A DNA stretch of 62,942 bases, filler included, from Neoconidiobolus thromboides FSU 785 (Eukaryota > Fungi > Entomophthoromycota): NCBI GenBank assembly GCA_025603075.1. It is 8 parts of 8 records of this genome, joined end to end, with 100 filler letters (N's around TTAATTAATTAA, not from the genome) between each part and the next. Parts side by side here need not be neighbours in the genome. Positions count along the whole stretch, not along the records: positions 53,547 to 58,416 come from MU626769.1; 7 more parts are not named here. One strand, written 5' to 3'. A program made the position numbers and the translations under genes. Below the pieces are notes generated by a model. The model was given only the letters and a program-made list of their open reading frames with translations, had not been told where the DNA came from and searched no databases. Every line of letters starts with the position of its first letter. Within the stretch, counting starts at the first letter, position 1. Positions 1-62,942 of this stretch are shown here, piece after piece.

Positions 1-57
1 GTAGTCAACCCAGCAATAGCTGTTCTTGACTCCAAACCCTGAGTACCAGATTTCACA
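1..57 (-). mobile_element. Element B, 5' end, reverse orientation (cut by window start)
   Basis: Reverse complement reads TGTGAAATCTGGTACTCAGGGTTTGGAGTCAAGAACAGCTATTGCTGGGTTGACTAC, matching the start of the copies at 16496 and 42429. Confidence 0.85.
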
Positions 58-465
58 ATACTATTGTAAATATATGTAAGATACTATCGGAAAGATTTAG
101 TGGCTTTATTAAAGGTACAATATCAAGGAATAATTCAATCAAAAAGTCTTGAGTTATTATGTTAAAAAGTCCCTTTTATACTCCAACAAATATGAATATT
201 AAAATGAAAAGATGATATAGGGATGTATTTTTGTATTTGAGGATTTTACTAACGATTTTTCCACTCAAATAGCGCTTGAAAGATAGAAAAAATGATGAAG
301 CCAAAAAAAACATCCCCATATTCTTTACAATATGAAATTAGAAATTCTCACAGCAAATCAAAATAAAAGGCTCAGAATTGATTGTGCCTAAACTCGAGAA
401 TACAACAACCTAAGTGATTGTTATGTTATAGTCAATTATAAAGCTGACAAAGCGACCTTTTACAA
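58..465 (+). mobile_element. Element B, central and 3' part, diverged, interrupted by a MITE A
   Basis: Aligns by eye with roughly 16655-16959 (ATACTA.TGTAAA...CTTTATTAAA...TTTTATACTCC...AGAAATTCTCA.AGCAAATCAAA...GCTGACAAAGCGA..TTTTACA). Confidence 0.75.
219..317. mobile_element. MITE family A copy with ATAT target-site duplication, inserted in element B
   Basis: ATAT[AGGGATGT...ACATCCCC]ATAT. Removing the element plus one ATAT restores GATGATATTCTTT, matching uninterrupted B copies (GACAATATTCTTT at ~16811, GATAATATTCTTT at ~61703). Confidence 0.9.
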
Positions 466-519
466 TTCGGATTATGTAACTATTTCATTTACAATATATC
501 ATGTTAAATTTTTATATAT

Positions 520-617
520 GGGGATGTATTTCTATATTTAATAATTTCACTAACAATCTTTCCACTTAAATAGTGCTTAAAGGATGGAAAAGTAATGAAG
601 TCAAAAAAAACATCCCC
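520..617. mobile_element. MITE family A copy
   Basis: ATAT-GGGGATGTATTT...AAAAAAAACATCCCC-ATAT; 98 bp. Confidence 0.9.
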
Positions 618-791
618 ATATATTTAATTATGTTATTGTAGTATATTTCCAAATTTAACAATTGTTAATTTTCTAAAAAGCTATAACTTAATTTATAGTA
701 TAATAGTATTTTTTTTAGCTTTGTTGCTTTTTTATTTTTTTTAAATAATTTAAAAAATTCCTAAATACAAAAATATATCTTTATATAATCT

Positions 792-1017
792 GAGGATGTT
801 TCTTTTGACTTCACTTTTTCTATCTTTTAAGCGCTATTTGAGTGGAAAAATTGTTAGTAGAATTCTTAAATATAAAAATACATTCCCATCTAGTATTTTT
901 TTAAAAAGCACTAGCATTGGGAGTATTTTTTTGGCTTCATTACTTTTTTCGTTTTTTAGGCACTATTTAAGCGGAAAATTTGTTAGTAGAATTCTTAAAC
1001 AGGAAAATACATTCCCA
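792..1017. mobile_element. Two tandem MITE A copies
   Basis: Two ~97-bp units with the family core (CTTCA.T.CTTTTTC..TCTTTTAAGCGCTATTTGAGTGGAAAA..TGTTAGTAGAATTCTTAAA). Confidence 0.8.
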
Positions 1018-1230
1018 TTATTTATAAATACTTTTGCATATTTTGAAATAAATAAAGATTTGATTAAGTTATATAAAAAATGCTATAAATTGTAAAATAT
1101 TTATAAAATAATATTAACGTATAAATTAAAAAAATTGAGACATTTATAATTTCAAAATAAAATTTAAAACATTATATAAAACTTCATTAAAACTATATAA
1201 ATACAAAAATTATTTAGCTTTTTTATATAT

Positions 1231-1325
1231 GGGGCTGTTTTTTTAGTTTCATTATTTTTCCATTTTTAAGCGCTATTTGAGTGGAAAGATTGTAGTAAAA
1301 TTCTTAAATAAAAAAACACATCCCC
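1231..1325. mobile_element. MITE family A copy
   Basis: ATAT-GGGGCTGTTTTTT...CACATCCCC-ATAT. Confidence 0.9.
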
Positions 1326-1524
1326 ATATGCTTTATAATTTTTTTATAGCTTTTTGTTTTTAAGCTTTTTTAAATAAATACGGGAATATATTTTTATTTA
1401 AAAGTTTCAATACATTTTATTTAAATTTAAAAACACAAAATTATCTATCATTTTTAAATTCAGGTAAAAAAAATTGATAACAAATTTAAATAAAGATCTC
1501 TGAAACATAATACTATTTAATAAT

Positions 1525-1720
1525 GGGAATGTTTTTTTGATTTCATCACTTTTGGGGGCGTTTTTTTTTGGCTTCATCACTTTTTCCATCTTTTAAGCGC
1601 TATTTAGGCGGAAAAATTAGTAAAACTGTTAGATACAAAAATACATCCCCATTTTTTAAGCACTATTTGAGTGGAAAGACTGTTAGTAAAATCCTTAAAC
1701 AAAAAAATATATCCCCAATA
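1525..1720. mobile_element. Compound MITE A array (truncated and partially duplicated units)
   Basis: A truncated left end, a full unit ending ACATCCCC at ~1650, then a repeated right half ending ATATCCCC at ~1716. Confidence 0.75.
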
Positions 1721-1946
1721 TATATTCGGATTATTTATATGGGGATTTTTTTTTGGTTTTATTACTGAATCTAAAGCGTTGTTAGACCATACTTTGGTTA
1801 TATTGGCATATCAGTGTGTTATAGGGTTTTTTCGTTTATTGTTGGGACGGAAAAAATATATCATGAATTTTAATTAAAACTGGTATAACACTAAATAAAT
1901 ATAAGGCCAGCCAAAAAATAAACTAACTTATCCAAGATAATTATAT

Positions 1947-2042
1947 GGAGATGTTTTTTTTAGCTTCATCGCTTTTTCTATTTCTCAAGCGCTATTTGAG
2001 TAGAAAAGTTAATAAAATTCTTAAACAAAAAAATACATCCCC
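1947..2042. mobile_element. MITE family A copy
   Basis: ATAT-GGAGATGTTTTTT...ATACATCCCC-ATAT. Confidence 0.9.
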
Positions 2043-2763
2043 ATATATATAAAATCCCTAACCCTAATTCCTGATCTTTAACTTTTAACACCAACCTAAT
2101 CTTAATCGATTGTCAATAAAAGAAGTAATATGACAGTGTAAATATTTTAAAAGTTTATTAAAATCCATGTTTTTATAACATTATAGTATATCTTCTTAGC
2201 GCTACGCTAATCTTAATTATAATTCATGGTAACGAATTTTTTTCATCTCAACAATAAAGGGAAAAGCCCCCTAACATACTAAGTGCTAATATAACCTATA
2301 TTTTTGTTTTGATAATAACGTTACTTCTGAGCGGAATTTAATAAAGTAATTTTTAGTAGAAAATATAAAAATCAGTACTACTACTTTAGATGCTATTGTA
2401 TTTAATTTAGCCAGTATTCAATCGTATTTTTATATCGATAGAAACGGTATTTTTTATATTATGATGAAATAATCTTAGATCTTTGCCACATATCTAATCA
2501 TAGTAGTTCAAGTTGGTATTCTATGATTTTCCTGCACTTATCCTCGGAATAATAATTTATAATTAAAATTTAAGAAAAAGGGGGATAAATGAATATGTGG
2601 GTGCTTTAGATTAACACTATGATAGGTCCATTGTTAATTTTAGATTATTTTAGTTTAATTTAATTGGCTATGTATCCCTAAATACAAATTGGAAAGGGAA
2701 AATTAAAAAAATCAAAGTATAAATTAAAATGACAAATTCCTTAAAGGAGTTTTTTATACAATA

Positions 2764-3978
2764 ATGTCTCCACCAGAAACGATTGATAATAGTAGCAAAA
2801 AATTCGATGCAGTACATTCTGAAAACTTGAGCGACAACGGATTTAAAGCAAACGATTTGAGCTATATAACTAGCAATCAGGGTGTTGAATTCTATCATAA
2901 AAACTATACTCCACCAAATTTTACTATAAAGGAGTTACGTGAGAGTATCCCAGCTCATTTATTCAAGCGCTCTACACTTAAGTCTTCTATTCACACATTA
3001 ATTGATTTGTTAATATGCTCCATTTTATTTTATATTGCAACCTACTTTGATACATTTTCATTTGCTATTCAATTGGTTGCATGGCCATTGTACTGGTTTT
3101 TTCAAGGTGTATTCATGACAGGGTTATGGGTTATTGCCCATGAATGTGGCCATCAAGCGTTCTCAGATCATAAGGCCATCAATGACTTTGTTGGATTTGT
3201 ACTACACACTGGACTATTGGTCCCATATCACTCTTGGCGTATTTCTCATGCTCGTCATCACGCTCACACTGGTCATTTACATGAAGATCAAGTGTTTGTA
3301 CCAATTAGAAGAAGCGAGCATAATAAACTATATGATACAATAAATGAATCAGTTGAAACAGCTCCAATCTACTCCATTTTACGTGTAGTTAGAATCTTAT
3401 TATTTGGATGGCCCGCTTACCTTATATGGAATGCCTCTGGACAACCTTATAAGCAATATACTTCTCACTTTCACCCAACATCTCCAATATTTCGCCCACA
3501 TCAAGCATTTAAAGTTTTATATTCAGATGCTGGATTGATAGTAGCATTTTCTGTATTAGCTTACTTCATTAAGACTACTTCCTTTTGGACAGTAGCCAAA
3601 TATTATCTAATCCCTTACATCAATGTTAATGCTTGGTTGGTAACAATTACCTTTTTACAACACACTGATGTTTATATTCCTCATTACGACCCAAAGGAAT
3701 GGAATTTTGTCAGAGGTGCCTTGACTACTGTTGATCGTGACTTTGGTTGGTTTCTTAATATTGCTCTTCATCATATTAATGATTCACATGTTGCACATCA
3801 TTTGTTCTCTCAAATGCCCTTCTATAATGCAATTGAAGCAACTAAATATCTTAAGGCCAAATTGGGTCAATATTATCTTTACGATAGGACCCCTCTTCAT
3901 TTATCCCTCTATAGATCTGCAAGAAATTGTTTGTTTATTGAAGATGAAGGGGATGTTTTATTTTATAAATCAAAGTAA
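2764..3978 (+). CDS. FAD2: Delta-12 (omega-6) fatty acid desaturase, intronless, 404 aa
   Basis: Three histidine boxes HECGH, HARHH and HVAHH, plus TFLQHTD and GALTTVDRDFG, typical of FAD2-type desaturases. Confidence 0.93.
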   Translation: MSPPETIDNSSKKFDAVHSENLSDNGFKANDLSYITSNQGVEFYHKNYTPPNFTIKELRESIPAHLFKRSTLKSSIHTLIDLLICSILFYIATYFDTFSFAIQLVAWPLYWFFQGVFMTGLWVIAHECGHQAFSDHKAINDFVGFVLHTGLLVPYHSWRISHARHHAHTGHLHEDQVFVPIRRSEHNKLYDTINESVETAPIYSILRVVRILLFGWPAYLIWNASGQPYKQYTSHFHPTSPIFRPHQAFKVLYSDAGLIVAFSVLAYFIKTTSFWTVAKYYLIPYINVNAWLVTITFLQHTDVYIPHYDPKEWNFVRGALTTVDRDFGWFLNIALHHINDSHVAHHLFSQMPFYNAIEATKYLKAKLGQYYLYDRTPLHLSLYRSARNCLFIEDEGDVLFYKSK

Positions 3979-4705
3979 AATATAATAAAATAGATTGAGT
4001 TTTAAACGTTGATGGCTTTTATTCGAATATTTATTTTTAAAAAATTGATTCTATAAGTCGAAACATTCCTTTAAAACCTTCACATTTGGTTTATAATGTA
4101 TTATCAAGGATCTCCAGATCTTGTTGCAGTTTGAAAATTAAAATAAACTAGCAATTCAAATCCTCAATCATTATAAATCACCAATTAATACAATAGTATA
4201 TATACATCTGCTTAACGTTAAAGGGTTTATTTCAGGATTTTATTGAGCATATAAATAGATTAATCATTCAACTATAGTTTGATACTTAAAATTTTAACTA
4301 TCATTTATATAAATGTTTAAGAATACAAAAAGGATATGATGAGCTTAGTAGCTTTTATAACACTGAGAGTTAGTACATTTTATTTTCAATTCCCAACATG
4401 GATTTAAATTTAGTGCATCTTGTAAAAATTAATAGTGTGAATATAAGAAAGATATAAATACTCAAACTACTCTAAAACAATGGCTTGTCATTTTTGATTT
4501 ATAATTTGATGAGAAAATTACAAATATTACATTAAAACCAACTCAGAAACATAACATTTGATTAACGATGCTTAAAATTACACTAAGATATAGGGTTTGC
4601 TTTATTATTTTTTTAAAATATTTGTTTTCGTCATAACTCGAAAAAAATAGAAATACTAAAAATATTTAAATTCTTTCATTAGTGTAGACATAAAAAATAA
4701 CATAT

Positions 4706-4804
4706 GGGAATGTTTTTTTTGACTTTATTACTTTTTCCATTTTTTAAGCGCTATTTAAGTGGAAAATTTGTTAGTAAAATTCTTAAACGTAAAAATACAT
4801 CCCC
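4706..4804. mobile_element. MITE family A copy
   Basis: ATAT-GGGAATGTTTTT...ATACATCCCC-ATAT. Confidence 0.9.
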
Positions 4805-5265
4805 ATATATAATATTCTTATTAGTTTAGATTCAGCTTTCTCAATATTCAAACTCAAAACAAATATACATCAATGCCTTTTATTATCTTTAAAGTTGATT
4901 AGCACTTTAAAGCTTTATAATGAATAAAGAATGGAAAAATTGTAAAGCAAAAGGTGTCCACGTATTGCTCAATTGAAATGTATACTGATGCTTCTTCAGA
5001 AATTTGCTACCTATCTATTTATGATGCAGTTAAACAATTTTATTATTATAGTTTTTATTACATTATAATACTATAAGCTTTACTTTTCCCATTATCCTAA
5101 AAATGAATATTAAATATCTAACGATGTTTTTCAAGATTTTTGATTCAAGCAATAATTTACTAAGCTTTAAGCTTAAAAAATAAGAAAACACTTGTTAAAA
5201 ACCAAAGCATTCCTATAAATAAATTTGATAAATAGCAAGATTTGAAGTTGAATTAAATTTTTATA

Positions 5266-6331
5266 TTAAGGTTTGGTAGTTCCTGAAAGAGCTTCTTGCG
5301 CTTTTAATCTACGTTGTTCTGCAATATATTCTTTAAATTGATCTCCACCGAAAACCATACAAACCTAAAAATCAAATCTAAATAAACTATAAAAAGTAAA
5401 AATTTAGAGCTTACTGTAAGATAAACACCTAAGCAAATACGAGGTGTGACCCCTCTGTAAAACCCTAACAATCCGTTTTGCTGATAAATATATTTAGCAG
5501 TGGTGAAAATGTTCAAATTTTCTGGACGGCCAGGTGCTTTTGCCTGAGATTGCATTTCAACACGAATTACTTCAATAGGTTGGTTCCAGCAAGCAAGGGC
5601 TCCACCAACAACGGAAGATAAAATTCTCTCCCCATTTGTAAGTTTACGTTCACTATTTCCTTTTAATCCACGCTCTACGAGACGTGAAATACCAAACCGA
5701 GAACCCCAATTAGTCATCTGACGAATAGCAACAGCAGAAACCCCTTTATTTAATCCACGAATACCCTCTTTTTGGAATACTTCATAAGCTACTTTCCAAG
5801 TAGATTTTGGTGCTGCACCGACTTCTTTATGTCTAGTTACCTCTACAGTTTTCATAAAAGTACAAAAACCCATAGTGGTATATGCTTGTGCAATGCCACC
5901 CCCCATTCCTCCCAAAAGCCCAGAAGCAGCAGAAGATAATCCATAAGATCTTGCATGGTAGTCAATTTCGCTTGAAGCAAACATGAGTACGCCACCTTTA
6001 GTAGAGGCTTCAATCCATGCCCACTTTAATCAAAATTATAGTTAATATATTTAAAATAATAAAATAAAGTACCGGAATCAAACCTTGCCAGAAACCCTTA
6101 ATACCTCCACGAGCGTAAGTTTTGCTTATTGATTGAAGTATACTATCACCACGATGAGCTATATATGTTAAAAAAAAATAATTGAATTATGTAAAAATTA
6201 CCAGCCATATGAGTTTTAATTACTTCAAATGGTTGACCTAAAGTGGAAACTTCAAATGTTTGTATAAACCCACCAATAAATATATTTTCCCAGGATATAG
6301 GCTTCTTCTTGATTTGAGTCTTAGTAGTCAT
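5266..6331 (-). CDS. YHM2: Mitochondrial carrier, YHM2-type citrate/oxoglutarate carrier; exons 6331-6202, 6158-6073, 6023-5415, 5364-5266
   Basis: Spliced product contains [38 protein letters not shown] and WNQPIEVIRVEMQ. All introns are GT-AG and the frame is preserved. Confidence 0.88.
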
Positions 6332-6769
6332 GCTAAGTAATGGTTTAATGAAATAAAAGTTTATATTGTAGTGTATATTATACCTTTTTATAATCTTTAA
6401 AAGATATTTTAACACATCATTTTTATTTCGAATATTGTATTAATTTGTGGTCAAATTTAGCCAATGATTTTGGTTGTGATTAGTCAGAGTCAATGACAAC
6501 CAATTAGATCTAAACGTATCCTTACTTTTACATAGTTCATTATTTATATACTATTTTTATCAATTATTTAATCCATGCTACCCTTAGGAATAATAAGATA
6601 ATGTTAAATTATTCTCAAATATAAGTAAGATTGTTATAAAAATATTTGGATAAATTTGAAAACTTTGTCAAAAGTAAAAACCTAACTTTACAATCTATAT
6701 TAAAATTTGTATAACCAAGTATGAGAATGCTTCGTTTGATTCCATTAATTTGCTCATTTTTACATATAG

Positions 6770-6865
6770 TAATGTCTTTTTTGGCTTCATTACTTTTTCC
6801 ATTTTTAAGCACTACTTGAGCGGAAAAATTATTAGTAAAATTCTTAAACACAAAAATACATCCCC
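6770..6865. mobile_element. MITE family A copy, left end eroded
   Basis: Family core present; right end ATACATCCCC-ATAT. Confidence 0.8.
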
Positions 6866-7704
6866 ATATCATAATTTGAAAACATTATTAGCTAAATATT
6901 AAAACAAAAACATTGTAATATGGCCTATTTGGAATTAAATAAAAGAATAACTATCTACATAGTGTATATACTTAGGCTACGCTATTTCCAATAACTTAAA
7001 ACCGGAAAAAAATTGTACCTAGAGTACAAACTAATTTATTTTTATTTTAGTGAATCTTTTAAAAATCTCACATATTTACTATTTTTACAGGCTTTTTTTA
7101 AGTTTAAAGTTGTAGAAAGATTCAAACATATTTTTAGATTTTTTAGATATATTCTACCCCAAATGTTTAACTTATAAGTCAAAAGCATATCAATCGTAGG
7201 TACATATTGTGTAGTTTCTATCATCAATTTAGACACACCTTTATATGATATATAGTATAAAGTAAGATTAAAAGATAATTAAGCAATAGCATGTTTTTGA
7301 ATAAAAGCTTCTATCAATTGGGTTTTGCGGCTTAAATTTTTCAGTTTTTAGTCATTTTATTTTATTTGAATATTTTAGCACAAACTATATAAAATTATTT
7401 CTATTACTGATACTTTCAACTTTATGAATGAATAATTTTACCACAAAAGCACTTTATATAATGCTCCTTCGAAATTCATACACTTGAAAATGTACTTTAT
7501 AATTTAATGTCATTTTTTAGTTGAATAAAAATGGGCGTGAGCTTCAGATTTAACATAGTTAGCATGAATTTTTATTTTGCAAATCAGGTATTACACTACT
7601 ATTTAAGTTATAATTGTTTTAACATTAAGAGGCTTTGATAAAATAAATCTTATAAAAATATATATAAATATAAACTCATAATACTCTAGTAATATTATTA
7701 TAAA

Positions 7705-8469
7705 ATGATCTTTTTATTGCATCTGATTTATTTATTTCGCTTTATAAATAGCCAAATCCAACCTAAAATCATTGGAGGGTATGCTGTATATCCACCAAAT
7801 AAATATCCGTTTACTGCTTCGTTACAATTTTTTGGACAACATTACTGTGGAGGCGTACTTTATAGACAAGATTTGGTTATAACAGCAGCCCACTGTTCTG
7901 ATGTTGATCCTAGGCAAGTTGAGGTAGTATCTAGATTATATAATTTGACTTTACCAGATAGTCAACAAGGCGCAAAAAGATCTAAAGTAAAATCTATAAA
8001 CAAACACCCACAGTACAACCCAGATACATACTACAATGATATTGCTGTATGGAAACTTAGTACCTATTCATCAAGAAATCTGAATATATATCTAGATACT
8101 TATGGTATAAGCTACTATGATAATACTCCATTAAAAGTTGTTGGCTGGGGTGCACTTCAAGAGAAAGGAGCAGCTTCTCCAGTTTTGATGGAAGCAAATG
8201 TTCCAGTATTTAACTCCAATACCTGTGTAAACAATTATAAAAAGATCAACTATACTATTGTTCCACAATATACATTGTGTGCTGGATATGCAGTGGGCGG
8301 AGTTGATTCTTGTACAGGTGATTCTGGAGGCCCTTTATTTTACCCATCGAAGTATGGTAATTATTTAGTAGGTATTGTTTCGGTTGGCTCAGGGTGCGCT
8401 AAAAAAGATTTACCAGGAATTTATACTCGTATTTATAATTATAATAATTTCATAAACTCATATCTTTAA
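7705..8469 (+). CDS. Secreted trypsin-like serine protease (S1A), intronless
   Basis: Hydrophobic N-terminus, mature start IIGG, triad motifs TAAHC / DIAV / GDSGGP, and S1-pocket Asp in DSC. Confidence 0.95.
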   Translation: MIFLLHLIYLFRFINSQIQPKIIGGYAVYPPNKYPFTASLQFFGQHYCGGVLYRQDLVITAAHCSDVDPRQVEVVSRLYNLTLPDSQQGAKRSKVKSINKHPQYNPDTYYNDIAVWKLSTYSSRNLNIYLDTYGISYYDNTPLKVVGWGALQEKGAASPVLMEANVPVFNSNTCVNNYKKINYTIVPQYTLCAGYAVGGVDSCTGDSGGPLFYPSKYGNYLVGIVSVGSGCAKKDLPGIYTRIYNYNNFINSYL

Positions 8470-9081
8470 TATAATGAAATAAAACTATAAGTGCTATATT
8501 TTTAAATTTATTTAATAAGTTACATAGTTACATGTCAATTTGGAAACACTATTTAAAATTGTTTATTTTTTTATAGAAATTTTCACTCATAATTGAATTA
8601 GTTAATGTGGTTATTTATAGTACAGGTTTTTCAATTCCATATAATATTTCAAAAAATGTTTGAACAAAATGCAGTAAAATTTAAAGTTGTAACAAGTTAT
8701 TATAGTTTATCATTGTTTTAATTTTAAACGACATTGTATTTTGTTTAAAATATTTTTAATAGTAATTGAAAACTAAATTAAACCCGCTGTTCAAATTTTT
8801 CTTACTATAGTCGTGGTAGATTGAAAATACTATAACAAGATTTTGAAAAATGTATATCAATACTAGACAACTATTAAATTATCAATTAACTTTAAAGCAG
8901 AAAACATGAACCATATAAGCTTTATCTGGATGGTGGTAATAGTAAAGTTATAATAGTTGCAATATTATTACAGGTTAATAACAACATAAAATGATAAAAT
9001 TGATATTAATTATTTATTATAATTAAATGATTAGTTTAAAATTAAAATCATTATGATATTAATATTGTAATTATTAATTAG

Positions 9082-10848
9082 TTAGTTCCACGCTCTCGGT
9101 ATTACTAAGAAAGGTAAAATCCATGTTGCAGTGAGTACAGTTCCAATGTCTGATCGAAATAGGTCAGACGCTGAAGATTCCATTGAAATAAAGGCAGATA
9201 AAATCTTTAGTATTGGTTGAATTAAAGGTACTGCTGTAGTGATCGCAGTAATAAAGCTAATTATAGAAGTGGTAGTAGACCCCTGCTTTCTAAGCTGCTC
9301 TAGTACTTTTGCAGGTACATAAACTTCATATCCCCACCAATAAACATATACAGATACGCCATCTTTTGGTGGGCTTAAATCTTCATACCATATGTCATGA
9401 GCAGAAGACAATAGTCCTGGCATAGATCCTTTATCTTGGCTAATTATATTTATATCAAGGTGCGTCATTCCACTTTTCCTATAAGCTTCAACTTCATCTT
9501 TGTTAATAAAAACTTTGACTTGCTCTGATATGGGGATATTTTCAATTAGTTCAACTGGAAGATATGCTCTTTGTAAATGATGGTCATAACACGATATATC
9601 TGGCTTTTTTTTGTTTCCTTTTGAAGGAGAGAGGAGTCCGAAATATTTTTTAAGAGGATTAACAAAATTAGTTTTATCGTCCAATGGAAGGGAAGAGTCA
9701 AAAGTGGGAACTGGGGAGCAAAGGCTTGATGTTGAACAAATTTTATTTCTTTTCATAGCATGCCTTCTTCTCAGCTGTTTGGCATACGAATCTCTAAGAA
9801 TGTGAGATTCTTTTAACGTAATTCCACTTAGACTTGGTTCAGAAATTGATCTTAATTCACCTTCTGATTTCATATCATCATCCGCGTCATTATTAGAAAA
9901 AGTTGTATACTCTGATGAAAGCTCAGATATGATCGATGAATCGCCCTCGTCTATTTTTATGTTCAAATGATCAACTATCGTTGAGCTCGAATTGCTATTC
10001 TCTTGTTTTATATCATCGATATTATTTGTGATCCTCTTTTCATCAATCAAAACAACTGGAGTCTCTTTATTATCAGATACCATTGAACTTGGATCTTTAT
10101 CCTCTTCTTTTAATTTATTATTATTTTTCACTGCCTTCCTTTCATTAATTAAAATATCTGGAATTATACTATCAAGCTCTACTTTGAACTTTTCCATAGG
10201 TTCATCTTCAGTTTTTACATTTATTTTGCGATTGCTTCCATTTTTATCCTCCTTTTTATACGCTGTCGGTTTGGTATCGTTTTTTGTTTTTTTCATATGT
10301 TCAAAGGACTTAATTGAAAGTGATTTATTATCTTTCTCAAAGAAAGAAGCTAACTCGGCTATTTTCGGGTTTACTTTGCTTTGCTTATTAGCCTTCCTTG
10401 TTCTTTTACTCTTTTTTGACAAATCAAATGGCTTCTTATTAAATGTGGCAACATTGGACCTGGTATTATTCTTCTTCTTATTCAATGTTGTTTTCTCTTT
10501 TATGATTATGCTTGATTCGTTTTCTACTTTAGGTATACTATTTACTTTCTTTAATATTTTTTGATAACTGCTTTTTTGTAATGAAGGGGTACACTTTAAT
10601 ATATCGAAAACTTTTTCTAATGTTCTTGGATCTTGTAATGCTCTTACTGTTTTCTGGGTTTTTATATCATCAGAAGTATCTAATAGGATTTCTTTTACAT
10701 TCAAAGCTAATTTTTTTGCTTCAATTTCTTTTTGATGCTTGGATTTCCGGTGCTTATGAGGGGAGAGAAAATTGCTTCCAAATGAAGAAACTGAATATGA
10801 GGAGCCGTGACTATTTTCTTTATTGGTATCAGCCAAGGTCATTATCAT
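9082..10848 (-). CDS. Hypothetical protein: long low-complexity K/E/S/N region and a compact C-terminal domain
   Basis: 588-codon ORF in very AT-rich DNA. The C-terminus VYVYWWGYEVYVP...TATWILPFLVIPRAW looks like a constrained domain. Confidence 0.75.
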   Translation of the reverse strand: MIMTLADTNKENSHGSSYSVSSFGSNFLSPHKHRKSKHQKEIEAKKLALNVKEILLDTSDDIKTQKTVRALQDPRTLEKVFDILKCTPSLQKSSYQKILKKVNSIPKVENESSIIIKEKTTLNKKKNNTRSNVATFNKKPFDLSKKSKRTRKANKQSKVNPKIAELASFFEKDNKSLSIKSFEHMKKTKNDTKPTAYKKEDKNGSNRKINVKTEDEPMEKFKVELDSIIPDILINERKAVKNNNKLKEEDKDPSSMVSDNKETPVVLIDEKRITNNIDDIKQENSNSSSTIVDHLNIKIDEGDSSIISELSSEYTTFSNNDADDDMKSEGELRSISEPSLSGITLKESHILRDSYAKQLRRRHAMKRNKICSTSSLCSPVPTFDSSLPLDDKTNFVNPLKKYFGLLSPSKGNKKKPDISCYDHHLQRAYLPVELIENIPISEQVKVFINKDEVEAYRKSGMTHLDINIISQDKGSMPGLLSSAHDIWYEDLSPPKDGVSVYVYWWGYEVYVPAKVLEQLRKQGSTTTSIISFITAITTAVPLIQPILKILSAFISMESSASDLFRSDIGTVLTATWILPFLVIPRAWN

Positions 10849-11207
10849 TTAAAAAATCATTTTAAAAATTAACTATTTTGTTAAATTTTAGAAGAGGCAT
10901 TTGATTAAATAATGATGTAATCCTTTAAAACAAATCCACATATTAAGGCTAAAATTGTTCTTGTTAAAGTAAAAGTAGCGAATAATACAATTGAAGTTTA
11001 CATCAATTATTGATTTGTCCTTTGTTTTATCCAAATAATGCAATTCAATCTGAAATTCATATGTAGAATTTCATTGGAGCCATTCTACTAGAATTTGCAA
11101 ATAACAAAATACTGACTCTAAAATAAGTCTAAGCTCTTAAATCAGTATTCTAATTATTAAATTCAACTATTTTAAATTTTTAATAACTTGTGTCCAACTT
11201 TATTGAT

Positions 11208-12321
11208 ATGCAGAAATTTTCTGGGTCTAACGCAGTTTTTGGTACTTTATATTGATATTCAGTAAAAAATTATTAACAAAATAGTGGGGAACATTCCTTT
11301 TGATTGTACCGAAGCACATATGATAGAAATATTTAAGGAAGTTGGTCCTGTTTCTAATTTTAGAATAAACCGTGATAGAGAAACTGGCAGACCAAAAGGA
11401 TATGGATTTTGTGAATTTTTAGATGCAGCAACAGCTGCTAGTGCAGTAAGAAATTTAGATGGATATGATATTGGTGGAAGACAGTTAAAAGTTGCACCAG
11501 CTGAAGCAGATGCAAATAATAATCAATCAAAATCTAATTTTCAGGGAAATCCAAATAATCAAAATCAGCAAAACCTTCCGCCACAAAATATAGGTGGTGG
11601 AAATAAGCAAGAGGTAAATCTATTTAATAAAAATAATATTCAAAATAAAGAATTTAACTCATGTCTTTTACCTTTGAAATATCTATGTTGAATTTATATC
11701 GTTTATTATTAATTTAGAAATATCTTTTAGATTAGACCACCTTTTAATTCAAATGAAGCAATCAATCACATTCTTTCTTCAATGTCTCCACCTCAAATAT
11801 TTGAATTAATAACACAGGTTAATGTAAACTTTATAGTATTTATAATGTTCTATTTTTAATTTATAATTAAGATGATGATACAACTTAATACAAATAATGC
11901 AAAGCTTCTTTTGGCTCAAAACCCACAACTTTGCTTCGCCCTAGTTCAAGCAATCAAAATAATGAATTTAGTAGATGATAACTCTAATAATACTATGTCA
12001 TATGATTCACCAGGCCATGATATTCGACCACCTATGCCAAATCAAATGCAAGGATTTCAAAGGATGCCACCAGGAAATCAGCCAAATTTTTCCCATTCTC
12101 CTGCTCATCACCAGCGCCCACCTCCTTTTGCATCTCACCATCAAACACAATTTAGACCACCACCAAATGAACCAATCAAGAGCGATCAACAGGATGCACT
12201 TATAAGACAAGTAATGAGTATGTCAAATAGCGAAATTGATTTATTACCACCTGAGCAGCGACAAAATTTATTAAGATTACGTGCACAAATTTTGGGTGGA
12301 CATGGGAATGGTTCAAACTAA
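11208..12321 (+). CDS. RNA15: Cleavage stimulation factor 64 kDa subunit / Rna15; exons ~11208-11241, 11285-11613, 11731-11817, 11872-12321
   Basis: RRM (VFVGNIPF...GRPKGYGFCEF), hinge (LLLAQNPQLCFALVQA) and C-terminal LIRQVMSMS..EIDLLPPEQRQ. Confidence 0.9.
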
Positions 12322-13186
12322 AGTAATTTAATTGATTTCATAAGGTAATATAAAACGTAATATTTTCTTACCAAGTTCAAGCTTCATAATAAAATCTGTA
12401 ACCATAACTTGTATAAGTTTTATATAGAATTTGGTTTAGCATAATACTTACTCACTTAATTCATTTGTATAAAAGAGATCTATATAAATAAACGGCATTA
12501 AATATAGTAAAAATCGTAAGCTTTTGATGTAATTTTAAATAAGCAAAGTTTCATTATTAAACATGAGATTATTTTCATAATATTGCTAGGCAAAAGCTTC
12601 AAGCTTATCTTTTTTAAGTTTACCTTCTATACTAAAAATAAGTACTGTTATTGTAAATATTTTATTTTATAAAGCAACAATTAAAAAAAGTATTGAGTTA
12701 AATAGATAAAGCATTGATGAAATCATTCAACTCAATATAAGTTCAGAAATAAATATTTAATAAATACTTAATATTTCAAAAGTTATTATAAAAAAGTTTA
12801 ATAAAATTACTATTTGATCAAGTCAATTTACTTTAATAAACTATGTATCTTAATGAAAGTATCAATATCTGTATATCTGTATGTGCTACTATTTTATTAA
12901 ATTGAATTAGCTTAAAATTTTATAGCACCGTGTATATTTTAATAATATGCTAAATATAATATAAGCTAATATATAAATTTATAAATCAAATAAATTTAAA
13001 TTTGCTGCAGTTTGATTTTTTAGCAAATAGTATTTTAATATTTCCATTTTAATAATCTTTGATTTGATAGAATAAATTTATTTTTTGAGCTATGTTTTAA
13101 CTCACCTTAAGCTAACAAAGATTCATAGTAGGAAGAAACAATGATCCCTCTTTCGTGCAGTTATCTTTAACTTTCACTAAATCATA

Positions 13187-13878
<692 letters not shown>

Positions 13879-15267
13879 GCATATCGTGCTATTTATAAAA
13901 TAATTTAAAGCTAATTGTAAGTTTATCTTTTTTGTCATTTTTTAATCCTTATAGAGTTTTATAAATCTAAGCTAACTTTTAAGCCAAACAAAACGTAACA
14001 ACTTAAGGATCTGTTTTATTTACAGCAGTATTAAAATCAAGCTACAGTTAAAAGCATATTCGAACACAAGAGAATTATGATATATTTATTAAAGGATTAT
14101 AATAATAATAATTAATGTAGAAGCCTTGTACAATAGTTAGCATTGTTATACACCAATCGCTGGATAATATATATAAACCAGATGACATGATTTTATTGTA
14201 ATTTTAGCAGAGATTTTGTTACTAAACATCGAAGAATTCGTATAAAATAACACTTACAATTCGATAAGTACAGAACAAGTATTCGATTATTTAACTATTC
14301 AAGATTTTTTCATCTGGTGATTCAATGTTATCTCTTTGATTGTTGTATTTTGTCATAGTTATATTACAGCAGTAAAATAAAATGTTACCTATTTTAAATC
14401 TAACTTTAAATTTATAAAAAGCTGTTTAAACTATTTGTTACTATTGGACATAAATCAGTTAAAGGGAAACCTTAATTTTAGATTAAAATATTTTTTCATT
14501 ATTGAGTATTTAGGCTCTTTATATTATTATTAAAGTTTTTCAAGATATACAAGAATACTTTACTTTAATCTTTCAATACCTTTGAAATCAAACATCTGGT
14601 CCCCTTTAGAAGCGCTACTTTCTCTTAAATGTACCAATAACTATTTTTAGTTATATTTTATTGAATGTATTTACTAATCTTTAAGTTTGGGAAATTTGTT
14701 ACTTAATAATTTAGTCTGGAGGTCCTAATATATTTTTATGAAAAATATTTCTTCTGTATTGGATATCATGATACTAATGATTTTTTGTTTAATTTCAAAA
14801 TAACTAAAAGCCAAATCTTTGTACAAAATAATTTGCTAAAAGCGCCAAATCTAATACTTCAAAAATATTCAAAAATAGTAATTAGTAACAATAAATTAAA
14901 ATGATTTTACTCATATTAAAATACAACTTATTGATTGTTAAGTTAAATTCTATTTTAAAAACAAAAACAAAGTATGACTTGATTTAAATTAAAATTGAAA
15001 TATTATCAAGTATTTAATATAGATGTTAATATTGGGTATATAGCTATAGATTATAGTGTAATAACTAACTCTATTAAATCTTAAAAATTGTTAGTAAAAT
15101 TCTTAAATACAAAACACATCCCATATAAGGATGTATAAATGTATTAGAAAATACGTTATTAAATATTTTTTAATATCGTTTATAATATTTATGTATAATA
15201 AAAATATTTAGTGTTTTTTGGCATTTAAAATTTAATTAAAACTTTGTTAAAATATTTAGCTGTATAT

Positions 15268-15729
15268 GGGGGTGTTTTTTTCGGCTTCATTACTTTTCCA
15301 TCTTTTAAGCGCTATTTGAGTGGAAAAATTATTAGTAAAATTCTTAAACACAGAAATACATCCCCATATATTTGACTTTAAATGGCTGTGTTAATTGATT
15401 GATTTTTGAATTTTAAAAAAAATAAAAATAATAATAAAAAGCATTTTTATGTTTAGATGTATTTTTTTTAAAAATTTTACTGATAGCTTTTCTATTCAAA
15501 TAGCGCTTAAAAAATGGAAAAAGCGATAAAACCATAAAAAACACTCCCATATGTTAAATATGAAAAGCTGCTAAGTAGTCAAATTAAAACACTTTAATAT
15601 TTTCAGTAAAGAGATTATATAAATTAACTGTATGGGGATGTTTCTTTGGCTTCACTACTTTTTCCATCTTTAAGGGTTATTTGAGTGGAAAAATTATCAG
15701 TAAATTCTTAAACACAGAAACATATCCTC
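15268..15729. mobile_element. Three MITE A copies (15268-15365, ~15452-15548, 15634-15729)
   Basis: Family core and termini in alternating orientations; ATAT flanks on the first copy. Confidence 0.85.
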
Positions 15730-15755
15730 ATATAATAGGAATTTAAATATGGGGT

Positions 15756-16218
15756 ATGAGATCTGATACTCAGTGTTTGGAGTCAAAAACAGCTATTGGC
15801 TGGTTGACTACACTATAAGTCGAAAGATCTTAGTTTATGTGACTAAGATGGACTTGAATTATGCAGAATACCCCTTAATAGGCTATGGACTATGTAAGAC
15901 AAATAGAATAGATAATAACAATCTAAAATCTATGTAAAATACTATTAAGAAAACTTAGTGGGTTTATTAAATGTTCGAGATATCATGGAACAATTCAGTT
16001 AAAAACCTTCGAGTTACTATATTATAAAATCTCTTTTATACTCTAAGAAGTACGGATAACAAAACAAGAGGATAACATTCTTTGGGATGAAGCTAGAAAT
16101 TCTCATAGCGAATTAAACCAAGAGCATGGGACTAATTGTCTCCATAATTGAGAACACAACAGCTTAGGAAATTATTATGCTATAATCAACCATGGGACTG
16201 ATAAAGCGATACTTCACA
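15756..16218 (+). mobile_element. Element B, full length (~463 bp, LTR-like TG...CA ends)
   Basis: Starts TATGAGATCTGATACTC (variant of TGTGAAATCTGGTACTC) and ends GCGATACTTCACA; colinear with 16496-16959. Confidence 0.85.
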
Positions 16219-16298
16219 AAAGGTATTAAATTTAGTAAAATTAAATTTATGTTAAGTTTATTCAATTAAAAAACAAGAAAAATCAAATATTGTAAAAG

Positions 16299-16392
16299 TT
16301 AGGGTTAGGGTTAGGGTTAGGGTTAGGGTTAGGGTTAGGGTTAGGGTTAGGGTTAGGGTTAGGGTTAGGGTTAGGGTTAGGGTTAGGGTTAG
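16299..16392 (+). repeat. Telomeric (TTAGGG)n array, 15 perfect units plus TTAG, running into a gap
   Basis: Read directly from the sequence. Confidence 0.98.
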
Positions 16393-16495
16393 NNNNNNNN
16401 NNNNNNNNNNNNNNNNNNNNNNNNNNNNNNNNNNNNNNNNNNNNNNNNNNNNNNNNNNNNNNNNNNNNNNNNNNNNNNNNNNNNNNNNNNNNAAC

Positions 16496-16959
16496 TGTGA
16501 AATCTGGTACTCAGGGTTTAGAGTCAAAAACAGCTATTGGCTGGTTGACTACACTATAAGTCGAAAGATCTTAGTTTATGTGACTAAGATGGACTTGAAT
16601 TATGAAGAATAGCACGTAATAGGTTACAAGCTATATAAGACAAATAGAATAGACAATACTAATGTAAAATCTATGTAAAATACTATTAAGAAAACTTGGT
16701 GACTTTATTAAATGTTCGAGATATCAAAGGATAATTCAGTTAAAAAGCCTTGAACTGCTATGTTTTAGAATCTATTTTATACTCCGATAAGTATAAATAT
16801 CAAAATGAGAAGACAATATTCTTTGAGATAGAGCTAGAAATTCTTATAGCAAATCAAACTAAGACCATGGGATTGATTTTCTCTGGACTTGAGAACACAA
16901 CAGCTTAAGCGATTATTATGCTATAATTAACCATGGGGCTGATAAAGCGATATTTCACA
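16496..16959 (+). mobile_element. Element B, full length (464 bp)
   Basis: TGTGAAATCTGG...GCGATATTTCACA; 8-bp terminal inverted repeat TGTGAAAT/ATTTCACA. Confidence 0.9.
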
Positions 16960-17536
16960 AAATTATATTAATAATTATATTAAAAAAAGGAATAATTATA
17001 TTAAAATATTGTTTAATATAACTAAAAAGTACAAGAAGTATTTTATAACAAAAAGCTGGAAATGTAAATAAACTTTAAAGTTTAATCATATAATAAAATG
17101 TGAGGATATATTTTTGTGTTTAAGAATTTTAATATAAAAGCAAAGTATAATAATATTTAAATAACCAGGCTATAAATTATAAATTATAAAATTTGCTTTT
17201 ATAATTGGCATTATTTTATTACACTATTAAAAGCTTAAATTGATTTTAAAATCAATTTTAAAATTTCTTTATTTAGATTAATTTACGTAAATAATGCTAT
17301 TTTATTTACAGTGTTTTTAACCAAATATGATAACCTTAAAAGTAATGACCTTTGTATCTATAATATAAATATTATAATATTATAACAAGTATGTTCATTT
17401 AAATAAGTTAATAGTAAGTAATTTAATTTAATTTAATTTAAACACAAAAATTCCAAAAAATTAGACTAAATCAAATTGATTTTATTAAATTAATAATATC
17501 TGAATTTTAAGTAACTTATTAAAATTTATTTTATAT

Positions 17537-17632
17537 GGTGATGTATTTTTTTGTTTAAGGGTTCTATTAACAATTTTTCCACTTAAATAGTGCTTAAAAA
17601 TGGAAAAAGTAATAAAACAAAAAAACATCCTT
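17537..17632. mobile_element. MITE family A copy
   Basis: ATAT-GGTGATGTATTTTT...AAAAACATCC; family core present. Confidence 0.8.
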
Positions 17633-18869
17633 ATATTATATTTTATTATAATTTTAAATATAAATGTAAAAATAATACTTTTGTTTGCTTAAAGCTTTTA
17701 TACTATTTTTAAATAAACATCCAAAACTAAGTGCATTAAATTAATAAAATTCTTAAACACAAAAACACAGCCCCATGCTTAGTTATTAAGTTGAAATTGG
17801 AGCTGTAGGCATTTGATTCTAATTGCTATCAGTAGTATAAGTCAATTACTGAACTCTCATAATTTTTCTTTAAATATAAAAGTTAATATGAAAATTCCAA
17901 TAATAAACGCTTACTTGTTAAGTTTATAATATTATCATATCAATATTAATAGTCGAAACTTTATTTTGCTTAAATCAAAACGTTTATTTATATTATGGAC
18001 ATGAAAATAAATTGTTGACTTCCTAGATATCAATGATGAGTATGACTTGTTCAGATTTTATTCCGAAGTAATATTAAGATAAGCAATACTTGTTTAATTC
18101 AGTCTAATTGAACAAATATTTTGATCTGATTGAGCTTTTTTTACTATCAATTTAAATTTAAACCTTAAACAATTATTACAAAGATTGCTAAATAAAACAA
18201 AAATCCAATACGTTTAATAGTTAGATTTTATTTATAGTCTTTCGCTTTATGTAACATAAAAAATATAAACTTTTAAATTACAAAACTAATTAATTTTTAT
18301 TCCTTTTAATATACCATAAAAACTTCTTTTTGTGACATCACCCTTTTTTTATAAAATGTGTCAAAAACAGGAGCATTTAATAACCTTATCGAATTGGTCA
18401 AGTTTTAAAACTGTGTTTTCATTTAGATAATTTTCGAATTAATCAACTGATCATAATTCTTCAATTAAAAGCAACTTTCTATAGGGAAACAAAATTTGAT
18501 TGGCTTATCGAAAACAACATCAGTTTATTCTCACGCCCCTTAGAAGACAAATTAAGCGCATAGAGCTAGGATTGTTAGGGCATTGGAAGGGAGTGGCTAG
18601 CTCCTTAGTTAAGTTTCAAATTTTATGTTCGTAAAGTTAAGCAGCTGATCCTAAAGGTTTCAAAGTTCAGTAATGATTTGTTACATTTTTTATGTCACTA
18701 CCTCGGGTTAATTGAGGAGTGGCTAAACGTCACTAATTAAGCTAAGTAAAGGAATGACCTGATGATATAAAGAAAAAGCTTAGAAAGAAGGGTATATAAA
18801 AGGTTTGAATTGAAATTTATTTAAACTTTTAAATTTATATTATTTGTGATATTATAATCAGCTATTAAA

Positions 18870-20709
18870 ATGGGTTCTTTGGTAGAAAATATCGATACTA
18901 AGAGTATCTTAAATGACTTGGATTTAAGCTTCGATAAAGTAAATCCAGGCGTATATCATGGTGAATGGGCTGGTAATGGTCCTGTTACTGAATCATTTAA
19001 CCCAGCTACTGGAGAATCTTTAGGGAAAGTTAGAACTGTGAGTTTTTAGTTTGCGTTTTTATAAGAGTGTTTTCTAAATGTTTATATTTCTAGGGTACTA
19101 TTGAAGAGCTTAATACTGCTATTACAAAAGCACATGAAGCTTATTTATCATGGAGAGAAGTGAGTTAAAAATAGGTTAATACAAATAAATAAGACTTATC
19201 TTTGATTATAGACCCCAGCACCACGTCGAGGAGAAATTGTGCGTCAAATTCGTAATGCTTTGAATGACAAGCTTGAACCTTTAGGCAAATTAGTAGCTTT
19301 AGAAATGGGTAAAATTGTAGCTGAAGGTATCGGAGAAGTACAAGAATATGTAGATATTGCTGATTATGCTGTTGGTCTTTCTCGTATGATTAATGGAAAA
19401 GTTGTGCCATCAGAACGTAAGTTGAATCAATACTATAAGGTATATTATATTAATAAATTTAGGTCCTGGCCATTTTATGATGGAGCAATGGCATCCATTA
19501 GGTGTTATTGGTGTTATTTCAGCTTTCAATTTTCCAGTCGCTGTTTATGGATGGAATGCTGCCTTAGCTTTGGTATGTGGTAACTCTGTTGTATGGAAGG
19601 GATCTCCTACTACCAACTTAACTTCTGTTGCAGTAACTAAAATTGTTGCTAAAGTGCTTGAAAGCAATGGTATTTCAGGTGCCCTCTGTTCATTATGTTT
19701 AGGTGATGTTGATGTTGGTAAAGCACTTACTGAAGATGAAAGGGTTAAATTAGTTTCATTTACTGGAAGTACTGCTGTCGGTCGTCAAGTAGCTCAAGTT
19801 GTACAAAACAGATTTGGTAAGCTTATCCTTGAGTTAGGAGGTAATAATGCCATTATCGTCATGGAAGATGCTGATATGGATTTGGCCGTACGCTCTGTTT
19901 TATTTGCTGCTGTTGGCACCTGTGGCCAACGCTGTACGACTACAAGAAGGCTATTCTTGCATGAATCAATTTACGATTCATTTATTGAAAAATTAATTGC
20001 TGCATATAAGCAAGTTAAAATTGGAAACCCACTTGAAGGTAATTTTATTTATTATCATTCAATTTATAACTTATACTTTATAGACGGCGTATTATGTGGC
20101 CCTCTTCACTCGAAAGTATCTTTAAATAACTTTAAGAAAGGTATTGAACAAATCAAAGAACAGGTAAGTTGAACTTTAGTACTAGTAGACTCATAATAAT
20201 TGAACAATTATTAGGGTGGTAAAATATTATATGGAGGAGATGTTATATCCGAAGATAAAGGATACTTCGTTACTCCCACTATAACTTCAATTGATCACTC
20301 TGCTGAAGTAGTTCAACATGAAATCTTTGCACCAATTTTACATACATTTAAATTTAAGGTAAATTCAGATTAATTAGTTTTAAATTAATATTAATGTTTC
20401 AAATAGAATCTTACTGAAGCTATTGAGCTTAATAACAGTGTCAAGCAAGGGCTCAGTTCTAGTTTATTTACTAGCAACCCATCAAACATATTCCAATGGA
20501 CTGGAGCATGCGGTTCAGATTGTGGTATTGTTAATGTAAATATACCTACTAACGGAGCTGAAATCGGAGGTGCTTTTGGAGGTGAAAAAGAAACTGGAGG
20601 AGGCCGCGAATCTGGTTCTGATTCTTGGAAACAATATATGAAACGTACCACTTGTACTATAAATTATTCAGGCCAATTACCACTTGCTCAAGGTATAAAG
20701 TTTGAATAG
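18870..20709 (+). CDS. ALDH7A1: Aldehyde dehydrogenase family 7 (antiquitin / alpha-aminoadipic semialdehyde dehydrogenase), multi-exon
   Basis: [31 protein letters not shown], catalytic GTCGQRCTT, and the C-terminal [24 protein letters not shown] signature. Confidence 0.93.
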
Positions 20710-20926
20710 TTTCCAGTTGAAAAACATTTGCATTATATGAGCATTTAAAATTTTTCTAAATAAATATTTTTTAAATTTTAAATTTTTAGTTATGATTTAT
20801 AATTTCATAAATTTATAATGACTTGGTTATTTTATTAGGGATGAAGTGAGCAGCCAATAAGATCAAATCTAAACTATTCTATTTTTTTTTGATTTCAATC
20901 AAATTTAATTTCAGCTTTTTAAAAAA

Positions 20927-23520
20927 ATGAATGAATCCAACTCAGGTAAACGCTACAATAATAATATAAGCCAAAAAACTCAGCCCCATAATTTACAGAA
21001 AAGAAGCGAGAGCCATCCAAAGAGCTTCATATCTATCCGCAAAAAAAGATTAATCTAAGTCATCGTATCAAGCTTGAAAAAGTGAATCCCAACCAAGAAT
21101 CAATTTATCAAACAAAACTCAATCGGGACCTTAAGCTGTTAAAAGTGCTCGAGCAGCTGATTCATTCTTACGCCAATGAAATGAAATCTATTCAGAACTT
21201 TACCAACACTTTAGAGATTGTACAAAAAAAACAAAGTCTAGTGATTAGTGAGATAAAATGCTTGGAAGGAGTCATTCAATTGATTGAAGAATTAATGGGA
21301 TCTTATACCAAAGTCCTAGAATTTGGAGTCGATGTTCTCAAGCTTGGGATACATTATCGAATACAGTTGGCACAAATGTTGATAAAATTTACAGATAACA
21401 AGTTTCGTGCACAGGCAGTTTTGACGAAAGCAGTAGGTTTTTATTTCCGCATTTATTATACTCAATCTTATACTTTTTAAATAATTAGTTACAGATTGCT
21501 TTGAAAGTAAGTCTTTATTAAGAGTTTGAGTTCATGCATTAAATTCTTTATAGCCTACAGTGGATAGAAGTTTACAATTCCAAATTCGAATCAAAATAGC
21601 CAATTTACATTACCATTTTAAAAAATATCATTTGGCAGTTTCAGAGCTTAAAGATAGCTATTATTTAGCTTTACAGTAGGTTTTTGAGCTTTTTGGATTG
21701 CAAAAAATGAGATGAAATTAACTATTTTTATTTTAGATTAGGTTATAAAGAATGGGTGTATAGTATTGGAGTGCTATTGTTGAATGTCTTTATTAAAATC
21801 GAATACAAAAACCAGTTTCTTAACTTTATTGAAGAATTGATGGAATACGCTAAAAGAGAAAAGGATATTGGAGTGGGCGTAAGTTCTATTTATTAATTTT
21901 TATTTCAACATTTACACTACTGTTTAATTTAGGATTTGCTTTACCTTAAATTAATAGAATTCCGTTTGAGATTCAAATCCATTAAATTGGCTTTAAATTT
22001 AATTAACGAGTTCAATGACAACAATACTAATAGTGATAATCAGCAGCAACAAAACGTATTGTTAAAAACATTCAATGCCGTTGCTTTGATTTATTCTGGT
22101 GATTTAAATGGCTCAAGCCAAGTATTAAGTCAAATTGATTTAAGTGGTTTTGATTTCGATTTTGATTTTAATGTAAGTCATATATATTTTATATTAATAT
22201 ATAATAACAATATATCATATAGCTTGATTACAAATTAAATGAAGAAAATATAAGTAAAAGAATTAAAGTTAATTGGCTAAATCAACAGCAAATCAGATGT
22301 GTGTATCAATTATTAAATTTATTCTGTGTTAAAGGAGTGAGTAATAGCACAATTACGGAGCAGTTTAACAATGGATTTAATCTATTAAAGAGTAAGCATG
22401 ATTAGATAATATATAATCGAAATTAATTAACATAATTAAAGTGAGCACTAATAATAACGCAAATGAAAATCTAAGCCAAGGTATGTATGATAATTCATAT
22501 TATAAAATAAACTAATAAGATTGATTCTAGACGTTGATAACAAATTATGGGACTTAAAATCAATGTTGAATTTAAATTTGTATTACACAGAGCATCTGAT
22601 CTTAAGTGAAAATTTCCAATTGGCAAAAAAAGTAATACATAAAGCTATTAACATAATTGATAATTTATTATTATCTCCCTCTAGATTTGCTTAAATAGTA
22701 TCTTACTGATTAAAAAGAAATCCATTGAGGATGACTACTTAAATTATTTTATTTATCTTTTGGCTTTATACTATCAGTCGCTAGCTAATTTTGATAAAGC
22801 CAAAAAGTATTACGAGTGCTTATTAGAGGTATATGCTATACATAAGTTAAATATATCAATATTGACAATCAATTTTAGATTATAAAAGAAGAAAACTTCA
22901 AAATATCGATCTATCTTAATCTTATTAGTATGCAATTAGATCAAAACAAACAAGCTAAACTAAAGGTAAACGCTTTTAGTTATTAAAATTAGTATTAACA
23001 ATTTTTTTTAGGTTGAATATTTTATTGATAAAATCGATTCTAGTGAATATATTAAATCTAATGTAATTGAATCTAAATTATACTACTTTAAAGGCATAGT
23101 TAATGAGGATGAAATTACACAAAAGTAAGACTATATGAAATATAAACGTAGCGCATACTTATACAACTTTATTAGAAACTATTTAAATTATTCCATCCAA
23201 TTAATGAAAATGATACAAAATCAATCATTACAATGTGCTGCTCATTTAAGTTTGGCTAAAATTTATTATTTTAAACCACAAACTGTAAAGAAATTACTTG
23301 GCTCTATCCTCCAATTACCCAACCCCACTACTATCGCCCTTATTTCCAGCTACCCTATTTTATTGTGTAAATTCTTGTTATCTGGTTTATAGCTTAAATT
23401 TTAATTATGTTTTTAGCTTTTTATTCGGAAAATGAAGAAACCTATTCAACTATTAATAATAAGTATTTAAAAACATTGAAGATGTATAGGTTGAAATATT
23501 TGACGGTGGATTCTAGCTAG
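20927..23520 (+). CDS. Probable cohesin loader subunit Scc4/MAU2-like (TPR-like helical protein), many short exons; boundaries approximate
   Basis: N-terminal pattern IKCLEGV...HYRIQLAQMLIKFTDNKFRAQAVLTKA resembles the Scc4/MAU2 N-terminus. A chain of GT-AG-separated exons ends at TAG 23520. Confidence 0.6.
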
Positions 23521-24196
23521 GCTTATTTAAAGTTGGCTGTTTGTCGTTCTTTTTTATGTAAAATTGTTAATGCTATAACAGATTATTTGGGCTGTTTATT
23601 TAATCTGAATAAATTTATTATGAGAAAATCATCTATCAACTTCCTTTAGTTTATAAGTAAGTGTTTTTATTATCATTAACTCAATGGATTTATTTAAGTT
23701 TTAAGTTTGAAAATAAAGAATAAATAAAGGTATTTGTTGATTGCTATTAAACAATTTATATAGAGAATTTTAAAGCAGTAATTTAAAAAATTTATTATTT
23801 ATTTATGACGTTTAACAAAATTGCTTAATATTTAACTTCGTAGCGCTTGGCACCTCTTTTACTTTAAGAACCATATGATTTTATCAAATATTAAATATAG
23901 TTATTAAGTAAAAGTAAAAGTAGAAGTAACATTTGATATATGGTTTGAGTGTAAGGAACGACTAAGTGTTTTGAAAAAATTCTGTAGTTTTACAGTATCT
24001 TGTGTAAAAATCTGCTTAAATGATATAAAAGTATTCAAACCATTTCTTTTGTCAATTGTATATAAATCAGCAAAAAAAGTATTTTAATTGGAGTATTGTA
24101 TTTGACAAAAGCTATAATGTTTAAAACTAAATGTGAAATAATGATGATAGTATATTAGAAAGTAAATAATAGTAAATACCTTACTAAAAAGTATAT

Positions 24197-24580
24197 GAGG
24201 GTGTTTTTTTTGGCCTTATTATTTTTTCCATCTTTTGAGCGCTATTTGAGCGGAAAGATTGTTAATAAAACTCTTTAAAAAAAACACCCCCACATGATAA
24301 CGCTGTATGATAACTGATAAAATAGTGAAGGTACATATTTAAAATAAGTTATCTATAAATAATAAGTGACTTTCTCATTCAATACCTATAAAAGAACACA
24401 GTTATTAAATATATATTGTTAAAGCAGATGATTTTGAATTATCCAAAAGATAAGCTATAATAAGTTGCTTGGAAACAGCATATGGGCATATATATTTTTG
24501 TTTAAGAATTTTGCTAACAATTTTCCCACTCAAACAGCGTTTAAAAATGAAAAAAGTGATGAAACAAAAAAAATACTATC
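24197..24580. mobile_element. Two MITE A copies (24197-24291, ~24482-24580)
   Basis: Family core. First copy flanked by ATAT / ACAT. Confidence 0.8.
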
Positions 24581-24649
24581 ATATATAAACTAAATAATTA
24601 AGATCCCAGATAAAAAGTGAAGTTATTTTTAATCATTGTTTTCTTGATA

Positions 24650-25750
24650 GTAACTGCGCTACAAATGATGGAAATTTCTCTTTTTTGAACTCTAGAAAAT
24701 GCTCTAAAATTGATAGCAAGTTATATATGTTTGGTGGTGAATATATTGAATGTGGTAACAGATGATCTATAAATCATACAACCTATAGCTTAGGCCTATA
24801 TGGCGCAGTTTGTGACATAAACTCAAGTCTCAGATAGGATCCTTATTTTAAATGTGAGAAACTTGATCCTCAATTAAAATACAGTAGTGCCTGAAGTGAT
24901 CCAAATAAAATGATCAGTATATTTATGATATCAGGCGGGCCTTTAGTATACTACTACGATATTAGTAATAAAAGTTAGAATTCTGAAGAAAGCAGTCTTG
25001 AACCATTTAGTCAGGCAGTAGATATATTGGAAGATGATATTAACGAATTTATTATTACCCAAGATGATCCTAATCTAGATAAATATTTTTCATATTATAC
25101 TGAAATAAAGTCAGAAAAAACAATAATTCTAAAAGTAGAATATCGATTTGTAATGAAAAAGAGAAGTTATTAAATCATATAAAGATAACTTGAGCTATAT
25201 TGGCGTGGCAATAATGGAAGTTTATAATGATATATTTTATCTCATTAATGGTAACGATGAGCAGTATCCTTTAAATAATTTTGTAAATTCAATTAACCTT
25301 AAAAATAGTATCATAAACAAAAAATACATAGGTGGGATTTTACCACCACATTTAAAGATACTAAAAAGTGTTTATACAAGAAACAAAAATCTGGTCTATC
25401 TTGTATTTGAGTAACCATTTAAATTATATATCCTTTATTTAGAAAAGTCAACTTGGTCTAATCACTACATGCCTAACATTGATGTAAATACTAAGTGTAT
25501 TGTACTTTATCATGATCATTTGTTACTTCCGTTTGCAGTTTATAAAGATGATAACAAAGTTGCTCCAGTTATTTTTTAAAAAATGAAGAGCTAATTCATG
25601 AATTGGGATATTGATCTACCTATAATGTTAAAAATAAATAACTGGACGAGCTATTAGCACTATGTTGGATTTATAATTTATCTTGTTTAGTATTTATTAT
25701 TACAAAAGAAAAGGAAACAATAAACCTATTATTTTAAATTTTAAAAAAAG
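24650..25750 (+). pseudogene. Decayed kelch-repeat (probably membrane) protein gene
   Basis: Kelch-like segments KLYMFGGEY (~24718), IFMISGGP (~24920), DIFYLING and CIVLYHDHLLLPF, broken by several stops, followed by a hydrophobic segment and basic residues. Confidence 0.45.
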
Positions 25751-26438
25751 TAATAAAGACAACTCTAGAAAAATAATGGCTTTTAAAGCCAATTAATTAG
25801 TATCACAGCTTTATCATTTAGTTATTTTTTTGTATACTTATTTTTTAAACTTCAAATTTGAATAAACTATTAGTTAAGTAGCAGCTACAAAAATATGTTT
25901 ATACATGAAGAAAAATGTTATAATAGTATGTACGATTTAAAATATTAAAAATAAACAAGTTTTTTTATTAAGGATACATGAATCGTCTGTTTCTGTATGA
26001 TTTTCGAAAGAGAATGTCTAAATAATGATCTCAAAATTTTATAACGTTATTTTTAGTATATCTCAAATTTAACTTCAAAATAATAACTGTGGTTGTTTTA
26101 TTATTCTATGGTTATAAAATAGCCTTGATAGTTATATTTTTAAATAATGGCCTGTTTCTAAAAAATTGACTTCTATTTTTAAAATTCACCCAACTAAAAA
26201 TCTTGGCTTTAGCTTTATTTTAGTAGTTTAATTTATTTTGAACTAAATAAATAAACTTTGTATTATTTATAAATATCATTGTAATATACAACTAAATTGC
26301 TTTAAGGTAACAATTATAAATAATTGTTACCTTGTTTTCTTTTAAGACATTTTAAAAATGATACTTAGGTTGAATTTGTAACTCATAGTATAAATACTTT
26401 AATGAAATAATTGTTTTATATTATCAATTAAATCAAAT

Positions 26439-26555
26439 ATGAAATTTATTCAATCAATTGCTGCTTTATCTTTTGTACTTCCATTTGTAGTGTCTCTTTG
26501 TCCTAATCCAAATAGTGAACGTTGTAATAAAGGAAATAGTGGAGTTTATTGCTAT
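26439..26555 (+). CDS. Small secreted cysteine-rich peptide, 5' part only (cut by gap); not in the ORF track
   Basis: MKFIQSIAALSFVLPFVVSLCPNPNSERCNKGNSGVYCY: signal-like N-terminus and 3 Cys; TATAAATA at 26389. Confidence 0.7.
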
Positions 26556-26655
26556 NNNNNNNNNNNNNNNNNNNNNNNNNNNNNNNNNNNNNNNNNNNNT
26601 TAATTAATTAANNNNNNNNNNNNNNNNNNNNNNNNNNNNNNNNNNNNNNNNNNNN

Positions 26656-26966
26656 TCTTCTTCAGAAATATCAATAAATGGTTTCTTTAAGACTTCTCCA
26701 GCGTTGTTGATGACGATATCTACACCTCCATATTTAGCAGTGATCTTTTGAAAGATATCTTTGATTACATTGACTTTAGTGAGGTCACCTTGGACGATTA
26801 AAGAGTCACTAGAGAGTGCTGCTACCTCTTCAGCTGCTGCACGAGAATTGTCACTATGGTAATGAACAACCAATTTGGCACCCTCTTTGGCTAAATGTTC
26901 AGCAAAGGAACGACCCATATTCTTACTAGAACCAGTGATGAAAGCTACTTTGTTATTTAAACTCAT
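26656..26966 (-). CDS. Short-chain dehydrogenase/reductase, N-terminal part (3' part lost in gap)
   Basis: Rossmann motif ITGSSKNMG, GDLT, DIVINNAG.VLKKP; TATA at ~27012. Confidence 0.88.
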
Positions 26967-28906
26967 TTTGATTTTTGATTTTTATTATTATTACTTGGTT
27001 AACATTGGGGTATTTATACTTGATGAATTATACTGATAACCCATTAAATTATTATAAGTGACTACTTGTTCTTAATAACTTGAATTGTCTCAAGTTAAAG
27101 AAGCCCATATTTTCAAGGTTGGATGTGGGGTTTAACTCTGATGTTTAAGCTTTAGAGCTTGTAAGAATACTTGTATTTTTTTAAAGGGCTATCCTTGAAA
27201 TATTGTCGGAGTTATGTTGGGTGCTTACTTTTAAACTAGTATTTTATTGAAAATTAATCAGAATTGAAAAACTATTTTTGATTCAGTTTAGCATATTGCA
27301 TATGGGCTTTACGTTGATAATGTCCATGTTAAGAAAATCTAATGTTGAATTACTTCGATTTTCAACAATCGGGTTTAAGTTAAATTGATGTCAAAAATTG
27401 AAATTTATGTCCGATTAATTGAATAAAGTTCTTATATATTACTATAATAGAATATGTACCTTTATGTCTAATACTATTAAGAACAAAATAGTAAAAAGAA
27501 CTCAGTAAAAGGAACTGAAGTTTCATATTAACTAAAATAATTAAATATCTATTATGAATCAACGTATATTATAAATCAATTAAAACACCAAGGTTTTTGA
27601 GTTTTTGCATACTTTAAAAAGTGAAGGTATTTTTCATTATTTTATCTCTTTTTTGAACGCTATTGAGTGGAAAAAATGTTGATAAACTTCTCAGACAAAA
27701 ATCGGCATCGCCAAATAAAAGTAAAATTAGTAAAATTAGTAAAATTATTTCTATATTAAAATAAAGTTTCAATTAGATAAGGCAATGCCAAAGGTATCAT
27801 TTTATGTGTATTAGTTTAGCAAAATTACAAATTTGTCAAAAGTGAACTTTTTAACTAATTTTATAGGTTTAGTGAAAGTTTTATGGTCGATGTTGAGTAG
27901 CTATAATTATAATGAAAATAGTTGTCAAAATTTAAAAGCTTACGTTTAGGTTTTTGCTTATCTAAGTGGTATTTGTTTATACTATTTTTATTATTGACAT
28001 CACAAATCATTAAAAATAACATTATTTAAACTAAATTTCTATTCAAAATAGGTTTCAAAACTATTTTCAACCAAAATGAACATTTGGTATTTGAATTTCA
28101 CACTAAATATCATGTTAGCATACTAAATTTTCTATAACGCAATTGTTTTTAATTTTTCTTTTACCTTGTTTGCAAGTATTTTTACCTAAAAATATGATAA
28201 CAATCTATTCATATTTTAATAGCATTAACTTCAGCTTTTTATTGTCCCTTAAATTGGTCAAATTTCAATAAATGCTTTACAAATGAGCTAGCTGTATTTG
28301 GACAATTTTTTGATTCTTTTTCCTTTTTTGCTGTAATTTGAGATATTTGGAAAGTTTTCAAAAACTCCCACGCACCCTATAGTTATAACAATTCCAATAA
28401 TTACTAGAAAATTAAAGATTCATGCTGTCTAATCCAAATGTTTATGTAAAATATAATAAAGATATAAAATAAAAACACACTTTTAACAATCTATATTTAA
28501 CAATCTATATTTAACAAGGATATCAGAAACTAATTTGTCTTCATTTTATTCAATTTACAAAAGACTCAAGTCAACAATGACCTGATAATCTAAAATAGAA
28601 TAACTTGAGTAGAGAGTTTTACTAAAAATTCATCCCTGACTATTTAAAATCAAAAATTCGAATTATGATTAACCTCATCCAATCAACGTCATTTAACTTG
28701 TAATTCGGTCATATCGCCATTGAATATTTTAGTGATAGGTTAAGTTTTAAGAATAAACATAATTAAAAAAAAAGAATATAAAACAAAGGTATAGGAAGCA
28801 AATAGCTTCATTTTTTTATTGATTTAAAAGCAAACACAGTAAATTACGATATACTTCAACAATATACATATATTAATCTATGACCCACTTATCAAAAAGA
28901 TTCAAA

Positions 28907-30625
28907 ATGTTAAAGAGTTTTATTGATTATTCACCAGAATCTCATTTTTCTATTCAAAATTTACCATTTGGTATCTTTTCTGTTAATCAAGTAAGTTTCT
29001 ATCTATCCTTTTATGAAGCCTTATCCTTAACTAACTACTTTAAAAAAGAATACTCCAAGAGTAGGTGTAGCTATTGGAGATCAAGTATTAGATCTTAGTG
29101 TGATTGCTAATGCTGGTTTATTTGATCAAAATGTACCAGAATTAAATAATGAAGCCAAAGATGTTTTTTCTCAAGTAAGTTCATCCTATCTTAACTCATA
29201 TCAACCCCCTTCTAACCTCGCTCTTTAGACTACTCTTAACAAATTGATGTCTTATACTCGTCCAGTATGGACAGCTACTCGTAATTATATTCAAACGTTA
29301 TTATCTTCTGAAAATCCAACCTTACGTGATAATCAAAGCTTACGTTCGGAAGCTTTAATTCCATTAACTCAAGTTCAAATGCATTTACCAGCAAATATTG
29401 GTGATTATACCGATTTTTATGCTTCTAGAGAACATGCTACTAACGTAGGTATTATGTTCCGTGGTAAAGATAATGCCCTTCAACCTAATTGGTAAGTTTA
29501 TTATAATAAGTTTATAAGATAATGTGTTAATAATACTTTTATTTTAAAAATAATTTAGGTTACATTTACCAGTTGGTTATCATGGTCGTGCTTCTTCAAT
29601 TGTTGTTTCAGGTACTGATTTAACTAGACCAAAAGGTCAAAAATGTCCAGTTAAAGGAGAACCACCAGTATTTGGTGAATGTGCTAGATTAGACATTGAA
29701 TTAGAAATGGTAATTTTTTTAATAATTATATTAACTTAATTTAATTTATTATAATAAAAGGCTTTCTTTGTTGGTACTGGTAACAAATTAGGACAACCAA
29801 TTTCAATTGAGAATGCTGAAGATTATATTTTTGGTGTTGTCGTTATGAACGATTGGTCTGGTAAATTATTATTATTTATATAATTGATAAAATTAATTTT
29901 ATTTTATTTTAATTAGCAAGAGATATTCAGGCATGGGAATATGTACCATTAGGTCCTTTCCTTGGTAAAAACTTTGGTACTACTATCTCTCCTTGGGTTG
30001 TTACTATTGATGCTCTTAAACCTTTTGCTACTCAACAACCAGATCAAAGTGTAATTACAATAATGATAATTGTATTCAATATGTTTATTTATTTTATTAT
30101 TATAGGAACCAACTCCATTACCATACTTACAATCTAAATCTAAAGATGCTTTTGATATTAATTTAGAGTTTAAACTTAAACGTAAGTTATTATTTGTATG
30201 ATACGTAGTAAATATTTTAATTTTAATTTTAATTTTAAAATAGCAAATGGAGATAATGAATTTCATCCTGTATCTAAATCTAACTTAAAATATATGTATT
30301 GGACATTTAAACAACAATTAGCTCATCATACTGTTAATGGATGTAATTTAAGACCTGGGGATCTTCTTGGCTCTGGTACTATTTCTGGTGCTGTAAGTTT
30401 TGATTATAATTATTATATTTTATATTAACATATTATTAGGATGAATCTAGTTATGGATCTCTATTGGAATTAACTTGGTCTGGCCAAAAAGAACTTCAAG
30501 TTGGTAATAATACTAGAAAATTTTTACAAGACGGAGATGAAGTTGATCTTATTGGTTATTGCCAAGGGGATGGTTTCCGTGTTGGTTTTGGTAATTGTTT
30601 AGGTAAAATTTTACCATCCGTTTAA
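28907..30625 (+). CDS. FAH: Fumarylacetoacetase, multi-exon (alternative in-frame ATG at 28880)
   Basis: [95 protein letters not shown]. Confidence 0.95.
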
Positions 30626-30794
30626 ATAAAATAAAAAAACAAGAATAATTTGTTTTTATGAGTGGATAAAAATATGAAATAAAATAAAATTAAAAATATA
30701 AATGAAATGTATTTAAATTTTTAATAATATAGTTAACTAAGTTAACCCAAGTTTCACTTTTTTTAAATAACTACTTAGTTCGAAATAATTATAT

Positions 30795-30892
30795 GAGGAT
30801 GTATTTCTGTGTTTAAGAATTTTGCTAATAACTTTTCCGCTCAAATAGCGCTTAAAAGATGGAAAAAATAATGAAACCAAAAAAACGCTCCC
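30795..30892. mobile_element. MITE family A copy
   Basis: ATAT-GAGGATGTATTT...AAAACGCTCCC-ATAT. Confidence 0.85.
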
Positions 30893-31764
30893 ATATGTTG
30901 TTGGCGAAAATATCAAATATATAATTTAATCTTTAGATTTATTTATGTTTTATATTTTTTCCAACTCGTAAATATCAGTAAGTAATCATTGTTTATATAC
31001 CCATAATAATTTAGTATACTAGTTTTAGAAAATAATAGTAATTCATTCAATGATTCTATAAACCGTGATGAGCAATCAAGTGACACTCATATTAGTAAAA
31101 CAGATGATAAATTTAATTTCATGACTTTAAAAGAAATTGATATTACTCACAAAGACAGAGACCCTGATCAAAGAGAACCTATAAAAGAAGAAGAAAAGAT
31201 ATAGTCAACTAGTGTAATCAATAACGACGAAAATGCTTAAAGCAGTGTTTAGTATCAATAGCAATATCAATCATTATTTTGACAGGGTTGAACAAGAAGG
31301 TGAAGAGTATTGAAAAATTAAGGTTATTTAAAATTAAAGTTGAATATTAACTTTGTGGAATTTAGTATTACTGCCAGCTCTTTAAAATTTAAAATGATTA
31401 GCAAATGAAAATTATCATATCTTATATCCTCTTTAATAGCTTTCTAGAGGAGATAAATTAAATCTTTAATAGCTATTCAAAAAATATTCAATATTTTTTT
31501 GTCAAAATTTCTGAATTTTGAACTTTTTAGGAAAACATGATCGATTGCAAACAAATGCTTAAACTAAGGAAAAAACAGTCCTGATGAAGTCATCAAAAAA
31601 TATTTCACTTTTTTTATTTATTCAATCTATTTATACAATCTATTTATACATTTTATATTTATTTCAACCCGCAATCGCAGCCAAAATATCAGCAAGTAAA
31701 CATCATTTACACAACCTCACTAAACTCTACTAACTTCATTTTAAAACTAGATAATAGTAACAGC

Positions 31765-34700
31765 ATGTCATCCGGTGATTCTATTAATAATAGCGATAAT
31801 CAATCTAATGATAATCGAAATAACCAAACAATTGAGGTCTCCACTACTTCTAATTTAGTAGGTTATGATACTGAAGATGAAGAATTTCGAAATTATTATG
31901 ATGTAATGGGAGATGATGAAGAAGAGACAAGATTTACTGAACATGAAGACAGAGATTTAGTAGATCAAGATATGTCTAACAGAAGTGAAGATAGAGAAGG
32001 TAAGAGAAAAAAATAGTTTTAAATTCTTAATTTAATATTTAAAAGAACATAAGAAATAATGTTAATCTACCCAATTTAGAACAATCAGAAAGCGAATTAA
32101 CGGGTGAACGTCTTTTAGAAGTTACGGATATAAATGAATATGGAGATGGTGAATACTTTGATTCTACAGACCAAGAAGACACAAGGATTACCGAAAATCA
32201 AGGTAGAAATTCAACTAATCAAAATGTGTCTAATAGAGAAGGTAACTAAGTAAAAATGGTTAAAAATTCAATTGAACATTGACACATCAAATTAATAGAA
32301 ATTAACGCCGTAAACAGTCCAGAAGAGACCGAAAATCAACGAAGAATCCGAGCACTTGAGGATGTAATGAATTTTTCAGGTGACTTTGGAGGCTATATAC
32401 TATCTAGTGAAGAACCTTTAGAAGAAGAAGAAGAAGAAGAAATAGGAGTTCATTATGAAGTCAATCCATCCATACAAGAAGAAAGCGAAGACTATGAGGA
32501 AGAAGAAGATAACAACGACCCTGATGGATATCAAGACCCAGATTGGATCGATGAAGAAATTGAAATTGATTCGGATGGTTTTGAAATTGAAGAAATTGAT
32601 GAAATGGAAGCTTTTATGTTTAACATGGGGCGCAGGTTTAAAAGATATACTAAAGAAGATAAGAAAGAAGTAGATAGAAAATTTAAAGAGTTGATCAAAA
32701 GACAAAGAAAAGAGAGTAAAGAGACATTCAATGATTTAGGGTTTTCAATGTTTGAAGAAGTTAATAGATGTTATGGAGATGATTTGACTCAATTTCCCTA
32801 TCTTTCACAAAGACTTCTCTGGTCTAAAAAAGTAGGTGCAAATAATGTACCCAAATTAGCAATGAGTAAGGTGGGTTTAGATATTTTCAAATTGGAAATT
32901 TAAAATAATAGTAGCCTTAATAATAATAGGATTTGATACCCAATTCACGTGGTAGCCTAGTAAGAAGTTATAGTAATCGGGTTTATTCTGGACAATTTTC
33001 AGAGGATGGGTAATTTTATTTAGTCGTTTTAGTTTCAACAGTATTGGTATTAATTTATTATCCTTTGATTTTTAGTTCTTTTTTTTATTCTTGCTCTCAA
33101 GACTTTAAAGTAAGATTATTTAGTACAGATAAAGAAAACTTAGAAGAAGTAAAGGTAGTAAGAGCAGATATTGGTAAATTTCTTATCTAAATGCTTAAAC
33201 TGTATTTCTGATTTATTTTGTATTTATTTTAGGTCAATGGACAATTACAGGTAAATATAGAATCCAAATAAGATTAGAATAAATATTTATATAATTACAA
33301 TTATAAGATGCTACGTTAAGCAGAAATAATAAATGGCTGGCATATTCTTCCATTGCACCCATTGCTTACTTAACCAGAACCGATGTTACGGACGATATTC
33401 AATCTAGATTGTCATTTTCAAATTCTAGAAGAGAAGAGTTTGGGGTAATAGAATTATGATTATTATTTAAAACATAACAATAATAATGGTAATGATATTT
33501 TACTATAATTAGATATGGTCCTTAAGATTTTCATCAGATGGTAAAGAAATAGTAGCTGGTACCTCCAATCGATCAATCATGAGTAATTTATTAGTTAATA
33601 TTAAAATACAAATTAACAGTACTTACAACTAATAATAAACAGTTCTTGATATTGAATCTAAAACAGTAGTATTTGATCAAAAAGGACATCGAGATGATGT
33701 TAATGCAGTATGCTTTGCAGACGATTCTTCACAAATTATGTTTTCAGGCTCAGATGATTCTTTAATTAAAGTTTGGTAATTGATTTTTGTTATATTAAAA
33801 ATAAAAAAATAATACCGGTTTTTTATAGGGACAGAAGATCAATGTATGGTAATGATTGTAGTCCAGCTGGTACTTTAGTTGGTCATACTGCTGGTTTAAC
33901 TTTTGTTGCTTCTAAAGGGGATGGTAGATATTGTATTTCAAATTCAAAAGATCAAAGTATGAAATTATGGGATATTAGGTAAACTATCATTTATTATACT
34001 ATACTATTTAATTTAAATTATTTAATTATTCTATCTTGAATAGAAAATTAGTATCAGTAGACAGGTTTGATCTTACTTCTCATGTAGATAGTGTACTTCA
34101 ATTTGATTATCGGTAACTTATTATTATTATTATTATTATAACTATAATTTATTCTTACTTTTAGTATATTATCTTATCCTTTGAATAGTCCATTAACTCA
34201 CCCAGATGATGTATCTGTAATGACATATAAAGGACATGAAGTATTATCTACATTAATAAGATGCCATTTTTCACCAGCTGCTTCAACTGGACAAAAGTAA
34301 TTTAGCTTCTGTTAAATTAAACCATTATCAATATTAATATTAACTAATATAATATTTGTATTAGATATTTATATACTGGGTCTTCAAATGGTAAAATACA
34401 TATATATAATTTAGATGGTACTGTGGCTCAAATATTGGATACAAATGGAGCTATGAGAGGTAGTGATGAGGGAATAATTAATTGTGGATTAAAGCAATAT
34501 AGTGAAGAAAAACAACGTATATTACCACAAGAAGACAGCGATTTTTCTAGTCCAGAAAGAGAAAGAAGAAATCGAAGAAATGAAAGTAATCAAGCACCAT
34601 TAGATCTTATTGCTGCTTTATTAGGTGGTAGAAGCAGTGGAAGTAGTAGAAGTAATAGAAGTGGTAATTATTCTCATACTAAAAAAGTAGTTCGGGATGT

Positions 34701-34869
34701 TGCTTGGCATCCTAATTATCCAATAATTATTGCTTCTTGTTGGGATAGTGGTAAAGGCAGATTAAATAAACACATATTTACAACGGATGCTAGAGGGAAT
34801 GGTATGAGTCATAAAAGTGAAAGTAGATATCGTACTAGATCAAGAGCTAAAAATAGTCATAATTATTAA
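31765..34869 (+). CDS. DCAF11: WD40 protein DCAF11/WDR23/LEC14B-like with acidic N-terminus, multi-exon
   Basis: GHRDDVNAVCFADDSSQIMFSGSDDSLIKVWDRRSM, LVGHTAGLTFVASKGDGRYCISNSKDQSMKLWDIR, YKGHEVLSTLIRCHFSP, VRDVAWHP. Confidence 0.88.
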
Positions 34870-35035
34870 ATTTAAAGCTATGTATTGTATTATTTAGATT
34901 GTTATTAAAATTAGGATTTATTTTATTTTAAAAAAAAAGTAGAATCTGAAAAGTCATATAAAAGTATATAAAATTGAAGATGAAAAAGAATAAAGAATAA
35001 GGAGAGGATAATAATAAGAATAAGTAAATTTTAAA

Positions 35036-36886
35036 TTAAACTTTAAAAGTAAGTTGTTTTGATGGTGTTGTTGTTGATGATGATTTTAACAATTTGTTTT
35101 TAATATTTGAATTTAAATTTAATTCATTAATAATTTGATCAAATAATTGTAAATTTAAAGTAGCTAATTTATATTGAAATTTAACTTTTTTTAATATCAA
35201 AAAATGATCTCGACATTTTTTTAAAGCTTTTGATAATCTCTTATTCATATTGGAATTAGTTTCTACTTGATCTAAATAGCGTAATATAAATATAAAACAA
35301 GCTGAAGTCATACCAACGGAACCATAAAAATTATAATTAATATTGAGTTTAATACCATATTCTAATACACAAGCGCATGCTTCTAATGCTTGATTTAATT
35401 GATCTTTATTGGGTTTAAAAGGTGTATAGGAAGTATGATGATGAGGTTGTTTGATTGGATTATATAAAGATAAAGAAAAATTAAAAAATTGAAAATAATG
35501 ACAACGAAAAGCAATAGCATCAATACTTACTTGAATTATATTAATTTTATCTAAATCACCAATTAAATTGGCTTTCAATTGATATAGCTTTTGTAATATT
35601 TTGGAATTTTTCAATAATAATTTTTCAATTAATTGTTTGCATTGTAATTCATAATGAGATTTATCTTGTTTGCGATCTACTATTTTTTCTTTTAATTTGG
35701 CTAATTCAAATAAATACAAATTAAAATAAGCTAAACATTGATTAAAATGAATTGAACAAATTTCAATTAATTTACTTAATGAAATTGTATTAATTGGTAA
35801 TTGATTAAAATAATTCAAGTATCTTTTTAATGACTTATTAGGCTGAAATTGAATATCATTCATTAATAATACATTATTCATTAAGGGTGAAAAATTAACA
35901 TAAAACATTAAAGAGTTATAAGTTAACATTCTTTCTAATTGAACTTTCGGATGTAAATTAGGTTGAGGTAAATGTAATCCAATATTATGGGCTATTTTCA
36001 ATGCAATTGATGCTAATGAATATTGTATTTTATTTATAAATCCAATATTATTAATACCCATTAATAATATAACTATTGCTTGAACTGTATTTAATTTAAT
36101 TTTTAATCTATTAAAAGATAACAGATATTGAATTTGTGCTGTTAAATTATCAATCAAAGACGAAATAAAAGGATCGGAGTCCATCAGTAATAACCCACTT
36201 AAATAAATTGAATAATTTAATAACTTACTTCGAGTTGACTGAAGATAAATACTTTCAATTGTAATTGGACTAAATAAATTGGGATTTCTTAAAAATGTTT
36301 GTTTAGCTTGATTTAATATAATTGGTAGCCGTGGTAAATTAATACGAAACATCTTTAATGGATGAAATTCTTGTTTTTCAATGCCTTTGTCATCATTCAA
36401 TAATTTAGTTAAGGTCATAAATAACTTTAAATCCTTATTTTTACTGCTTAAATCAGGAAATTGTAATAGAGTTAATAAATTAATAATTCGATATCTTTTA
36501 GGTGCATTATCTGAACTTAATTGAACAATTGATAGAGCATGAATCTTTTCATTAGGTACAACAAATTGAACATTTTGTGTATAACTTATTAATTGTTCGT
36601 TTTTATCATTTTCATCATTATTTTTTTCTTTATCTGATTTATTATCCATTCTAAAATTAAATGAATTTTGGTCCATGGCCATTGTACGTAATTTATTTCT
36701 TTGTAATTTTCTTAAATAAGTACATTTTATTCCACCTTTTTCACAGTTATCGCAGGTAGGATATGTTCGATCACAGCCCTTTCTTTTTTTTGCACATTGA
36801 TCACACCGATTCAACGAAGCTCTTGGCTTTAATTTGGATGTATCCGTTGAAATAATGGTTTCATGCATTGTTGTTTGTAATTTCAA
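35036..36886 (-). CDS. Zn(II)2Cys6 fungal transcription factor, intronless, 616 aa
   Basis: CDQCAKKRKGCDRTYPTCDNCEKGGIKC six-cysteine cluster, followed by a middle-homology-like region (ALKIAHNIGLH...ERMLTYNSL). Confidence 0.9.
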   Translation of the reverse strand: MKLQTTMHETIISTDTSKLKPRASLNRCDQCAKKRKGCDRTYPTCDNCEKGGIKCTYLRKLQRNKLRTMAMDQNSFNFRMDNKSDKEKNNDENDKNEQLISYTQNVQFVVPNEKIHALSIVQLSSDNAPKRYRIINLLTLLQFPDLSSKNKDLKLFMTLTKLLNDDKGIEKQEFHPLKMFRINLPRLPIILNQAKQTFLRNPNLFSPITIESIYLQSTRSKLLNYSIYLSGLLLMDSDPFISSLIDNLTAQIQYLLSFNRLKIKLNTVQAIVILLMGINNIGFINKIQYSLASIALKIAHNIGLHLPQPNLHPKVQLERMLTYNSLMFYVNFSPLMNNVLLMNDIQFQPNKSLKRYLNYFNQLPINTISLSKLIEICSIHFNQCLAYFNLYLFELAKLKEKIVDRKQDKSHYELQCKQLIEKLLLKNSKILQKLYQLKANLIGDLDKINIIQVSIDAIAFRCHYFQFFNFSLSLYNPIKQPHHHTSYTPFKPNKDQLNQALEACACVLEYGIKLNINYNFYGSVGMTSACFIFILRYLDQVETNSNMNKRLSKALKKCRDHFLILKKVKFQYKLATLNLQLFDQIINELNLNSNIKNKLLKSSSTTTPSKQLTFKV

Positions 36887-38499
36887 TATTGTTTAAATAT
36901 AAGAGAAATTTAATAAAAATTAGAAAGTTAAAAAAAGATGAAGTAATAAAAATTCACTTTCTTTTTTTTTTAACTTGACATTTTGGTGCTTAATTGAAAC
37001 CAAAATCTTCATAAATATAAAACAGTAAATGGGAAGATTTGGGAGTGATCAAATGAAAATAATATTGGTACTTGAGGAGCTCAATTACCATTTTAATTGG
37101 CTAGATCTTTATCTTGACTGAGTCTATTGGTCAAATATTAAAATGAGCAAAAAGTATTCTTGAATTTTTTTATTTAGAATGATTAAGGGATGGCCTAATT
37201 AAGCCAACTATTTTATTAACATTTAAGATTGGAATTGAAATTTGTGCTAACTTTTTTGGGACATAATAATAAATAATTACCACTTTTTATTCATTTTGAA
37301 ATTGATTAGCTAATAAAGAATTACAAATAAATTATAGTCTAAATAGCCAATATTGTTTAATATTGTTATTAAATAAAGTAGATTAAAAATTATAAAAACA
37401 AATAATAAATAATAAATTATAAATTATAAGGGTTTAATCTCTTTTTTAATGTTTTAATGTTTTAATGATTACTATTATATTACCCTTGTAGCAGCGGTAT
37501 TTTTACTTAAGAACTACTAAATTTAGTCATTATAATAAAAAATTTAAGTAAAAATCAAGATTTTTATATTGAGGTATTTACTTTTTAAATGATATAACAT
37601 TAATTCCAATTAATTAAATGTTGAATTAAAAAATCAGAATGTTAACAATTTGTTAGTATTAAATTTAATTTAATATATAAAAATTGTAATTATTAATAAG
37701 TAATAATCTAAATAGCGAGATACAATATTAGATGCAGTATTAAAAAATAATAACTCGCAATTTAAAGAACTACATAAAATGAGAAAGAGATTGTTTATGT
37801 TTTTTTAAAAACAAATAGATCATTAGTATTCATTATTTACCCCCAATTACTATTTATAACAATAAAATGACACAGTATTTTTCATAGCTCTGAGTATTGA
37901 CAAAACCAGTATATAATGTTATTTTTTAATATACAAAATCAATATTTTAACAGAAGATTGAAATTTACGAATTACTTTAAATGTTGATTCATTATATTTA
38001 GTAATTATTTTACTATTTTTAATACTATCATGAAAACATATCATATTCATTATAAAATTTTCATAAGCTTTTAAAAAGCCTAGAATTATGGAGATAGAAT
38101 AATTTTAAATTCTATAATTTCATAAGCTAATAAGTTCGGATTATTAATATCAAAACTACTGCGACTTAATACTATTTATAATATTTAATATTCGGTTAAT
38201 TATCGCTTTTATTTATTCAATTTTTTTAAAAGTATAAATGAATGATCTAAGTGTATATTAGTTGATTTTGGTAATTGGGTAATCGTTATTCCCTTTAGAA
38301 AAAAAATAAAATGTAAACATTTTTAGTACTTAACATTATTTATCAGGGTTGAAGTTTTAATAGGGAACAGTAGTAATTAATAATGAATAAAAGTTAATTG
38401 TTATTGGTTTATTGATAGTTGAAATTCATAGAATTAAATGAGTAGTAGGTTTTTTAGATAACAATAAGCAATAACAAAATGAATATAATTTTCGTTATA

Positions 38500-39490
38500 T
38501 AGAGGTGTATTTTTTAAGAATCTTACTAATAATCTTTCTGCTCAAATAGTGCCCAAAAAATGGAAAAAGTAATGAGACTAAAAAAACATCCCCATATATT
38601 AAATTTTTTAATATAATAATCATTTATTTTCTAAATATTTATTAAAATAAATCAAACTTTCAAAAATCTATTAGAGGCTCTCTTCAAGATAATGTCTTTT
38701 TACTTTTAAATTTATAGTTGTTAAAATAACATTAAAACACTAAATATATATAGCTCAATTTTTATTTTATTTTTTCAAACTTTTGTATTTTAGATTTTAA
38801 TTGCTATAATTGAAATTAATCCAAAATTCAAGCATCAAAAAACCTACTATATGAGTAATATAGTTTAAAATTTTATATCTTATAAGATTTTAAACAAAAT
38901 AAAATAACTTACTTAATAAATATACAATTTAGAATACTTAAATATACCAAAAGTTTAATGTATTCGAAAAGTGTAAAACTGAAGATTTTTAATATAAGAA
39001 GAGGCTATTTTCAATTTCATTATTTTTTCTAGTTTTTAAACACCCTCAACGGGAAAGGTAATAGGAAATCTCATAGAAAAAAAACACCCTTATGTATGGA
39101 GATCCATTTTTGTGTTTGAGGATTTTACTAACAAAATTTTCACTCAAGTAGCATTTAAAAGATGAAAAAAACGATGAAGCCAAAAAAAGCTCATATTTAA
39201 AAAAGATTTAAAATTTTAATACTGTTTAAATAAATGGTATTAAAAGGGGTTTTATAATATTGATATAGTATCTCAACTATATAAAGCTTGGTATTTAAAA
39301 TAATTTATATAAAACTAATAAAAAAAGTAAAGAATTATATATTTTTTAGTTGAAAATTAGTTAATACCAAAAACGAAATTTAAATGTATATGGGGATGTT
39401 TTTTTTGGCTTCATCATTTTTTCCATCTTTTAAGCGCCATTTGAGCGGAAAAATTATTAGCAAAATTCTTAAACACAGAAATACATCCCC
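38500..39490. mobile_element. Cluster of four MITE A copies (~38500-38593, ~39000-39090, ~39097-39193, 39392-39490)
   Basis: Family core in each. The last is near-consensus with ATAT on both sides. Confidence 0.8.
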
Positions 39491-39820
39491 ATATGCTTTA
39501 TTTAGGTATTAATAGTTCTATTATAACCATAGGTATCAAAATAAATTATAAAACCATCACTAGATTTGTTGTGAAAATCTATATTAATGTAATGGTTTTG
39601 ATTTCAAGTAACTTTAAGTGGAAGATTTAAAACTATATAATTGAAAAGTAGAAAACATTAAGCTTGAAATATAAAATTTTAGGCAAAGCATGTATTTATA
39701 TATACAGCTTTTAGAAAAAGNNNNNNNNNNNNNNNNNNNNNNNNNNNNNNNNNNNNNNNNNNNNTTAATTAATTAANNNNNNNNNNNNNNNNNNNNNNNN
39801 NNNNNNNNNNNNNNNNNNNN

Positions 39821-39915
39821 TACTTGATTTAAATTGGATACTGTATTATTGTTAAGACTTCAAGCTATTTATACTATTTTCAATTACTTTGACGGAATTT
39901 TATGGACAAATTTAT
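39821..39915 (+). repeat. Left arm of a perfect 95-bp inverted repeat (partner 41721-41815)
   Basis: Base-by-base reverse complement of 41721-41815; both arms run into gaps. Confidence 0.95.
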
Positions 39916-40664
39916 AGCTGATTTAGCACGGTCAATTTAAATCATTTTTCCAAATTTTCATAATTGTGAGAAATTAATAGAACTATTGTTTAAAACCATT
40001 AAACTATGATAATAACTTATTATCATATAATATATATTGATACTATTGTCTTAATGTTAACTATTATTAGTTTTATAATTATTATAGATTAAGCAAATAA
40101 TATTACATTTTACATTTTTAAATTCACAAGTCCTATTAAAGTCTAACTTGAAATTATCAATTATAACTATAGATTTACATATAGTTATTGAATTTTAAAT
40201 TTGGTTTATATGTAGTGAATAAAAAAGCTAAGGTATCATGATTGGCCAAATAATACTGAACATAAAACTAAAACAATTTGATTAGTTAAATAAAATTTAC
40301 AAATGTTGACTGCTAACCTTTATTAATTGGTTTGCTTTACTGCATAGAGCTATAGCAAAATCAATATAATTATTGCACGTTTTCTTATTTACAGAAAAGC
40401 TTGTGATTTAAAGGTGATTTTGTTTTATTTTTTAAGGAGAAATTCGGTATAAATTAGTTGAACTAGTTATTGATATCAAACTCAACATAATTTAAAAAAA
40501 AATTAAAATTGAAAAAACTATTTATATAATTATATTTCATTATCATTTATGGCTTTCTTTATAGTATTATACATTTGGTTAAGTATCCTTTATATAATTA
40601 AACTTCTTACTTAACCCATTATATAGTATTTTTAAATATTTTGTTTAATTGCCTTGGCATCATG

Positions 40665-41336
40665 TGGAGATGTTTTTCTGCTTTTAAGAACTTTACTAAC
40701 AAATTTTCCACTCAAATAGCACTAAAAGATGGAAAAAGTAATGAAGTTAAAAAAACACCCCCACGTATTAATCCAATGTATAGCTTTTAAATCCAGGAAG
40801 TGGAGAAGTATTTCACTACTAATTATAACACCTGATTTAATAGTCACCTCTGACTCTTCATTTACAGTGTTAATGTATTTAACATTATGATTAAGGGTTT
40901 AAATATAGAAGCTAAAATACTAACACATTACCTTTATCTTCAAGCTACTTATATTTCCCTCAATTTTTTCCATCTTTTATAATATAATATTGCGATAATT
41001 TAAAAATCACTCTATTATCAATTTTTTAGTTTTTATATTTGAACTAATTTTTAATTAATAAAGTATAAAAATGATCTAATATCAATAGTAGGAATTAGTG
41101 ATAGTATTGAAAAGCTCATTTAATGTATTTTATTTTTGATATGTTCGAATTATTTAAACTATGATATCGTTGATAATGATTTATAGACTGTTTAGTTGAA
41201 ACAAATCAAAATTTTAAAAATCTATAACTTTGAAAATTTACTATCAAAGAAAAAAGTTATCTTTTTTATCTTCTTTTAAGCACTATTTGAGTGTAAAGAT
41301 TGTTAGTAAAATTCTTAAACAAAAAAATACAGCCCC
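40665..41336. mobile_element. Two MITE A copies (~40665-40763; partial ~41268-41336)
   Basis: Family core and one or both termini. Confidence 0.75.
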
Positions 41337-41720
41337 ATATTTTAAATTTATGTTGACTTATGGATAAAATAACAAAAGTCATATCAAAATATGCATCAAT
41401 TTTTCCCGCTATTTAAACTAAATATTCCCAAAATAAACTTTAAATCCTTCAATTACATGCTGCTGGGTAAAGTTTAATAAAAGATAAAAAATACAATAAA
41501 TAAAAACATGGATAAATATCAAACAAAAGGATATACATGAATCCAATTAACGAAAAAAATAACACCTATTTACATTATTCATGTAGCCGATTTGCCGCTA
41601 CTGACAGGGTTGAATAAATAGGAACAGCATTATTGGATCATTCTTGTCATAGTTTATTCTTAGGAGTTATTTTAAAAGTTTAAGAACATACAAAAAGTTG
41701 GAAATTTAACAGAAGATAAC

Positions 41721-41815
41721 ATAAATTTGTCCATAAAATTCCGTCAAAGTAATTGAAAATAGTATAAATAGCTTGAAGTCTTAACAATAATACAGTATCC
41801 AATTTAAATCAAGTA
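41721..41815 (-). repeat. Right arm of the 95-bp inverted repeat
   Basis: See 39821-39915. Confidence 0.95.
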
Positions 41816-41915
41816 NNNNNNNNNNNNNNNNNNNNNNNNNNNNNNNNNNNNNNNNNNNNTTAATTAATTAANNNNNNNNNNNNNNNNNNNNNNNNNNNNN
41901 NNNNNNNNNNNNNNN

Positions 41916-41963
41916 CCCTATCCCTATCCCTATCCCTATCCCTATCCCTATCCCTATCCCTAA
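41916..41963 (-). repeat. Telomere-variant array (CCCTAT)7 CCCTAA, i.e. TTAGGG(ATAGGG)7+ on the minus strand, emerging from a gap
   Basis: Read directly from the sequence. Confidence 0.95.
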
Positions 41964-41967
41964 CTCT

Positions 41968-42429
41968 TGTAAAATATCGCTTTGTCAGTCCCATGGATAA
42001 TTATAGCATAATAGCCGCCTAAGCTGTTGTGTTCTTGAGTTCAGAGGAAACCAATCCCACGTTCAGTTTGATTTGCTATGAGAACTTCTAGCTCCATCCC
42101 AAGGAATGTTATTTTCTCATTTTGATATTTATACTTTTCAGAGTATAAAAGAGATTCTAGAACATAATAAATCGAGGCTTTTTAACTGAATTATTCCTTG
42201 ATATCTCGAACATTTAATAAACCCACTAAGCTTGCTTAATAATATTTTACGTGCATTTTACATTAGTATTATCTATTCTATTTGTCTTACATAGCCCGTA
42301 GCCTATTACGTACTATTCTTCATAATCTAAGTCTATCTTAGTCACATAAACTAAGATCTTTCGACTTATAGTGTAGTCAACTCACCAATAGCTGTTCTTG
42401 ACTCCAAACACTGAGTACCAGATTTCACA
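41968..42429 (-). mobile_element. Element B, full length (462 bp), reverse orientation
   Basis: Minus strand TGTGAAATCTGGTACTCAGTG...GCGATATTTTACA. Confidence 0.9.
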
Positions 42430-42899
42430 ATTGTTATCCAGTATCTGATATATTAAAAAAAAGCGATATAGCTCCAATTAAAGTTATAGAATCTATAGAA
42501 AATAGAAGAATTAAAATATCAATCCCAGCTTACCTTACAAAGATAACAAAGATAACAAAGGATTTAAAATTTTCGATATTTACTAAGTAGTTTGTTAAAT
42601 GATAGAAATAATTATTAAATGTTAAGATTACTTAAGTTATTAATAGCTAAGTTAATAAATAGTCAAAGAACAATTATAATAATGTATAAAAACTATTATT
42701 ATATTACTTGTACTATATATGGATGGTTAACTATAGTTTTGGGGCTAACCATTCCTTCCCATGTAGCTATTTATTAACTTAGAAGATATATTAATAATGT
42801 AATTATAACATTAAAATAGTTTGTTTGATAATAAATCTGGAATGTTGGTTATAAAGTGGTCAATAATAAACATTTCTTAATAAAGTTTTATAAGAATAT

Positions 42900-43388
42900 G
42901 GGGATGTATTTTTATGTTTAAGAATTTTACTCAAATTTTCCGCTTAAATAGCGCTAAAAAAATGGATAAAATAATGAAGTCAAAAAAAACACCCCCATAT
43001 GTATTTAAGATCCAGTAGAAATTCAGCTAACTTATAGTATAAACTATAATAGAATGATTTAGAACTGTGTCCAAGTACTTTTATTTTAATAAAAGATTTG
43101 ATTATAAATTTTAAGCGAAGTTTTTAAAATACAGATTTTTTTTAAAATTGACTAAAATAACAAAATTAATTCAACAACCCCAAATTTTGTATCATTCAAA
43201 TTAACATAAAAGTTAATTTTTAATATTAACTAATTTTTATAAATATATTGATTCTATACCCTTTTTGCAAATAAATTTAATAATTTAAAATATATGGGGA
43301 TATATTTTTATGTTTAAGAGTCTTAGTGGTAATTTTTCTGTTTAAATGGTGCTTAAAAGATAGAAAAATGATGAAGCCAAAAAAACAT
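42900..43388. mobile_element. Two MITE A copies (42900-42996; ~43296-43388)
   Basis: First copy flanked by ATAT on both sides; second lacks a clean right end. Confidence 0.8.
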
Positions 43389-43433
43389 TAATTTAGCTCT
43401 AGCTAACTAAATTTACTAACATTTTTTATTTAC

Positions 43434-43492
43434 TGTGAAATATCGCTTTGTCAGTCCCATGGTTAATTATTTTGATTTGTTATGAGAATTTC
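43434..43492 (-). mobile_element. Element B 3' end with an internal deletion, cut by gap
   Basis: TGTGAAATATCGCTTTGTCAGTCCCATGGTTAATTA joined to TTTGATTTGTTATGAGAATTTC. Confidence 0.8.
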
Positions 43493-43611
43493 NNNNNNNN
43501 NNNNNNNNNNNNNNNNNNNNNNNNNNNNNNNNNNNNTTAATTAATTAANNNNNNNNNNNNNNNNNNNNNNNNNNNNNNNNNNNNNNNNNNNNATTAGGGA
43601 AATAAACTTAC

Positions 43612-44168
43612 CGGCACATATGATGATAACTCAATTTTCCCGCATAAGGAACTTGTTGTTTTTCCTGTTCTTTTAAACTTTTTAAGACTGCTGATTCATT
43701 TAGAAATCTTGGTATTTCCCAGTGTTCTTTTGGGATTAAACCAAACTCAACTTTAGCTTTTGTTTGTGCTTTCAAATAAGTTTTAACTTCCTCAGTAAAA
43801 GGTACTTCATTTAAAAACACATAAGGGTAATTAAAATTCTTATTAAATCGATCTTCTAATTGTTGCATTGTTTTTCGAAAGTCTTGAACATCACTGTTTC
43901 TCATTAAGACTACAAAACAACCATTGGCTTGTTCAGAGGTTGTAACGTTGAGCTTATTGTCTTTAGATTGGGATCCTAATAGGCTACCTGGATTTAATAA
44001 GTTATTAGAAATTTTTAATCCAGCTTCATTTAGACCTTGAATCTTTAATTGAGATAACTTAATTTGATCAAAGTCTAAATCATAAACATTATTCATATAA
44101 GAATAAAAAGCTAAACACAACAGTGTAAAACCCAGTAAAAAAAGACATTTTGTACTAAAACGAGGCAT
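43612..44168 (-). CDS. GT15 (KRE2/KTR) alpha-1,2-mannosyltransferase, exon 1 (rest in gap), paralog 1
   Basis: Type II TM anchor, stem, then ANGCFVVLMRNSDV...LEDRFNKNFNYPYVFLNEVPFTEE...FGLIPKEHW...SYHHMCR; GTAAGT donor. Confidence 0.92.
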
Positions 44169-46110
44169 GGAACAAAATCTAAAGTTAAATAAAAAAAGTT
44201 AAATTGTTTTATTATAGAACTAAGGTATTTATACTCATTGATTATTACCCTTTTTTAATTAGTTAAATATTTTATAAAACGATTAATTTTTTGAATTTTT
44301 AGTAAATTGTGTTTATCTAACTTAGGATCTTCTTGACAACCTATACTATGATATTTAAAGAGAAAGTTAATAATTTTTCTAAGAAATGCCACAACTGAGA
44401 TATTTTGAATAAAATTAAACTTATAATAAATAAAAAATCTATATATGTTTTAGAAAAATATACATTAAATAGACACATTATGTTTCATAGTTTTTTAAAA
44501 TGCTAGGAAATGTTAACTTATTTAAGAACCCAGCTATTATTTTTTAAATTTATACTATTTCAAATTTGAAGTGTTGGCCTTTTGCTCTATTATTTTGATC
44601 ACTTTTTAAGTCAATTTTAAAGCCAACCATAAATTTAAACTTTGTTGAAAAAACAAACTAAAAATGAATTAGCTAAGCTTTAGTCTAAAAATGTGCAAAA
44701 AATTGAAGTGCCATATATCCACAGATCATTATCTTTTCATTTATATAACCAGGTGTGAGCTTTGGCCCATGTATTACAAAATATTAATCAAAAAAGCCAA
44801 CTTTAATGATTTTATCTGATCTCAGAGCAGGTTGCAGTTAGATGTCACTCATTGTTTTTAATTTGCAAATGGCTTTTTTTAATATGCAATTCAATGATGA
44901 AAATTACTTGATTTTATGGTAAAAAAAACAGTTCCAAATTAGAAATAATGGATGATATTTAACTACAACCTCCTCTATTAGTCAAACTAAAATTGAGCCT
45001 ATTATCATCATAGTCTAAAAAAATCAACTTAGTTTTTTTGATTGGAATATTTACCTTAATGAGAGTTACAATCCGTAAGATATGGCACTCTAAAAAAAAG
45101 CTTGTAAATAATCTAGTCATTGTATCTATTTTTAACTAATAAAGCTATTGATTGTAGTAGTAAGATTTCTTTACCACAAAACAAGTGTTTTTACTGTAGT
45201 AATTCACTACTGCCACCACCTGAATCTTATCTTAAAATGAAGATGTTTTTAAAACAAGTTAATTAACTAATATTCGAAATAAAAGTGATTTTTATTAAAA
45301 AAATCATGATAAAGCTCCAATATTTAGTTAATAAAAAGTCACTTTTATTTTGAATAGGTATCTTCTTTCTCAATGGACCAATTCTTTCGCAAACTTGGGA
45401 AGCATAAATTGGTCAACGAAATTGCAAAAATTTCTTGCTATTTTTGCAGCCTGTTTTCGACCAGCAATTATGAAAAGACCTTGAACTGGATTTAGAGGTT
45501 AACTCTTCTTAACTGAAATTTATAACGAAGTATCATTGATAAGATTGTAAATAATTAATAGAGTACAAAATTCAACTTCTACTAAATTGTTAGCTTGTTT
45601 ATTTTTATCTTTAATTACTTAAAAATTGATAGTGGTAGATTTTTGTTCATAAAAATCTATTTTTTGATAGACATAAACTTGTTTATGCTCATTATGGTTC
45701 TGTAAAAAAATTAACTTTGTTCCAAATTGTTTTGAATTGGTAAAAAAAATTATTTTTATTTATTAAGTAGAAAATAATGAATTACCTATTGTATAAATAA
45801 AATGCTGTGTTTTATCCAGAGAGTCAGTACTAACCCTTGATTAAATCATAATAAAATACAACTATTAATTTTATGAAAATAACATCATCTATGAAAACAA
45901 GTAAATGAATAAGATCCGATTGGAAATTGAAGGGAAAATAGGATGAATTTGATTTAATTGGCTAAAAATCCGTTCTAAAAAAAATCATTATTTTTGTATA
46001 AAATTCTAAGCACACCAAATTCAAGAACCAGGTGGGTAAAAAAAATGAAAGAATTTTTCTAATTTATATTATCAATTCACCCTTCGTTTTTTTTTCTTTC
46101 GATTATTTAA

Positions 46111-47765
46111 ATGTGTAACTATTACGCTTCCAAATGGAAGCGCGAACATATAGTTGATCATAATTTTGATTATGTAAATATTGACGAATTTCGGGATGGC
46201 CACTGGTTCACCATGTTTTTATATTGTTTTAAAGTCTTTTTAATTATAAAATCAGTAATCATTTACGCCGCTGATGTGTTTACCCTCCTTGTTCTTCTTG
46301 ATGTAGTGAAATCAGCGTTTGGATTTTTATCCTCAAATAATTATTTTAAATATGTGTTTTTAGCATCGATTATTTGTTCATTTTTATTATTACTTTGGGA
46401 TATTAGAAAAGCTTATAGGATAATGAAAAGTAGAGATATTGCTTTTGCCTTTACGGATATTATTAGTTATAATTTATATATTTTAAAGAGTTATTCTTAT
46501 TTTTGTATCTTTCATCGTATTGAAAATTTGAAAAATTCAAGGGATATTATCACTTTCTTTGTATTTTTTAGATTGAAGAGTGAGTGATTATTATGAAGTT
46601 TATTATTAATGAATTTTGATTTTTAATTTATAGGATGGAAACGAATTTTATTAGCAGAAGCACCAAGACAAATTATTAATGGTTATACCTTATTTGATAA
46701 ATTTGTTAAAACCAGCCCAAGCTGGAAGTTCGATACTTCTGCCTTCCCTGTTATTATAACACAACAAATATCGATTACACTTATTGCAGTTTCTTTTTTT
46801 CTATTTGTCATATCAGCCTTATCCGTTATATTTGCATTAATTATTTATATACCACTGGTTTGTCAAATTCAAGGTAACTTAAAAGAATATGTCTGCCACA
46901 AAATTGATAAAAGGTAATCAAAATAAAATAAATCATATAATAAGTTTATTAATTAAATTTGAATTGTTATAGGGTTGGTAAAATGGTAACTACTAAATCA
47001 AAAAGAAGAGCTTTGGAAAATCAACGAAAGCAAGCAGTTGCAGCAAAAATACATCAAAGAAACCCAAGTGCTAATAATAACTTATTAAAACCCACTTTAC
47101 CCAATGTAGTAATTGAAGAAGAGGAATATGAATTTGAATTTGATGGAAAGGGTTCCATATCAAGTAAAAATCATTCCATTGAAACTGAATCTCGATATCA
47201 ATCCCATCGATCTAATAGAGCGAATAATACTTATAATAGGAAAGTATTGAATACAAACAGCTATGATGATCCGAATTCATTAAAACCTCCTATAAATATT
47301 TCCCAGGGTTCTTTAGGTCATAAATCAGGTCATGAATTTCGTCAATATCAAAGAGAATCGGGAGAATTAAGAGGGGATTCTAATTCAACTATAAGTGAAC
47401 ACAGCAATAGTAAATCAAGTACCGCTTATTATTATGATGGTCGAAAATCACCTAGTAGTTCACAAATCATTGGAAAAAATGAACGATATAATGAAAGTAA
47501 TATGAATTATAATTATGTGGAATATGAGATGAGTAGTTCAACTCATAGAAATCCAGTATCCAGAGGTACTAGTCCAAACCCTAGTGAACAATATTCTTTT
47601 ACAAATATGAATTCCAATCACCGTACCCCTTCACCTGGATTTAATTCCAATTATTCCAATTCTTCAAGGAGACCACTTTCACCTGGGTTTAAAATAAGTA
47701 ATGGGGATCCACCCAGGTTAAAGGTACCCTTTAAATCTTCTATGAAACCGCCTACTCATTTTTAG
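46111..47765 (+). CDS. Kch1/Kch2-like potassium transporter with long Ser/Asn-rich tail; exons ~46111-46578, 46634-46912, 46973-47765
   Basis: KWKREHIVDHNFDYVNIDEF, SYSYFCIF, FFRLK-GWKRILLAEAPRQIING, NLKEYVCHKIDKR, matching my recollection of the fungal KCH family. Confidence 0.75.
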
Positions 47766-47845
47766 TTCATTTCTTATTTATGAGATTTTCATTTTTTATT
47801 TTACTAACTCAAAATAATTTATGTTGACATAAATTAACAAGATAT

Positions 47846-47944
47846 GGGGATGTATTTTTTCGTTTAAGAATTCTGCTAACAATCTCTCCGCTTAAATAGC
47901 GTTTAAAAGATGAAAAAAGCAATGAAGTCAAAAAAAACATCTCC
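47846..47944. mobile_element. MITE family A copy
   Basis: ATAT-GGGGATGTATTTT...AAAACATCTCC-ATAT. Confidence 0.9.
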
Positions 47945-48993
47945 ATATAATATCAAAGTCTTATCAAAGATTATTAATATTAATATTATTATAATTAATA
48001 AATTTTTTTCCATTTAAAATTAAGCAGTGAAATCTCTATGTTAATTGATCATATAACTAAAAATAAGGATAGTATAAAATCAACATTAAAATTATTTAAT
48101 AAAATATTAATTATTGATTTTTATTATATAATTATTGGAATAAAACCTATTCATCTAAGAATAAATCATTTACACTTGCATTAATTTAAAGTTTGATTCA
48201 ATTTTTTGTCTAATTTAGATTTTTAGCAAAAATTGCAATTAAGCAAAGGTACTATGAAATTAATTGTTTTTTTGCTTAATTTTAAAATTAACCCCATATA
48301 AGAATATTTTTTAACTATTATTTAACCTTTTAAAAATTTGTTACATGGAAAATGGACAGAAAACGAAATAAAGATTTCATTCTTAATTTTAACAAGTTTT
48401 TAACTTACTCATAAAAATGTTAAATTTTTATTATTACACTTTAATTCAATACTTTAAATTAGACTAAATTGTCTGCTAACATGTCAATATTGATAATTAA
48501 TATTGAATATTTGAAGCTTCAATAAAAACGAGGATTAAGATAAATAAGATAAAAGGTTATATGGTATAAAATAACTCTAAATAGATAGTTTAATTAATTT
48601 TAAATCTAGCAATCAATACTATCTTTTTTATTAACTTTTTAAAATTAAAATTTCAAAAATTAATCATTTGGACTTATAAATGGAACTATATATTCATATT
48701 CATGTTAATAGAATATAAAAATAGAAATAATAGGAATAGGTAAAAGTGAAATTAAATATAAAAAATATATCTAACTTGAAGTGTAATTATTAGAAACTAC
48801 GACAATATTAGTTATAACTACCTTTATTGTATATTCTATTTGGAAATATTCATGTGTTTTGTCCAATTTTAAGAATTTAATTACTAGAAGTGATAATAAA
48901 CATAAATAATGATATGGCTCCTAGATATCAACTGAATGGAATTTTAAATAATAAAAAAGAGTGTAATAATCTAGTAGCTTTAAATAATACATT

Positions 48994-49215
48994 TGGGGAT
49001 GTTTTTTTGACTTCACTTTGTCCATCTTGTAAACACTCTTTGAGTGAAAAAATTGGTAGTAAAATAAAATTCTTAAACAAAGTACATCTCCATTTCTTAG
49101 ATAATAATTACCTTATATGGGGATGTTTTTTTAGTTTCATTACTTTTCCATTTTTTAAGCACTATTTGAGTAGAAAAATTATTAGTAAAATCCTTAAGCA
49201 AAAAAATACATCCCC
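48994..49215. mobile_element. Two tandem MITE A copies (~48994-49090, 49119-49215)
   Basis: Family core; second copy has ATAT on both sides. Confidence 0.85.
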
Positions 49216-50237
49216 ATATTGTACAGTATTCAAATAAGATTAAATCAGATATCATTTGCATTAAAAATAGTCATTTTCAAAGGAATAATAATTTAAGTAT
49301 AAGAAATAATAACTAATTAGATATTGATAATAATCCTACTCTATCAAATGAAACAAGTGAAACTAATAATTTAATAGCTTTATCAATTCAATTTCAATCT
49401 CAATCTAATAATGAATATAGTTATAAAATTAAAATAGGCAGTGATGATTTTTATTTTATTTTATTTTATTTTACTTCAACAAAGCTTATTTATTTCAAAA
49501 CAATAATACAAATATAAATTAGTGTTATTTTTATTATGAGCTTGAAGTTATTGATGTTAATTTCAATTTTCAGTTATTTGCTGGGTATATTGAGAAATGT
49601 AAACTTACTATTAATATTAACAGTAAGTTTATTTCCATCTTTTTTATATAAATATGCAATTAATATTTAGTTTTATCCTATAACTCTGTATATCTTCTTA
49701 AGTAACAATCTACCAAGTATAAGTATTGTTATCATTTCTCACTCTTTATGGTTTTCATTTCATTTAAAATAGAATGATATTGTAGGTTGTTTTTATGATA
49801 ATTTAAATTAACAAAATTTGTTTACTTAATGGTAATGAATTAGTTTTCCTTTTCCTCTTCATTCAAGTAATTTTTTAATTATTATTTATTCTATTGACGA
49901 TACCTTATTTAAAGCTAGTTTTGGTACTCATCTTTTTTTATACTGTAAAATAAATTAATTTTATACTTAAATAAAGGGTTGAGTTAAATATATAGTTTAA
50001 TAAATTAAATATTCTTTTTTTAAAATTAATAAGTTACTAATGAAAAGGAATAAAACATTAACTAATTGTATTAAAATATTTCTAAAAAACGTTAATTAGG
50101 CTAGTATATTTAAAAATTATTTATATTATAAATATCATTCAAATAAACTCAAGTTATTAATTATAAATTAATTAATTTTTCTAACCAATATTAATAATCT
50201 ATATCAAAAAATAAAAAGTTAAAATCAAACATCTAGT

Positions 50238-51720
50238 TTAAGCCCATTCCATTTTAACCATAACTGGTATATGATCCGAAGGATAAATTTCATTTGGTAA
50301 TCCAACACCAAAGGTTTCCGGTTCTGGTAACTTTAATAAATGAATAACTGTCAACTCGTCCTTACATTCATATTCATTGTCTTTAACTAAAAATATGTAA
50401 TCTAGAGTTGATTTAAACTCTTCTGTTATATTAGTAAACATTGGCTCATTAATTTCATGACCCCAAATTAACGATTTATATGAATTATCATATATTGAAT
50501 AATCTTTGTAACAACTTATTAATTTTGGTCCTTTTATAATTAAATTATATAATTCTTCAGGTTCCATTATTAATTCAGAATTATTTAATCGCCAGCGTAA
50601 TTCATCTATTGATCGTTTATACTCTATCAATATTTTAGTGGTAACTTTTATTTCTTTTTCAATATTAATTAAAGAATCTTTTTCTGCATTTTCTAATTGA
50701 TTTTCAATATTTGTTAAATAAAGTTGTTTTTCTTTATAACTAATTTCTAATGTATTCAACTCTATGAATATAGTATTAATTATAAACATATCTTTCCATT
50801 TAACTTAATTTACCTATTTCAGTGTCCTTAAAAGATAAATTTAGTTCATTAATCATTCGATCATAAACAATTTGATCAAAAGGTAAATGATGTGTTATAC
50901 TTTTATAAACAATTTTATACGGTTGAGAATTAAAATCTATTTAAATGTTAAAACTTCAACTCTAAAATAATGAATAATAAACAATTTGAAATTACCTCCA
51001 CACATAATTTGCTGATATTGAAATTCTTTATTAAATTTCTTTAACTCCGAAATAGCAATATAGCATTGTCGCATTCTTTCATAATCAAAATTAGGTCGCC
51101 AAAATAAATGAAAATTTGAAATAGTGAGACCTTTCCCAGATTGGTCTTTTAATACTAAAAACTGTGCAATATTACCAGTTTTCATAGTTGGTGGTAATAG
51201 TTCAGTAGAAGTTTCATCTAATTCAATACTTTTTTCAGCTATTTTACTAAATCTGAACATTAGAATTAACTACAACTCTTCTATTTGACATTAATAATTA
51301 AAAGCTTACTTTTCTTTTTTAAAAGCAATGACACAACCATGTGATTTATCTTTATTTTTATAAAAATAATATGAATACCCTAACATATCTAATTTTCCAC
51401 TATAAAATTCTTCAAATTGATCACATTCTTGTAAACATGCAATATCTGGGTTAAGTTCTTCAATTTGTTTGATTATTTTGATACTTCGTGATTTCCATTT
51501 CAACACCATTTTTCCACAATACGGGAATAACTCTCGGGAAACTAAAGCTTGGGCTAGAACCTAGAAATTGGCTTTAAACCTATTGTATGAAATCTCAATA
51601 GTTACTTACATTATAGCTCATAATTGTAAACCCATTATTATCTTGAGAACAAACTAATTCATTGTGTTTTAACTTTATGAATTTATGCATAGTTGATAAC
51701 GATTGCAAACTTTCTACCAT
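50238..51720 (-). CDS. CCR4-family EEP nuclease, Ngl2/Angel-like, multi-exon
   Basis: IMSYN|VLAQALV, DIACLQECD, HGCVIAF, NFHLFWRP, IMCGD, TLDYIF, PSDHIPV: the complete EEP catalytic motif set. Confidence 0.88.
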
Positions 51721-52137
51721 CTTTTTGAAATAGTTTTTAAATAAATTAAAAAGCATAAAACTTTATTAATTAATTTTTATTTTGAAATTAGTCAATATTG
51801 ATCTTTTTATATTCTAGAATTTGGTTGTTTATTGGCTGCGTAAATGAACTAATTGAACAAGACTGTGCATCGAAAATGTTACTTAAAGGACTGCGAAGGT
51901 TAAAAGGTAACAAAGATAGTTATTGAGTTGATAGCTTTACTTTCTAAAAGAATTGTCTTTGATTATTGAACGAAGTTATTAAAGTTCTGATTATTGAGAT
52001 TCTATACATTCTATTTGTATTTTTGAGTATTAAAAACTAAAATTTCAAACAATTATTTGAATTTGAAAAATTAATAGACAAAGTTAAATTTAAATTAACT
52101 TAAATTAAAAGAGTGGTGAAATAGAAATAAATATATG

Positions 52138-52234
52138 AGAATGTATTTTTATGTTTAAGAATTTTGGTGATAGTTTTCCACTCAGATAATGTTTAGAAGA
52201 TGGAAAAAGTAATGAAACCAAAAGAAACATCCCT
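52138..52234. mobile_element. MITE family A copy, diverged
   Basis: GAGAATGTATTTTT...GAAACATCCC with family core. Confidence 0.75.
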
Positions 52235-52853
52235 GCATCTTTTTTAATATTCAACGTATCATTCTCCATTGATACTTATAATAACTAACCTATTTATTAT
52301 TCATTCTACTTTCATATCATTGAGCCTCATATAAAAATCCTAATTTATAAGTTAAACAGAGTTTTTAAAGAAATTTCAATTTAATTATACAGCTTGAATC
52401 CCCACTTTGATAACAAACAATTGATTATTATTGTATTAATCGGTTTTAGTTATGAATTGGCCTTTAAAAAGAACACTTCAACTTTCGTACAACTAGCAAA
52501 TTCCTACTAATTCTCAAAGTAAGGAAATAAGTCCACAATATTAAATAATTAATTATATCACATCCAATATAACTAAATATCATCCACTCAATAAATAAAT
52601 AAAAAATCACATTTATTGACTAATAAAAAGAAATTGTATATCCCTTGGCATAAATGTATTTACCTTGAATTTACGATCTAAAAATAGCGAAACAAGGCTG
52701 CTTAAATAAAAGTCCATTAATTTCGATGATTACTTAATTAATTTCAAAACAATCAATTTCTATAAAATCACAAATTGATAACTATAAATACCTTAGATAT
52801 TATTATAGCGTCTGGATATTTTTTTATTAAACTTTAAATTTAACTCTTTTCAC

Positions 52854-53410
52854 ATGCTTCGTTTCAATACCAATTATATAATATTATTAGGGTTGATATT
52901 ATGTTGTTTAGCCATATATTCTTTTATAAATAATGTATATGATTTAGATTTTGATCAAAGTCAAATAGTTAAATTAACAAATCAAGATAATCCAGAAATT
53001 CGGCTTCAATTCGGCTCAGAAAAATCACTATCATCACAACCGAAAGGGATAGTATCCAACATAATGTCAACTAAGGTAACTCCAGAGAAAGCCAATGCAT
53101 GTTTTGTAGTCTTAATGAGAAACAGTGATGTTCAAGACTTTCGAAAAACAATGCAACAATTAGAAGATCGATTTAATAAGAATTTTAATTACCCTTATGT
53201 GTTTTTAAATGAAGTACCTTTTACTGAGGAAGTTAAAACTTATTTGAAAGCACAAACAAAAGCTAAAGTTGAGTTTGGTTTAATCCCAAAAGAACACTGG
53301 GAAATACCAAGATTTCTAAATGAATCAACGGTATTGGAGGCAATAAAAGAGCAAAAAGAAAAAGATCAAGTACCTTATGGAGGGAAACTCTCTTACCATC
53401 ATATGTGTCG
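52854..53410 (+). CDS. GT15 (KRE2/KTR) alpha-1,2-mannosyltransferase, exon 1 (rest in gap), paralog 2
   Basis: Same motifs, same 557-nt exon length and same intron position as 43612-44168. Confidence 0.92.
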
Positions 53411-53546
53411 GTAAGTTTTAATTAAGAATTAATATCTATAATCTTANNNNNNNNNNNNNNNNNNNNNNNNNNNNNNNNNNNNNNNNNNNNTTAATTAATT
53501 AANNNNNNNNNNNNNNNNNNNNNNNNNNNNNNNNNNNNNNNNNNNN

Positions 53547-53606
53547 AAATGGGGTATTAATGGAGATTGTGATTGGGGTAGCTGTTGCTGTGGTGCCGAT
53601 TGTTAA
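53547..53606 (+). CDS. 10-Cys secreted peptide, copy 1 (3' end only, after gap)
   Basis: KWGINGDCDWGSCCCGADC* identical in DNA to 57009-57068, but with its own 3' flank. Confidence 0.85.
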   Translation, partial: KWGINGDCDWGSCCCGADC

Positions 53607-54004
53607 ACTCATGAAATGATATACTGGCTTATTTTACTGAAATATTAAACACAATTTTTATCAAAATAAGCATTTTTATTAATAGTTACAATATCTACTT
53701 TATATTAACAGTTGTAATCTATAAAATAATCTTTGCAACTTTAGAGTTTTAAATTATTTTTGTTTATTTCACAAATCTATTATTTAAATGGTTATAATTC
53801 AATATCTACATATCACTGTTATATTTAACATTTAAACTGTTAAATGGATTTCTAACAATCAAATCAAACTATTATAATTAATTCTTTATTACTTTGAATA
53901 GCATTTCTTTACTACAACTTCCTAACATATAAACCATTCCAAATTTTAGAAAGGTTACATTATCAAAATATTTTGAAAGTAGTTGATATAAGAATGCACC
54001 AAAT

Positions 54005-54482
54005 GGGAGTGTTTTTTTTGACTTCATTATTTTTTCCATTTTTTGAGCGCTATTTAAGCGGAAAATTTGTTAGTAAAATTCTTAGACACAAAAATACATC
54101 CCCAAATACTTTAATTTAACTATGCCAAATAAACCTTTCATTAAATTATAAATTTTATATTTCAATTTTAACTCATCAACTTATAATAAGTTATATTTGA
54201 TACTCTGATTATTCTAAGGTAACTACTATCCTCAATGTCTATCTTGATATTTTCATCGATATCACCTAGAAAAATCCAGTTTGTCTTCAAGTAAATAAGT
54301 TACTAAATAACATCCTAATGCAATTCTCTATTATGACTAAAGCATATTTTCCAAAGCAAAAACCTTCTGTTTTACTTTATTAATATATGGGGGTGTTTTT
54401 TTGGCTTCATTACTTTTTCTATCTTTTAAACAGTATTTAAGCGGAAAAATAGTAAGATTCTTAAATATGAAGATACATCTCC
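54005..54482. mobile_element. Two MITE A copies (~54005-54102, 54389-54482) in the peptide-array spacer
   Basis: Family core and termini. Confidence 0.85.
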
Positions 54483-54715
54483 ATCATAAATTGAATCATT
54501 ATAAGGTTTAGTTAGATATACTATTAGTACTATTGTCTTTGTAATATTTCGCAACGTTTATTACTATTTCCTTTGTCCATACGACTAAATTACATTCAGT
54601 AAGAGTCAACTATGACATGAAGTGTTACATCATGGAATATTGCAAAACTTAGTAGTAGAGATAAATAAAGCAATTGAAGAAATTGATGGTTTAAACGTTG
54701 AATTTAAAAATCAAG

Positions 54716-54856
54716 TACCATTGGTTCGATTTAAACATGAATTGGGCATTTTAGTTCTTGTATTTACTGAACTAAACTATAAGGAAATTTCTTTATTTTT
54801 ATTTAACAAATACGAAGCAAAAATGCCCAATTCACGTTTAAATCGAACCAATGGTA
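54716..54856. repeat. Long hairpin / TA-flanked inverted-repeat element (second MITE-like family or structured RNA)
   Basis: TACCATTGGTTCGATTTAAACATGAATTGGGCATTTT pairs with AAAATGCCCAATTCACGTTTAAATCGAACCAATGGTA (36 of 37 Watson-Crick); TA at both ends. Confidence 0.85.
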
Positions 54857-55053
54857 AGGTTAGTATTTTAATCAACACTAACATTACTTTATTATCGTAA
54901 ATTATACAATTAAAGTTAGTTTTAGTTATAAAATTACCTTATGAATATATGATGTAGCAGTTGAATTAACCCTAAACATAAAGGTGTTAGCATTATCATT
55001 TAACCCTAAAGATCAAACTGTCACCATCTCATTGTTTACTCTTAAAAAAATAG

Positions 55054-55169
55054 TATAAATAATACACAAAAGTAGCTATAAAATTTATTAAATACTCCTT
55101 TTATTCCTGTATAAAGTAACTATAATCATCAGAGCTTAAACACAATATATTAACATCTATTTCCTTTAG
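55054..55169 (+). promoter_or_regulatory. TATA box and probable 5'-UTR intron of peptide copy 2
   Basis: TATAAATA 126 nt before the ATG; GTAACT(55116)...TTAAC...TTTAG(55169). The same layout occurs at copies 3 and 4. Confidence 0.6.
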
Positions 55170-55179
55170 AATATTTAAA

Positions 55180-55395
55180 ATGTTTACCAATTTCAAATTA
55201 TTATTAGTTCTCTTTTTCGTCTTTTTTGTAACCTCTGATATCTGCAGAAGATGTAATAAAAAAGGTGCTGTAGGCAGAACTTGTATTGCTGACTATGAGT
55301 GCGGAAATGCTTGCTCTAACTTCCCTAGAAGTCCAAAATGGGGTATTAATGGAGATTGTGATTGGGGTAGCTGTTGCTGTGGTGCCGATTGCTAA
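55180..55395 (+). CDS. Secreted 10-Cys defensin-like (CS-alpha-beta) peptide, copy 2
   Basis: 19-aa signal ending VTS; 52-aa mature peptide C-x2-C-x9-C-x5-C-x3-C-x14-C-x4-CCC-x3-C. Confidence 0.9.
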   Translation: MFTNFKLLLVLFFVFFVTSDICRRCNKKGAVGRTCIADYECGNACSNFPRSPKWGINGDCDWGSCCCGADC

Positions 55396-56479
55396 GCACA
55401 TACGATGATATTTGATTAATTTTCTATATTATAGCATTATAAGTATGTGAATCTATTTCATTGAAGTAATAAACATAACCTCATTAAACTAAACGCTTTT
55501 TATGCTACTAAATACACTAATAATTTACAATGATACCCAGTAGCTTTGATTTTACAATTTATTGATTTATAAGGGCTCACGACTATTTACTTATCAATTA
55601 GCAAATGTTTAATACCTAAATATTAATATTAATATTTTTATAGTTGATCGAGTATCTAAACTACTATAATAAAATTTTTTAATAAATATAATTTATTATA
55701 AATCATCTCAATATTATTTTAAATAGTGTTACTTTATGCTTTAATACTAACTAGCTAATAAGTTGCTATAGGTTTACCAACAAAAAGTATACTATTGGAA
55801 GAATAAAGATAATAAATAGAAAGCGAGAAGTTTCAGTCTATTCAAGCTATAGCCTCAAAGACATTTTTTATTACATTGTACGCTATACGCTACATATTTT
55901 AAAAAAAGTCATTTAACCATAATGAATTAGACTTACTATCTTGGAAAAGAGTAGCATACAAGGTGGTGATTACTTTAAATCTAGAAACAGTATTGACAAT
56001 TGATTAAAACATTCATAAGTCTGAGGATAATACAGGCTATAGAATAATAGATGAGAATGCCATTCTTCATAAATAATTCATGCTTTTAAAAATGACGGAC
56101 CCTTTGGCCCTTGATTTTTGATTACTCATGTTACTTTCCCATTTATTATATTTTAATAATATTATTATAAAAGAATTATGTTTCAGCTATCATTACTTTC
56201 CACCCATCTCCAAATCATAATAGAAAGCAACATGCTATTTATGGATTATTGCATCAGGAATATTGTAATTTAGTTAAACAGGAATTTATAAGTAGATAAA
56301 TGACAAAACAAGTACCAAAGTATGAACCAAACTATAAATAGTAAAGAAAATAAAATTATAAATTGGAATGCCTTTAATGTTTCAATATCCAGCTAACTTT
56401 TAACTCTATGTTGTATAAAAATGGATAAATAAATTAAATCTAAAAAGACCTAACATCCTCTTTTACTATTGCAAACTGT

Positions 56480-56580
56480 GCGAGGACGTTTTTTTTGGTT
56501 TCATTACTTTTTCCATTTTTTTAAGCGTTGTTTGAGCGGAAATATTGTTGGTAAATTCTTAAATACAAAAGTACACCCCT
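56480..56580. mobile_element. MITE family A copy, diverged, in the peptide-array spacer
   Basis: GAGGACGTTTTTT...GTACACCCCT with family core. Confidence 0.75.
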
Positions 56581-56852
56581 ATATATATAATTTTGTTGGA
56601 AAAATTATTTCATAAAATGCATGATATAGCGTATAATTTAGCCTTAAACATCAAATACATCAACACTAACATTTAACCTTAAACTACAAGCTATCGTTAC
56701 TTAATTGTTTGTCTTTAAAAAAGAGTATAAATAGCTCATAGAAGCAACCATAAGCCTTATCAAATTCATAATTTAATACTGTATAAAGTAGACATTTAAA
56801 AATCCAACTTTAAATATAAATATTAATAACTATTTCCTTTAGAATATTTAAA

Positions 56853-57068
56853 ATGTTTACCAATTTCAAATTATTATTAGTTCTCTTTTTCGTCTTTTTT
56901 GTAACCTCTGATATCTGCAGAAGATGTAATAAAAAAGGTGCTGTAGGCAGAACTTGTGTTGCTGATCACGAATGTGGAAATGCTTGCTCTAACTTCCCTA
57001 GAAGTCCAAAATGGGGTATTAATGGAGATTGTGATTGGGGTAGCTGTTGCTGTGGTGCCGATTGTTAA
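56853..57068 (+). CDS. Secreted 10-Cys defensin-like peptide, copy 3
   Basis: Identical to copy 2 except for two substitutions, I>V and Y>H (IADYEC vs VADHEC). Confidence 0.9.
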   Translation: MFTNFKLLLVLFFVFFVTSDICRRCNKKGAVGRTCVADHECGNACSNFPRSPKWGINGDCDWGSCCCGADC

Positions 57069-57600
57069 GCTTATAAGATAATATATTTTTTTATTTTAGT
57101 ATTTTGAATTACTATTATAAATGATATTGATTCAACACTGACCTGTTAGATTAGCATTTCTATTAAAATAAAATAAAAGTGATTTTCAAATCTTTAATAT
57201 TCGTTCTTATCCTTTGATTCTATCTAAATACAGTATTAGTAGCTATTGATGGTAATAACTTATTGTAACAATATTCCTATACTTTTAAATTTGAAAATTA
57301 GCTATCTTAGCAAAAGTATATTATTACTTCAGGTGCTATATCAAAATGTTATTAAAAATAAAATTCTAAATTTAGTTTTTATTTTAAATGCACAACATCC
57401 AAGGAATTGTAATTTGGAATTGTAAGGATATTTGTTAAAATAAAAACCGATTTATTAATATAGCCAATAATCCTTACTTTATCATTATACTTTAGTTAGC
57501 TAAAAATACCGATTTTTGCCAGCAGTATAACAAATAACTTTAAAATAACTTTTCTAGTATATTTTATCATAATTAGCGTATAATAATGGAATTGATATAT

Positions 57601-57698
57601 GAGGATGTGCTTTTATGTTTAAGAATTTTACTATAGATTTTTCTACTCGAATAGTGCTTGAAAGATAGAAAAAGTAATGAAGCCAAAAAAACATCCCC
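57601..57698. mobile_element. MITE family A copy in the peptide-array spacer
   Basis: ATAT-GAGGATGTG...AAAACATCCCC-ATAT. Confidence 0.9.
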
Positions 57699-58357
57699 AT
57701 ATAATTTACCTTACTATTACTCAAAAAATGTAATTTTACAATAATATATAAAATTAATTATAATATATGTATTCATTGATTAGTTTAATTGAACGGCTTT
57801 TTTTAAAATACTTTAATTCGATTGTCGCTTACTTTCTTTATTGATCGACCAGATTGTAATGAACTAAATTGGATTATCTCATGGTTGACTCCACTAATCA
57901 ATACTGGCGTCAAAAACAAGGGTGTAAATCATCCTTGTTATTACGTTAGAAATTTCATTAAGCTTGAATTAATTAAATAAAATGACAAATATAAATCCTA
58001 TCACACTATCTTATAGTTCATAACTGCTCATCACTTTATTTATTGTCATAATTAAATAACAGTAGGTGTTGAAGCATGATTTTACAATAGTTTTATTACC
58101 CTTACAGCTTCAAAAAATGAATTATTATATCAGTTGACTTAAATAACATAACAAAACTTGTCATGGTGTGGCTTTGCATCAAGTTTGAACGTTAAAACTG
58201 TCAAAGTTGATCGTCTATCCCTGAAAAAATAATATAAATAATGTATAGAAGTAGATATCAAATTCATTAAATCCAATTGTATTATTGTATAAGGTAATCA
58301 TTTAGTTTTATGATTTAGTGTTAAATATTAATAACTATTTCCTTTAGAATATTTAAA

Positions 58358-58416
58358 ATGTTTACCAATTTCAAATTATTATTAGTTCTCTTTTTCGTCT
58401 TTTTTGTAACCTCTGA
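58358..58416 (+). CDS. 10-Cys secreted peptide, copy 4 (5' end only, cut by gap)
   Basis: MFTNFKLLLVLFFVFFVTSD DNA identical to copies 2 and 3, with its own upstream flank; TATAAATA at 58233. Confidence 0.85.
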
Positions 58417-58516
58417 NNNNNNNNNNNNNNNNNNNNNNNNNNNNNNNNNNNNNNNNNNNNTTAATTAATTAANNNNNNNNNNNNNNNNNNNNNNNNNNNN
58501 NNNNNNNNNNNNNNNN

Positions 58517-59000
58517 AGTAGTATAATCATTTACTTTATCTGTACCTCCATAAACCAGTATACAATTTAGATCATATAAATGAGTAGCTGAATGTCCTAT
58601 TCTTATTCTATTATTGTAATTCTTTGTTTCTATTTTCTCAATTAATTTTGTATCAATATTATATAAGTAAGTTATTCAGGTTTGATATTATTGATTCTTT
58701 GCCATGCCTTTGAGCTTGGGATCTGTGCTTGTTATCAGATATCATGTAAGAAGAATCACCATAAGATAAACTGCCAATCATAGCCATAGTAGCAGACTTA
58801 ATTATATTAGCTGTATAAAAAGTATTAGCAGGTAAATCACTATCCAAGATATAAACACTAAATAGCATATAAGGGCTGTGATATTGAAAACGGTGATTTT
58901 ATTGCTTAATACAGAAAAGATTGTATTCATATCCAAAAACCAACTACCACAAACATACAGTTTATTGTTTGTGCTTATTATTGATCTACCGCTAAAAGTT
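58517..59000 (-). pseudogene. Frameshifted paralog of the kelch-repeat gene at 60577
   Basis: TFSGRSIISTNNKLYVCGSW / LPANTFYTANII..TMAMIGSLSY..KESIISNL / RIGHSATHLYDLNCILVYGG align in order with the 60577 protein but need two frameshifts. Confidence 0.75.
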
Positions 59001-60576
59001 TTTCAGAAAATGGGAGCATGAGTTTTTTTGTGACTCACCTTTTATGCTTTAAATTGACAATGTATAACCTTGAATACCGGAACTTGTCGTTCTCAATCTT
59101 ATTATTGAATTGAAGTTTATATAATCTTGTTACAATATTTGGGCTAATATTATATATATAAATGTATATCAAGCTTGCTATTTATGACATTTCTTTAAGT
59201 TTAAATTTGAAAAAAGTTGTTTTAAGTTGGTAGCTGAAGTCAAATTAATTAAAAGATGACTATTTCTTGAACTTTCCTTTTCGTTTGGTTCTTCCTCAAT
59301 GTTGAGCTCTTTTCTTTTTATTGTGTTGTAAACCACTAACATTTGATAATATAATACAGTACTACTACGTTTTATAAATTCCTTGTTTTTTTATGGTTTT
59401 CTCAAAGTCACTTTTTGTTACACTAGTTAATAATAATAATTTTGCTCCCAATAAATATCCATTATACATCATATCATATCCTTCTTGAATTTTGATATAT
59501 ATATGCAGCTATAAATATGCTTATTTTAACATGTGGCCTTTTTTATGTTTATACTCAAATGACATTTTTAAAATTTATTCTTGTTATTAGTTAAATGGAA
59601 TGAATTTGTAGCTTTTCATTATCAAAGTCGTATTTTTATATCCCTTAAAAGAACAGTAACATAAATTTTATATCAAGAAAAGAGCTGTATATTTGAACAA
59701 ATTTACAATCGTGATTATACAATGCGTTTAAATAAAATTGATAAGATTGAAAAAAGATTGAAGAATTTTCAATAGCTCGTATAATCAAAAAAATTTTATT
59801 TGATCTATGTTAAAATTTGCAATATTTGTATGTAGATGTTTCTTTTTTTTAAGGATTCCAAATATCGAATATGTTCTTTCTACACGTTTTAAGTATATAA
59901 ATCTCTGCTGTATGATAGTTTAATACTAATGTTATTATATATATAAGTTTCACAAAGCTTTGATTTATTTAAAATAAGTTATTAAACTATCTCAAAAATT
60001 CTTCTCAAAGCCTATAATAAAAAAAAGTAAGAATTTGGTGTTTATTTATTGTGAGTTAATTGTTTATTTATAAAGAAAAGGCCAAGTATTTGTACTATTT
60101 TTGAGGATATAAAAAGATAGCCGACAGATCATTAGATGAAAAGTTCGAATGTAGCTTATTAATATACTTAGGATTTGGAACAGCTTTCTACTCAGATGAT
60201 AAGGAGAGTTCTAAAAATTTCTAAATTAAGCTAGCCAATAGAACATTAGCTGCAAATAAGGGATAATCCTGATACATTTTGGTTTGAATAGAATAGTTAA
60301 ATACCAGAAGCCAACAGCTCTAATGTTATCAAACTAAATAACTAGCCAATTGGTCTCAGAACATCTTTTTATCCCATAATATTTTAAAAGAATAAAAACC
60401 CATACCTTATTGGGCTCAAGATTTAAAAAAAATGTTCAATAGTTTCTTAAATTTTTATTTATCATATCAATACTAAAACTGAATAGTTAAGAATTTCATC
60501 TAAATAAAAGTCACAACGAGGGGTGTATTTAAAGGAAAATAGGTATCCCACGATTAAAGATAGAAGGCAAAATACA

Positions 60577-61545
60577 ATGCATAGGCTATTTTTACCAATA
60601 ATAATGTTATTATTGCCATTATTAATAAGTGCAAATAGCAACGAGTTCCAGAAAGTCAAGAATAGTAACAAAGAATTTACAAAATGTAGTACGATATTAT
60701 ACGATAAAATACTACTAGTACATAACACAATAATAAGGAAAGATATTTATAATGAAAAAGTAATAAATAGAAAAGAGCCAAGTTTAAACTACAGTCACTT
60801 TTTAATCAATTTAACATCAACCATTAACTTGAACCAAATTTATCCAAATGCGAATTTAAAGAATAATTATATAGATAGTAACTTTGACATTTTTTTTTTC
60901 ACATATAAGAATAATTTGAATGCTATGGCAACATTAGATAAGTTTCACTCAAATAACAAATTTAATAATACAACCGATAGCCTTTTATCATTGTATACAA
61001 TTAGTTTAAAGAAAAAGCTGTGGATTGTTAAAAATAGCAAGTCTGAGTATCATATAGATAATTATAGTGGTAGTTCAATAACAAGCGTGAAAGATAGTTT
61101 ATTTGTCTATGGGGGCTGGCAATTAAACTTAGATACTAACATATCTACAATAGTTAATAATCTCACAGTTTTGAACTTGGACTATACTAACTCTTTGCAT
61201 CCCACAGCTGAAATCGATTCAAGTATGCCTCCTAGTGCTTTTCATACAGCTACTATGATTAACTCTACTACTATGGTTATACTTGGCGGTTTATCTTATG
61301 AAAATTCTGATAGTGAAAAACCGAAAATCGAGATTATCCCAAAAGGCCAAAACTATTCTAAGGAATCAATAATGATGAATTTGAAGCATATTCATATGTA
61401 TAATACGGACTTGAGGTTATACAAAAAAATAGAAACAAAGAATTACAATGATAGAATAAGAATAGGACATTCAGCTACTCATTTATATGATCTAAATTGT
61501 ATACTGGTTTATGGAGGTACAGATAAAGTAAATGATTATACTACT
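60577..61545 (+). CDS. Signal-peptide-bearing kelch-repeat protein, 3' part in gap
   Basis: MHRLFLPIIMLLLPLLISA signal; kelch-type motifs LFVYGGW, FHTATMIN..MVILGG and IGHSATHL..ILVYGG. Confidence 0.8.
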
Positions 61546-61645
61546 NNNNNNNNNNNNNNNNNNNNNNNNNNNNNNNNNNNNNNNNNNNNTTAATTAATTA
61601 ANNNNNNNNNNNNNNNNNNNNNNNNNNNNNNNNNNNNNNNNNNNN

Positions 61646-61852
61646 AACTACTATACTCTGTAAACTCTTTTATACTCTGAAAAGTATAAATATCAAAATG
61701 AGAAGATAATATTCTTTGGGATGAAGCTAGAAATTCTCATAACAAATCAAAATAAGAACGTGGGACTGATTTTCTCTGAACTCAAGAACACAACAGCTTA
61801 GGGGATTGTTATGTTATAATTAACCATGGGACTGACAAAGCGATATTTCACA
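61646..61852 (+). mobile_element. Element B, 3' half (5' part in gap)
   Basis: Ends CATGGGACTGACAAAGCGATATTTCACA. Confidence 0.88.
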
Positions 61853-62104
61853 GAAGTTGATCCAAATTTTAAATTTTTAAATTTGTGTCTAATGTGACGG
61901 TTAAATCTAAAAAGCCTAAATGAAATCTCTCTATTTAAAACTTATTTTAATTGTTTCCTTTTCTTAAATAAGCTAACTTTCCTAATTATATGTTTTATGT
62001 TATTTCTGTTAGATATTTAATAGATATATAATATATAACTATATGATTATATAATTATATAAATATAGTTATTTGACTTTGTTTTTTGTTGAAATAAAAA
62101 TAAA

Positions 62105-62942
62105 ATGCAAACTTCCATAACTAAACTTCGAAATGGAATTTTTGAAAATTTCAATACAATAGGGAGGAGTACACAACATAAACATTATAATTCATTTACA
62201 TCAATTTTAAGAGCTACTTATAATAACCCAAGGTTTATGGAATTTTATAATAAAACGAAATAAAGAAAAGATATATTATCAAAGTTTACTATTAACAATA
62301 ATAAACTTAATCAATCAATGTATAAAATTAGTGCTTTGAGGGAAACAGGAAATAAAAATAAACAAATAGCGTTATTATCAACTATAGCTTCAGCATATTC
62401 TTTTGATGAATGTAAGAGTTTTGGGTTTAATATAAATAGAAATCGATATGATTGTTCAAAAATAAGTAATAATAGTAATAATATAGCAACATTACAACCT
62501 ATTATTAAAAATACAAAAAAATTAAAAATGACCAAGTTGAAACTATTGTACAATTACTAAATGATTCGGCTATTTCACCAAGATTTAATAAAAAAAATAA
62601 TGGTAGTAAATATTCATCAGATAATATATATATTAAATAAGAGTAGAAGAATGATATATAGTAAATGCTTTGATGATCTAAGAGATAAAGCAGTAGATAG
62701 GTCAACATTTTTTAAATATATACCAAGTAATTTCAAAAATCCAGCAAGAAAAACAAATTTATGTAATATATGTGCCCAGTATACAGTTAAAAAAAAGTTA
62801 TTTGAAAATAAAATAAAATACACCAATAAAGAATAAAGCAGAGATAGAAGAAATTTTCAATAAAGAAGAAAAATTATACAAATTACATAAATTCTGTGTT
62901 GATACTCAAAAAAACACATTTAATGAAACTATTAAAAAATTA
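62105..62942 (+). pseudogene. Degenerate DNA transposase, N-terminal to pre-catalytic part (Sola/Zator-like; superfamily uncertain), cut by window end
   Basis: Broken frame with KQIALLSTIASAYSFDE, IYSK...VDRSTFFKYIPSNFKNPARKTNLCNIC, then after a frameshift YKLHKFCVDTQKNTFNETIKKL. Confidence 0.55.

What the first reader, a model, noticed from the sequence alone, without database searches (positions are those of the whole stretch)
53547..58416. Tandem array of at least 4 genes for a five-disulfide defensin-like secreted peptide (top candidate for an undescribed system)
Seen: copies about 1.5-1.8 kb apart, same strand, each with distinct flanks; the array runs into gaps at both ends. The mature peptide DICRRCNKKGAVGRTC(I/V)AD(Y/H)ECGNACSNFPRSPKWGINGDCDWGSCCCGADC has Cys at 3, 6, 16, 22, 26, 41, 46, 47, 48 and 52. 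Knowledge: dropping C3 and C47 leaves C-x9-C-x5-C-x3-C-x14-C-x4-C-x-C-x3-C. That is the eight-cysteine CS-alpha-beta pattern of plant defensins and drosomycin, with a gamma-core GxC-x4-C. Classical fungal defensins such as plectasin have six cysteines. Inference: C3-C47 form a fifth bond, and the long SNFPRSPKWGIN loop is a family-specific binding surface. Net charge is only about +1 (7 K/R vs 6 D/E), which fits a receptor, channel or enzyme ligand (toxin or effector) better than a membrane-lytic cationic peptide. Dosage amplification suggests high demand.
Basis: partly seen in the sequence, partly recalled or inferred. Interest (0 to 1): 0.85.

Follow-up and report, generated by a model that had tools for sequence, protein, structure and literature searches.

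The report
Tandem fungal ten-cysteine defensin-like genes
A small contig of the soil and aphid fungus Neoconidiobolus thromboides carries a tandem array of short genes for a secreted ten-cysteine peptide that is most likely a new, unnamed branch of the well-known defensin (cysteine-stabilised alpha-beta) superfamily: a modest novelty, not a new kind of system.

Summary
The piece is a whole 4,870-bp contig of Neoconidiobolus thromboides FSU 785. It has two complete intronless 71-aa ORFs (55180-55395, 56853-57068) and two copies cut by the contig ends, 1.5-1.8 kb apart on one strand. Each encodes a signal peptide plus a 52-aa peptide with ten invariant Cys.

At least four more paralogues lie on two other contigs. 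Three identical copies sit in Lobosporangium transversale (Mortierellomycota), and two relatives come from metagenomes. The public annotation wrongly splices neighbouring copies into 122-124-aa chimeras.

The copies are under purifying selection (5-8 synonymous versus 0-2 non-synonymous changes). RNA-like runs show very high depth over the genes.

Pfam has no match. For four of five family members and both profiles, the best solved-structure hit is a CS-alpha-beta protein aligned end to end (E 0.01-1.1). These hits are plant defensins Sd5 and gamma-thionins, and scorpion alpha-KTx toxins. AlphaFold2 models were poor (pLDDT 59-64), so the fold is inferred, not shown.

Plant-defensin alignments place C3 at defensin C1. 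The acidic GDC core and a homologue in a non-entomopathogenic saprobe weaken the toxin reading.

Verdict: a new variant of a known kind.

The parts
53547..53606 (+). 3' end of a type-A gene copy cut by the left contig edge (codes KWGINGDCDWGSCCCGADC and the stop codon)
   Evidence: (repeat family D3)
55040..55179 (+). Conserved upstream region of copy A1. It has a TATA-like GTATAAATA about 125 nt before the ATG, a conserved AAG/GTAA about 70 nt before it, and TTTCCTTTAG/AATATTTAAA directly before it (possible 5'-UTR intron; inference)
   Evidence: (D4, D2)
55180..55395 (+). Complete gene copy A1, single exon, 71 aa. Signal peptide 55180-55236, mature 52-aa ten-Cys peptide 55237-55392 (Ile17, Tyr20), stop 55393-55395
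56712..56852 (+). Conserved upstream region of copy A2 (same motifs as for A1)
56853..57068 (+). Complete gene copy A2, single exon, 71 aa. Mature peptide 56910-57065 (Val17, His20). It differs from A1 by 5 synonymous and 2 non-synonymous changes in the mature part
58219..58357 (+). Conserved upstream region of the truncated right-hand copy
58358..58416 (+). 5' end of a further type-A copy (signal peptide MFTNFKLLLVLFFVFFVTS) cut by the right contig edge
   Evidence: D2, D7
55367..56880 (+). The 1,514-nt 'intron' (GT..AG) of the public gene model K502DRAFT_353865 (P0001, 124 aa). It joins copy A1 after ..CDW to copy A2 at VLFF.. and is judged a mis-annotation that fuses two genes
   Evidence: The single-exon 68-72-aa architecture is the one shared by P0003, P0004 and P0007

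Best explanation
The contig is part of a multi-copy locus of Neoconidiobolus thromboides. Each unit is a short intronless gene with its own conserved promoter-proximal region. Each gene encodes a 19-21-aa signal peptide followed directly, with no propeptide, by a 49-52-aa peptide with ten invariant cysteines.

The peptide is most likely a cis-defensin (cysteine-stabilised alpha-beta fold) of the plant-defensin/drosomycin eight-Cys type. On that reading the helix carries C22-x3-C26, which bonds C46 and C48 of the last strand. C16 bonds C41 of the G-x-C core. An N-terminal Cys, most likely C3, bonds the C-terminal C52. One extra bond, probably C6-C47, lies across the outer face of the sheet.

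The peptide is secreted in quantity. Many near-identical copies are kept by purifying selection, and RNA-like depth over the genes is high. It most plausibly acts as a target-binding (not membrane-lytic) antimicrobial or competition factor in soil and cadaver habitats.

Shown here: gene structure, copy number, conservation, selection, family distribution and the sequence-level link to CS-alpha-beta proteins. Inferred: the fold, the disulfide map, secretion and the biological activity.
For: Anatomy and array. Organism and mis-fused public models. Paralogues B, C and D on two other contigs. Three identical copies in Lobosporangium transversale, inside 98-100% identical segmental duplications. 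Metagenome relatives. All ten Cys plus I2, R4, R5, D19, N24, N38, G39, D40, D42, W43 and G49 are invariant. Every member has a hydrophobic leader ending in a small residue at -1 and -3 just before (D/S)ICRRC.

Purifying selection: A1/A2 show 5 synonymous versus 2 non-synonymous changes, A1/A3 8 versus 2, A2/A3 3 versus 0. Type B versus Lobosporangium has saturated synonymous sites (pS 0.84) but dN of 0.137. The CDS is about 97% identical between copies, upstream regions about 71%, and the rest of the spacers cannot be aligned.

Link to CS-alpha-beta: profile hits to sugarcane defensin 5 at E 0.0099 and 0.014, covering the whole peptide. [quoted passage not shown] P0007 hits Sd5. P0004 hits scorpion alpha-KTx 4.2 and Ts kappa at E 0.11-0.15 with all six core Cys in register. 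The Pfam Gamma-thionin hit has E 0.37. The Cys spacing meets the published plant-defensin rule C3-x3-C4, C6-x-C7, C7-x3-C8 (PMC7432377). Language-model neighbours are drosomycin-like, gamma-thionin, termicin and scorpion short toxins. AlphaFold2 puts a helix on the CxxxC segment.

Expression: in runs X9, X4 and X7 the unique spacers are absent or at depth 0-66, while contigs over the CDS reach 575-6,469.
Against: No confident structure was obtained. AlphaFold2 gave pLDDT 64 and 59, drew the C-terminal CCC segment as helical rather than as a strand, and found no match in Foldseek/PDB, VIA-align or the ESM Atlas. Every sequence hit to a CS-alpha-beta protein is individually weak (E 0.01-5.7) and partly driven by Cys. 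The window's own type-A peptide gives no such hit by itself. Pfam's Gamma-thionin cut-off is not reached (11.5 versus 25.1 bits). The x of the C-x-C motif is itself Cys, which published definitions exclude (PMC5234102). The gamma-core is acidic, not cationic. The 'RNA' label of runs X4, X7 and X9 is a guess by the tool. No activity data exist.
Confidence: 0.7

Rival explanations
1. The peptide is a toxin or effector aimed at animals (insect hosts, nematodes, amoebae), acting on an ion channel, receptor or enzyme.
For: N. thromboides can infect aphids (own knowledge; PMC9409958 listed). The type-C paralogue's best PDB hits are scorpion potassium-channel toxins. The nearest named language-model clusters for the mature peptide are scorpion short toxins. 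Net charge is near zero. Some plant defensins inhibit insect alpha-amylase (PMC7432377).
Against: The pore-plugging Lys of the G-K-C / KCXN toxin signature (PMC5116183) is replaced by an invariant Asp (G-D-C-D-W). An 86%-identical peptide is triplicated in Lobosporangium transversale, a soil saprobe not known as an animal pathogen. The mature sequence has been conserved across two fungal phyla under strong purifying selection, unlike typical fast-evolving host-directed effectors.
Confidence: 0.15
2. The peptide has a different, possibly new, disulfide-rich fold, and the resemblance to defensins is only a coincidence of Cys spacing.
For: AlphaFold2 did not produce a CS-alpha-beta model and drew residues 43-48 as helix. 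No structural match was found in any library. There is no Pfam membership. All sequence hits are weak, and language-model scores are 0.80-0.82, below the level the tool calls reliable.
Against: The models have low confidence, so they argue neither way. Four of five family members and both profiles pick CS-alpha-beta proteins as the top hit out of 177,635 PDB sequences, in end-to-end, Cys-registered alignments. The CxxxC, GxC, CxC and x3-C elements occur in the canonical order and spacing.
Confidence: 0.2
3. The peptide is an endogenous signal or a structural or developmental factor (for example spore- or wall-associated, or regulating the fungus's own growth), not a weapon.
For: Near-identity of the mature peptide across phyla suggests a conserved partner. 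Some fungal defensin-like peptides have lost antibacterial activity and affect the producer's fitness (anisin-1, pechrysin; PMC5234102). The core is anionic.
Against: The family has a very patchy distribution: two genomes and a few metagenome contigs among billions of proteins. That fits an accessory trait better than a core developmental function. Multi-copy amplification and diversification of the two loops among paralogues are typical of defence peptides.
Confidence: 0.1
4. The array is an assembly artefact or a set of decaying pseudogenes.
For: The contig is short and both ends break inside copies. The public annotation is chimeric.
Against: All complete copies have intact ORFs and a dN/dS of 0.05-0.08. 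The spacers are unique and were recovered in an independent DNA data set. Homologues with the same architecture exist in other organisms.
Confidence: 0.02

Closest known systems
Plant defensins / gamma-thionins (Pfam PF00304; e.g. wheat gamma-1-P thionin 1GPS, barley gamma-1-H thionin 1GPT, sugarcane Sd5 2KSK)
   Same: Signal peptide followed directly by a peptide of about 50 aa. Shares the C1..C2-x5-C3-x3-C4..G-x-C5..C6-x-C7-x3-C8 framework, a G-x-C before the helix, and an N-terminal I-C-R-R identical to the gamma-thionins. These are the top PDB hits. Net charges of +1 are common (PMC7432377).
   Different: Found in fungi, not plants. It has ten Cys, with the extra ones at position 6 and in the middle of C-x-C (giving CCC). 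The loop between helix and strand 2 is longer (14 residues). The gamma-core is acidic (N-G-D-C-D-W) rather than cationic. It falls below the Pfam threshold (11.5 versus 25.1 bits).
Petunia PhD1/PhD2 five-disulfide plant defensins
   Same: Ten Cys with a fifth disulfide added to an unchanged defensin scaffold (PMC7432377).
   Different: In PhD1 the extra Cys lie between C1-C2 and between C2-C3 (loop to helix). Here they lie three residues after C1 and between C6 and C7, so the fifth bond is not homologous.
Classical fungal defensins (plectasin, micasin, eurocin; malpisin clusters of Mortierella alpina)
   Same: Secreted fungal CS-alpha-beta peptides. They are often near-neutral or anionic, and are encoded in clusters expanded by gene duplication in Mortierellomycota (PMC4165938; AfusinC, PMC6181372, listed).
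   Different: Those have six Cys, are 33-48 aa long, lack the C1-C8-type terminal bond, and often carry propeptides and introns. No sequence similarity to them was detected in any search here.
Drosomycin-type antifungal peptides
   Same: Eight-Cys C1-C10-type framework. The nearest language-model cluster is 'drosomycin-like' (score 0.80).
   Different: Reported from plants and ecdysozoans (PMC9751787; PMC5116183). No significant sequence match here, and two fewer Cys.
Scorpion short-chain toxins (alpha-KTx 4.2 6ATL, Ts kappa 1TSK; chlorotoxin-like Toxin_5)
   Same: The six core Cys align in register, including G-x-C-x4-C-x-C. These are the nearest named language-model clusters for the mature part.
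   Different: The functional Lys of G-K-C is an invariant Asp. The peptide also has longer N- and C-terminal extensions with four more Cys, and it comes from a fungus.

Membership tests
Cis-defensin / CS-alpha-beta superfamily | Cystine framework C..C-x3-C..C..C-x-C in that order (PMC5234102) | tested here: met
   C16, C22-x3-C26, C41 and C46-x-C48 are invariant in all eight sequences. One deviation: the x is itself Cys.
Cis-defensin / CS-alpha-beta superfamily | Three-dimensional fold: an alpha-helix pinned by two disulfides to the last strand of a three-stranded antiparallel sheet | tested here: inconclusive
   Two AlphaFold2 runs gave pLDDT 64.4 and 58.7. A helix was predicted on residues 19-28, but the C-terminus was drawn as helix. 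Foldseek PDB, VIA-align wide and the ESM Atlas gave no usable match.
Cis-defensin / CS-alpha-beta superfamily | Disulfide connectivity (CxxxC to CxC, parallel pair) | not testable with these tools
   Needs MS mapping or a solved structure.
Cis-defensin / CS-alpha-beta superfamily | Gamma-core G-x-C-x3-9-C, usually cationic | tested here: inconclusive
   The motif G39-D40-C41-x4-C46 is present and invariant, but its net charge is negative, contrary to criterion 3 quoted in PMC7432377.
Plant defensin / Gamma-thionin (PF00304) | Eight Cys with conserved spacings C3-x3-C4, C6-x-C7, C7-x3-C8 and a C1-C8 terminal bond | tested here: met
   The spacings are met with C3 (or C6) as C1 and C52 as C8. 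The bond itself was not tested.
Plant defensin / Gamma-thionin (PF00304) | Score above the Pfam gathering threshold | tested here: not met
   The best of 8 members was P0005 at 11.5 bits, E 0.37, against a cut-off of 25.1. The other seven gave no hit.
Plant defensin / Gamma-thionin (PF00304) | Detectable sequence homology to solved members | tested here: inconclusive
   Top PDB hits are Sd5 (E 0.0099, 0.014, 1.1) and the gamma-1-P and gamma-1-H thionins (E 0.87, 5.7), aligned end to end. These are borderline, and the window's own peptide gives none.
Classical six-Cys fungal defensins (plectasin type) | Six Cys, 33-48 aa, sequence similarity to plectasin or ancient invertebrate-type defensins | tested here: not met
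   The peptide has ten Cys and 49-52 aa. No fungal defensin appeared among hits in PDB, Pfam or the protein databases.
Scorpion alpha-KTx potassium-channel toxins | Short n-loop and the pore-plugging Lys in G-K-C / KCXN (PMC5116183) | tested here: not met

The most novel reading that the evidence does not exclude
This may be a native fungal lineage of plant-type (C1-C8-bonded) cis-defensins in early-diverging fungi. It would carry a previously unseen fifth disulfide that uses the middle Cys of a CCC triplet, and an invariant acidic core (I-C-R-R ... N-G-D-C-D-W). The mature peptide is 82-86% identical between Entomophthoromycotina and Mortierellomycota even though synonymous sites are saturated. 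That implies either a very specific, conserved molecular target unlike the cationic lipid-binding mode of plant defensins, or an ancient transfer between fungal phyla.
Probability: 0.3. Interest if true: 0.6.

Novelty: new variant of a known kind. Interest (0 to 1): 0.45.

Why it matters
Fungal defensins such as plectasin are drug leads, and nearly all described ones have six Cys. A ten-Cys, plant-defensin-framed family in zygomycete fungi would extend the known range of the eight-Cys 'plant/insect' framework. It would add a new way of cross-bracing the scaffold, and give a very stable small peptide with an unusual acidic core to test for a new target. Its near-identity across two phyla bears on how such peptides spread (vertical retention with loss, or transfer). 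On the practical side, the public annotation of this genome fuses neighbouring copies into false two-domain proteins. Small single-exon genes of this kind are probably under-called in other fungal genomes.

Tried and rejected
- **Pfam, full precursors and mature peptides:** no family, apart from one sub-threshold Gamma-thionin hit.
- **PDB sequence search with the window's own precursor and mature peptide:** only spurious hits (a tubulin gamma-complex repeat, RBM22, DnaJ zinc finger).
- **AlphaFold2:** run twice, once with type A first and once with the Lobosporangium peptide first. Both models had low confidence.
- **Fold searches with the better model:** Foldseek/PDB gave 0 hits, VIA-align against 48,161 chains gave no Z of 2 or more, and the ESM Atlas gave TM 0.35-0.39 to unrelated proteins. 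These are uninformative because the model is poor.
- **Protein database searches:** three word-index searches and one exhaustive HMMER search over 1.8 billion representatives found no members beyond N. thromboides, L. transversale and three metagenome contigs.
- **Contig scans:** GTDB bacterial and archaeal genomes and JGI metagenome contigs gave nothing. The metagenome collection evidently lacks even the known contig L002, whose sequence fits the pattern, so that blank means little.
- **Family tree:** unresolved, with no starred branch.
- **Rfam and tRNA scans of the piece:** nothing.
- **Recent horizontal transfer between the two fungi:** rejected. Synonymous sites are saturated and GC3 matches each host (0.23-0.31 versus 0.54).
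- **Metallothionein or zinc-finger reading of the CxxC/CCC motifs:** considered and set aside, because every member has a signal peptide and aromatic or hydrophobic core residues.

Full report
**What is there**

The piece 53547-58416 is AT-rich (GC 22-29%). It equals a whole 4,870-bp contig of Neoconidiobolus thromboides FSU 785 (Entomophthoromycotina). The database protein K502DRAFT_353865, whose longest contig is 4,870 bp, matches the first ORF at 100% identity.

The + strand carries two complete 71-aa ORFs, 55180-55395 and 56853-57068. The last 19 codons plus stop of a further copy sit at the left edge (53547-53606). The first 19 codons of another copy sit at the right edge (58358-58416). 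Start-to-start spacings are 1789, 1673 and 1505 nt.

Only two copies are complete, and the two edge fragments may belong to one or two more genes.

**Gene structure and annotation**

Each ORF encodes a hydrophobic leader (MFTNFKLLLVLFFVFFVTS). The leader ends with small residues at -3 and -1 and is followed directly by DICRRC. All relatives end their quite different leaders at the same point, so there is no propeptide.

The public models P0001 (124 aa) and P0002 (122 aa) are chimeras. P0001 joins copy A1 after ..CDW to copy A2 at VLFF.. through a GT..AG 'intron' at 55367-56880. The first half of such a product would lack the last four Cys. The architecture shared by every other family member is a single exon of 68-72 aa. 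I therefore read the fusions as mis-annotation.

The roughly 140 nt upstream of each ATG is conserved among all eight N. thromboides paralogues. It has GTATAAATA at about -125, AAG/GTAA at about -70, and TTTCCTTTAG/AATATTTAAA just before the ATG. The last two look like the splice sites of a short 5'-UTR intron. That is inference only.

**Family census**

N. thromboides has further genes.
- The start of the 148-kb contig MU626289.1 carries one more type A and two identical type B genes (L001).
- MU626741.1 carries types C and D (L003).

This gives at least eight genes of four types. Outside this species the searches found only three sources:
- three identical 70-aa genes within 5 kb in Lobosporangium transversale (Mortierellomycota), lying in 98-100% identical segmental duplications;
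- a 72-aa gene on an AT-rich metagenome contig (P0003, GC 23%);
- a relative on two 42-43% GC metagenome contigs, which probably has an intron before the mature part (P0005).

An exhaustive HMMER pass over 1.8 billion representatives and three indexed searches of 5.8 billion proteins found nothing else. Genes this small are easily missed by annotation, so absence elsewhere is not established.

**Conservation and selection**

All ten Cys are invariant, as are I2, R4, R5, D19, N24, N38, G39, D40, D42, W43 and G49. Variation is concentrated in residues 7-15 and 27-37.

Among type-A copies, changes in the mature part are mostly silent. A1/A2 show 5 synonymous versus 2 non-synonymous changes, A1/A3 8 versus 2, and A2/A3 3 versus 0, giving dN/dS of 0.05-0.08. 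The CDS is about 97% identical between copies and the upstream region about 71%. The rest of the spacers share only a dispersed ~100-nt repeat. These are functional genes kept alike by selection and perhaps gene conversion.

Type B and the Lobosporangium peptide are 86% identical in the mature part. Synonymous sites between them are saturated (pS 0.84, dN 0.137), and GC3 matches each host (0.23 versus 0.54). The similarity therefore reflects long-term constraint or an ancient transfer, not a recent one. Amplification happened independently in the two fungi.

**Is it real and expressed?**

DNA contigs of an independent study (X2) cover all 30 bins, including every spacer, with few differences. 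Bins over the gene have 5-10 times the flank depth, which is consistent with more type-A-like copies than are assembled.

In three runs that the tool guesses to be RNA (X9 with the same species label; X4 and X7 from a close relative), most unique spacers are absent or at depth 0-66. Contigs over the coding region reach 575-6,469. That pattern is what an abundant mRNA would give. However, these are contigs and the RNA label is unverified.

**Fold**

Pfam gives no family. The profile of the family hits sugarcane defensin 5 (2KSK) as the best of 177,635 PDB sequences, at E 0.0099 and 0.014, aligned over the whole peptide.

Single members give:
- P0005: gamma-1-P and gamma-1-H thionin (E 0.87 and 5.7), with an identical N-terminal I-C-R-R, plus Pfam Gamma-thionin at E 0.37;
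- P0007: Sd5, E 1.1;
- P0004: scorpion alpha-KTx 4.2 and Ts kappa (E 0.11 and 0.15), with all six core Cys in register, including G-x-C-x4-C-x-C;
- the window's own type A: nothing relevant.

Language-model neighbours are all CS-alpha-beta families, but at scores of 0.80-0.82, which the tool rates as leads only. They are drosomycin-like, gamma-thionin, termicin, and the scorpion families Toxin_5, Toxin_2 and Toxin_3.

The spacing satisfies the published plant-defensin rule C3-x3-C4, C6-x-C7, C7-x3-C8 (PMC7432377). Each item is weak, but together they point one way.

AlphaFold2 did not settle it. Two models had pLDDT of 64 and 59, a helix on the CxxxC segment and an unconvincing C-terminus, and no fold-library match. 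I put the CS-alpha-beta fold at about 0.75-0.8. It remains inferred, not shown.

**The fifth bond**

Every plant-defensin alignment instead places C3 at defensin C1, inside I-C-R-R, as in the gamma-thionins. In the short-loop types, C3-x9-C is also a more usual C1-C2 spacing than C6-x6-C.

That makes C6 and C47 the additional pair. On a defensin scaffold both would lie on the sheet face away from the helix, on neighbouring antiparallel strands, which is geometrically plausible (inference). The assignment is not decided.

A Cys in the middle of C-x-C is outside the published ten-Cys reference array (PMC5116183). It also differs from the fifth bond of Petunia PhD1 (PMC7432377).

**Function**

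Nothing here tests activity. Several antifungal plant defensins have +1 net charge (table in PMC7432377), and anionic fungal defensins with antibacterial activity are known (AfusinC, PMC6181372, listed).

The potassium-channel toxin signature is absent, because the pore Lys of G-K-C is an invariant Asp. A near-identical peptide in L. transversale, a soil saprobe, argues against an insect-specific role.

The invariant acidic N-G-D-C-D-W next to the invariant R-R suggests a defined binding site, or a metal- or salt-bridge-stabilised core, rather than a cationic membrane-active surface. The two variable loops are the likely specificity determinants.

My best guess is a secreted, target-binding antimicrobial or competition peptide, at about 0.45 for that specific role. 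An animal-directed toxin (0.15) and an endogenous role (0.1) are the alternatives.

**Novelty**

No paper found mentions this family.

Clustered, duplicated defensin genes in Mortierellomycota are already known: the six-Cys malpisins (PMC4165938). Five-disulfide defensins are known in plants. This is therefore a new variant within a known superfamily, not a new system. Three features are unusual for secreted small proteins of zygomycetes, which a survey found are rarely shared between subphyla (PMC9391592):
- the plant-type framework in early-diverging fungi;
- the CCC-based extra bond;
- the cross-phylum near-identity.

Noticed in passing
window 54003-54108 (+), 54382-54484 (+), 56484-56590 (+), 57595-57705 (-); also L001 1-110: A ~100-nt element with 12-nt terminal inverted repeats (ATATGGGGATGT ... 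ACATCCCCATAT), 82% mean column identity among five copies. It looks like a MITE. Summed contig depth over it is about 5,000 times the single-copy level in a DNA run, and it is also abundant in the RNA-like runs. Contig MU626289.1 begins inside a copy, so the element probably causes assembly breaks.
   Followed up: partly
window 54716-54856: A near-perfect palindrome: 37-nt arms, 97% complementary, with a 67-nt loop, in the first spacer. It lies inside a 92-aa ORF (54622-54900) that is probably not a gene. It may be a foldback or another small transposon.
   Followed up: no
window 55367-56880; L001 4217-5841 and 885-1206: Three public gene models of this genome (K502DRAFT_353865, _363735, _363734) all use the same AG acceptor inside the signal-peptide codons (TTATTATTAG/TT). 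It joins either the previous copy or an upstream pseudo-exon. This looks like a systematic annotation error for this family.
   Followed up: partly
window 55108-55179, 56780-56852, 58287-58357 and the paralogues in L001 and L003: A conserved AAG/GTAA about 70 nt upstream and TTTCCTTTAG immediately before AATATTTAAAATG, in all eight paralogues. This may be a short 5'-UTR intron shared by the family.
   Followed up: partly
L006 4790-10446 (Lobosporangium transversale MCFF01000003.1): Three identical 70-aa homologues, one inverted and two direct 2,333 nt apart, sit in 98-100% identical duplicated blocks of 700-1,100 nt. They lie between an AMP-binding enzyme gene and an RRP36 gene. This is a recent local amplification, independent of the one in N. 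thromboides.
   Followed up: partly
L004 335-721 and L005 125-511 (metagenome contigs, GC 42-43%): The 128-aa prokaryote-style gene call P0005 is probably a eukaryotic gene with an intron. The sequence ..CTCGCAG/GAG precedes the mature peptide, and the upstream 'protein' has no signal-peptide character. The source organism is unknown, and its loop 27-37 is unrelated to the rest of the family.
   Followed up: no
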